From Mobula hypostoma (lineage: Eukaryota): DNA of 64,000 nt. This document shows positions 1 to 64,000 of this stretch, in pieces; positions within the stretch are counted from its first letter, which is position 1, and each line of letters starts with the position of its first letter. A program made the position numbers and the translations under genes. Under the pieces are notes generated by a model that searched no databases, was not told the DNA's origin, and worked only from the letters and a program-made list of their open reading frames with translations. The stretch spans positions 170,564,001-170,628,000 of the forward strand of contig NC_086097.1 of assembly GCF_963921235.1 (NCBI RefSeq), in the 5' to 3' direction.

Positions 1-1150
1 CCCAAGGATAGCAAGTTGGATGGTTCTGAACACACACTTGTCCTTGTTATAGGTGAGCTTGAAAGCTTTGGCCGCTTGGAAAAATTTTTGCAAGTTGTTG
101 TCGTGATCCTGCCGGTCGTGACCGCAGATGGTGATGTTATCCAGATATGGGAACGTGGCCTTCAATTGGCACTGGTCCACCATCCGGTCCATTTCCCTCT
201 GGAAGACAGATACACCATTTGTGACACCGAAGGGGACACGCAGGAAATGATAAAACCTGCTGTCTGCCTCGAAGGCGGTGTAAGGGCGGTCCTCCCGACG
301 GATGGGGAGCTGATGGTAAGCGGATTTTAGGTCCATGGTTGAGTTAACCTTGTACTGTGCTATCTGATTAACCATATCCATGATGCGGGGTAGAGGGTAC
401 GTGTCGAGCTGCGTGAACCTCTTGATGGTCTGGCTATAGTCCACGACCATCCTATTTTTCTCCCCGTTCCGAACGATGACCACCTGCGCCCTCCAAGGAC
501 TTGTGCTTGCCTCAATGACCCCCTCCCTGAGCAGCCGCTGCACTTCCGACTTAATGAAAGCTCTGTCCCCCCCGCTGTACCTCCTGCTTTTAGTTGCCAC
601 AGGTTTACAGTCGGGGGTCAGATTGGCGAACAGCGGTGGGGGAGGGATCCTGAGGGTGGAGAGGCCGCAAGTGGCGTTGGTAGTGCGGCAGTTGGCATGA
701 TGTTGGGTGGGAAGTGCGGGTCGGTGTGTGTGTGTGGTCAGTAGCGGGGTATGTGATGTATCCCTACAAAACTGGGGATTTACGACAGTAATTGGTGGGA
801 GTGGCCCATCATGCTCCATTGTCATGCTTCTCAGGTGGCTCTGGAAGTTGAGCTCCAACAGCACAGGGGTACACAGTTGAGGCATGACCAGTAATGTAAA
901 GTCTGGATATTCTGTGCCCTGCACCACTAGCGTCGCTACACAGCCCCCCCGGATGTCTGTTGTATGCGACCGGGAAGCCATGGTGACCCTCTGACTTACT
1001 GGCCATATCATGAGTCCGCAATGCTGCACCGTGTCCGGGTGGATAAAACTCTCCGTGCTGCCTGTGTCAAACAGGCAGCTTGTCCTGCGCCCCTCCACCA
1101 GGATGTCCATCATTGACCTTGCGAGCTGGTGGGGGGCGCTTTGGTCGAGG
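1..1150 (-). pseudogene. pol: Gypsy Pol fragment: aspartic protease + reverse transcriptase (continues past the left edge)
   Basis: Manual translation gives SCLFDTGSTESFI (about 1040-1080), PWRAQVVIV..NRMVVDYSQTIKRFTQLDTYPLPRI..DLKSAYHQ..TAF..RVPFGVTNG..FPYLDNITICG (YLDN at 136-147). The RT frame is open to base 1. Confidence 0.92.
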
Positions 1151-1151
1151 G

Positions 1152-2071
1152 TCACGGAGGCCAGAGTTGAGTTGCTGTCTTGGTCCGGCGAGGTGGGGTG
1201 CCTTGTGAGCACCCATGGGTTGTAGGTGGTGCAAGGTGGCGTTGACCAAGATGGTAGCCCCCATGTCTCGCACATGGTGGCAGCATGCAGGCAAGATGGC
1301 GACCCCCATGCCTCACACATGGCGCTACTCGATCCCGCTTTGACTTACAGACCTTGGCGAAGTGGCCCTTCTTTCCGCAGCTGGAGCAGGTAGCTTCTTG
1401 GGCCGGGCAGCATTTCCGGGAGTGCTTCTCGAGTCCACAGAAGAAGCACTTTGCAGACTCGCGACTGGCAGCAGCTGTGGTCGATTCGCCGGGGGGTTGC
1501 AGGGTCTGCGGCGTCCATGAGGCTGTCAGGAGATCCCGTGCCTGGACAGCGTCAGAGTTGTGCAGACTGGTCTTCAGCATATCAGCCAGCTCAATCGCCG
1601 AACGTAAGGTAAGATCGGCGTGTTCCAGCAGCCGCTGGCGCACATACACTGACCTGGTCCCCGTGACGAAGGCGTCTCTTACTAGGAGCTCCGCGTGCTG
1701 TTCAGCCGTCAGCCCCCGGCAATCGCAGGTCCGCACGAGTATCTGTAGGGCCTGGACGAACTCAGCGCTCGACTCTCCGGGCCGCTGCTGCCACGACGCT
1801 AAGCGATGTCGCGCATAGATGGTGTTTACCAGCCACAGGTATTGTCTTCTGAGGGCACTCATCGCGCCGTCATAGCTCACCTGGTTTCTAATCATCGAGT
1901 AGACCCGTGGACTGACCCTGGAGAGGAGAACTCTGCACTTCGTGGTGGACTTGGTCACTTCAATCTCCTCCAGGTATGATTCGAAGCAGGCCAGCCAGAG
2001 TTCGAAAGTGTTTCCGGCTTCAGGTGTTTGTGGGTCGAGGTCTAACTGTCGGGTCTCAGGACGTATCCCAT
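1152..2071 (-). pseudogene. gag: Gypsy Gag (frameshifted shortly after the ATG at 2071)
   Basis: MGYVLRPD / LDLDPQTPEAGNTFELWLACFESYLEE continues into ORF 1152..1958, which has the knuckles CFFCGLEKHSRKCC and CSSCGKKGHFAKVC (Cx2Cx4Hx4C). Confidence 0.9.
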
Positions 2072-2096
2072 GCTTTAAAATTACTGCTAATAAAAT

Positions 2097-2326
2097 TGAT
2101 GCACTATCAATTACTCCAAAAGACTGGAAGTAGAGTAAATACTGAAAAGCTTTTATTAACAGTAAAATGTGACCTCCACCATGCTGAGTGTCTGCCCCTG
2201 GACTGAGAGGAGGAGCAGTGGCACAATCGCCTTTATTCAGGGGTCTGTGGGAGGAGCCACAGGAGCAGTCAGCAGAGGGGTGTGTCCAGACAGGTAACCC
2301 AGTTACAACATATATGTTTTACCACA
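2097..2326 (-). repeat. 5' LTR (~230 bp) of the Gypsy element
   Basis: Minus strand starts TGTGGTAAAAC (2326) and ends GATAGTGCATCA (2097), i.e. TG...CA. Minus-strand AATAAA at about 2152-2157. Abuts the gag leader on one side and interrupts a SINE on the other. The second LTR is outside the window, so the ends are inferred. Confidence 0.75.
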
Positions 2327-2506
2327 CCCATTTGACAAATTATCCTACTAACGTGCAAGTCTTTGGAGTGTGGGAGGAAACCGGAGCACTAGGAGGAAAC
2401 CCAGACAGTCATGGTGTAATGTACAAACTCCTCACAGATAGTGATGCAATTGACCCCTCATCATAGGTGCTGTAATGGTGTTAAATTAACTGCTATGTTA
2501 CCACAC
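2327..2506 (-). mobile_element. tRNA-derived SINE (HE1/V-SINE-like), interrupted by the Gypsy LTR
   Basis: ctttggagtgtgggaggaaaccggagcac is the reverse complement of the V-SINE core; a degenerate tRNA-like head follows. Confidence 0.8.
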
Positions 2507-2814
2507 TACGTATCTCTCTAGTGTTATGAGAATGACCTTCAAGTCTTTTTCTTGTCCTTCTGAACATGCCTTACCATGACTGAGCTCAGAGTAAAATGTT
2601 TATTTTGCAGGATCCTCTTGTTTCTGGAGTCTCATGCCTAACTTTCATCAACATGACCCTAAATCTGATAAAGTTTGGGAAACCAAACAGATTTCTCAGA
2701 CTCCATCCACCTTGGGGCAAACTCAGCACATTAACCTTTGATAGAACCAATGAATAGTGGAAATGTATGGCCCAAGGTGGAGGCCATTTAGCCAATTATA
2801 TCTTGGCTGCCCTT

Positions 2815-3485
2815 AAAAATGATCTCCCTGTTGCCAAACATTTTAATCTTCCTCTCCATTCCCACACCGACTTCTGCCACTGCCAAGTAGAGGCTAAATG
2901 CAAACTGGAGAAGCAGCACTTCATATAATGCCAGACAATTACAACCTAGTGGCATAAATACTGAATTCTCCAGGCTCCAGTAACGGCTCCTCTCTGTCCC
3001 TTTTCTATTTTCTCTCTCCTCCTGATCAACCTGGACCCACCACCATGAACCTCTCCCTCCCACAACATTACCCACATATGCCCTCTACTGGTTTCTTTCC
3101 CTCACTACTCCAATTTGCCTTCCTTATCTTCCCTTTATTCTATACTTCATCTTCCTCTCCTATCATATTCCACCATCAACTGCCTTTGTCATGTCCACCT
3201 CTCACCTCCCAGCTGATGCTATTCCCAATTTCCCCTCCCCTTCTGCCCGTCACCCTGTCCTCTCCTGGAACTGCTTATCACCTGCAGTTATTGATCCATC
3301 CCTTCTATTCTCTTCTTTTATACTAGCTATCTCTCCATTATCCTTTAGTCCAGGTGAAGGACTAATAGATAAAGGACTTAAAGTCAATGATTGACCTGAA
3401 ACACGAATGTTGCCTGACGTGCTAAGTTCCTTCAGCAATTTGAGTTGTTTCAGGCTCCAGCATCTGAGAGTTCACAGAGTCTCCT
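2815..3485 (+). mobile_element. Old Penelope-like element, 3' end
   Basis: Degenerate GIY-YIG C-terminus (LPVA.HFN..KLEKQH), pyrimidine tract, decayed HHR/pLTR tail. Confidence 0.75.
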
Positions 3486-4144
3486 TTTTTTTTGATCTTT
3501 TTTTATTATCTCTTTTGCTTAACATCACTTCCTCACTTCAACTTCACAGCTTGACTTCAACGTATAGTTGTGGCAATTCTAAACCCCCATATCTACAAAA
3601 TTCTTGGGAATCATAGATAACTGATGCTTATATTGAGTGTGTTAATCTTTCTCTGAATGGCTCTGATCACTCAGAATGGAAGAACATAGAATAATCCAAT
3701 CGCAGATATACCAATGTGATGCAGTACCACTCTGGACATCCAGCGAGCAGTTTGAACTCTGTATTTTCTCAGCTCCTCAAAAGAAAAAGGCTTGTTTATT
3801 TACTACTTAAAAAAAGCATGTCAATTAGCAACCATCGTATGCCTTTCATATATTAAAAAAAAATCTTAATTTTCAACATGAGTCTAACTGATCCCTCTTT
3901 TCTAAGGTGAGTAAAAAGCAGCTAACTGAGCAATCTGCCATCTGATGCAGTGGAATTCAGTTTAAGAATTCCACCGTCTGTTTATCTTCAGCTTCTGAAT
4001 GCTGAATTATTTTTCTAATTAACCAGATGTGAGCCAATTCAGTATGCAGGCAGGCGAGAGTAGTCTCCAGAACAGCACGCAGCTCCTGAAAACTCAAGGG
4101 AGCAAAGAGCCTGTGGGAATGAAGATGATGTTTAATTTACTCAT

Positions 4145-4690
4145 TGAATATGGAGTCCATTGCCAAGTGTAGCATTTATTGCCAATCCTTATTTGAGCCT
4201 TTATGGGATATTTCAGAGGTTGGTTGAGAGTTAATTACTTTTTTGTAGATCTGGAGTCACAGGCAGATCAGATATATAGGAAAACTGATTTTCTTCTTTT
4301 CACAGATTTTAAAAAAATGGCCTATTGGCACATAATTGTCCATATTGACCAAGATGTATGTTTAACCTAATCCTATTTCCCAGTGCTTAGCCCATATCCT
4401 TCTAAACTCTTGTCATCCATATATCTGTCCACATACTTGTTAAATGTATTTAACATACTTGCATTAACCTCTTCCTGCTCTGCCTGATTCCAGATACCAA
4501 CCTCCCTCTGAGTGGCAAATGTTATTTCACCTGTAACCTTAAAACAATGTCCTTTAGTTTTTAAAGTAACTCCAATCTGATAGTTTCATGCTCAGCATTA
4601 TTAATGTTAATTTTATCTACAGATGGCTTATATTCTTACACTAAAATCCCATTGCCTTCGTGAGATATTAAATTCGTACTTTCTAATTTA
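4145..4690 (-). mobile_element. Ancient Deu-SINE (SacSINE1-like) remnant, interrupted by a CR1 3' fragment (about 4310-4570)
   Basis: agcatttattgcca..ttcagagg..gagagttaa..tctggagtcaca..tagtttcatg resembles the reversed SacSINE1-type tail and body as I recall them. Confidence 0.5.
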
Positions 4691-4699
4691 AAATGTACC

Positions 4700-6199
4700 C
4701 TTGCAAGGCATCAGGCCCTGATGGTGTACTGCTAGGGCTCTGAAAACCTGTGCCAACCAACTGGCAAGAGTGTTCAAGGACATCTTGTATTTCTCACTGT
4801 TGCAGTCGAAGTTCCCACCTGCTTGAAAAGGGCGAAAATCATACCATGCCCATCAAGAGCAGGGTGAGCTGCCTCAATGACTATCGCTCAGTGGCACTAC
4901 ATCTACGGTGATGAAGTGCTTTGAGAGATTGGTCATGGCCAAAGTCAACTCCTGCCTATGCAAAAACCTGGACCCACTGTAATTTGTCTATCACCATAGA
5001 AGGTCTACAGTAGGTGCAATCTCATAAGCTCTCCAATCTGCCTTGGATCAACTGGACAACAGTAAAACCTATGTCAGGCTGCTGTTTATTGATTACAGCT
5101 CAGCATTCAACACAATCATTCCTCAGTTCTAATCAACAAGCTCCAAAACCTGGGCCAATCTACCTCCCTCTGCAACTGGATCTTTGACTTTCTCAGCAGG
5201 AGACCACAGTCTGTATGGAGTGGAAGTGACATCATGTCCTCGCTGATGATCAACACAGGCGCAGCTCAAGGGTGTGTGCTTATCCCATTGTTCTACTCTC
5301 TCTACACTTTCGACTGTGTGGCTAAGCACAGCACAAGTGCCACCGATAAATTTCCCAATGACGCAACTATTCTTTTGCAGAAATTTTAGATGGTGACAAG
5401 GAGGCATACAGGAGTGAGATAGTTCAGCTGTTTGAGAGATGTCACAACAACAACCTTGCACTCAACAACAGTAAGACCAAGGAATTTCTTGTGAACTTCA
5501 GGAAGGGGAAGTCAAGGGAACTCGTAAGAGTGCTCCACAAGGAATCCACAGTGGAAAGGGTGAGAAATTCCAAGTTCCCGAGTATCAACATCTCTGAAGA
5601 TCTACTCTGGGCCAACATTTTGATGCAGTTACAAAGAAGACATGACAGGAGCTATATTTCTTTAGGAGCTTGTTAAGAATTGGTATGTCACCAAAGACAC
5701 TTGCAAATTTCTGCAGATTCTACAAAGCATTCTGACTAGTTGCATCACCATCTGGTGTGGAGGAGCATCTACCCAGGATTGGTAAAAACTGCAGAGAGCT
5801 TAAATCAGCTAGATCCATCATGACCACTAGTCTCCCCAACATCCAGTGCACCTTCAAAAGGCGATACCTCAAAAAGTTAGCATCCTTTATTATTAAAGAC
5901 CTCCATGACCCAGGGCTTGCAATCTACTCATTGCTACCATCATGGAAGAGGTGCAGGAGCCTGAAGAAACACACTCAATGTTTCAGGAACAGCTTCTTCC
6001 CCTCTGCCATCAGATTTCTGAATGGATAAATAACTCATAAACAATACCTCACTATCTTTTCCCTCTCTGTTGGAACTACTTATTTAATTTAATTTTCTTT
6101 TAATATATATACTTACTGTAATTATAGTTTTTATTTTTCTGTATTGCAATGTACTGCTGCTGCAAAACAACAAATTTCACAACACATGCCAATGATATT
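4700..6199 (+). mobile_element. Rex1/Babar-like non-LTR retrotransposon, 5'-truncated and decayed
   Basis: RT remnants ([45 protein letters not shown]), C-terminus FRNSFFPSAIR, and a 3' UTR shared with other copies in the window. Confidence 0.85.
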
Positions 6200-6264
6200 A
6201 AGCAACATACATCAAAGTTGCTGGTGAACGCAGCAGGCCAAGCAGCATCTATAGGAAGAGGTGC

Positions 6265-6300
6265 AGTCGACGTTTCAGGCCGAGACCCTTTGTCAGGACT
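6265..6300 (-). ncRNA. Minimal type I hammerhead ribozyme motif (G8>A variant)
   Basis: AGUC CUGACAA AGG-gucucgg-CCU GAAAC GUC GACU: stem I AGUC/GACU, stem II, GAAAC, palindromic ACGU stem III, GUC cleavage triplet. Confidence 0.75.
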
Positions 6301-6595
6301 AACTGAAGGAAGAGTGAGTAAGGGATTTGAAAGCTGGAGGGGGAGGGGGAGATGCAAAATGATAGGAGAAGACAGGAGGGGGAGGGATAGAGCCGAGAGC
6401 TGGACAGGTGATAGGCAAAAGGGGATACGAGAGGATCATGGGACAGGAGGTCCGGGAAGAAAGACAAGGGGGGGGGTGACCCAGAGGATGGGCAAGAGGT
6501 ATATTCAGAGGGACAGAGGGAGAAAAAGGAGAGTGAGAGAAAGAATGTGTGCATAAAAATGAGTAACAGATGGGGTACGAGGGGGAGGTGGGGCC

Positions 6596-7492
6596 TTAGC
6601 GGAAGTTAGAGAAGTCGATGTTCATGCCATCAGGTTGGAGGCTACCCAGACGGAATATAAGGTGTTGTTCCTCCAACCTGAGTGTGGCTTCATCTTTACA
6701 GTAGAGGAGGCCGTGGATAGACATGTCAGAATGGGAATGGGACATGGAATTAAAATGTGTGGCCACTGGGAGATCCTGCTTTCTCTGGCGGACAGAGCGT
6801 AGATGTTCAGCAAAGCGGTCTCCCAGTCTGCGTCGGGTCTCACCAATATATAAAAGGCCACATCGGGAGCACCGGACGCAGTATATCACCCCAGTCGACT
6901 CACAGGTGAAGTGATGCCTCACCTGGAAGGACTGTTTGGGGCCCTGAATGGTGGTAAGGGAGGAAGTGTAAGGGCATGTGTAGCAGTTGTTCCGCTTACA
7001 CGGATAAGTGCCAGGAGGGAGATCAGTGGGGAGGGATGGGGGGGACGAATGGACAAGGGAGTTGTGTAGGGAGCGATCCCTGCGGAATGCAGAGAGAGGG
7101 GGGGAGGGAAAGATGTGCTTAGTGGTGGGATCCCGTCGGAGGTGGCGGAAGTTACGGAGAATAATATGTTGGACCCGGAGGCTTGGTGGGGTGGTAGGTG
7201 AGGACCAGGGGAACCCTATTCCTAGTGGGATGGTGGGAGGATGGAGTGAGAGCAGATGTACGTGAAATGGGGGGGATGCGTTTAAGAGCAGAGTTGATAG
7301 TGGAGGAAGGGAAGCCCCTTTCTTTAAAAAAGAAAGACATCTCCCTCGTCCTAGAATGAAAAGCCTCATCCTGAGAGCAGATGTGGCGGAGACGGAGGAA
7401 TTGCGAGAAGGGGATGGCGTTTTTGCAAGAGACAGGGTGAGAAGAGGAATAGTCCAGATAGCTGTGAGAGTCAGTAGGCTTATAGTAGACAT
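6596..7492 (-). pseudogene. PLE ORF C-terminus with GIY-YIG endonuclease (frameshifted)
   Basis: GVIY...YIG motif preceded by the Cys cluster CKRNNCYTC. Confidence 0.9.
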
Positions 7493-8834
7493 CAGTGGAT
7501 AAGCTGTCTCCAGAGACAGAGACAGAAAGATCTAGAAAGGGGAGGGAGGTGTTGGAAATGGACCAGGTAAACTTGAGGGCAGGGTGAAAGTTGGAGGCAA
7601 AGTTATAAATGTATGTCCAAGGAATAAAGTCCTAACCTATTCAATCCTTCCATATAACTCAGCTCCTCCAGTCCTGGCAACATCCTTGCAAGTTTTCCCT
7701 GTACTCCTTCAACCTTATTATGTCTTTAGATGGAATGGAAGGGAATGATGGGCAGAATATGCTGCAGCGATACAAAGGAATAAGGAGATGAAATTTGACT
7801 GATGGAACTATGCCCTTGAGTGAGACCTTTTGAAGAAATGTGAGGATGTGGGCATATTCTCTCTGTGACACCTTGAATTCCAACAGTTCATAAAGATATA
7901 CAGATTAATTGGCCATTGTAAGTTGCCCTAGTGTGCAAGTGAATGGTAGAATCTGCGGGTAGGAGGCAGTGAGGGAGGGTTGAAATTGATGAGAAAATGG
8001 GTTGAAAGGAAAATGGGATTAATGTAGGATTTGTGTAAACTTATGTCTTTACGCTGTACTGTTGCTGCAAAATGTCAACATCATTTAAAGCAAATTTAAT
8101 AAACCTGATTGTGATTCTGAAATTAGATAATGTTCAGCATGAACTCAATGGGCTGAAAGGCCTGTTTCCAACCCCTATGACTATCTCTGAAAGATTTAGG
8201 AATATCTGATTGATTCAAAGTGTTAGAAAGGCAATGGGATGAATGTATTGGGCGGACTTGTTGATTGTTCCATATCCCAGTGAAAAACACAGTGGAACAA
8301 GTCTTGGATGGTGATTGTGGGATGGAGATAAAGTGGGGAAATGCTAAAGCTGAGACATCTTTTGAGAGGCAAAATTACTTTAGTTATGATAAAGAGTGAG
8401 CATCTCAGAAAAACCATGCAGCACTTTTGATATAGTAAAAGGACATAATTTACCTCTTCTGATTTTTGCTAAGATATACTGTATATATTTTTTCCTTTGT
8501 GCACAATAAGGCTTGATTCACTGTGGAATAATAGGTACCATATATAATACAGATTGATATTATTACAATGCCAGTGATACATCATGAAGGTAGGCTTTCC
8601 ACACACTATTTCTGATGATCGATTTGTACTCAAATGTGGGAAACATGAGCAACAAATCAATCATTAACTACCAGTTTATGATCAAGGTTTCTCGTGTTGG
8701 AGAGCCTTCTGTCAAATACTGATAAGAATCTTAAGAAACTTTCACTGGGGAAGTGTTCTCTGTTGAAGAAGGGGATGTCCAATTTTATTTTTAATCAGCG
8801 AAAGGAAATTTGCCTGTGAGTCTAATTTATAGAG

Positions 8835-9100
8835 TGGTATGACGGAGCAGTAGTCAGTGCCGCTACCTTGCAGATCCAGGGACCTGAATCTATTCTGACA
8901 TCAACCGCAGCTTGAATGTTCTTTTCATGGTTGTGTGGGTTTCCTCTGAGTAGTCCAAGGTTTTATCCAAGACGTGCTTGTAGGCTCATTTTGCACTCTA
9001 AGTTACCTTTTAGTGTTGATTCATGCCAAAAGGAATCAACGTGGAAGAGAATAAGTTGTACAGGTGCTGGTGATTAAGGAAGGAATGGGACTGGTAGGTA
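8835..9100 (+). mobile_element. Old HE1/V-SINE-like SINE
   Basis: Degenerate tRNA-like head followed by gtgtgggtttcctctgagtagtcc. Confidence 0.6.
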
Positions 9101-9310
9101 CAGACAAGATGGTGGAGGAAATCAGTAGATCAAGCAGCATCTGTGGAGGGAAATGGACAGTTGACATTTCATGTTGAGTCCCCTCATATGGACAAAAGAT
9201 GGAGGGGACATAGCCAGTATAATGAGGTGAGCGGATGGGGTGGAGCAAGATCTGGCAGGTGGATTCAGGTGAGGAGGAGTAATTGGCAGATGGAGAAGCT
9301 AAGAGTTTGA
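9100..9310 (-). mobile_element. PLE pLTR remnant
   Basis: gcagcatctgtggagggaaatggacagttgacatttc plus a purine tract, same family as the other pLTRs. Confidence 0.7.
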
Positions 9311-9314
9311 CCAA

Positions 9315-10590
9315 GATGGGAACAGACCCTTTGGCCCAGTATGTCCATGCTGACCGGCAATGCCTATTTGGACTAACTCCATTTCCCTACATAATGACCA
9401 TATCCCTCTACTCCCTTGCTATACAAGTACCTGCCTAAAAGCCTGCTATCTGCTGTATCTTCCTCTGCCACCTACTATGACAGCTTGTTCACAGCGCCCT
9501 CTGTGTGGAAAAAGTTACTCCATAGGTTTCCTTTACTTTCTCCCCTTCACCTTAAACCTATGACCTCTAGTTTTAGAATCCCCTGCCCTGAGAAAAAGAC
9601 CATCTCCCCTATCGCTGTTCCTCATAATTCAGCATAATCAATCAGCCTCCTGTACTCTAGTGAGAACAAACCCAGCCTATCCAATCACCCCTGGTAACTA
9701 CTGCTCTCCATTCCTAGCAGCAGCATCATGGTGAATCTCTTCTGTGCTCTCTCTCTCTCATGTGGAAGTCACTCCCACCGGAGTGGTTGAATATATGAAT
9801 GTAAGCACATAAGAAACAGGAGCAGGAGTAGGCAATTTGGCCCATTGAGCCTGCTTTGCCATTCAATTAGATCATGGCTGATCTGGGCACAAACTTGGCT
9901 ATTTACCTCTCCCCCATAAAACTTAATTTCACTGCTATGCCAAAATCTATCCAACTGTGTCTTAAATATAATTGATGAGCTAGCCTCCACTGCTTCTCAA
10001 AGCAGAGATTTCCACAATTCACTATTCTGGGAAAAACAGTTTCTCCTTAGCTGCTTTTCATATCTATTCCCTTAAATCTTGAGACCATGTCCCTTAGATT
10101 TATTCTAATTTACCAGTAAAAACAACTTCCTTGCCTCTATCTTCCCGATCCCTTTCATAATTCTATGTTTCTATAAGATCACTTCTCATTCTTCTGAATT
10201 CTCGCGCTCTGGTGATGCTGTACTCCCTCATCAATGAAATCAGCCTGGTGAACTGGTTCTTCAGGCAAGTTGTACGGATACATTTAAGGATAGATAGGAC
10301 AAACTTAGGAGAGAAGGGAGCAGAGGACTACATTGACAGATCTAGGTAGGTAAAGTATGGCAAGATTGGGCCAAATAGCCAGTTTCTACTTTCAGTTTAT
10401 TCTTGCCAGCATGTTCAGCCATTCAAAGTAGTCACGGTTAATTTGTGACCTGACCCACTTTATCTCTTATTATCTCAATGCTTTTTGTGAACAAAAATCT
10501 ATTGAATTCACATTTAAAATGAACAAATAACCTGGCATCAGTCGTTGTTTTCTTTTGGTCTTTTCGAGTAGAAGTGTTTCCTAACTTCAA
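9315..10590. mobile_element. Cluster of CR1 LINE 3' fragments (mostly minus strand)
   Basis: Reversed CR1 3' UTR (acataagaaacaggagcaggagtaggc..) and ORF2 C-terminal remnants. Confidence 0.75.
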
Positions 10591-10899
10591 TCAATCAATT
10601 TAATCAATCTGTAAGTGTTCTGCCAAGGGCAATGAGGGGGTCTTGCATACAGATTTCCCACAGCATGAATCATTACCCAGCAGCCTCAGGCTGCTGATTT
10701 AAGCATGATAACTGTCTGAGACGATGCTGTGATGCATCTGGGTGATAATCTAACTGCCACTCACCCTTAACTCCATCTCTCTTTACTGACTTCAGCCAGA
10801 TACTGAAGGACTTGGGTAAATATTTAGAATCACAGGAAAATACTCAAACTCTGGGCAAATGTCTGGTGTGAGCAATGGTGTGGGCGGGCAATGAAGTTC

Positions 10900-11140
10900 A
10901 CTGATGACATCAGAGCTATGCTGACAAAGTCAGTCTTTGTTGTCCGTCCCTGCCAGCTATTGTGAAGTTGGTGGTGAGCTGCCTTCTTTGAATTGTTGAA
11001 GGTTTGGTGAAAGTATTCACACAGTAAGGAGGGAGGACCCGGTAACAATGAAGTACTTGAGATACGTTGCAAAGACAGGATGGTGTGCAATCTGCAGGGG
11101 AAGCTGCAATGGTAGTGCCCCAATCCACTTGAGTGATAGT
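10900..11140 (-). mobile_element. Ancient L2/CR1-like LINE 3' end (tail of the type shared with Deu-SINEs)
   Basis: gtggtgagctgccttct motif, also present near 36610 and 50540. Confidence 0.5.
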
Positions 11141-11315
11141 CATATAATTCGGAAACAGGCCCTTCGGCCCAACTGGTCTATGCCGACCAATGTTTATATC
11201 TGAGCTGTCCCATTGGCATGCTTTTGGCCCTTTCCCCCCAATACCTTCCTATCCATGCACCTTTTAAAATGTTGTTCATGTACCCACCTCAACCATTCCT
11301 TTGGCAGTTCATTCC

Positions 11316-11670
11316 TCAATATACAAGAGGCCACAGGGGGAGCACTGGACACAGTATATGACCGCAACAGACTCACAGGTGAAGTGTCATCTCACCTGGA
11401 AAGACTATTTTTGGTCCTGAATGGTAGTGAGGGAGGAGGTGTAGGAGCAGCTGCGGCACTTGTTCTGCTTGCAAGGATATGTGCCAGGAGGGAGATCAAT
11501 GGGGAGGGACGAATGAACAGGGGAGTCGTGTAGAGAGCGATCCCTGTGGAAAGCAGAAAGTGGGTGGGGGGGGGGGAGGGAAAGATGTGCTTGGTGGTGG
11601 GATCCTGTTGGAGATGCGGGAATTCCAGAGAATTATGTGCTGGACATGAAGGCTGATGGGGTGGTAGGTG
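11316..11670 (-). mobile_element. PLE internal fragment (linker/GIY-YIG)
   Basis: Near-identical to 6870-7200 (gactcacaggtgaagtg..cacctggaa..gagcgatccctg). Confidence 0.85.
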
Positions 11671-12121
11671 GAATGCAGGCTAAAGATATTGTGAAAGGGG
11701 CCATTTTGCCATTATGTACTTTCCAGTCCAGTGACAATATTACTTGTGCTCCTGATATCTGCCTCACAGATGATGGAAAGACTTTGGGGAGTCAAGAGAA
11801 GAGTCATTATTTTCAGCATTTCCAACAATATGAATGGTTCAAAGCCCAGGGGATATAGATTTGTTATCTGACATAAATGTGAGACAAAGTTTTCAATGCA
11901 GATTGGAGTGATGATTTCATTTCTTGTATTGGTGGTGGAAAAGAGTTTAAGTAGGATTTTCAAAAGGAAATTGGGATCAGGGAGAATAATATGTAGAGAT
12001 GGAAGAGAATGGGACTGATGGGCAGATTCCTTTAGAAGGTAGCGTCTCAATTGGCTGAAAGGTCTTGTATGTTATACTGTTTCTATTTTGGTATTGGTTT
12101 ATTATTGTTACATATGCTGAG

Positions 12122-13080
12122 TTAGTACTTCACTCTGGGTGTTGGATGTGGGAATCCTGGGAATGTTCCGATCTCCCAGATGGCCACAACTGCGCCAGAT
12201 GCACCGAGATGCAGCTCCTGAGAGACCGTGTTAGGGATCTGGAGCTGTGGCTCGATGACCTACAGCTTATTAGGGGAAGTGATCAGGAGATAGTTAGGAG
12301 CTACAGGGAGTTAGTCACCTCAAAGCTACAGAAGTTAGATAAGTGGGTGACTGTCAGGGAAGGGATGGGAAGAGCTCTGACAGTACAGAGTGCCCCTGGG
12401 GCCATGCACCTCAGTAATCATTATCTTGTTTTGGATGCTGTTGGGGGGGGCGGGGTGGGTGGGTAACCAGACAGAGGACGACCATGGTGATCGGGACTTT
12501 GGCACTGAGCCTGGTTCCGTGGTGCAGAAGGGAGAGAAGAAGATAAGGAATGCAGTAGTCATAGGGGATTCCATAGTGAGGGGAACAAACAGGAGGTTCT
12601 GTCAGCCTGATAGAGATACTTGCATGGTGTGTTGCCACCCTGGTGCCAGGGTATGGGATGTCTCTGATCGGGTGCAGAGAATTCTGAAGGGAGAGGGTGA
12701 ACAGCCAGAAGTCTTGGTACACGTTGGTACCAATGACATAGGTAGAAGAAGGGAGGAAGTCCTGAAGAGAGAATTCAGGGAGTTGGATGGGAAGCTGAAA
12801 AGCAGGACCTCCAGGGTAGTAATCTCAGAATTTCTGCCTGTGCCACATGCTAACGAGCACAAGAATAGTGTGATCAGACAATTTAGTGCATGGCTGAGAG
12901 ACCGGTGTAGGGGCAGGGCTTCGGATTCCTGGATCATTGGGACCTCTTCTGGGGGAGGTACGACCTGTACATAAAGGATGGCTTACACCTGAACCCCAGA
13001 GGGGTCCAATATCCTAGCAGGCAGGTTTAATAGAATTGTTAGGGAGGGTTTAAGTTAATTTGGCAGGGGGATGGGAACTG
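12122..13080 (+). pseudogene. CR1 ORF1p with Zn finger, coiled coil and SGNH/GDSL esterase domain
   Basis: C..MWE..HNCARC; AVVIGDSIVRG (block I), HVGTNDI (block III), KDGLHLN at about 12973-12993 (block V). Confidence 0.88.
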
Positions 13081-14453
13081 GAGTGATAGGGCTGAGGAAA
13101 GGGAAAACAGAAATACATCAAAGAGAGCGTGCAACAGAGATAATAGAAAGGATAGGCAGGATGAGGCATAATCACAGCCGGTGGGATGAGTTACAGGGCA
13201 ATAGAGGTGTGGTGTAGTTAAAACAGAAAGCAACAAATACTGGACTGAAAGTGTTATATTTGAATGCACGCAGCGTAAAAAATAAAATGGATGACCTTGA
13301 AATTCAGCTACAGATTGGTAAGTATGATGCTGTGGCCATCTCTGAAACTTGGCTAAAGGGTAACTGCCATTGGGAGCTGAACGTCCAACGATATACAGTG
13401 TATCGGAAAGATAGGTCGGTAGGCAGAGGGGATGCTGTGGCCCTGTGTATAAGAAATAACATTAAATCATTAGAAAGGGATGACACAGGATCGGAAGATG
13501 TAGAGCCTCTATGGGTTGAGTTAAGAAATAACAAGGGTAAAAGGACTCTACATATAGCTTTTTTAAGTATATAAAGGGTAAAAGAGAGTTAAGGGTAGAT
13601 ATAGGACCAATAGAAAATGACGCTGGAGATATTGTAATGAGAGATGCAGAGATGGCAGAGGAACTGAATGTGTATTTTGCATCAGTCTCCACAGTGGAAG
13701 ACATCTGCAGTATACCGGACGTTCAACAGTGTCAGGGAAGTGAAGTATGTGCAGTGAAAATTACGATTGAGAAGGTGCTCGGGAACCTTAATGATTTGAG
13801 GGTGGATAAATCTCTTGGACTTAATGGAATGTACCTTCGGGTTCTGAAGAAAGTAGCTGGAGAGATTGCGGAGGCATTAACAATGATTTTCAAGAATTGA
13901 TAGATTCTGGGATTGTACCGGATGATTGGAAAATTCCAACTGTTACTCTGCTATTTAAGAAGGGTGGGAGGCAGCAGAAAGGAAACTATAGACCTATGAG
14001 CCTGACATCAGTGGTTGGGAAGTTGTTGGAATCAATTGTTACGGATGAGATTATGGAGTACCTGGAGGCACATGACAAGATAGGCCAAAGCCACCATGAA
14101 AGAAAATCCTGCCTGACTAACCTACTGCAATTTTTTGAGGAAATTACAAGCAAGGTAGACAAGGGAGATGTAGTAGATGTAGTGTACTTGGAATTTCAGA
14201 AGGCCTTTGACAAGGTGCCACACATCAGGCTGCTTAGCAAGATAAGGGCCCCTGGAATTACAGGAAAGGTACTAGCAGGGGTGGAGCATTGGCTGATTAG
14301 CAGAAAACAGAGAGTGGGAATAAAGGGATCCTATTCTGGCTGGCTGCCGGTTACCAGTGGAGTTCTACAGGGCTCGGTGTTGGCACTGCTGCTTTTTATG
14401 ATGTACGTCAATGATTTGGACTGTGGGATTAATGGATTTGTAGCTAAATTTGT

Positions 14454-17009
14454 GGCTAAAACAGTCGTCTGGATGTAGGGTGTAAGTTGAATCAAGAGTT
14501 AAAATTGGCATGTTGCAAAGGTAATGCTACAGTTGTTATGGGGGACTTCAACATGCAGGTAGACTGAAGGAATCAGGTTGGTACTGGACCCCAAGAAAGG
14601 GAGTTTGTGGAGTCCCTCCGAGATGGATTCTTAGAACAGCTTGTACTGGAGCCTACCAGAGAGAACGCAATTCTAGATTTAGTGTTATGCAATGAACCGG
14701 ATTTGATCAGGGACCTCAAGGTAAAGGAGCCATTAGGAGGTAGTGACCATAATATGATAAGTTTTAATCTACAATTGGAGAGGGAGAAGGGAAACTCGGA
14801 AGTGTCAGTATTACAATTGAACAAAGGGAACTATGGTGCTATGAGGGAGGAGCTGGCCAAAGTTCAATGGAACAATACTCTAGCAGGGATGACAGTGGAA
14901 CAGCAATGGCAAGTGTTTCAGGGAATAACGCGGAAGCTGCAGGATCAGTTCATTACAAAGAGGAAGAAAGATCCTAAGGGGAGGCCGTGGCTGACAAGGG
15001 AAGTTATGGACAGTATAAAAATAAAAGAGAAGAAGTATAACATAGCAAAGACGAGTGGGAAGCCGGCGGATTGGGAGCAACAGAAGGTAACTAAGAAGGC
15101 AATACGTGGAGAGAAAATGAGGTACGAAGGTAAATTAGCCAAGAATATAAAGGAAGATAGTAAAAGCTTCTTTAAGTATGTGAAAAGGAAAAAAAATTGT
15201 TAGGACCAAAATTGGGCCCTTGAAGACAGAAGCGGGTGAAGTTATTATGGGGAACGAGGAAATGGCAGACGAGTTGAACAGGTACTTTGGATCTGTCTTC
15301 ACTAGGGAAGACACAAACAATCTCCCAGATGTAATAGTGGCCAAAGGACCTAGGGCAATGGATGAATTGAAGGAAATTTATATTAGGCAGGAAATGGTGT
15401 TGGATAGGCTGTTGGGCCTGAAGGCTGATAAGTCCCCAGGACCTGATGGTCTGCATCCCAGGGTACTTAAGGAGATGGCTTTAGAAATCGTGGACACATT
15501 GGTAATCATTTTCCAATGTTCTATAGATTCAGGATCAGTTCCTGTGGATTGGAGGGTGGCTAATGTTGTCCCTCCCTTCAAGAAGGGAGGAAGAGAGAAA
15601 ACAGGGAATTATAGACCAGTTAGCCTGATGTCGGTGGTGGGAAAGATGCTGGAGTCAATTATAAAAGATGAAGTTACTACACATCTGGATAGTAGTAACA
15701 GGATCGGTCCGAGTCAGCATGGATTTACGAAGGGGAAATTGTGCTTGACTGATCTTCTGGAATTTTTTGAGGATGTAACTATGAAAATGGACAAGGGAGA
15801 GCTGGTGGATGTAGTGTACCTGGACTTTCAGAAAGCCTTTAATAAAGTCCCACATAGGAGATTAGTGGGCAAATTTAGGGCACATGGTATTGGGGGCAGA
15901 GTACTGACATGGATTGAAAATTGGCTGGCTGACAGAAAACAAAGAGTAGTGATTAACGGGTCCCTTTTGGAATGGCAGGCGGTGACCAGTGGGGTACCGC
16001 AGGGTTCAGTGCTGGGACCGCAGCTGTTTACAATATATATTAATGATTTAGATGAGGGAACTAAAAGTAACATTAGCAAATTTGCAGATGACACAAAGTT
16101 GGGTGGCAGTGTGAAATGTGAGGAGGATGTTATGAGAGTGCAGGGTGACTTGGACAGGCTGGGTGAGTGGGCAGATGCATAGCAGATGCAGTTTAATGTG
16201 GATAAATATGAGGTTATCCACTTTGGTGGTAAGAACGGGAAGGCAGATTATTATCTAAATGGAGTCAAGTTAGGAAAAGGGGAAGCACAACGAGATCTAG
16301 GTGTTCTGGTACATCAGTCACTGAAAGCAAGCATGCAAGTACAGCAGGCAGTGAAGAAAGCTAATGGCATGCTGGCCTTCATAACAAGGGGAATTGAGTA
16401 TAAGGGCAAAGAGGTTCTTCTGCAGCTGTACAGGGCCCTTGTGAGACCACACCTGGAGTACTGTGTGCAGTTTTGGTCTCCAAATTTGAGGAAGGACATT
16501 CTTGCTATTGAGGGAGTACAGCGTAGGTTCACAAGGTTAATTCTCGGGATGGCGGGACTGACATATGTCGAAAGATTGGAGCGACTAGGCTTGTATACGC
16601 TGGAATTTAGAAGGCTGAGAGGGGATCTTATTGAAACATATAAGATTATTAAGGAATTGGACTCGCTGGAGGCAGAAAGCATGTTCCCGCTGATGGGTGA
16701 GTCCAGAACCAGAGGCCACAGTTTAAGAATTAGCGGTAGGCTATTTAGAATGGAGTTGAGGAAAAACTTTTTCACCCAGAGAGTGGTGGATATATGGAAT
16801 GCTCTGCCCCAGAAGGCTGTGGAGGCCAAGTCTCTGGATGCTTTCAAAAAAGAGATGGATAGAGCTCTTACTGATAACAGAATCAAAGGTTATGGGGATA
16901 AGGCAGGAACTGGATCCTGCTTGTAGATGATCAGCCATGATCACAGTGAATGGTGGTGCTGGCTCGAAGGCCTGAATGGCCTACTCCTGCACCTATTGTC
17001 TATTGTCTA
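14454..17009 (+). mobile_element. CR1 LINE B, 5'-truncated, young, flanked by a TSD
   Basis: TAAATTTGT at 14445-14453 and 17010-17018; (TATTGTC)n tail; ORF2 largely intact. Confidence 0.95.
14520..16926 (+). pseudogene. CR1 ORF2p (APE C-terminus + RT); frameshift at the A-run near 15190 and TAG at 16180-16182
   Basis: [67 protein letters not shown]. Confidence 0.95.
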
Positions 17010-17938
17010 TAAATTTGTCAATGATACAAAGAAAGGTGGAGGTGTGTGTAGTGTTGAGGAAACAGAGAGCCTGCAGAGGGACTTAGATAGTTTAGGGGAA
17101 CGGGCAAAGAAGTGGCACATTAAACACAAAGTTGGAAAGTGTATGGTCATGCACTTTGGTGGAAGAAATTAATGGAAGACTACTATTTAGATAGGGAGAG
17201 AATTCAAAATGCAGAGACACAAAGGGACTTGGGAGTCCTTGTGTAGGATACCCTAAAGGTTAACCTCCAGGTTGAGCTGGCGGTGAAGAAGGTGAATGCA
17301 ATGTTGGCATTCATTTCTGGAGGTATAGAGTATAAGAGCAAGGATATGATGTTGAGGCTCTATAAGGCACTCGTGAGACCACACTTGGAGTATTGCGTGC
17401 AGTTTTGAGCTCCTTATTTTAGAAGGGATATACTGACATTGGAGAGGGTTCAGAGAAGATACACATGAATGAGTCCAGGAATGAAAGGGTTAATGTATGA
17501 GGAACATCTGGCAGCTTTTGGGCTGCATTCCCTGGAGTTCAGGAGAATGAGGGGGGATCTCACAGAAACATTCCAAACGTTAAAAGGCCTGGACAGAATA
17601 GATATGGCAAAGTTATTTCCCATGGTAGGGGAGTCTAGGACAAGCGGGCACGACTTCAGGATTGAAGGATGTCCATTTAGAACAGAGATGTGAAGAGGGT
17701 GGTAAATCTGTGGAATTTGTTGCCATGAGCAGCTGTGGAGTCCAAGTTATTGGGTGCATTTAAGGCAGAGATAGATAGGTTCTTGATTAGACAGAGCATG
17801 AAAGGTATGGGGAGAAGGCAGGGGAGTGGGGATGACTGGAGGAATTGGGGATGACTGGAGGAATTGAAGCCAATGATTGGTGGAGCAGACTTGATGTGCT
17901 GAATGGCCTGCTTCTGCTCCTATACCTTATGGTCTTAT

Positions 17939-18540
17939 AGATACAGTGAAAAGCTTGTCCTACATATTGTCATATAGATCAATTTATTATACAGTGCATT
18001 GAGGTAGTATAAAGTAAAAGAATTACAGAATGCAGAATAAAGTGTAATAAGGTATAACAGCTTCAGAGAAATTGTCTATCTGCACTGCACAAAACAAACA
18101 ACAGACACAAAATGCTGGTGGAACGCAGCAGGCCAGGCAGCATCAATGGGAAGAAGTATGTCAAAACAAAGTAGGTTATGGGGATAAGAGTCCATTAATT
18201 CATACGAGGGAACCTTTCAATAGCATTATAACAGCAGGGTAGAAACTGTCCTTGAGACATGGTACGTACTTTCAGGTTGTATCTTCAGTCCAATGGAAGA
18301 GTGGAGAAGAGGAGATGTCAGGAGTGTGAGGGGTCTTTGATTGTTCAGTCTGATACAGACAGAGGTGTAAGTGGAGCCCTCAGAGCAGAGACTGGTTTCT
18401 GTGAAGAGCTGAGCTCTATCTGCAACTCTCTGCAGTTTCTTGCAGTCATGGGCAGAGCAGTTGCCGTACCAATCTGTGATGTAGCCAGATAGGATGCTTA
18501 ATATGATGCATCAATTGATAAAAATTGGTATGCTAAACAG
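17939..18540 (-). mobile_element. Rex1/Babar-like 3' region (its terminal part lies at 12085-12121)
   Basis: ttggtattggtttattattgttacatatgctgag | atacagtgaaaagcttgtc rejoins to match the uninterrupted copy at 46261-46315. Contains a pLTR fragment at about 18095-18160. Confidence 0.75.
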
Positions 18541-19194
18541 AGCTTATGACAGTAAGATTTTAACTTTGAAGATGCTTCTTGTGCCGTGCAGTTCAACAGT
18601 TTACATTCATGGGGAAATTAATTAACTGCCTCAGTACCTAAAACAGACAGCTAATGAGACTCAGCTGTTATTTTCTCTTTCACACAGTTCACTAAAACCA
18701 TGATTGGATCTTCCTGTAGTTATCCCATTGACACTGTGACTGGTAGTGGTACTGGTACTGGTTTACTGTCACATGTACTGAGAGATCATGCCATGATTAA
18801 GTACACTGGTAGTGAAAAGAAACTGAATGTGGAATAGAGTTTTGCAGTTACAGAGAAAATGCAGGGCAGGGATTAGTGCGAGGATCATGATGAGGTAGAT
18901 TGGGAGACCAATAATACATCTTTAGTGAATGATAAGCCCGTTTAAGGACCTGATTACAAATGGATAGAAGCTGTCCTTGAGACCAGTTGTACATACTTTG
19001 AAGCTTTTGTTGGAAAAAGAGCTCTAGATTTACAGTATGACCATAGGTCAAGCTGCAACAGAACGGCTTCGAACTCAGTGAAGTGCCCCCGAGACATGGC
19101 TAGTGTCATTATGTAGGGAACTCAGCAGCAAGTTACTTTTGTACACAGCAAGCTCCCAAAACAAAACTGATCTAAGCCGAACAAAACCATCTTG

Positions 19195-19750
19195 CATACC
19201 GTTCTGGTCACCCCATTATAGGAAGGATGTTGAGTCTTTGGAGAGAATGCAGATGTTTACCAGGATGTTGCCTGGATTAGAGGACATGTGCTATAATGAG
19301 AGGTTGGACAAACTTGGGTTGTTTTTTCTGGAGTGGTGGAGGCTGAGGGGAGATTTAGAGGTTTATAGGATTATGAGAGGAATAGATAGAGTAGACAAGC
19401 AACATCTTTTTCCAAGGTTTGAAATGTCTAATACCAGAAGGCATCCATTTAAGCTGAGTGCGAGTAATTTCAAAGAAGGTGTGAGGGACACATTTTTTGC
19501 ACAGAGTGGTAGGTGTCTCAAATGATCTGCCTGGTAGTAGAGAAAGAAACATTAGAGAATTTTAAGAGCTACTTAGATGGTTATATGAATGTGAGGAAAA
19601 TGAAAGGATATGGACATTGTGTAGGCAGAAGGGATTAGTTTAGTTAGCCATTTGATTGCTAATTTTATCAGTTCAGCACAACATAGTGGGCCAAAGGGCC
19701 TGTTCCTGTGAATACTGCTCTATGCTCTATGTTTTATCTTCTATGTTCTA
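19195..19750 (+). mobile_element. CR1 3' fragment
   Basis: FWSPHYRKDVESLER..LRGDL; (TTCTATG)-like tail. Confidence 0.85.
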
Positions 19751-20569
19751 TGTCGATAAACAGATGGTAGACCAGGTGTGGAGAACCTACGGCATGTATG
19801 CCCAAGAATTCATGCACAAAGATTTTGTTGACACGTGGCAAGCAGTGCCACCTCTCGACTCTTTAAATCCCAACCATAACACCAGATACACAATAATTAT
19901 CTTTATTGCCAAATAAAGCAGTGAATGGTTTTTTACATCTTGAGAGCAGTGAGATGTTTTCACAGGAAATGTCTCACATCATCGTGCTACCAGCTAGATG
20001 GTGGCACGAACACATGATATTGGATGATAACTTTTGAAATCCTCGCAGACCTGGTGTAAACATCAGTATTTCAAAGTAAACAGTTACAATCTCAATACCA
20101 TTTAGAAGATTAATATTAATAATTTTAACAGGTTTCCTTAAGCGCTTCATTTATTTCAATTTGTTTTTTTTTTATACTTTTATTAATAGTAAAAATATGA
20201 ATAGACATAAGTAACAGAACTCATTATTTTTTCTTAATGATTGTTACTAATTCATTAATCAATTATAATCACTACTTAAAATTACCATAGCACGCATGAG
20301 ACATCTTTAGAAGATTATCATCAAATTGTGCACATACTCTCAGAAAGGGTTTCCAGCCCTAGACTAGACCATATTGTGAATGGCGAATTTTTAAAAAAAA
20401 AACTTCCAAATCTGCTGGAAACCTGAGTCAAACATTCTTTTAAAAGATGATAGACATCTTGCACACTTTAGTTACATACATACGTATAACCATATTGGAA
20501 TCAGCTTTCTCTTTGAATCTGCTCTAGCATTCAACACGACCGTAGCTGATTTGATTATCATCTCAGCTT

Positions 20570-20910
20570 TGGATTCCTCAAAACCCTGGTACCTTGTCAG
20601 CTCCTTATTTACCAAATACTCTCTCCACCTGCCAGGAACTGCCTCCATCTGTCATCCACATGCCTTTGTCTCCAGCTACTCCTCTCCCCTCTCCTTTATG
20701 GCCCAATCTGTCATCCTTCAACCTCCTCAGTCCCCATCACCCCAAGCTCCTATCTCCCCACTTCTTTATACTGGCCATCTCCCCTCTCCACTCTCGGATG
20801 TGGGGTTTCAACCCAAAGCGTCGCCAGTTCTTCCCGTCGCACTCCGATGCTATTTGACCCATTTCTCCAGCAGTTTTATTTTAATTCCAGATTTCAGAAC
20901 CTGCAGTGTC
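20570..20910 (+). mobile_element. Old PLE pLTR
   Basis: Pyrimidine tract, decayed HHR (ctcggatgtggggtttcaacccaaagcgtc) and tail. Confidence 0.6.
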
Positions 20911-21039
20911 CCCTTTGAAGCTCCCTCGGGATCTTGTATTTTTCCAATCATCCATTCTCATTCTTAAAAAAACATAAACTACCCCAGATACAAGGCTAGC
21001 TAGTCCAACACTTACTCGGTAGACAACTGCCATTCTAGA

Positions 21040-22590
21040 TATGAGAGACACAGAAGACTGCAGTTGTTGGAATCTGGACCAACACACAAGATGCTGGAGA
21101 AACTCAGCGGGTCAGGTAGCTTCTGTGGAGGGGAATAAATAGTTGACATGTCAATCAAGGCCCTTCATTTTACTGAAGGATAGAGGGAAGATCAGCAATT
21201 GAAAAGGTGAATAGAGGGGTGGAGCAAGTGTTGGCAGGTGATGGGTAGATCCAGGTGAGGAGGGATGAGAGGAGGTGGGAATGGCATCAGAAGGTGGAAG
21301 CTGATAGGTTGGAGAAGACAAAGGACTGAAGATGATGTAACCAACAGCAGATGCAATCTCACTGGCTCTCCACTCAGGCTAGGACCACCAGGACAACAGT
21401 GATACCTACGTCAGGTTGCTGTTTATTGACTACAGCACTCAAAACAATCATTCCCTCAGTTCTTATCATCCCACTCCAAAACCTGGAACTAGATCCTTGA
21501 CTTCCTCATCAGGAGACCTCAGTCTATGTGGATGGGAAATAACATCTCCTCCTTGCTGACAATCAACACTGGTGCATTTCAAAGATGCATTGTTATTTCA
21601 CTGCTTTAATGGCTATGTGTCTAGGCACAGCTCAAATGCCATCTATAACTTTGCAGATGACACAATTACTGTTGGCAGAATTTCAGGTGGTGACAAAGAG
21701 GTGTACAGGTTCAAGATAGATCAGCTGGTTGAGTGGTGTCACAGAAATGACCGTACACTCAACATCAGTAAGGCCAAGGAATTGATTGTGGACTTCAGGA
21801 AGGGAAAGTCGAGGGATCAGCAGTGGAAAGGGTGAGCAGTTTCAAGTTCCTGAGTGCCAACATCTCTGAGGATCTATCCTGGTCCCAACATATTGAATCA
21901 ATTGCACAAAAGGCACAACAGTGGCTATATTTCATTAGAAGTATATTTCATTAGGCTGTATTTCATTGGTATGTCACTAAAGACACTAGCAAATTTCCAT
22001 AGATATACTGTTTGGTATGGAGGGCCATTACACAGGATTGGAAAAAGCTGCAGAAATTTGCAAACCCAGCCAGCTCCATCATGGGCACTAGCCTCCCCAG
22101 CATCTAGGCCACCTTCAAAACGTGATGCCTCAAAAAAGCAGCAACCATCAGGGATCCCCATCCCCAAGGACTTGCTCTCTTCACATTGCTACCATTAAGG
22201 AGCAGATACAGGAGCCTGAAGACACACACCCAAAGTTTCAGGAATAGCTTCTTCCCCTCTGTTATCGGATTTCTGAACAGACCACGAACCCATGAACATA
22301 ACCTCAGTATTTTTCCCTCTCTTTTTGCACTACTTATTTAATTCCTTTTTCTATCTTATATATCTTATTGTAATGTATTGTTTTAATAGTTTTTATTATT
22401 ATGTATTGCAATATTCTGCTACCACAGAGCAACAAATTTCACAACATATGCCAATGTTATTAAACCTGATTCAGATTCTGATCTGATAGAAAAGAAGGTG
22501 GAGCACAGAATGAAGGGTACGAGTTAAGGAGGCCAGAGGGTTGTAACAGAGGAGGGGAACCAGTGCGAGGAGTGGGTGGGTGATGGATGA
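21040..22590 (-). mobile_element. PLE pLTR (21040-21340 and 22481-22590) split by a Rex-like insertion
   Basis: gatgctggagaaactcagcgggtcagg..; the purine tract resumes after 22481. Confidence 0.7.
21341..22485 (+). mobile_element. Rex1/Babar-like LINE, 3' portion
   Basis: IYNFADDTITVG, KELIVDFRK, FRNSFFPS; tail aaacctgattcagattctgatctga. Confidence 0.85.
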
Positions 22591-23009
22591 TATTACTCCA
22601 GCAACCCTTCTCTGAAGAAGCAAGCTATTTTAAAGAGACAGTCAAAATCTGAGGGCCAAACTTGCAGACTGGCACCATTTTTGATGGAAAGAGAGTGAAA
22701 ATTGGATGCGTTGTGGTTGTGTGCTAGGGATAAAATGGCACGTGTTTTCTGTCCTGACATCAGTACCAGGTAGTTCGAGGTGACCAGGCCCCATATGAGC
22801 TCTGCTGCTGTTATTGGCCCATTAACCAGAGCTGGGCAGATCAGAAGACCCAAAGATGGCCTGTGTGGTACCCCTATTGGGCTGGCTATGTCCCTGCAGT
22901 CCACTCATAATATTATTGCAATGACGTTGATCCTTTTTTTGCACAGGAAACCTTCAGGGATGGGATTGGCATTACAATGAATCACTAGGCCCGATATCAG
23001 GGGCATTAC

Positions 23010-25225
23010 CCATGTCTTAATGGAGTACAGCACACGAAGAAGCCCTTCTGCCCATGATATCTGTACTGAGCATGATGCTCAGTTGAACTAATCCTTTCTG
23101 TCTGCACATGCATATTTATGTGTCTATCTAAAAGCCTTTTAAACTCCACTCTCATCTGTTTCCACCAGCCTGTTCCAGGCACCCATCACTCTGTGTGTGC
23201 AAAACTTATAGATATAGAATGGCATGGGAATAGGCCTTTGACCCACATTGTTCTGCTGAACTAATTAAGCTAGTAATTAAACATCTATCAAAACTAACTG
23301 CCTGCATAATGTCCATATCCCTCTATTCCCTGTACTTTCATGTGTCTATCTAAAAGCCTTTTAAGTGTCTCACTGTATTTGCCTCCACTTCTGGCAGCAC
23401 ATTCCAGGCACCCTCCAATCTCTGTACAGAAAATTGCCCCACACATCCCATTTAAACCTTTGCAACAAACACAAAAATCTGAAGGAATTCAGAAGGTCAG
23501 GCAGCATCTGTGAAGGGAAATAAACAGTCAATGTTTCAGATAGGAAGGACTGGAAAGGAAGGGGACAGAAGCCAGAATAAAAGTAAGTGCTGCTCAAGGA
23601 GGCAAAGAGTGGGAATGAAGGGAGCCTGTTCTAGCTGGCTACCAGTGACGAGTAGTGCTCTGTAGGGGTCTGTGTTGGAACTGATTCTTTTTCCATTGTA
23701 TGTCAGGGATTTGGGTGATGGAACTTGATGGCCTTGTTGCAAAGGTTGCAGAGAATGTGAAGATAGCTGGAGGGGCAGGTAGTTTTGAGGAAGTAGAGAG
23801 GCTACTGCAGGACATCTAGGTTCTGACTGTCTACCTCGTCGATAACTCGCATAATTTTATAAACTTCTACTATAGTTCCCTACAGGCTCTGATGCTCCAG
23901 AGACAACAATCTTAAGCTTCTCCAACCTCTCCTCATAGCTGATACTCTTTAATCCAGGCAGTATCCTGGTAAGCTCCTGCATCCTTTCCAAAGTCTCCAC
24001 ATTCTCTATGTGCATATTTTCTATGTGCATATCACCACCACTGTAGACTTTATCCACAAGTGTATTGAGGTCTGTGTACCAAAGAGAACAATCGGGTATT
24101 TCAAGCCAGAAGCCATGGATGAACGGGGAGATAAACATGCACTCACTTTGTGGAGTTTGCAGAATTCAAATTGGGTGATACTGACATTTACGAGAAATCA
24201 ACATATGACCTCCATAAACCTCAACAGAAGTCTAAAATAGAGTTCCAGTCCAGTTGCTAGCAGTGGCAATATAATATACTGGGCTACAAAATGAAGTCTG
24301 CCAGCATCACTAAAAGCAGCACATTCATTCCTGATGAGCTTAACGTATTCTGTGCATATTTTGAAAAGAAGGGAATAGGTATGTCACCTCCCACCCTGAC
24401 AGTCTCCAATGCGCCTGGATTTCCAGTCACCATCATAGACACAAGTTCAGTCTTCATGAGGGTGAACCCAAGGAAAGCATTGGGAAGATTGTGCCTTAGA
24501 TCTTGTGCAGATCAACTAGCAAAGACATTTGCTTACATTTTTAACCTCTCCCTGTTTTAGACTGTGGTTCCCTTCTGCTTTAAGAAGATCAAGTAACCAA
24601 AAAGAAAATCAAGAAAATGCACCTTAACAATTACCACCCGGTGGCCTTGACATTTAAAATCATGAAGTTTTCTAAGAAGCAGGTCATGGCACACATCAGC
24701 TCCAATGTTTTAGATAATCTCAGCCCACTGCTATTTGCCTACTGTCAAATACCGTCTCCCTGGCCTGACACTCATGGGTTACGCATGCAAATTTTCCAAA
24801 GCTGTCTGGAAGATATGTTGAGTAAGCTAGGGCTTTTTGCCTTTGGAGTGAAGGAGGATAAGAGTTGACTTGATAGAGGTGTACAAAATGATAAGAGACA
24901 TAGAGTGGATAGCAAGAGACTTTTTTCTTTGGGTTTTAATGGCTAATATGAAGGGGCATATTTTTATGGTGATTGGAGGAATGTATAGGGAGGATGTCAG
25001 GGGAAGGTTCTTTTACACAGAGTTTTGGATGCGTAGAACACGCTACCATGGGCGGGGGTAGAGGCAGATACATCAGGGACATTTAAGAGACTCTTAGATA
25101 GGTAAATGGATGAATGATAAATGGAGGGCTATGTGGAAGGGGAGGGTTTGGTTCATCTTGGAGCAGGTTAAGAGGTCAACATAGCATCATGACCTGAAGG
25201 GCCTGTACTGTGTTTTGTTTTGGCA
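23010..25225. mobile_element. Mosaic of CR1 fragments (both strands), a pLTR piece (about 23460-23585) and a Rex-like RT piece (about 24030-24780)
   Basis: Recognisable motifs such as CADQLA..IFNLSL and NYHPVALT (Rex-like), IEVYKM (CR1). Confidence 0.75.
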
Positions 25226-26454
25226 GCTATACCTGTAACAGCTGGCATTCACCACCTTCCCACGTGGAAACTTAGTATTTCTGCCCAAGTGTAGTAGTGT
25301 CTTTCCTTCTGATTCACTGAGTGTTGCTAGAGAGAAGCTCTCTGTAGAGTGAACCTCCAGGTATGCCAAAGGAGTGGAAGATCTTAGATGCTGAACAAGA
25401 GCAGATCCCAAAAGCCTTAACACGCCCTACTTTTCTGCTATTGGCGAATTTTTGGGTTAAATTCCCAGTGTACAATGCTGTTTAACTTCCTATTAAGTAA
25501 ACAACCCTCTGGTCTGTTCAAGCTATTCAGTTGTAATTCAGCACAAAATCAAGTGGTCTATTTACTAACACTTGAGCAATTGGTTCACTTTAACTTTCAG
25601 TGCTCTGGGTCTATTTAAGGCTCTATCTGACTTTCTGCTTGGACTTGATCATAACCTGTGATTAAAACAGCTCCACAGAGTGAAATGATCCTGATTAATG
25701 GTGTGTGTGTGTGTGATTGCAAGTCATGGTTTTATCAATAACAACAATTTTGCATGACTCTTATAAGTGAGCAAAGCACTTTTAATCTAAATCTGTTAAA
25801 ACATGGATACTAACAAAGTGCTACTCTCCTTAATGTGCAATGAATCTGAGTGAGGACTTGCCTTGTCACTTGCATGTATATGGAGCAAAATTATCACCTG
25901 GGTTTGCAGAGACAAATCGATCATTAGACTGCGCTCATTGAGAAAACACAAACTTTTGCTGAGGACTTTATTCCCTTGTACTGAAGATCTAACACTCCCA
26001 GAAGGGTTGTCCGTGGAGAACTAGACTATAATATGATAATCTCATGGTGTGGTGTACAGGTTGCCAGTGATTGCATTTAAATGGATCACAAATTTATCTG
26101 TAGCCTGTACCTTGTGTAGTGCATTCCTTATAGAAGAAGAATGTTAAATTCGGCAATGACTTGTTGAGCATCTGTACTTGAACTAGAAAGTTCTTTTCAG
26201 TCTGTTGAATGCGGACTGAATGCATTCATTAAGAAGCTTTGGAGTATAGTATCTGCCTCAGAAAGACCATTAAGAGGCAAAGATGAGCGCAATTCTTCAA
26301 TTTACTTCTTCCTGTTGGAAAGGTAGCTTGGTTCAAAGCCCTATTTATCAAGTTCTTAACAAATGCTGGGAGTCAGCACCAACATTTGATTTCAGAACAA
26401 TTGCAGAGATTACAATATATCTTCTGACAGCATCACAATGCAGCCAATGTGAGT

Positions 26455-27850
26455 CCTTCCTCCAACTTTGCCTGCAACTTCCTCCCTGCCCTCAAATTTA
26501 CCTAGACCATTTCTGACACCTCCCTCCCCTTTCTCAATCTCCCTGCTTCTGTCTCCGGAGACAGCCTACCTACTGATGTCTATTACAAACCCACAGATTC
26601 TCATAGCTTCCTGGACTACTTCTTCCCACCCTGTTACTTATGAAAACTCCATCCCCTTCTCTCAATTCCTCTGTCTCCGCCATATCTGTTCTCAGGATGA
26701 GGCTTTTCATTCTAGAAAGAAGGAGATGTCCTTTTTCAAAGAAAGGGGCTTCCCTTCCTCCACCATCAATACTGCCCTCAACCGCATCTCTTCCATTTCA
26801 TGCATGTCTGCTCTTATCCCATCCTCCAGTCACTCTACCAGAGATAGGATTCCTCTTGCATCACCTCCCCACCAGCCTTTGCATCCAGAACATAATTCTC
26901 CGGAACTTCCGCAGGATCCCACCACCAAGGACATCGTTCCCTCCCCGCCCCACCCTCCAACTTTCTATTTTCTGCAGGGATTGTTTCCTACAAGGCTCTT
27001 TTGTCCATTTGACCCTCCCCACTGATCTCCCTCCTGAAACTTATCTTTGCAAGTGGAACAAATGCTACACTTGCCCCTGCAACTCCTCCCTCACTGACAT
27101 TCAGGGCCCCAAACAGTCCTTCCGGGAGAGGTTACACTTCACCAGTGAGTCTGTTGGGGTTATCTACTGAGTCCAGTGCTCCCAGTCTGGCCTCCTGTAT
27201 ATCAGTGAGACATGATGTAGATTGGGAGACTATTTTGCCGAGCACCTACGCTCCGTCTGCCAGAAGAAGCGAGATCTCCCAGTGGCCATCTAAATTAATT
27301 CCCTTTCCCATTCCCATTCTGATACATCAATCCATGACTTCCTCTACTTTTGTGATAAGGCCACACTCAGGTTGAAGGAACAGCACCTTATATTCTGTCT
27401 GGGTAGCCTCCAACCAGATGCATGAGCTTTGATATCTCATACTTCTGGTAATGTTCCTCCCCCCCACCCCCCCACCTCACCATTCTCCTTTTCCCTCCCT
27501 CACCTTATCTTCTTGCCTCCCTGTTGCCTCCCTCCGGTGCTCCTTTTCTTTCTTCCATGGTCTTCTGTTATCTCCTATTGGACTTCCCCTTCTCCAGCCC
27601 TGTATCTCTTTCACCAATCAACTTCCCAGCTCTTCACTCACCCCTCCCCCTCCCAGTTTCACCTACCACCTTGTATTTCTCTCTCCCCTCCCCCACTTTT
27701 TAAATCCACTCCTCATCCTTTTTTTTCCCAGTCCTGCTGAAGGATTTCAGCCCAAAACGTTGACAGTACTTTTTTCTATAGGTGCTGCCTAGCTTGCTGA
27801 GTTCTTCCAGCATTTTGTGTGTGTTGCTCAGATTTCCAACATCTGCAGAT
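26455..27850 (+). mobile_element. Penelope-like element, 5'-truncated and decayed (RT thumb, GIY-YIG, pLTR)
   Basis: SSHP..NSIPFSQFL.LR.IC, CKWNKCYTC, GVIY; terminus gtcctgctgaaggatttcagcccaaaacgttgac (decayed HHR). Confidence 0.92.
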
Positions 27851-27944
27851 TTTTTTCTTGTTTGTGGGTCCTTCCTGCATTGTCTCATTACCTAGCTCCT
27901 TTACGCAAGATCCAGCACTATGTTTTAATTGTAGAGCAGCAAAA

Positions 27945-28128
27945 TGGAGACACGTGACCTGGAGATGCTGGAAATATGGAGCAACACACAATGCTGGAGG
28001 AACTTAGCAAGACAGGTAGCATTAAGCGGAAGGAAACGAATTGTCCTAATGAAGGGTCTCGATCTAAAACATTTCCCTCGATGGATATTGCCTGACCTCT
28101 TGAGTTCCTCCAGTGTTTTGAGTGTAAC
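27945..28128. mobile_element. PLE-derived fold-back mini-element with a central decayed HHR
   Basis: Inverted arms atgctggaggaacttagc..gacaggtagcat / tattgcctgacc..gagttcctccagtgt. Confidence 0.75.
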
Positions 28129-28164
28129 AGTATATTCAATTTTCATGCTTCAGATTTTATCAGA

Positions 28165-28480
28165 GAAGGGGGCCATTCAGCCCACTGAATCAAAGCTGGC
28201 AATTCTATCAATCCCATTCCCCCACTTACCTCCAAATGCCTTTCAAGCTCATCAAGCCTGTCCAGATTTTGCCACTCGCTTGCAGACTCGGGCAATTTAC
28301 AGGTACCAATTCACCTACCAACCCACACATCTTTGGGATGTGGGAGGAAAGTGGAACCCCCAGGTAGTCAGAGGAAGAAGATGCAAACTTCCCACACACA
28401 CGGGCCAAGGATTGATTTGAATCTGGATTGTTTGGTCTGTGAAGGAGCAGCGCTATTCTCTGCACCCATTCTATGGTGCA
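28165..28480 (-). mobile_element. HE1/V-SINE-like SINE
   Basis: ctttgggatgtgggaggaaa core plus tRNA-like head. Confidence 0.75.
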
Positions 28481-28719
28481 ATGACATCCATACATTCCTG
28501 CAGATAAGACAAAATGGAGTTTAGTGTCTCCATTATGTCAAGAGAGATTCCACAGTCAACAGGTAAAGCAAGAAGATGATATATTTCCCTCAGACAAGAC
28601 AACCAAATATTTCCTCTCTCCAGCTGAAGACTCTGAGACCGCTCTCAATTTATATCTCCAATTATTTTTGTCTCTCTCCCATTGCCCCCCTCCTCCCCCC
28701 CTCCCCTATTCAGAAGCTC

Positions 28720-30860
28720 AAACAGATTTATTATCACTGACTTATATGACGTGAAAGTTGTTGTTTTGTGGCAACAGTACTGTGCAAAGACATAAAATTA
28801 CTATTAAATTGCAAAAGTAGATCGTTCAGAAAAGAAAGGATTATGAAATAGTGTTCATGGACTGTTCAGAAATCAAATACTACCAAATTCATCTACATTT
28901 CACTTCCCCCATATAGCTTCCATTATCCCTTTATTTATTAAATTCCAGCACTGATAGCCTTTGTTTCTGTTTATCACCCTCCTAGCCATCTCCCCTCCTC
29001 GTACAGTATATCTGCCCTTTTTTAATCAAACGTCCATCTGTCATCTATCCACCTTGTGTCTCCTAGCACCACTCTTCTGCCTCCCTTCCTCTCCACCTGG
29101 TCTATCTGCTTGTCATCCTTCACCCCTCCTCTGTCCACTAGTTACACACTGGCTCTTGTCTCACCATCCACCCTCTCCTCTTTATTCTGGGCATCTTCCC
29201 TTGGCCAGATAAAGGGTTTAAACCTGAAATGCTAACAATTCCTTTCCACCAACAGATGCTGCCTGATCCACTTGTATGTATGTTGTAAGCAGATTCTATG
29301 TTGCTGCAGATTGTATTCCCTGCAGCCTCTCACATCTCTATACATGTGCCTAACACCAGGTGATACCTCCGCATAATTGCCAAATGAGTCGATTCATTGC
29401 TGTGATATTTACTGAGATGCAGTGAAAAGCTTATGTTTTTGTGCTATCCACACAAATAATTCCATATATAAATATATTGAGGTTGTGAAAATGAAAACAA
29501 AATGCAATATATTGTTAGAGCTAAAGGGAAAGCAGATGGATAAGGTGCAGGGGTCATGACAAGGCGGGTTTTGAGATCAGGAGCTCATCTTTAATGTACA
29601 AGATGTCCGTTCGAGAGCCTTATAACAACAAGATAGAAGTTGTCCTTGAGTCTGGTTGTTGTGCTCTTGGGCTTCTGCCTGATGGAAGGGTAAGAGGAGA
29701 GAGATTCTTTGATTTGTTGGCTGCTTTCCAGATGCAGCAGAAAGTGTAGACACTGGTGAGGAGGCTGGTGAGGAGGCTGGTTAGAGCGACGGAACAATTT
29801 CAATATCCCAGTTTTCCAATGGGAAGAATATCCTATGGCAACAAGTAGAGAATGGATATAGTGTTAGAGTTTCAAAGGCAATCCAGTTCCCGGATAAGCT
29901 TTTCCGAGGCCATGAATGAATAAATGAACTTTCCTGATGGAGGTTAAGGTTAAGGAAAAGAATGACAGAGTCATAGAGTACTACAGCATAGAAACAGGTC
30001 CTTTGGCCCATCTAGTCCATGCCAACCTGATCTTCCTATTCCCATCTACCTGCACCCGGATTATATCCCCACAAACATTTCCCATCCATGTCCTTATCCC
30101 AGCTTTTCTTAATTGAGCCTGCATCTACCAATTCTGCTGGCAGCTCATTCTACATGTGAAAAGGAATGGAATCAAAAATCAGAGGGCTTAGTATTAAGGT
30201 GAGAGGGGAAAGTTTTAGAAGGGATTTTTAGAGGCATAATTTCACACAGATGGCAGTATCATTGTGGAATGAGTTGCTGGAATTGGTTGAAGCAGGTACA
30301 GTAACAATAATTAAAAGTCACTTAGACAGGTATACGGATAAAAGATAAATGCAGATAACTTTTGTTGCAGCAGTGCAGTATAAGACATGAAAAACTACCA
30401 TGAATTATAGTGCAAAAATAAAGCAAAATAAATAGTGTAAAGGAGAAGAACGAGGTAGTGTTTACAGGTTCAGCGACCTTTTTGAAATCTCAAGGCGGGG
30501 TTCTGTTCTGAAAATATTGTATGTGTATCTTCAGGCTCTTGTACCTTCTCCCCAATGGTACTAAGGAGAAGAAGGCATGCACCAGATGATGAGGGTCCTT
30601 AACAAGGGATGCTGCCTTCCTGAGGCACTGCCTTTTGAAGATGTCGTTAATGATGGGGAGGGTTGTTCCTGTGATAGAGCTGACGGAGTCTATCACTCTC
30701 TGCAGCGCCTAGTGATGCAATGCATTGGAGCTCCATACCAGGTAGTTATGCAACCACTTGTAATGTTCTCCAAGATACATCTGTTGAAATTTGCTAGAGT
30801 CTTTGGTGGCATACCAAATCTCCTCAAACTCCAAATGAAGTGTAGCCTCTGGGGAATAGC
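28720..30860. mobile_element. Mosaic: Rex-like 3' ends (minus), PLE pLTR (about 28900-29340, plus), CR1 tails
   Basis: Family motifs as above; minus-strand ORF 30490..30696 matches the Rex-like C-terminus (KAASLVKDPHH). Confidence 0.7.
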
Positions 30861-32227
30861 AGCCTAAGGGGAATAGAAGCAGAGAGCTTCATCATGTTAC
30901 AAAGTACCTGGATCTACAATTAATGTGCTGTACCCAACAATAAGAACTGGAAATTGGGATTAGTCATAGTGGACCCAGTCTTAAAGTCCGTCATTTGTGC
31001 TGTAAGTTTATATTGTTCTGTCATTTGACTTCTGAGTTCCCAAAAAAATTACTAAATGGCTTGGTATTACTAAATGAGTTGGTTCATTTCAGATTAGTTG
31101 ATGTTTGTGGATGATATTTCTGCCAGGGAGCTTGTCACTTTATGCAAATATAAATTCATTTCTGCTCATGTAACCCATCAGGCATATATTTTCATACATT
31201 TTGATTATCATTGTGATATCCTTCTCACAGATAATGTGCAGGAATGCGTAAGCATGTGGAAAATGAACATGTTGAATTACTTCCCTTCAGTAATCTGACA
31301 TGGATCCTGTGCAGCGAGAGAACTCAGATAATTGATCAGTAATTCATTACGTAAGGCATCATTTTCCGCACATCTGTCACAGATGGCAAAAATATCACAT
31401 TAATTGCCTGGTTGTAAGTAAAAGCCAGCAGGAAAGTAGCGGGTGTAAATTGTAAAGGAAAGAAAATGCCATTTCATAACTCAACACTGGAAGTAGACTG
31501 ACTACACCAGTGGGAGACCAAACTAATGTGTTGTTTGCCTTTTTCCAAGTAGATGATGCATGGAGTATGCAAACCCTGGTTAGTTACCTTCAGGTGATGG
31601 ACTTCCTTCACACATCATATTCTTGGTATATTCCCTGGGTTGCTATTATCACTGATTAAAAAGCCTCCACATTTTAAAATTAATTCCCATTTTGAGTCTC
31701 TGCTGGGCTTTTATTTTGATTGCATTCATCCTCCATGTAAGCGAGGAACTGGCTGGACACTATGTGGCAATAGTGCCGTGAGCAGTTGCCTCAGGCCAAT
31801 CCTAACACATCAGTCATCTTCACGTTGATTTTGATTTCTCCAGTGGGCGCTGAAGAAACTGGCCTGGGACACTGCTGTTGTCCTGGCCTCTGGGATTACT
31901 CAGGGGAAAGTCAGATGAATCAACAACATGACAGAAAGCTGCAGGAATATATAGAATCAGAATCAGGTGATTATCAATGACATGTGTCACGAAATTGTTT
32001 GTTTTGGGGCATCAGTTCAGTGTAATACATAAAATATAACAAATGGCAATAAGAAATATAAATCTTAGGTAGTGCAGAAAGAGAGCAAAAATAATGAGGT
32101 GGAGTTCATGGGTTCATTGTCCATCCAGAAATTTGATGGGGAAGGGTAGGAAGCTGTTCCTATAATATTTTTATACAGTAATATAAATATAATATTCAAC
32201 ATAAAACTATACAGCAGAAAACCGGAC

Positions 32228-32408
32228 TCAAAATGCTGGAGGAAAGCAAGACAGGGAGTATCTATGGAGGGGTATAACCAGTGGATGGTTTTAACCTGAA
32301 ACATTGCCTGTTTATTCCCTTCCACAGATGCTGCCTGACTTGCTGAGTTTCTCCAGTATTTTGCGTGTGTTGCTCAAGATTTCCAGCATGTGCAGAATCT
32401 CTTGTGTT
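32228..32408. mobile_element. PLE-derived fold-back mini-element
   Basis: aaatgctggaggaa.. arm inverted against ctgagtttctccagtattt; cctgaaacattg HHR remnant in the centre. Confidence 0.7.
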
Positions 32409-32409
32409 T

Positions 32410-33050
32410 AGCACAGGAACAGGTTCCCCAGCCCATGCTGTCTCTATCGAGCATGATGCCAAATTAAAATAATCCCTTGCTCCAGCTCGTGATCCATATC
32501 CCTCTATTCACGTGACTTACCAACAGCCTCTTAAACATCATTATTCGATATGCATCCACCACCTCTTGTGGCAGCCCGCTACACTCTGTGTAAGAAACCT
32601 GAGTATCTCCTTTAAATTTTCCCATTCTCACGATAAAACATGCCCTCTAGTGCTTGACATTGGGAAAACTAGTCTGTCTACCCGCTCTTTGCCTCTCATA
32701 ATTGTATAAACTTCTATCAGGTCTCCTCTCAGCCTCTGGTGTTCCAGAGAAAAACAATTGAAGTTTGTCCAACCACTCATTACTACTACTACTACCACTA
32801 CTACAACTACTACTACTACGTCGACTCAGGCCTAGGGGGCCGGCGTCGGGCAAAATTACAATTAATACCCTCCAATCCAGGCAGCATCTTGGTAAAACTC
32901 TCCTGCAAACTCTCAACACCCTCTCCAAACTCTCAACATCCTTCCTGCAATGGGGCAACCAGAAATCAACACAATAGTCATAGTAAGGCCTAACCAAAGT
33001 TTTATACAGCTGTAATATGACCTCTTGACTCTCATGTTTACTGCCCTGAC
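32410..33050 (-). mobile_element. CR1 3' fragment
   Basis: Minus-strand VRPYYDYCVDFWLPHCRKDVESLER. Confidence 0.8.
32781..32852 (-). mobile_element. (TAC)n microsatellite plus 33-bp GC-rich tag; probable extreme 3' end of a different (RTE-like) LINE
   Basis: Minus strand reads tgcccgacgccggccccctaggcctgagtcgacg(TAG)n and interrupts the CR1 sequence. Confidence 0.55.
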
Positions 33051-34236
33051 TGAAAGTGAGAGAGCAAGTTTAAAGGAGCTGTACAGACTAAGATTTCATT
33101 TATACACACAGCGTTCTGTGCTTAGGACATGCAGTGGGGAAGGTGGTAGAAGCAGGCATCAGAGTAATGTTTAAGAATCTTTAGACAGGCACAGGAAAAG
33201 ATGGAAAATACAGGAATATGGACCATGTGCAGGCAAATGGCATCAGTTAGATTGCCATAATGGTCAGCACACACATGGTGGGCTGAAGGGCCTATTCCTG
33301 TTTCATGTTCTAATTTTGTCCTAAATCCCATAGGACATATCTTCAGACAGTGACCTGCCAGGGGTAGCATTCTCTCTGCATACAGCCTGTCAAAACATAC
33401 CACCAAGACCTGGCATGAACTTTGGACATTACTGGGCAGGGACTAGTCAATCCCCTGGCAAGAACATCACCAAGGATATCTTTGCAGCAACATGATTGAT
33501 GGAACTCAGTTGGAAGCTGGTGGGTTAAAAGATTAGCTTTATTTATCACAGATGCATCGAAACATATAGTGAAATGCATCATTGTGTCAAATGAAAATAC
33601 TGATGTGACTGATGGTGCTTGAAGTAACTTGAAAAATTAGCCAATTTGACTTGGTTGTCACCAATCTACTTGGGACAGGTTCATGAATGTTTTGGTGAAG
33701 AAAAGTTCATTGCACAATCCTTGCTGAGATAAAGTCCCACCTTTACACCTGGGACTCCCACTACCATGTAACATAACTATTGACCCAAATAGGATTGACT
33801 GCTCAAAGATCTAGCCAGTCAAAACATAGCATCAATAAAGAATAGTGGATCATTAAAGCAGAAACATACACCTTCTCAATCTGTAACTAGATAACCTGGC
33901 ATTTCACCTGGCCATTTACTTTCTACTGTGTCGGGAAAGCAGCCAACATGATCAAGGACCCTTCTTCCACGGTCATTCTGTCTTTTACCCCTGTCATTGC
34001 AGAAAAGATACTAAAACTTGAGAACATGTATAACCAGACGTAAGGCTAGCTTCTCTCCTGCTGTTATAGAATGTTGAATGGACCACTTGTATGATAAAGA
34101 TGAGCTCTTGATCTTTGCCTGTCTCTCATGGCCCTTGCACATTTTTGCCTACTTTCTCGGCAACTGTCACACTATATCCTTCATTCTGTTTCATTTTATT
34201 TCTGTTCTGCCCAGTGTCCTACACATAGAATAAAAT

Positions 34237-34510
34237 GGGCAGCATGATAGCGTAGTGTTTAGCACAATGCTTTACAGTATCAGCAACCTGGGTTCAATTC
34301 CCACTGCTGTCTGTAAGGAGTTTGTACGTTCTCCCGGTGACCGCGTGGGTTTCCTACCATAGTCCAATGATGTACCAGTTGGTACATTAATTGGTCATTG
34401 TAAATTGTCCCATGATTAGTCTAGGGTTAAATCGGGGGACTGCTGGGCAGCGCATCTCGAAGGGCTTGAAGGCCCTATTCCGCACTGTACCTCAATAACA
34501 ATAAGTAAGT
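34237..34510 (+). mobile_element. tRNA-derived SINE (HE1-like) with recognisable Pol III boxes
   Basis: A-box-like TAGCGTAGTGT 34248-34258, B box GGTTCAATTCC 34291-34301, ggagtttgtacgttctcc core, CR1-like tail gaaggccctattcc. Confidence 0.88.
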
Positions 34511-34524
34511 GTATAGATAATGGG

Positions 34525-35670
34525 TTATTGGTTTATTATTGACATGTGCACCAAGATAATAGTGTTTGCGTACCATAAATACATTGACGTAGTGTTAAAG
34601 GATGAAAAAGGAGAATGCAGATATACTGTAGTATTATAGGTACAAGACAATGCTGTGCAGATAGACTGATAAAGTACAAGGGCTACAACAAGATGGAGTG
34701 GGCGATCAAGAGTTTATTTTAAACATATTAGATGGCCATTCAAGATGACCATAGACACATTCCTTTCCTTCACTGTACTTACAAACTTTGACCACTCAGG
34801 GTACACCTGTGTACACAGTGTACACCGCTATAAATAACAATGTAGTTACCTACCTCATCTGCTGTCAAACCACGACCTCTACCACCGTGCCATTTCAGTG
34901 CCTTGCCTGAGACCAGAAGAAACTGGAGAGTTGTGGACACACTCAGCAAATCACAGAAATCATCCTTCCCTCTGTGGACCGTGTCTACTGTACACTTCTC
35001 AGTGTCCTCCGTAAAGCAGCAAGCATAATCAGAGAACACACATACCCCAGACATTTTCTCTTCTCCCCCTCCTATCGGCAGAAGATAAAAAGCCTGAAGA
35101 CATGTACCACCAGGCTCAAGGACAGTATCTATCACTCTGTTAAAAACTATTGAATGGTCCCCTGGTATGATAAGATGAAATCTTGACCTCACAGTTTACC
35201 TCACCATGGCCTTGCATCTTATTGTCTGCCTGCACTCTACGTTCTCTGTAACTGTAACACTTTATTCTGCATTCTGTTATTGTTTTCCCTCATGTTTCCT
35301 CAATGTGCTGTTGTAATGAAATGATCTGTAGCAATGGTATACAAGAAGGTTTTCACTGTACATTGGTACATCTGTCAGTTTTAAAAAAAAACAATTTTCC
35401 AATTTACCAAGAAGGATGTGGGAAGCAGATACATGGGAACACCACCACCTACCCTCAGGTTCCTATGCAAGTTACACAGCATCCTGGACCTGGAAGTATG
35501 TCCCTGTATCTTCATAGATGGATCAACATTCTGGAATTCCTTACCCAATGACAAGGTACCTGCACCAGAAAAATGAAAGTTCACTGGTTCAGGAAGTGTG
35601 CCTTCTCATGGCCAATTAACTTGGGCAATTAAAAGCTGACCTTAACTGCAATACACTCATCACATGGATG
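34525..35670. mobile_element. Rex-like 3' ends (minus about 34525-34750; plus about 34900-35400) and an old L2-like 3' end (about 35410-35670, plus)
   Basis: Family-shared tails seen elsewhere in the window. Confidence 0.65.
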
Positions 35671-36569
35671 TACAAAATTATAGTTTCCGTGAGATGGAAA
35701 AAATGCAGGTACTAATATTAGAAAGACCTGGATTTTCAGCAAGTACATAAAAGCAAAGAGGAGGGTGTTAAATTAATAAGCAAATGCTGTAACTGTTTTG
35801 ATCTTCAGTGGAGGGACTGCTGAGTGAGATGTGCATTTTAAATCTCATATGAAGCATGCCTATGGAATGAAATAAGGTTGGAATTAGAATGAAATCAAAT
35901 GAAATTAAGAACACTGATGTGCTGTTGGGAGATAAAATAAGCAAGTAATAAGAGATATGATTGTTCAAATATTACAAGATAGATTCACGGCGATTAACTC
36001 ACTGGGCAATATCATTTGGATCCTGATGCATGAACAGAGACCATTTTCACCTGACCTCACCTGTAATTGTTTCAACATATTCAATCACACTGTCTAGGTT
36101 AATAGTGGTTAGTTGATTTTGATGCCTTTATATTCATGTTGTTAAGAGGGTCAGCTGTTACATTACCCAGGATGAATTGCAGAAAAGGCTGTATGGGAAC
36201 ATCTGCTATATCCCTCCAATACTGTGGATAATGAATAACTCGGGTGTCTCCTTGTCAGTATTTGGAAGACAGATGTGCTGATTGGTGCCATTTCCAAAGG
36301 GAATCCACTCATTGCAATTCTATATCTAACACCATATTAGCTACACCTTAACCTGCAGGGAATCCAAATGGCAGGTCCACATGGAGTACAAAATCATTTA
36401 ATTATTTAGCTGCCAGAGTTACTTCAAATACAACTTCCCAAATATTTGTTTTAGATCTTAACTTCATAATGAATAACCTGGAAATTGGATTACTAATATT
36501 TGAAATCTAGTGCATAAAACTGCTTGGTGTAATGAATGTGTTGGCAATGCATGTCTGTGTTTTCAATTG

Positions 36570-37325
36570 TAGGCATTGCTGGCAAGGTCACCCATTACTA
36601 AGTTGGCGAGGTGGTGGTGAGCTGATTTCTTGAACCTTTGCAGCCCTTCCTGTGAAGGTGCTCCTTCTGTGTTAGTGTGCAGAGAGTTTTATGATTTAGA
36701 TCCAGTGAGAGTGAAGAACTGGCAATATATTTCCAAGTCATGATGGCGTGTGATGTGGAGGAGAAATGGTCGTTTGATGGTGTCCTATCTCCCTGATTAA
36801 CTTTGAGGCTGTAAGTTTGGATGATGCCATTAGAATAGCCAAAATGAGTTTTTGCTGTATATTTTGTGGATGGTGCACATCACAGTTCTATTGTAAAATA
36901 GAGACTGCTGGAGGAATTCAAAGGGTCAGGCAACATCCACAAAGAGAAATGGATACTTGACGCTTTGGGTCAAGATCCTTCATCTGGACCTCAACTTAAA
37001 ATGTCAACTGTCCATTGCCCTTCACAGATGCTGCCTCTCCTCCTGAGTTTTGACAGCAGTGTTTTTGTTGTTGCTTCAGAATACATCATCTGCAGTCTCT
37101 TGTCTCTGCACTTATGGTGAGCCAGTGATAGAGGGTGATGGTGTATATGGCAGTGGACAGGGTACTGGCTGAGTGGTCTGCCTTGACCTGGATGCGGACA
37201 CGTTTTCTAAATGTATGGACCTTGAGCACCACTGTGAATCATCGAAGATATCTTAAAGATTGGAAAGTATTATTCAATTGTCTCGCACATTCTTCAATTG
37301 CTGTCCCACTGCTGTGGATATGATA
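36570..37325 (-). mobile_element. Ancient L2/CR1-like LINE fragment interrupted by a PLE fold-back
   Basis: gctggcaaggtca..gtggtggtgagctg..cttgaac motif. Confidence 0.55.
36900..37106. mobile_element. PLE-derived fold-back mini-element
   Basis: Arms ctgctggaggaattc..caggcaacatc..ttgacgc / tgtcaactg..agatgctgcc..ctgagtt..cagcag, with HHR remnants at the axis. Confidence 0.75.
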
Positions 37326-37649
37326 GGGTCTTTTAAGAGACTTTTGGATAGGTACATGGAGCTTAGAAAAATAGAGGGCTATGGGTAACCCTAGTAATTT
37401 CTAAGGGAGGGACATGTTCGGCACAACTTTGTGGGCTGAAGGGCCTGTATTGTGCTGTCGGTTTTCTATGTTTCTATGTTAAAGCCTCTTGTTCTTAGCA
37501 GCACAAAGTATATAGAGAACAGAACAGTTTAGCACGGGAGCTGGACCCTCAGTCTACAATGTTGTGCCAAACCAATTAAATTAGTATATAGTTTGGTTGA
37601 GCTATTCTTCCGATCTTGACAATTTACTTGCAAACATTTCATCACAAAC

Positions 37650-40465
37650 AGCAGGAGGACATGGTCCATGTAAGCACCATTGACATGGGTAGGACGAGTG
37701 ACGAGGTTCTCCATAGGGAGTTCAGGGAGTTAGGTGCAAAGTTAAAGGGCAGAACCTCGAGAGTTGTGATCCCAGGACTGCTACCTATGCTACATGCTAG
37801 TGAGGCCAGAGCTAGGAAGATGCTACAGTTTAATACGTGGCTAAGGAGTTGGTGTAGGAAAGAGGGCTTAAAGAATTTTGGATCATTGTGCTCTCTTCCA
37901 GGGAATGTGGGGCCAGTATGGAAGGAACACACATAAAAGAAAAATACTGGTGAACGCAGCAGGCCAGGCAGCATCTATAGGAAGAGGTACAGTTAACGTT
38001 TTGGGCTGAGACCCTTTGTCAGGACTAACATAGAAGGTATAGAAGGGATGGTTTGCACCTGAACTGGAGGGGGACTAATATCTAGTGGGAAGGTTTCTTA
38101 ATGCTGCACGGTGGGGTTTAAATTAGAGTTGCAGGGGGATGGGAACCAGAGTGCCAGAGCAGAGGTTGTTGAGCATAGTGCGACCTGCTGTCCTGAGCTG
38201 TGTATATTTCAGTGCAAATGTATCGTAGGAAAGGTGGATAAACTCAGGGCATGGATCAACACCTGGAATTATGATGTTATAGCCATTAGTGAGTCTTGGT
38301 TGTAGGAGGGGTAGGACTTAGCAGCTCAATATTCCAGAGTTCCGAAGTTTCAGACATGACAGAGTGGGAGGGATTAAAGGAGGAGGGGTGGCGTTACTAG
38401 TCAGGGGAAAATGTCACGGCAGTGCTCAGTCAAAACAGATTGGAGAACTGGTCTAGTGAGGTGTTATGCGTGGAGCTGAGAAATAAGAATGGTATGACCA
38501 CATTAATGGGGCTATATTACAGACCACCCAACAGTCCTAGGGATTTAGAGGAAAAAATTTGTAAAGAAAAATGGCAGACTGTTGTAAGAAACATAATGTT
38601 GTTACAGTAGGTGATTTTAACTTTCCACATATTGACTGTGAATCCCATACTGTAACAGGACTAGATGGGATCGAGTTTGTCAAATGTTTTCAGGAAAATT
38701 TCCTTCATCAGTGCTTAAAGTCCCAATGAGAAAGCATGTGATACAGGATCTGCTATTGGGGAATGAGGCAGGGCAGGTGACAGGAGTCTGTGTAGGGGAA
38801 CACTTTGCATCTAGTGACCACAATGCTATTAGTTTCAAAGTAAATATGGATGTTAAATAATGTTTTTGCATCTGTATTTACTCAGGAGATGGACACAGAG
38901 TCTGTAGAAGTGAGACAAAGTGGCACCAACTTAATGGACCCTGTACAGATTACAGAGGAGTAATTGTTTGTTATCTGAAGCAAATCGGGGTGGATAAATC
39001 CGCATGGCCTGAGAAGGTGTTCGTTCAGACTCTACAGGAGGCAAATGCACAAATTGCCAGGGTTGTCCTGCTGTTTAAAAAAGGCTCTAAACATAAACCA
39101 GGAAATTCTGGGCCGGTGAGTCTGACATTAGCAGTGGGAAAGCTACTGAAAGGTATTCTAAGGAACTGGATATATAAGTGCTTGAATAGACATGGACTGA
39201 TTAAGGATAGTCAGCACGGCTTTGTACATGGTAGGTGGTGTCTAACCAATCTTATAGAGCTTTTCGAGGAAGTTACTAGGAAAGTTGATGAAGGCAAGAC
39301 AGTGAACATTGTATACATGGACTTTAGCAAGGCACTTGACAAGGTCCCACATGGGAGATTGGTCAAAAGGATTCAGTTGCTCTGTATTTAAGATGAGATA
39401 ATAAATTAGATTAGATATTGTCTTTGTGGGAGAAGCGTAGTAGCAGATGGTTGCCTCTCTGACTGAAGGTCTGTGACTAGTGGTGCGCCGCAGGGACTGG
39501 TGTGGGGCCCTTTGTTGTTTGTCAGCTATGTTAATGATCTGAATGATATTGTGGTTATCTAGATCAGAAAATTTGCAGATGACACCAAGATTGGGGTATA
39601 GTAGACAGCGAGGAAGCCTTTCATGGCTTCTAGAGGGATTTGCATCAGCTGGAAAAATGGCAGATGGAATTTAACACAGGCAAGTGTGAGGTTTTTCACT
39701 TTGGTAGGATCAACCCAGGTAGGTCTTACACCGAGAACGGTAGGGCACTGAGGGGTGTGGTGGAACAAAGGTATTTAGGAATACAGGTCTGTAATTCGTT
39801 GAAAGTAGCATCAAGGTAGATAGAGTTGTAAAGAAAGCTTTTGGCACATTGATCTTCGTAAACCAATGTATTGAGTACAGAAGAAGGGATGTTATGTTGA
39901 AATTGTACAAGATGTTGGTGAAGCCTAATTTGGAGTGTTGTGTGCAGTTTTGGTCACCTACTTACAGGAAAGATGTAAACAATATTGAAAGAGTACAGAG
40001 AAAATTTACAAAGTTTTTGCCAGGTCTGGAGGACCTGAATTTCAAAGAAAGATTGAATTGGTTAGGACTATATTCCTTAGAATGTAAAAAATGGAGAAAA
40101 GATTTAAGAGAGGTACTATATAAAATGATGAAGGGTACAGATAGGATTAATGCAAGCAGTCTTTTTCCACTGAGGTTGGATGGGACTACAACCCGAGGTC
40201 ATTGGTTAAGGGTGAAAGGTGAAACATTTAAGGTGAAAATGAGGGGAAACTTCTTTACTCAGAGGGTTGTGAGAGTGTGGAATGAGCTCTATGCAAGCTG
40301 GATCTGAACATATTAAGGAAGTTTGGATAGGTACATGGATGGTAGGGGTAAGGAGGGTTATGGTCCCGGTGCAGGTCGATGGAAGTTGGCAGTTTAAATG
40401 ATTTTGGCATGGACTAGATGAGCTGAAGGGCCTGTTTCTGTTCTGTACTTCTCTATGACTCTAGT
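37650..40465 (+). mobile_element. CR1 LINE (partial ORF1 esterase, APE, internal deletion at about 38850, RT, 3' UTR)
   Basis: HREFRELGAKLK, DGLHLN, IAISESW, YYRPP, SDHN, QHGF, YMDFSKA.DKVPH, KFADDTK, TRGH; tail ctatgactcta. Confidence 0.92.
37926..38036 (-). mobile_element. 111-bp PLE terminus (HHR + tail only) inserted in CR1 ORF1
   Basis: Matches 6205-6303; flanked by GTATGGAAGG (37916-37925) and GTATAGAAGG (38037-38046). Confidence 0.85.
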
Positions 40466-41885
40466 AATACCTTTCCTGATTTTGAATACCTCCATAAGTC
40501 CTCCCCTCATTCTCATGTGTTCCAGGGAATAAAGTAATAACCTATTTCACTTTTCCTTTTAACTCAGGTCCTCAAAGCCTGGGGAAACATTTGTAAATTT
40601 TCCCTGCACTCTTTCAAGCATATTGATATCTTTCCTGTAGGAAGGTGACTAGAACTGCACTCAATTCTCTAAATTCGACCTTACCTTCGTCATGTTCAAA
40701 TTCACAATTTAATCGGCAAAGTGGCAGATGGAGTTAAATCTAGGCAAGTGTGGAGGTTTTGCAGTTTTGTGGGGGGAGGGGGGAAGAAAGGAGAAAGTAT
40801 ACAGTAAATGATAGTCACCTTAACAGTATTAATGTACAGAGGGATCTTGAGATTCAAATGCATACTTCACTAAAAGTGGCCATGCAAGTGGATAAAGTGG
40901 TAAGGAAGGCATCTTGCCTTCACTGGGAGGTTTGTTGCATGTACAAGTAAGCAAGTCACGATGCTGCTATGTAAAACTTCAGTCAGACTGCACTCGGACC
41001 ATTATGTGCAGTCCTGCTCACCCTGTTATAGGAAGGATGGGAGACTGTGGAGAGGGAGTAAATGAGGTTTAGAAGGGTGCTGCCTGGATTAGACTGTAAG
41101 CTCTAAGGAAAGTTTGGACAAACAGGGTTTTTTCTCCCTAGAGCATCAGGAGTTGAGGGGAGACTTAATAGAGTTCTTAAAATTAGGAGAAGCACAGATA
41201 GAGTAGACATCCAGAATATTTTCTCCAGGGTTGACATGAGGGGTAAGTTTTTTTTAACACAGAGAGTGGTAGGAGCCTGGAATGGATTACTAAGGGGTAG
41301 TGGTGGAATCATGCAGTTTGCTGGACTTTAGGAGGCCTTTTGATTGACACATAAATATGGAGAGAATGAAGGGATATGGATGATGCATGGGAAGAGGATA
41401 TTTAGTATAAATTGGCATCAAGATTGGTAAACTATCATGGGCCAAATGACTGTTCAGAGCTGTACTATGTAATGTGGTTTCCCCAGTGTGTTTCTTCACT
41501 ACATTCCTTAACAGTTTCTGAAGGACAGAGCATATTTACACAGAACACTGCCACAAGAAAGCAGCATCCATCATCAAGTCCCCCAGCATCCAGGCCTTGC
41601 TCTCCTTTCACTACCACCACTGGGCAAAAGGTACAGGAACCACGGGACATAAAGACTGACTTCCCAGGACTTTGCAACTCATGTTCTCAGTATTCTTTAT
41701 TTTTTATTTGCACAAATTGTCTTCTTTTGCACATTGGCTCTTTTTGTTTGCCTTTGTTTATGAATCATTTTTCATAAATTCTGTTGTGTTTCATTATTTT
41801 CTTGTAAATGCCAGCAAGAAAATGAACCTCAAGGCAGAATGTGGTAACATATACTAAGTACTTTGAAAATAAATTTACATTCACA
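40466..41885. mobile_element. CR1 fragments (minus about 40466-40700; plus about 40715-41470) and a Rex-like tail (about 41545-41885)
   Basis: WQME..KCGGL..QRDLEIQ; tail taagtactttgaaaataaattt. Confidence 0.7.
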
Positions 41886-43111
41886 TCAACTTTGGAGGTC
41901 TCTTTTTCCCGTTCTCTGGGTAAACATGCTTCTCTTGATTTTCCTATCAGATTCATGAATAATTGTCTTATTCTAATGGCCCCCGGTGTTCCATCCACCT
42001 TATTACACCTCCTCTTGATTCTAGATTACCTCCAAGTTTTGATGAGAAGGACCATAAATAGCTTTGCTCTAATTTATAGGGGCATAAGACTTGGGGATTC
42101 AGAAGATCCAGTTCACAGGGTGTTCGACTGGAACATTTTTTCCCTTGCTTCCCTCCCCACAAGCCCAGCTCACTTCCACATACAGACTCACCTTTATCGT
42201 AATGCCATAAGGCCATAAAACATAAGAGCAGAATTAGGCCATTCGGTTCATCTTTCTTCCCAAAATAGGATTGATATTCAAATGAACTGAAGAATGCTTC
42301 CTTTGTCGCCATGTTGACATCACATATGTATTGTGGATGAATGGAATGCAAGACCTCGTACAGTGACTGAAGACAAAGGAAGTCCCATTTAGTATATTTG
42401 TAACTTGTTTGAATAAAATGTATTTTTGGCAAAAAAGGCAACTATTGCCAGCCTGTGCTCTGGGCTCTGTGAGCTGGAGCCAATATTCATATCACTGCTG
42501 ATTCTTCTCAATAGTTTAATAATTCCTTTGTGCTTTTTTCAATGGGAAGTTTAATCTGACAGGTCTTCCTATACTCAGAATAGACTACTTTATGTCTGAA
42601 ATAACCTTATTGAAATAGTCGTTTTGCTGAGGCAGCGTTGGGGAAATGAGGAGGGGAGGGGATAAGAGATTAGGAAATTATCAGTTAGAGGATGGCAAAG
42701 CTTAGGGAGGGAACTGGAGCCTGAAACTCACTGACTGCCTAAATGCTAGGAGAGTGGACGACATTGAGATCCCAAGGGTCTGTAAGGCTGGAGGGGGCTA
42801 TAATAATAGGTCGGAATATGAAATGAATGAATTCCGGTGTTTAGGATACTGGTGCCTGAAGCCACAAATGTCAAGAGTGGAAATTCTGGGATTTTTTTTT
42901 TAGGAACTATCCACAGGAGGAAGCTACAGAGACAGAGAAGGATATGAAGAGATTTGAATACCAGGATGAGAGTTGACTATTTGAGATTATTTCCTGCAGG
43001 TCACCAAGAAAAGAGGCAATAAGCAAATGGGGCAGGGTTCAATTGATGATACAGACAGAAGAGTGCTGGCTGAGTTCAGGGGGCTGATAAGGGGAGAAGG
43101 TTGGAGCACTC

Positions 43112-45020
43112 AGGTCAGAATCAAAAACGGCTTTATTAGCACTGACATATGTGATGTGAAATTGGCTGTTTTGTGGTAGCAGTACCTTGTAAAAACTTAA
43201 AATTACTATAAATAACAAAAATAAATAAATTGTGCAATACTGAAGGAATAACAAGATAGTGTTCATGGATTCGTAGACTGTTGGCGCGGGGAGGAGGCTG
43301 TTACTGAATCATTCAGTATCAGCCTTCAAGCTCCTGTGCCTCCTCCCTGATAGTAGTTACGAGAAGAAGGCATGTTCTGGACAGTGAGAGTCCTTCATGA
43401 TTTTCCTGAGATATAGACTCTTGAAGATAGAAAGAAACAGAGAAACATAGAAAACCCACAGCACAATATAGGCCCTTCAACCCACAAAGTTTTGCCAAAC
43501 ATGTCCTTGCCTTAGAAATTACCTAGGGTTACCTGTAGCCCTCTATTTTTCTAAGCTGCATGTACCTGTCCAGGAGTCTCTTAAAAGACCCTATTGTAAC
43601 TGCCTCCACCACAGTCGCCGGCAGCCCATTCCATGCACTCACCACTAAAAAAAAAACCTACCCCTGACATCTACTCTGTACCTACTTCCAAGCACTTTAA
43701 AACTGTCTCCTCTCGTGACAGCCATTTCAGCCCTGGGAAAAAGCCTCTGATTATCCACATGATCATCATCTTATACACCTCTATCAGGTCACTTTTCATC
43801 CTCCGTCGCTCCAGGGAAAAAAGGGCGAGTTCGCTCAACCTATTCTCATAAGGCATACTCCTCAATCCTGGCAACATCCTTGTAAATATCCTCTGCACCC
43901 TTTCTATGGTTTCCACATCCTTCCCGTAATGAAGTGACCAGAACTGAGCACAGTACTCCAAGTGGGGTCTGACCAGGCTCCTATATAGCTGCAACATTAC
44001 CTCTTGGCTCCTAAACTCAATCCCATGATTGATGAAGGCCAATGCACCGTACGCCTTCTTAGCCACAGAGTCAACCTGCGCAGCAGCTTTGAGTGTCCTA
44101 TGGACTTGGACCCCAAGATCCCTCTGATCCTCCACACTGCCCAGAATCTTACCATTAATACTATATTCTGCCATCATATTTGACCTACCAAAATGAACCA
44201 CCTCACACTTATCTGCGTTGAACTCCATCTGCCACTTCTTAGCCCAGTTTTGCATTCTATCGATGTCCCGCTGTGACCTCTGACATCCCTCCACACTATC
44301 CACAACACCCCCAACCTTTGTGTCATCCGAAAATTTACTAACCCATCCCCCCATTTCCTCATCCAGGTCAGTTATGAAAATCATGAGTAGGGGTCCCACT
44401 ACTGATCACTGACCTCCATGCAGAATATGACCCGTCTACAACCATTCTTTGCCTTCTGTGAGCAAGCCAGTTCTGGATCCACAAAGCAATGTCCCTTTTG
44501 GATTCCATGCCTCCTTACATTCTCAATAAGCCTTGCATGGAGTACCTTATCAAATGCCTTGCTGAAATGCATATACACTACATCTATTGCTCTACCTTCA
44601 TCAAAATGTTTCGTCACATCCTCAAAAAATTCAATCAGGCTCGTAAGGCCTTTGACAAAGTCATGCTGATTATTCCTAATCATATTATCCCTCTCCAAAT
44701 GTTCATAAGTCCTGCCTCTCAGTATCTGGACATCAGTATCTCAAGATGTCCTCGACGGTGGGGAGAATTGTGCTTGTGTTGGAACTAGCTGAGTTAACAA
44801 TCCTCTGCAGACGCTTGTGATCCTGCACATTGCAATCTCTATACCATGCTATAATACCATCAGTCAGAATGCTGTCCAACATACATCTATATAAAAAAAA
44901 CTCTAACAGCCATTTGTGAAATACCAATTTCTAACAAAGTATAGCCACCGGCTTTGATTGCATCCATGTGCTGGACCCAGGATAGATCCTCCAAGGCATT
45001 GTTGCACAGGAACCTGAGGA
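43112..45020 (-). mobile_element. Rex-like element (43112-43430 and 44742-45020) split by a CR1 insertion
   Basis: ctcttgaagat | gtcctcgacggtgggg rejoins to match 30632-30660. Confidence 0.75.
43431..44730 (-). mobile_element. CR1 LINE, 5'-truncated (RT + 3' UTR)
   Basis: ORFs 44399..44698 and 43671..44399: QHDFVKG, YMHFSKAFDKV, KFSDDTK, LVRPHLEYC; (ATAGAAAC)-like reversed tail. Confidence 0.92.
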
Positions 45021-45124
45021 TCATGGGGTATGATCAGCACTGATTGGGGTTTCAGCTGTGGCAGGGGCAATGGCAAGTAATGAAAACAGTAAGGATTCCA
45101 TAGTGTAGCAGGCTTGGGGATTTT

Positions 45125-45900
45125 ATTTTTATGGTAGACAATTTTCTAAATGGAGAGAAAATTCAAAAATATGAGATGCAAAGGGACTTGGAAGTCCTTG
45201 AGCAAGATTCTCTAAAGGTTAATTTGCAGGTTGAGTTAGTGGTGAGGAAGGCAATTGTGATGTTAGCATTCATTTCAAGAGGACTGGAATATAAAATCAA
45301 GGATTTTATATTTATAAAGCACTGGTGAAGCCCCACTTGTTGTGAACAGTTATGGGTCCCTTATCTGATAAAAGATGTTTGGGCACCTTATAGAAATGTG
45401 GATTTGCAGACATTGGAGAGGGTTCAAAAAGGGGTCACAAAACAGATTCTGGGATTGAAAGGAATGTTTGATGGCTCTGGGCCTCTACTCACTGTTATTC
45501 AGAAGAATGACGGGTTACCTCATTGAAACCTATCAAATGTGAAAGACCTCAGTAGAGTGGATGTGGAGAGAATGTTTCCTATGGTGGGGAAGTCTAAGAC
45601 CAGAGGACACTGCCTCAGAATAGAGAGACAGCTATTTAGAACAGAGATGAGGAAGAACTTCTTTAGCCAGAGAGTGGTGAATCTGTGGAATTCACTGCTA
45701 CGGGTAGCTGTGGAGTCCAAGTCATTGGGTATATTTAAGGCAGATGTTGATAGACTCTTGATGAGTCAGGGCATGAAGGGAAATGGGGAGAAGGCAGGAG
45801 ACTGGGCTGAAGAGAAAATGGATTAACCATGATGAAATGGGCGGAGCAGACTTGATGGGTCAAATGGCCTACTCTTCATCCTATATCTCATGGTCATTTC
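45125..45900 (+). mobile_element. CR1 3' fragment
   Basis: QRDLEVL, MFPMVG.SKTRGH, RKNFFSQRVVNLWNSL. Confidence 0.88.
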
Positions 45901-46317
45901 CGATGAGTAGATTTTCTGGATATTGGATATTGCTCCTCTTATCACACTTACATTTGTACTTGCATGCTACAGAGTAGTGTAATGCATTTCCTCGTAAACC
46001 CTGCATATTTAATGAGAACAAGAAATTTAACCTTGGGAAGCTTCAGGTTGTGAATTTCAGCTGGTATGTTTCAGCGTGCCCCAGACCTCCTGTTGTTCTC
46101 AACTCTGATCTCAGTTCTGGTCTTGCACCCTGCCCAGATTCCCAGTAATACACCTGTGAGAAGGGAAAGCAGTGGATAACTTGTCCATGAAAAACAAGGA
46201 TTTGGGACAAGAGTTAAGTGCCAGCCCATCAGGATTTCCAAGCAATCAGATTTTGATATTGGTATTAGTATTGGTTTATTGTTGTCACATGCTCTGAGAG
46301 ACAGTGAAAAGCTTTTG

Positions 46318-46478
46318 AGCAATCCGCACAAAATGCCGGAGGAACTCAGTAGGAGGAAAATGAACAGTCAACATTCCAGCCCAAAAGCCTTCATCAGGAC
46401 TGCCCGACCTGCTGAGTTCCTCCAGCGTTTTGTGTGTTTTGCTCAAGATTTCCAGCATTTGCAGAATCTCTACTGTCT
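46318..46478. mobile_element. PLE-derived fold-back mini-element with a TSD, inside a Rex-like tail (about 46250-46690)
   Basis: Arms cacaaaatgccggaggaactcagtagg / cctgctgagttcctccagcgttttgtg; minus-strand CAGTC CTGATGA AGG in the centre; flanks CAGTGAAAAGCTTTTG / CAGTGAAAATGTTTTG. Confidence 0.85.
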
Positions 46479-46949
46479 CAGTGAAAATGTTTTGTTTACT
46501 TGCTAGCCAGCCAGGTCATTCCATACATATAGGCAGTGAAAGGAAAAGAGAACACAGAATACAGTGTTAGAGCTGCAGAGAAAGTGCAGCGCAGGCAGAC
46601 AAATCCGAGCTCATTTTTTTAGCATATGAAAAGTCCATTCAAGATTCTGAAAAAAGTGGGAGAGAAGCTATCCTTAGATATCACGTGCTACCAGTGTTTT
46701 AATGCAGTCACTATATTAAATGGTGCTTTTTGCATTCCAACCAGAAATCCTGGGGAAAATGGTGACATTAATCCACTACCACATCATAAGACAATACAAA
46801 GCTATTTGAATATAGGAGTATTTTTTTCTGCCATTGTATAGGGTAAGCCTTTGGAATTCTCTGCTCTAGTGGGTTGTGGAGGTTCATTCATCATGTTCGT
46901 TCAAAACAGAGAATGAGAATTTACTGGATTTGGGGATCAAGGAGTATAG

Positions 46950-47170
46950 GGATAGAGACACAAGATACTGAAGGTACTAGAATCTGGAGCAACAAGCAAT
47001 CTGCTGGAAGAACTCAACAGTGTGAGCAGCATCTGTGGGAAGAAAGGAACTGTCGAAGTTTTGGTTCAAAACCCTGCACCAGGACCATGTGGGGATTGGA
47101 AAATGGATCAGTAGTAGAAAAGCAGTCATCATCGTGAAGAATGGTGGAGCAAGCCCCAAGGACCATGGGC
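46950..47170 (-). mobile_element. PLE pLTR remnant
   Basis: ctgctggaagaactcaac..gcagcatctgtgg..decayed HHR. Confidence 0.65.
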
Positions 47171-48099
47171 CACTTTCAGCTCCCGGTGCTTATGGTGTTA
47201 AAGTATGTTGAATGCTATTGTATAGTCCAACAAATCTGGCCAATTTGCAGTCAGCACACCTATTTGCATTACAGTAGGTATTTGCATTGTTCTGAATACT
47301 TGCTTGGGGGGCGTATTCAAAGGCAACATTAGTTGAGAGAATATGTGTTCCTTCCCTTGAGCAAGCCCCAAACCACATTTTTACATTAACCAGATAATGA
47401 AAGAAGGTGCACGAGGGAATATTATGAGATTATGGAATATTCCAGTGGCAGACAAAGCCAGAGACACAACACAATGCATACTTCAGCCCATGCACACAAT
47501 ATATGGAGGCAGATCATTAAAACGAAATTGAAAAATCAACACTTTTGAATAAAGAAAATGGGATATTTATTACAGTAAACAATCTTCAAACACTCCCCAA
47601 CACCTTGATAATTGGGCACATTTCATTAGCTCAATGATGCTCCAATTTCTCTGCAATGTTTAGCTCAATCATGCAGTACTGAAGGAACCACTGAGTGAGT
47701 TATCCAGTCTGTCCTGGTCTCCTGCTGTAACTTCAAGGGTTTATCCCATTTCCCCTTTGAAAGTCCTGTTGATTCTGCTTCCTTTCAAGCTGTGCGTTCT
47801 AAATAAAAACATGCTGCAGAAAATAAATGCTTCATCTCTTCATTTTCCAATTACATTAAATTCATGGCTCCTGATTACAGCTCGAGGTACCAGTTTGAAT
47901 CCCAGCCGCCACACACTGACCCACGAATGGAGTGAGACACTCCTCCCCCAGAGTAGGAGGGAAAAACAAATATTCAGATGCTGGGCATCTGAATTAAGAA
48001 CACCATTAAGAGATTTGTATTATCCTCAGAAGGTCAAGAAGCACCTGTGGAAACAGAAACAGTTAATGCTTTAAGCAGAGCTGAGAAGAGGAGAAAACA

Positions 48100-48270
48100 A
48101 GGGATACAAGAGTTGCTGTTGCAGTTGCTGGAGTCTGGAGCAAATTAACAGGTCAGGCAGCATCTGTGGAGGGAAATGGACAGTTGATGTTCAGATAAAG
48201 GATTTCAATCGGTAACATCGCCCAGCAATATGCTGCCTAAACTGCTGAGTTCCTCTAGCACTCTGTGTGT
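48100..48270. mobile_element. PLE-derived fold-back mini-element (old)
   Basis: caggtcaggcagcat / atgctgcctaaactg inverted arms. Confidence 0.7.
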
Positions 48271-49774
48271 GGCGGAGAGAGAGAGAGAAAGAAAGGCAAA
48301 AAACAAGTTTGTTTGCAGGAGCAGAGGAGATTTGGGAGGAATGAGGGGAATATCTCTAATAGGATGAGATGAAATGGGGCAGTTACAAGCACATTATGCT
48401 TCAGTGTAACGCTAGTAGTAATGATGTGAGACATATATGCACATTAGAATGAACACATATACAGAAATGAGACAAATAGAGCCAACACAATTACTGGCAG
48501 GACGGAAAGAAATAAAGAGTTACCTGAAGATGGGCACTTGAGTAGCAGGAATCTAATCTATTGGTTCAAAGGCATAGGACAGACTTTAAAATCCAGATTG
48601 GGCAGGTGAACTTGGGTGTGAGGGTGAGGATTCTGTCTTTTATACCCTGTTGTGGAACCGGTCAAATGGCCCTGTATTAATTTCCCAAGCAGTAAACACC
48701 ACATTAGAAATGTGTCACCGAATTTCACAAAATGCGAGTTTACGTCTTCCCGTGCTGCAGTCAGGTGAGAGTCCCCCTTTGCGCAGGCGGACAACAGTAT
48801 AAATTGACATCAGGTCAGAGCAGACATCGTGAGTCGAAGGGCCTGTGCCTCTGCAGCACTGTGTGTGTCTGAGCAGCCTGTAAGAAGATCTAATTTCCCC
48901 ATTTCCCTTTCCAATTCACTGAGAAAGGTACTAAGCTTCAGTTTTTAAGCAGATTTGAAATCATAAATAACTTTTTCATTGGGTAAAATACCAAACGAAA
49001 AGCATCTAAAAAGAAATGCACAAGAAAGGAAGAGAATTTAGACTAATTTATAAATAACCTGTGCTGATGTGGTATGTTAGGACTGTCCAGGTTGGACTGT
49101 TATGGTTGTATTGAATACTACTTAGCAAATGGGTTGCTATTTCATATCTATAAAGGATAGCTCTGAGAATTAATCTTCATATTCACAGGAGCTCAGTTTG
49201 GATTCAAATCATGTAGGTATCCAGCAGCGTACAACATTACTGCATGGCCTTGAGGCATTCACCTTCCATGTAGTATGCTCCCATCCCTATCTTATTAGAA
49301 ATAAATAAATCATATCAAAGTGGCTCCATCCTGTATTATCACAAGGAAATGCAAAATAAGTTAGAGAGTTATAGATTCAACAAGAGGCTGCTTTTCTGTT
49401 TGTAGAGTAAAACAGCTCCAAGTTGCTTTGAATTGGAGGGTATCTGGTCATAAAGTGCAGACCTGTCATAGAATTTTCAAAGATCTGTTTGCTCCAGTAT
49501 TTACTTGTGGCTGTTGGCTTAGTTTGAGTAGATACAAGATAATATTGAATATAGGAAACCCCATCTTTCCAATTAAGTGAAAGATAGATAAGCTAGTGGT
49601 GCTGGCTTAATATGGCTCCTCAAATTATCGAGACAGGTGTGCTACTGGGAAGCCTCTCCTTTAGCTCACCTAGAATTGATCACTAGATCCACCTCAGGTG
49701 ATAAATTCAATCATCAAGTTTTTGGCTAGCTGACATCTGGAATGAATCTTTGAGAAGAGCAGATGGAAGACAAT

Positions 49775-50125
49775 GTTGCAGCATGTAGTGCTGGTGCTCC
49801 ACAATTCCAGAAGCCTGAGTTCAATCCTGTTCTCCAGTACAGTTCCTGTGGACTGTCCATGCGCTCCCTATGACACTGTAGATCTCAGGGTGCTCCAGTT
49901 CCATTCCACATCCCAACGATGAGTCGCATGGTTGGGTAACAGGCGACTGAACACTGTACTGTACCTCAGGTGCATGTGGGTGGTATTGGAATTGGGGGAG
50001 GGAGGGAGATGACAGGCATGTAAGAGCGAATGTTTACGGGGAGAAGAGCTGATGGGAATGCTCTGAGACTGACGTGTACTCAATGGGCTGGATGGCCTTT
50101 CTATGTTGTAAGGAAATATGATCAA
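49775..50125 (+). mobile_element. Old HE1/V-SINE-like SINE
   Basis: B-box-like gagttcaatcc; gggtgctccagtt..ccacatcccaa core; CR1-like tail. Confidence 0.7.
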
Positions 50126-50774
50126 ATATAACCGAAGGTGGATGGGGTCCTGGATGCAGAGAGCACCCCTGAGAAGCTAGGAGTTTGTGGTGTTGAGAGC
50201 TTGGGAGTTTTGGGTGAGCTGCTAATTTAGTTACACCATTTGTAAGAATTAGGCTAAAGGCTATGATATTTCCTCGTCCTGATAGCTCATATAATATTGG
50301 GTATTAGACCACGTTAACATACTCCAGACCCAGAAGGAGAAAGTTCTTTTTGATTTTAATCTGATGCGGACATTTTTACCAAGGCCATTATTTGCCTGTT
50401 CCAACTGTAAATGCTTGCAGGGACTATGCAGAGGGCAGTTAAGAATCAATCACATTGGTTTTCTTTCATTAATTTTATGAGTTCAGATGCTATTAGCAAA
50501 GCCAGCAATTATGTCCATTCCTAACTACCCTTAAGGAGGTGGTGGTGAGCCATAGCCTTGGTGTGCTTCAGTCCTTCTGGTGATGATGCCCTCACAGTAC
50601 AGTAGGGAGACTTCCAAGATATAGACTCAATGAGATTGAAGGAGTGGTGATACAATTCAGAATCCAGATGGCATATAAATGAAGGAAACAGAAAATGGTT
50701 GTAGATATTGTGGCTTTGGGGAGTGTAGTCTGGGAAAGTCTTTCAGTGCATTTTTTGTGCATGTGATGCTGCTA

Positions 50775-51065
50775 CAAGTAGGGTTCTCATATTCCATCTG
50801 GGTAGCTTCCAACCTGATGGCATGAACATTGATTTCTTTAACTTCTAATAATTCCCCCCCCCCCCACCATATTTTTATTTCTCTCATTCTCTCTTTTTCC
50901 ATTCCCTCCCCCTCTTGGTTACTCTCTTAATCCTTCTCTTCTTCTCTGCCTTCATGACCTGGCCATCACTTTCCTCTGGTTTCCCTCCTCCTTCCTTTTA
51001 TTCCTTGATCCACTGTGCTCTCTTATTAGATTCCTTTTTCATCAGCCCTTTACCTCTTCCACTTC
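50775..51065 (+). mobile_element. PLE 3' fragment (end of GIY-YIG + pyrimidine tract), HHR tail missing
   Basis: LIFHLGSFQPDGMNIDF translation. Confidence 0.85.
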
Positions 51066-51160
51066 GTAAACACAAAATAATCTGCAGATGCTGGGGTCAA
51101 AGCAACACTCACAACATGCTGGAGGAACTCAGCAGGTCGGGCAGCATCCGTGGGAAAGAT

Positions 51161-51198
51161 CGGTCGACGTTTCAGGCCGGAACGCTTCGTCAGGACTG
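51161..51198 (-). ncRNA. Minimal type I hammerhead ribozyme, catalytic core intact
   Basis: CAGUC CUGACGA AGcguuccggcCU GAAAC GUC GACCG: CUGANGA, GAAA and a GUC triplet, with an ACGU palindromic stem III. Stems I and II are weakened by mismatches. Confidence 0.8.
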
Positions 51199-51518
51199 TA
51201 GGGGGAAGGAGCAGAGGCCCCATAAAGAAGGTGGGGGGAGTGTGGGAAGGAGAAGGCTGGTAGGTTCCAGGAGAAAAGCCAGTAAGGGGAAAGATAAAGG
51301 GGTGGGGGAAGGGAGGCAGGGAGGGGATAGGCAGGAAAGGTGAAGAAAGAATAGGGGAAAACACAATGGGTAGTAGAAGGAGGCGGAACCAAGAGGGAGG
51401 TGTAGGCAGCTGGGGGAGGGGGCAGAGTGACATAGGGATAGAGACAGGGAGGGGGAGTGAATTACCGGAAATTGGAGAATTCTATGTTCATACCAAGGGG
51501 CTGGAGACTACCTAGACT

Positions 51519-52632
51519 GCACTTGATCTTTTTATCTCCAACTGTCGCCGAGACATCAACCATCTCAACTTCACCACTCCTCTCTCCTGTTCCAACCTCA
51601 CTCCCTCTGAACGCACTGCCCTCCACTCTCTCCGCACTAATCCCAACCTCACCATCAAACCTGCTGACAAAGGTGGTGCTTTAGTAGTCTGGCGGACGGA
51701 CCTCTACCTCACTGAGGCCAGACGGCAGCTCTCTGACACCTCCTCTTACTTACCCCTGGAACAGGACCCCACCAAAAAACATCAAACCATTGTCTCCCGT
51801 ACCATCACCGCCCTTATCAACTCTGGAGACCTTCCATCCTCAGCCACAGAACTCATAATTCCCACACCCCGCACTGCTCGGTTTTACCTCCTCCCCAAGA
51901 TCCACAAGCCTGACTGTCCCAGTAGACCCATAGTTTCTGCCTGCTCCTGTCCCACCGAAGTTGTATCTGCCTACCTGGACTCCACTTTTTCACCCATAGT
52001 TCAGTATCTCCCCACCTACATCCGAGATACATCCCATGCCCTCCACCTCTTCAATAACTTCCAGTTCTCCGGTCCCAACTGCTTCATTTCACTATGGATG
52101 TCCAATCCCTATACACCTCCATTCCCCATGAAGAAGGCCTCAAAGCCCTCCGCTACTTTCTGGATAATAGATCTCACCAGTTCCCCACCACCACTACCCT
52201 CCTCCGGTTGGTGGAACTGGTTCTCACACTCAATAACTTCTCTTTTGGCTCTTCCCACTTTCTTCAGACCAAGGGTGTAGCTATTGGAACTCACATGGGT
52301 CCTAGCTATGCCTGCCTCTTCGTTGGTTATGTGGAACAGTCTGTGCTCCAAACCTATTCTGGTACTGCTCCCCAACTTTTCCTTCGGTACATTGACGACT
52401 ACATTGGTGCTGCTTCCTGCAACCATGCTGAGCTTGTCAATTTCATCGACTTTACTTCTAACTTCCACCCAGCCCTCAAATTCACTTGGTCTACCTCGGA
52501 CACTTCTCTCTCCTTTCTCGATCTCTCGGTCTCCATCTCTGGAGACAGACTGTCCACTGACATCTTCTACAAGCCCACTGACTCTCATAACTACCTCAAC
52601 TATACCTCTTCCCACCCTGCCACATGCAAAAA
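51519..52632 (+). pseudogene. PLE reverse transcriptase core (one frameshift at about 52088)
   Basis: PLE-diagnostic DKG motif plus RT motifs including YIDD; no stop codon seen in either frame segment. Confidence 0.92.
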
Positions 52633-54540
52633 TGCCAAAACTAGATAATCTACATCCTTTGTACACCATGGTTCTTTTACCCTACCATCCTTTCCCTGCC
52701 TCAATGGAACATACCAATGCAGAACACCATGCAAATATTCTCTGAACATTTGCCACATTTCTGCCAGGCATTTCCATGAGAACATCTGTTCCCAATTTAT
52801 GTTCCCAAGTTCCTGCCTAATAGCATCATTTTTCCCAAATTGTCTTCTCCTATCCGTCTCCAGTGCTATGGTAAAGAAGATAGAGTTGTGATCAGTACCT
52901 CCAAAATGCTCTACCACCGAGAGATCTGGCACCTGACCAAGTTCATTTCCCAATACCAGATCAAGTACAGCCTCTCCTCTAGTTGGCTTATCTGCATATT
53001 GCATCCGGAAAGCTTCCTGAACACACCTAACAAACTCCAGCCCATCTAAACCCCTTGCTCTGAGGAGATGCCAGTCAATATTAAGAAAGTTAAAATCACC
53101 CATCACAACAACCCTATTATTATTGTACCATTCCAGAATCTGCCTCCCTGTCTGCTCCTCGATGTCTCTGGTACTATTGGGGGGGTCTATAAAAAACACC
53201 TAGTAGAGTTATTGCCCCCTTCCTGTTTCTGACTTCTACTCACAATGACTCAGTAGACAATCCCTCTATGACTTCCTCCTTTTCTGCAGCTGTGATACTA
53301 TCCTTGATTAGCAATTCTACTCCCTCACCTCTTTTGCCTCCCTCCCTGTCCTTTTTGAAAAATATAAGGCTCAGCACATTCACCAGCCATTCCTGCCCCT
53401 GAGACATCCAAGTGTCTGTAATGGCCACAGTGTCATAGCTCCACGTATTGATCCATGCTCTAAGTTTATCTGCCTTGTTTATGATATTCCTTGCATTAAA
53501 CTAGCCACATCTCAAACTATTTGGCTGAGTGCACCTGTGCTCTATCATCCCTCCTTCCAAACTCTCTACAAGCTGTCTCTATTTGTGTGCCAGCTGCCCC
53601 ATCCTCTGCCTCTTCACTTTGGTTTCCATCCCCTTCAAATCTAGTTTAAACCCTTCCCAATAGCATTAGCAAACTGCCCTCCCAAAATATTGGTTCCCCT
53701 CCAGTTCAGGTGCAACCCTTCCCACTTGTACAGATTATGCCTTCCCCAGAAAAGTTTCCAATGATCGATGAGCTTGAAACCCTGCCCCCTGCACCATCTC
53801 CTCAGTCATTCATTCATCTGCGCTATCTTCGTGTTCTGACATTCTCTAGCTCATGTCACTGGGAGTTATTCGGGGATGACCACCTTGGAGGTCCAGCTCT
53901 TCAGCCTCCTTCATAACTCCCTAAATTTACTGTGCAGGACCTCCACCTCTCTCTTGCTTATGTCATTGGTACCAAAATGTACCATAACCTCTGGCTGCTC
54001 ACCCTCCCCTTCAAGAATATCTTGTTTCCACTTAGAGACATCCTGAAGCCTAGCACCCAGGAGGCAACACACTATCCTGGCGTCCCTTTTGCTGCCACAG
54101 AATCTCCTATCTGTACCCCTAACTATTGATTCCCCTATGACTATTGCTCTGCCAGACTTCATTCTGTCCTTTAGAGACAACCACAGGGCTATTGGTCTGG
54201 CTGTTACTGCCTTGCCCAGATAGGTCATCCCCCTCAGCATTATCCAAAGGTGTAGACCTGTTGCTGAGGGGAATGACCACAGGGGGGCCCTGCACTGACT
54301 CCTTTCTCCCTTTACCTCTCTTGGTGTTCACCCATCTACTCCCTGAATCTGCACTCTGGGTGTATCCACCTGTTCAAAAGTCATATCTGTGACAAATGCA
54401 CTGCCTCCCGGATGATCCTAAGTTCATCCAACTGCAGCTCCAGCTCCTTAATGTGGTCTTTCAGGAGCTGGAGTTGGCTGCACTTCCTGCAGCTGTAGTC
54501 ATCAAGGCGACTATCAGGTTCCAAGAATTCCCACATCCCT
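52633..54540 (-). mobile_element. CR1 LINE 5' half (ORF1 esterase + APE), 3' part missing
   Basis: AIVIGESIVRGTDRRFCG, VHFGTNDI; AITDTW, VVMGDFN, LDLVL, TDHN. Confidence 0.9.
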
Positions 54541-55404
54541 CAGGACATTAGCTATTCTCCAATCCTCTGGCACCTCTCCTGTAGTTAAGGCTGATTTAAA
54601 TATCGCTGCTAGGGCCCTGAAATTTCTGCACTTGCCTCCTACAGAGTCTGAGGAAACACCTTGTCAGGCCTTGTGGATTTATCCACCCTCGTTTACCTCA
54701 AGACAGCACACACCTCTGCCCCTGTAATATGTACAGGGTCCAGGACCTCATTGCTGCTTTGCTTCAATTCTACAGACTCTGTGTCCGCCTCCTGAGGAAA
54801 CACAGATGCAAAAAATTCTGTTAAGGTCTCTGCCATCTCTTTTGGATCCACACATTCCGAAATTCCAGAGGGCTAATTTTGAACTTACAGAGGACCAGAT
54901 TTTGTTCTTGAAATGATTCAGGCCTTGAGCTGTTGGTATAGACATGATATCAGAGATTGGGTCCCCAGGCTGGTGTATGGCTTGGAGGGCAACTTCCAGA
55001 TGATAGGCGTCTCCTGTCCTTGTCCTTCCAGCTGATTAAAGGGCATGGGTTTGGAAGGTACTGTCTAAGGAATGAATTAAAGGATTATTCATCATCTGTG
55101 GCAGGAAAGACATGGAAGTGGACAGATTTATTCTAATGTGCTGAGGTGCCAAATTCATCAAACATGCTAATAATTTTGCCTGCCCTGAAACAATGAAGGA
55201 ACAGCAAGTGGCTTAATTTTGTCTGACAAGTGATTAATTTGGGGATTGTGCATGGAAGGAAGTTCTCTTCAAAATTGTAGTTATTGTAATACCTTAAACT
55301 GCATATAATGATGCTCTCTTAGAGAAATAAAATACTGAGAAGATAAGAGAAAAGCACAATGAGATAGGATGCTGTGAATTTAACTGTTCTATTATTCCAG
55401 CTAC

Positions 55405-56040
55405 ATAGGACGTAGAATAGCACACAGGAAACAGGCCCTTTTGCCCACAATGTTGTGCTGAGCGACTTAAACTAGTAATTAACTGATTAACTAAACTAAC
55501 TTCGTCTCCCTGCACCATATACATATTCCTCCATTTCTGGCATGTCCACATGCCTATCTACAAATCTCTTAAATGTTCAATATCTGCCGCCATGAACACC
55601 CCAGGCAGTTTATTCCATCCACCTATATGTATATATAGGTGTATATATAGCCTGTATATAAAAGCTGCCCCACACATCTCCTTTGAACGTAACCCCTTCT
55701 CACTTTAAATGCATGCTCTCTAGTATTAGACATTTCAACCCTGAAAATAAAGATAAAGGCTGTTTATGATATCTGTGCCTTTCATAATCTTACAGACCTC
55801 TGGGATTATATGATTATGAAATGCATAGATAGTGTAAACAGGGGTGCTAGTAGAGGCTGATGCATTAGGGACATTTAAGAGACTCTTAGATTGGCACATG
55901 AATGAGAAAACAGAGGACTATGCGGGAAGGAAGCGTTAGATTGTTCTTGGAGTAGGTTAAAAGGTCGGCGTATCATCATGAGTCAAAGGGCCTATACTCT
56001 ACTGTTTTATGTTCCTGTCCTTTTTAAATGTGGTGACCAG
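55405..56040. mobile_element. CR1 tails (minus then plus)
   Basis: acaggcccttttgcccaca..; acatttaagagactcttaga..aagggcct. Confidence 0.7.
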
Positions 56041-56734
56041 AATTGAATGCAGTGTCTGATTATGGCAATAGGATAGGGACTGGTATATTGTTGTGAGGAC
56101 TTATGTTGAATACATGCTTCTATCACATTACTTTAAACGAACGCAGCACTGAATATCAATAAAGCATATTGTTAACAGCTAAAAGTTTCAAATGCACAAT
56201 AATCAAAAGTAGAAAAAAATCAGACTAACTTCATGTATTGGCATGTTTTAGAAATAGGTGGGAATAATAATTGTGCTTTTAATGTGGGAAAAATACACTG
56301 AAAAATAAATACCAAGCAACTGAAGAAAGTATCTAATCCAGGTGAATATTTTTGTTTTATCTGTGATTTCAGGCCAAACATCTTTGAGCAGGTGAAAGAA
56401 TGCTGTTTGGAGTCTAATGATATTCTTGGCAATTCTTATTCCAGTGGATTTCTTTACTGAGCAAAGGGTTTGTTTGTCTGCCTTTGGGATATAGATCATT
56501 ACTCTTTGTACACTGCTTGTAGCTTTCAAATCAATGCTGTATAAAAGCAGCAACTTGCAATTTGTATAGAGACCATTTATGACAACCGAGACTTGTATTT
56601 ATATGAGGTCATTAGAATGGTAACACATTCTGCAGGAGCACAATTCAATGAATTGGTGCCGGGTGATGTCAAAAGACTTTGTATTCCCATTTTCCTTAGT
56701 GGATGCAGTCATCGCTGTCCAGGTTAACATACAT

Positions 56735-58060
56735 TTAATGCTTATTGGCTGGGGCATTGAGTATAAAAGTCGGGAAGTCATGTTGCAGCTGTATTAAACT
56801 AAGGTGAGGCTACACTTAGAACATGATGTGGAACTCCATCCACCCCATTACAGGGAGTACATGAAGTTTTGGAGAGGGTGCAGAAAAGGTTCACAAGCCT
56901 GGATTAGAATTTATTAGCTAGAAGGAGAGTTTGGATAAACCTCTTGTTTTACCAGAAATGTTGGAGGTTGAGGGGAGATATGATAGAGGTTTATAAAATC
57001 ATAAGAGAAGCACATACAGGGTAGACAGTCAGACTCATATCTCCAGGATGGAAACCTGAAATATCAGAAGGCATAACTTTAAAGTGAGAGAGAGAAGAAT
57101 GTTTGTTTAGTTAGTTATTTCGTGATACAGTGAGGAGTTGGCCCTTCCGGCCCTTTGAGCCACACTGCCCCAGCAACCCCCATAAACCTGATTAATCCTA
57201 ACCTAATCATGGGACAATTTACAATGTCAAATTAACCTACCCAGTATGTCTTTGGACTGTGGGAGGAAACCAGAGGGTCTGGAGAAATTCCACACTTTCC
57301 ATGAGGAGGACGTATAGAGAATCCTTACAGAACAGCACCAACATTGATCACTGAACCCTGGAAAGCCCTGAGCTGTATGTTACGCTACTGTGGCACCACT
57401 AAAGGAGACGTGTGAAGATCAGACAGTGGCAGGGCCCTGGAATGTGCTGTCAGCAGACGATACAACAGCTACTTGTCAGAGGCATTTAGAAGACAAACAA
57501 ACAGAAAGCGAATATAGATCTTTTGCAGCAGATAGGATTAGTTTAAATTGAAATCATGGCTGTCACAGACATTGTGGGCTGAAGGACCTGTTTTTGTGCT
57601 GTACCTCTCTATGTTTTATGTAGTTATGCAGCTGCTTATGATTTTGAATGCCTTTATGAGCTGGTGCAGTTATTATAAGAAGGCCATCACAATAGGTTAC
57701 AATGAAGTCATTTGCTTTGGAGTCTCTAGTCAAAGGGCTGTTGGAGATAGAAAGTAGATGGCAGAGAACGCATCACCATATAAGAGATAGACAAATCTGG
57801 AGCACGGAGACTTGGGATAAAGGAGAAGAGATTTAGAGGGGACTTTCACCTAGAGAACAGTGAGTACCAAGAATACACTGCCTGAGAGAGTGGTGTCAGA
57901 GCCACTGACAGTGCTTAAGAAATGTCTGGACAAACACTTGAATCCTATAGATATAGAAGGTTAAAAGCCAAACATGAAGATGGGATTAATATAGATGGGA
58001 GCTTATTTGTCAGTGTTGAGATTTGGGATGAATGTTTTTTTCCACGTTGTATGACTCCAT
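56735..58060 (+). mobile_element. CR1 3' fragments, the first interrupted by a SINE
   Basis: GIEYKSREVMLQLY translation; CR1 3' UTR. Confidence 0.75.
57100..57398 (-). mobile_element. HE1/V-SINE-like SINE
   Basis: (TTTG/TTAG) tail, ggcccttccggccc, ctttggactgtgggaggaaacc core. Confidence 0.8.
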
Positions 58061-58154
58061 AATCCTATGGCTCCCATGAAGTATATTGATAGGCCAGATA
58101 TATACAGTATGTTCCCCCAAACTGAGGACAACGCCTTAATTCCACACTCAGTGA

Positions 58155-58720
58155 TGTTATGTATTGTAACTCCAAAATGTAAATCAAATTCAAAGGAAGA
58201 CAAGAGAGTCGGGAGATAAGCCGTGCACATTATTTTTACTTTAGGCGAGACGCGCACATCACGTGGTAGCGTCATGACATGTGCAATTCACTTAACTTTT
58301 ACATATAACCCATAATGAATTACTTAAATGAATAGGAATGCTTAATCAAACAACATATTTACAAAATTACTCAAATACTTGTTTATTTGTTCATTTTGTA
58401 TCGTGTTACATGACCATATTGTTCTTGGCAAACTTTTCTGCCGAAGTGGTTTGCCATTACCTTCTTTTGGGCAATGCCTTTACAAGATGGGTGAAACCAG
58501 AAATTTTTAGAAGCTGGCTGGCGTTATTGGTCGCATAACCATGATTTGTGATATGCTCCAGCTGCTCATATGACCATCCACACCTGCTCCCAGGGTTTCG
58601 TGTGACCCTGATCAAGGAGGCTAAACAGGTGCTACACCTTGCAGGCTAGTGGAGGAAAGGAGCGTCCTTTGGTAGAGACATATCTCCGCCCTGCCACCCA
58701 CTGAAATATTAAATATGCAA
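58155..58720. mobile_element. Possible solo-LTR-like element interrupted by an insertion
   Basis: Starts TGTTATG; CpG-rich patch ggcgagacgcgcacatcacgtgg; the right end is cut by CR1 sequence. Confidence 0.35.
58380..58699 (-). mobile_element. RTE-related short non-autonomous element
   Basis: gaagtggtttgccattaccttc is the reverse of the RTE 5'-UTR-type motif GAAGG.AATGGCAAACCACTTC; flanks ACTCAAATACT / ACTGAAATATT. Confidence 0.6.
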
Positions 58721-59340
58721 GGAAGGCAAATGCAATGTTAGCATTCATTTCCAGAAGACTTGAATATAAGAGCAAAGACATGATGCTGAGACTTTAACGT
58801 ATTGGCCAGACCACAATTGGGGTATTGTGAGCACTTTTGGGCCCCTTATCTAAGAAAAGATGTGCTGGCATTGGAGAAGGTACAGAGAAAGTTCACGAGA
58901 AAGATTGTGGGAATGAAAGGGTAAATGTATGTAAATATTTGATGGCTCCAAGCCTGTACTCACTGGAGTTTAGAAGAATGAAGGGAGATCTCATTGGAAC
59001 CTATCGAATATTGAAAGGCCTAGATAGAATGGATATGGGGAGAATATTTCCTGTAGTAGGTGAGGCAAGTACCAGAGGGCGTGGCCTCAGAATAGAGGGA
59101 TGTCCATTTAGAACAGAGATGAGGAGGGATTTCTTTAGTCAGAGGATGGTGAATCTGTGGAATTCATTGCCATGGGTGGCTGTTATTGAGTATATTTAAA
59201 GCAGAGGTTGAAAGGTTCTTGATTAGTCAGGGCATCAGAGGTTATGGGGAGTGGGATAATAAATCAGCCCTGATTGAGTGGCAGAGCAGTTTCAGTGGTC
59301 CAAGTGGCCTAATTCTGCTCCTATGTCTTTTGGTCTAATG
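58721..59340 (+). mobile_element. CR1 3' fragment
   Basis: LYSLEFRRMKGDLI..TRG..RRDFFSQRMVNLWNSLP. Confidence 0.9.
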
Positions 59341-59609
59341 CTAACCTGAGAAACTACAGAGTCTGAAGAACCCAGACAGCAGCATGAGGAATACAACAAC
59401 TTTAATATTCATTTTGCCTCTGGCACCTTCCATCTTGCCAAGGGGAAGGTTCACAGAGCAGTTGCCTCTGTGATGTATGTGTGTAGCTTCAGCATGCGGC
59501 GGTGGGTGGTCAATGGGTTGTTCAGTCAGAATATGAAACCATTAATTAATACATCTATGTCCTCTTGTATATACAGTGGCTGCAAGTTCCTTTATTTTAA
59601 TTTTTTTAC

Positions 59610-59835
59610 TTTTATTTAGAGATGCATCACAGTAGCAGGTCCTTCTGGTCCAGCAAGCCCACAGCACCCACTTACACCCATGTCATCACTTAACCTACTA
59701 ACTGTCTGCCTCTGGAATGTGGGAGGAAACCCCCACGGCCCTGGGGAAAATGAACAAACTCTTTATAGACAGCGGCAGGAATTGAACAGAGGTCACTGGT
59801 GTTGTAATAGCATTCTGCTAACTGCTGTGCTGCCC
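59610..59835 (-). mobile_element. HE1/V-SINE-like SINE
   Basis: T-rich tail, tggaatgtgggaggaaacc core, ggaattgaac (reversed B box). Confidence 0.78.
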
Positions 59836-59859
59836 CTTTGTGTTACAATATAGTCAGAG

Positions 59860-62825
59860 GATAGCACAGCACAGACACAGGCTCTTCAGCCCCTCTAGTC
59901 CATGCCAAACCATTAATCTGACTAGTCCCATCGATCTGCACTCAGACCATAGCCCTCCATCCATGATCCTATCCAAATTTCTCTAAAATGTTGAACTCAA
60001 CCACCCATCCACTATTTGCACACATTTCACGCTCTCACCACCCTCTGAATGAATGTTCCCCCTCATGCTCCCTTTAAGCAGTTGACCTTTCACCCTTACC
60101 CATGACCTCTAGTTGTAATCTCACCCAAACTCAGTGGAAAAAGCCTGCTTACATTTACCCTATCTATACCCCTTATAATTTTTGTATACCTCCATCTAAT
60201 CTCCTCTCAATCTTCTCTTTCCAGGGAACAAAGATCCGAACCTATTCAACCTTTCCCTATGCTGTAACTGAGGTCCTCCAGACCAGGAAACATCCTTGTA
60301 GATTTTTCTGCACCCTTTCTATCTTATTTACATCTTTCTTGTAGGTAGGTAATCAAAACAATACAAATTAGGCTTCACCAACATTCTATATAATTTGAAC
60401 AAAACCACTGACAACATCTGCACACAATTTCTGATACCAATATACAAAGATACACTTTCTGATGTGTGTTGAAGAAATGAACAGATGTTGATCTAAAAAA
60501 GAACATGTTTTCTGAGGACTGACTATAATATGAACCAAGCTACAATGATCAAAACGAGATGTTTTTAGGCTAGGCAAATAAAAATACAGGTTATAGACTA
60601 TCAACTTGAAATGGCATTTCTGTTTGTTTCTCTCTACGTGTGCTGCCTAACTTGATTACTTCTTGCATTCTACTTTTATTTCAGATTTTCAGTATCTGAA
60701 GTACTTTTTTGTTTTACAACATAAACACAGTGTATGGTGCAACCATGCTCAAAATCATAGCACATGGTAGACTGCATTCTTAAAGGAACACCTTTAATTG
60801 TAATTGGAATTCAAATTGCCTTTTTTTTTATTGTCAAGTGTGCTGAAATACAACAAAAAGCTGGTCTTACATACTGTTCGTGCGGATCATTGAGGTAGAA
60901 TAAGGTGAAACAGTAACAGCACAAACTATGTGTAATATACAGAGATTGTGCAGTGCAGGTAGACAATAAGGTGCAAAATTATAACAAGGTAGATAGTGTG
61001 GTCAAGAGTTCATCTTGTACTAGGCAACCTTTCAATAACCTTATAACGGCAGTGTAGAATTTGATCTTGAGTAAGTAGTACGTCTTGGGTGTCAGGTTAA
61101 GGATAGCGACAAGGATGAGAGAACTGGGGTAATAATGAAGAGTTAAAAGAAGGAATTCAGTTCTGAGGTCAGCAGTCCCCAAAGGCAGAGGTCTGAGGTC
61201 CAAGGTCTGTGGGCTCTGAGAGCACAGTGAGTACTGGGGTCAGATGTTTGAGGTTAGAAGTCTCTAGATTTGAACCCAAGGTCGGTCAGCAGGTTTTGAG
61301 GTCAGAGGGCTGTGATGTTTAAGTCCTGGAGTCAAAGCCCAGACGTCGGTGAGTCTGGAGCTCGAAGTTTAGAAATTGAAGCACTAAGGTAGGCAAGTCC
61401 ACATGTCAAAGCCCAAAGATTGAAGCTCCAAGATGGTAAGTCCAGAGGTCAGCAGCTCAATGCCTGTGAGTTCATGGCCATAGTCTCAAAGGTGCCCTGC
61501 CCTGGGGTGAGTGACCTGTCAGAGTGTGCTGGTAGTTGTAGGGTGCAAAAGGGATTCGTTTTGTTGTTGATATTCTTTGTTGCTATTGTGGTTTTCTTCT
61601 TGTTGCTTAAACTGTTTTGCTGATCATTGTAGGCATGCTATGTTGGCTCTGAGATGTGTGGCACTGCTTGTGGACTGGCCACAGCACATCCTCAGACTGT
61701 ATTGGTTGTCAGTGCAAACAATGCATTTCGCTTTATGTTTCGCAGTACATGTGATTAACAAATATGTCTAATCTAATCTCTGCCCAATGGAAGAAGGGAG
61801 AAGGGAGTATATCCTGAACAGTTAAAAACTTGTGGGTCGGTCTGTTAATTAGCCACTGTAAATTGTTCCTTGTTTATGATGACAATTGAAGGAGTAGACA
61901 CAAGATAAGAGCAGAATTAGGTCCTTCATCTCATCAAGTCTGCTCCACTATTCAATTGTGGCTGATTTCTTTTCTCAACCCTATTCTCCTGCCTTCGCCC
62001 CCTAACCTCTAATCCCCCTGACCCATCAATAACCTGTCAATCTCAGCCATAAATACACCAATTGACAGCTTCCATAGCCCTGTGTGGCAACAGATTTCAC
62101 AGATTCCCCAGCCTCTGGTTGAAGGCATTCCTGCTTGTCTCAGTTTAAAAGGAATGCCCCTTTATTCTGAGGTGGTGCCCTCAGATCCTGGACTCTCCTG
62201 CTAATGGAAATATCCTCTATCGAGATCTTTCAGAATCCAGTCGGCTTGAATGAGATACCCCTCGTTCTTCTGAACTCCATCAGGTAAAGGCTCTGCACCA
62301 TCAAACACCCTTCATACGTTAAGCCTTTCATTCTTGGCAGCCTGGAAGGAGTTGTGAATGAGGGGAAAACAAAAATGGGATTTGTGTAGAACTAGCATAA
62401 CAGGGGTGATTGATGGTCAGAATGGACTCAATAAACCAAAGGGATGGTTCCCCTGTTGTGTGATAATCTGGATCGAGACAATTGGCTGCAAGGTGGTGAA
62501 CTGAGCTCTCTGCCTTGTTTACAGAGAATCGCAAGTTAGCTAAATCAAGGTGAATGCCATCAGGGGACGCTAACTTTTGTCGATCTTCTGATTCCAGCAA
62601 TAATCAAAACCTGACATTGTCACCCAATCAAAATCAAAGTCAAAAATCACATTTACTGTCATACACACAAGTACACATTTGCATAGGTGCAAAGAAAATC
62701 TTACATGCAAGAGCATCACTGGCACATAGTATCAGATGCTCAAATTTAAAAAATCGAAATCACAATTTAACAACTTAAATTGTACAAAATTGTAAAAGAA
62801 AGAACATATTTAAAACAAAACAATA
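59860..62825. mobile_element. Mosaic: CR1 minus (about 59860-60385 and 61900-62335), Rex-like tails (about 60825-61080, 61500-61775, 62625-62825), SINE tail (about 62340-62470)
   Basis: Family-shared tail motifs as elsewhere in the window. Confidence 0.65.
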
Positions 62826-62834
62826 ACAAAGCCC

Positions 62835-64000
62835 AAACATGAGGAAATCTGCTGGAAATTCAAGCAACACGCACAAAAATTGCTGGTGAATGCAACAGGC
62901 CAGGCAGCATCTATAGGAACAGGTATAGTCGATGTTTCGGGCCGAGACCCTTTGTCAGGACTAACTGAAAGAAGAGATAGTAAGAGATTTGAAAGTGGGA
63001 GGGGGAGGGGGAGATCTGAAATGATAGGAGAAGACAGGAGGGGGAGGGACGGAGCTAAGAGCTGGAAAGTTGATTGGCAAAAGGGATATGAGGCTGGAGA
63101 AGGGTGAGGATCATGGGATGGGAGGCCTAGGGAGAAAGAAAGGGGGGGTGAACCCAGAGGATGGGCAAGGAGTTATAGTGAGAGGGACAGAGGGAGAAAG
63201 AGAGGAAAAAGGGGAAAGAAAAAAGTAAGTAAATACATAAGGGATGGGGTATAAAGGGGAGGTGGGGCATTAACAGAAGTTAGAGAAGTCAATGTTCATG
63301 CCATCAGGTTGGAGGCTACCCAGACGGAATAGAAGGTATTGTTCCTCCAGCCTGAGTGTGGCTTCATCTTTACAGTAGAGGAGGCCGTGGATAGACATAT
63401 CAGAATGGGAATGGGATGTGGAATTAAAATGTGTGGCCACTGGGAGGTTCTGCTTTCTCTGGTGGACAAAGCGTAGGTGTTCAGCGAAATGGTCTCCCAA
63501 CCTGCGTCGGGTCTCGCCAATATATAGAAGGCCGCATCGGGAGCACCGGACACAGTATATCACCCCAGCCAACTCACAGGTGAAGTGTCGCCTCACCTGG
63601 AAGGACTGTCTGGGGCTCTGAACGGTGGTGAGGGAGGAAGTGTAAGGGCATGTGTAGCACTTGTTCCGCTTACAGGGATAAGTGCTGGGAGGGAGATCGG
63701 TGGGAAGGGATGGGGGGACGAATGGACATGGGAGTCGCGTAGGGAGCGATCCCTGCGGAAAACAGAAAGGGGGGAAGGGAAAGATGTGCTTAGTGGTGGG
63801 ATCCCTTTGGAGGTGGCAGAAGTTACGGAGAATTATATGTTGGACCCGGAGGCATAGGTGAGGACAAGGGGAACCCTATTCCTAGTGGGATGGCAGGAGT
63901 ATGGGGTGAGAGCAGACATGTGTGAAATGGGAGAGATGTGTTTGAGAGCAGAATTGATGGTGGAGGAAGGGAAGCCCCTTTCTTTAAAAAAGGAGGACAT
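62835..64000 (-). mobile_element. Penelope-like element, young, runs off the right edge; same subfamily as 6200-7605
   Basis: ORF 63270..63596 GVIYCVRCSRCGLLYIGETRRRLG..LQPDGMNIDFSNF; very similar to 6200-7340. Confidence 0.95.
62926..62963 (-). ncRNA. Minimal hammerhead motif (G8>A; triplet AUC)
   Basis: UAGUC CUGACAA A GGG-ucucgg-CCC GAAAC AUC GACUA, with a perfect 5-bp stem I. Confidence 0.7.

Follow-up and report, generated by a model that had tools for sequence, protein, structure and literature searches.

Predicted priming by an LTR-derived RNA segment in a chromodomain-less clade of Ty3/Gypsy elements, with a decayed copy in the ray Mobula hypostoma

The window, i.e., the whole 64,000-nt stretch of contig NC_086097.1 of Mobula hypostoma that was analysed, opens with a decayed Gypsy copy on the minus strand, with its 5' half inside the window and its 3' part outside. 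The full element, completed from the neighbouring stretch L031, measures 4424 bp, with LTRs of 230 and 232 bp that are 94% identical, and a PPT precedes the 3' LTR. The 5' LTR (2097-2326, minus strand, TG..CA), the ends of which were set by both LTRs and the TSD, is flanked by the 5-bp TSD ATGGG (2327-2331, minus strand); the second ATGGG stands beyond the 3' LTR, outside the window. The gag frame (1152-2071, minus strand, ATG at 2071) encodes two CCHC-type knuckles; in this copy, it is disrupted close to its beginning. Protease and reverse transcriptase, the latter with the catalytic motif YLDN, occupy 1-1344 (minus strand), and RNase H and integrase fall outside the window. The domains are ordered gag, PR, RT, RH and IN, split over several frames in this copy. 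Pfam gave no match in gag, and the Atlas gave only generic gag/CCHC clusters. Two TG..CA LTRs, a TSD, a PPT and the gag-PR-RT-RH-IN order place the element in Ty3/Gypsy. The acidic residues of RNase H align with those of Ty3 in P0003, and the same motifs are found in this copy: the catalytic residues are present, and cutting activity is predicted from them. Neither a chromodomain nor SH3_Tf2-1 was detected in the seven proteins scanned, nor do these occur among the precomputed domains of the 120 homologs listed.

The LTR terminates in ..GTGCATCA at 2097, and the next base, an A (2096, minus strand), is a one-base spacer between the LTR end and the PBS. The PBS, TTTTATTAGCAGTAA (2081-2095, minus strand), contains no TGG and pairs with a segment of the LTR itself, TTACTGTTAATAAAA (2151-2165, minus strand), which is the predicted 3' part of a self-primer with a predicted cut at 2151/2150. 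An AATAAA (2152-2157, minus strand), a candidate poly(A) signal, lies within the duplex, and the gag ATG follows 25 nt beyond the LTR. A sequence-only reading of the window had described this 15-nt LTR complement at the PBS position, the AATAAA inside the paired segment and the ATG about 25 nt downstream, and its sequences and coordinates are all confirmed. Its statement that a TGG PBS is lacking holds as well, the LTR end being fixed by the 3' LTR and the ATGGG TSD. Another LTR end hiding a TGG was considered and is ruled out: 19 of 20 fetched copies carry two LTRs with identical end positions.

An anchored helix of at least 15 pairs, G-U allowed, arose in 4 of 5000 LTR shuffles. The helix is present in both the MFE and the centroid folds, and the z-score of the whole region is only -2.0. 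The lone G-U in the duplex, previously taken as a sign that pairing occurs on the sense RNA, lost this meaning on comparison. It is a private C-to-T change in the 5' LTR of this copy, the 3' LTR having C, and over 60 ray copies the position reads C-G 48 times, T-G six times, C-A five times and T-A once; it varies by decay on either side and is therefore uninformative on the strand.

The family is large in the ray, with 3378 first-look candidates in the 3.5-Gb genome, and it comprises two sister subfamilies, A and B, between which three duplex positions are changed on both sides (60 of 60 copies read). Counted from the duplex end, position 11 of these copies reads T-A in 31 and A-T in 29, position 15 is T-A in 31, G-C in 27 and otherwise in two, and position 8 is T-A in 26, G-C in 25 and mismatched in nine. 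Covariation between leader and LTR segment is thus present within the family, even if the A/B differences stem from one subfamily split and represent few independent events. At position 8, the copy L048 has the letter of subfamily B on both sides, LTR as well as leader, and in L043 and L046 this letter is confined to the LTR. A hairpin at the LTR end is also possible (2097-2109, minus strand). Its arms read TGATG..CATCA in subfamily A and TGAAG..CTTCA in subfamily B, both arms being changed, and it is not kept in all other families.

Homologs were found in rays, sharks, cnidarians, a nematode, a cestode, a rotifer, a crinoid, a cephalopod and a butterfly, the closest named ones being from rays among the matches listed. 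For the wider comparison, 92 loci were collected from metagenome and genome contigs; 33 of them have a gag start (34 sites), and three sites are too close to a contig end. A helix of 11-20 pairs between the leader and the upstream LTR is present at 26 of the 31 assessed sites. Fewer than 11 pairs were counted at the other five (L089, L103, L113, L124 and a second site in L116), of which L103 and L113 resemble decayed versions. The duplex is thus conserved across divergent members. Gypsy elements (L178-L189) were also met in contigs of bacterial MAGs, most likely through contamination by animal host DNA, and no relatives of the element were found in the viral contigs scanned.

Eighteen of the 26 sites, eight near-copies having been dropped, were combined with the two ray subfamilies in a table of 20 representatives, which correspond to about 16 independent families. 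At positions 1-13, 256 of 260 cells are Watson-Crick pairs and two are G-U, and each of positions 4-13 shows two to four pair types, so that the covariation extends between families. The near-copies L067 and L069 are separated by one double change in the duplex. The register is fixed: the helix begins directly after the LTR-end CA and one spacer in 19 of 20 representatives (L058 is mismatched at the first pair), the leader opens with TTT one base past the CA, and the LTR end is found at the same offset wherever both LTRs are present. The next pair inward is non-Watson-Crick in 20/20. Pairing is seen at positions 14, 15 and 16 in 13, 15 and 12 of the 20, and at positions 17 and 18 in five and eight; the outer border of the duplex is therefore soft and the inner one sharp. 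The partner has TAAA or TAAAA at its 3' end in 19 of 20, and in 19 of 20 its tenth base, counted from that end, is a G. Each leader fits its own LTR, with 12-18 pairs in 19 of 20 representatives, and foreign leaders reach at least 11 pairs in 12 of 380 combinations. The predicted probability of the helix ranges from 0.81 to 1.00. Just 3' of the duplex, an RCC able to pair downstream occurs in 16 of 20 (shuffle p ≤ 0.05 in five of 20); in the window, the bases 3' of the predicted cut (2143-2150, minus strand) take this place, which in the representatives frequently forms one side, the 5' arm, of a putative second short helix. No third duplex was established.

In none of the 20 representatives does a TGG lie 5 nt or less from the LTR end; it is present in the controls L187-L189. 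The leaders are 15-36 nt long and hold no other primer site. As a further control, three elements with a TGG PBS give 7-8 pairs, up to three of which are G-U. Of seven sushi-type copies in this genome, four form 10-11 pairs at offset 1, the same one-base offset as in the clade described here. In these four (L167, L173, L176 and L177), a TATA-like stretch is found about 30 nt upstream of the LTR partner of the 10-11-bp self-PBS. Another observation concerns L078, where an 18-nt direct repeat (~2230-2335) is common to the LTR upstream of the partner and to the leader, overlapping the PBS end.

The start of the RNA was predicted from promoter-like motifs at the usual spacing between TATA box and initiator, and poly(A) hexamers were taken with their common variants. 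A TATA-like box, GAATAAAG, lies at 2231-2238 (minus strand) and an initiator-like CTCAGTC at 2201-2207 (minus strand), which puts the predicted start at 2204, with 54 nt from there to the duplex end. In most copies of subfamily B, the box reads TATAAAG, and some 31 nt separate it from the A of CTCAGT, itself 51 nt away from the duplex end. No TATA match was found in the other 18 representatives, so that this TATA/initiator support concerns the ray family. There, the RNA probably starts upstream, near 2204, with the primer located internally, about 40 nt inside the transcript. Outside the ray family, transcription could begin at position 11, as in Tf1, if the T-W-W-G-Y-like motif found there at positions 13-9 marks the start. 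The LTR is covered by contigs that may derive from RNA, and no RNA starts or ends are visible in them.

Twelve of the 20 representatives have an AATAAA or ATTAAA inside the duplex, the others having GTTAAA, TTTAAA or GGTAAA at this place. In L051 and L053, a hexamer is found downstream, outside the duplex. The overlap between hexamer and duplex is a strong tendency and no rule, and it would fit a layout in which the cut site is just before a short R.

The best reading of these observations is a Tf1-like self-priming in a Gypsy clade without chromodomain, with a primer cut after ..TAAA and probably internal. We estimate at roughly 0.8 the probability that the element primes from a 5' fragment of its own LTR RNA and not from a tRNA, a judgement that draws on sequence comparisons. 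With the 5' and the 3' LTR taken together as possible sources, self-priming by an LTR-derived RNA is very likely in our view. The RNA would start near 2204, and the LTR segment would pair with the PBS. The element's RNase H would then cut right after ..AAUAAAA, by analogy with Tf1, and the 5' fragment of ~54 nt would prime minus-strand DNA across U5. Strand transfer would proceed via a short R that runs from the cut to a poly(A) site, the position of which would be determined by this hexamer as present in the 3' LTR. Finally, plus-strand copying of the primer would rewrite the PBS, by which both sites would stay perfectly complementary. The cDNA of Tf1 is reported to retain, at the 3' end, the PBS as a single-stranded copy (PMC11042837), and the copying of the primer is therefore plausible here. 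The hiding of AAUAAA in the 5' LTR would come as a side benefit.

Failed rounds of such a process may have left traces in the genome. A search pattern composed of the LTR end and the PBS reading on into reverse-complement LTR, to which arms below ~21 nt are invisible, gave four exact matches in subfamily A and 30 in subfamily B, or 14 and 56 when two mismatches were allowed, i.e., 70 loci in total; reversed-pattern controls gave none. The normal junction of subfamily B has 492 exact matches, and the fold-backs thus amount to about 6% of B junctions. The typical insertion is an LTR, an A and an inverted 175 bp of LTR, forming a palindrome of ~406 bp (L258-L327). The LTR start is reached in 60 of the 70, and two more extend to 163-165 of the 175 bp, so that 62 go to about the LTR start or beyond. 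The TSD could be compared at 41 loci: 25 have an exact 5-bp TSD, five have one with a single mismatch and 11 have no match, six of these 11 continuing into reverse-complement PPT and integrase. At least eight fold-backs in all extend into these sequences, three of them for more than 1.3 kb. The exact TSDs and the precise LTR starts point to integrase-mediated insertion of a reverse-transcription product and not to later rearrangement. For sushi-type elements, a search with one pattern from one copy, and with no denominator, gave no matches.

The remaining eight arms are short (28, 33, 39, 50, 50, 52, 55 and 57 nt, the arm of L302 being 50 nt as measured on its own LTR), and none falls between 58 and 162 nt. 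Five of the eight end between -1 and +4 of the predicted start A (51 nt in B, 54 nt in A). With arms below 21 nt invisible, ends blurred by microhomology and a small sample, this agreement gives only moderate support to an internal primer. Moreover, fold-backs could arise when a plus-strand end anneals either to another RNA or within its own strand; they thus indicate an LTR-complementary end at this site and not which molecule acted as primer. The arms of 21 palindromes diverge by 4.5% from each other and by 6.1% from those of other palindromes, which fits either origin of the primer.

The long fold-backs (62 of 70) are left unexplained by a 54-nt primer alone, and they bring in the 3' LTR as a rival source. 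In this case, the segment near the 3' end of the same or of a co-packaged RNA would pair with the PBS and prime after a cut behind AAUAAAA, and minus-strand DNA would begin joined to the end of the genomic RNA. The fold-backs that carry PPT and integrase sequence need a sense template with 3' internal sequence, as this route would provide, and PPT priming on such a copy would produce the exact second LTR end of the palindromes. On the other hand, the long fold-backs are about 6% of junctions (30 vs. 492 exact, subfamily B) and, having two integrable ends, are probably over-represented; plus-strand strong-stop DNA annealed to a second RNA would give identical products; and the 5' fragment is favoured by those short arms whose ends coincide with the predicted start. 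Priming from the 3' LTR is hence considered unlikely.

Two further explanations do without an LTR-derived primer and are much less probable still. The duplex could mainly serve to mask AAUAAA in the 5' LTR, priming being achieved by other means. The hexamer within the duplex in 12 of 20 representatives, the TAAA(A) closing it in 19 of 20 and the high helix probability would suit such a mask, but it requires neither the fixed one-base offset from the LTR end nor the near-absence of G-U pairs (2/260). Furthermore, eight of 20 representatives have no hexamer in the duplex, and two have one outside; no alternative primer site is available in the short leaders; and the fold-backs start exactly at the PBS. 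A mask as the main role is therefore very improbable, and as a function added to priming it is a tentative suggestion. The poly(A) mask that the sequence-only reading had offered beside self-priming is in this way weakened, the hexamer being inside the duplex in 12 of the 20 and downstream of it in two families. Self-priming itself is well supported, by the fixed register, the compensatory changes, the lack of TGG in all 20 representatives, the sushi-like offset and the fold-backs. Even less credible is priming by a host tRNA fragment with an incidental LTR match. The anticodon loop of the host tRNA-Ser(GCT) has 9 nt in common with the subfamily A partner; this match, however, begins five bases from the LTR end and shrinks to 5 nt in subfamily B, and a tRNA cannot track a PBS that, family by family, varies together with the LTR of the same element. 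Among host tRNAs, the base-by-base comparison covered tRNA-Ser(GCT), and the tRNA search yielded tRNA-Lys(TTT) loci only.

To our knowledge, self-priming has been proven experimentally for Tf1 only, and the trait is taken to characterise the Tf1/sushi group. In the literature searched, from which Repbase and most subscription papers were outside the scope, no description of self-priming in the present clade was found. The elements Tf1 and Tf2 of Schizosaccharomyces pombe, Tj1 and the Tf1/sushi group likewise have no tRNA PBS, and their PBS beside the LTR end complements the LTR (PMC10085805, PMC7175516, PMC4600332). The putative second helix next to the predicted cut would be reminiscent of the "pretzel" of three duplexes described for Tf1 in the same sources. 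The Tf1 primer consists of the transcript's initial 11 bases, RNase H cutting between bases 11 and 12 (PMC7175516, PMC10085805). In comparison, the duplex here has 12-18 bp instead of 11, ends in TAAA, often as part of a poly(A) hexamer, and in the ray family is probably ~40 nt inside the transcript and not at its 5' end. The clade also differs from Tf1/sushi by the lack of a chromodomain or SH3_Tf2-1 and by an RT only 26-30% identical to sushi-type RTs. Further literature considered includes PMC3601003, PMC5443660 and PMC5341516.

Self-priming has been predicted, from LTR-PBS complementarity of at least 10 bp, for the TAR lineage (Houba, Osr-1) of plant Ty1/copia elements and for Tcn1 chromoviruses (PMC6317226). 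TAR lies outside the Tf1/sushi group. These elements belong to another superfamily or lineage and to other hosts, and the available part of that paper describes no overlap with a poly(A) signal. Skipper of dictyostelids and the fungal GalEa and biv-TRIM elements also have no TGG PBS, and non-tRNA priming has been proposed for them, but with a polypyrimidine tract and no LTR complement in Skipper and with a hairpin in the internal domain in GalEa and biv-TRIM (PMC5006619, PMC6934838). The named metazoan Gypsy clades include Mag A/B/C, Cigr-1, CsRN1 and MolGy (PMC6238403).

The RT trees place the clade on its own long branch (100/100), apart from the sushi-type elements of the ray genome and from TGG-primed elements. 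The alignment consisted of 24 rows of RT only, with no named Tf1 or sushi-ichi sequence, and the tree is unrooted. On these rows, the AU test gave p = 0.49 for the clade and the sushi-type elements as one side of a branch, so that self-priming in the clade may be shared with Tf1/sushi by descent or may have arisen independently. The HIV-1 5' poly(A) hairpin also holds the AAUAAA of the 5' LTR in a stem, in a virus primed by a tRNA; that stem lies within R, whereas the partner here is the PBS, outside the LTR.

A broader and rather doubtful proposal is that Gypsy self-priming arose a second time and is animal-wide, with an internal cut at the hexamer end in either LTR, a single segment serving at once as poly(A) signal, as primer and as the template from which the PBS is rewritten, and TSD-flanked palindromes, which map the primer, being left behind by rounds that failed. 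If self-priming holds, the clade would greatly widen tRNA-independent priming and bear on the question of whether this way of priming is an ancestral trait or arose repeatedly. Silencing by tRNA fragments would not reach such elements, and annotation tools would overlook them when a TGG PBS is among their requirements. The fold-back palindromes would offer a genomic means of mapping primers without experiments; as insertions (L258-L327), they are liable to be mis-annotated as solo LTRs or MITEs.

The RT motif of this element (P0002, window 1-1344, minus strand) and of all ray copies read is YxDN and not YxDD. It occurs in 54 of the 63 homologs with a readable motif, YLDD being found in deeper-branching members, and in elements with 99-100% identical LTRs (L053, L065, L067). 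A YVDN motif is reported for the Cer7-12 BEL elements of C. elegans (PMC554778). The rest of the window contains many decayed LINE-like and SINE-like repeats (6200-7630, 13800-17800, 45100-45800 and 62800-64000).
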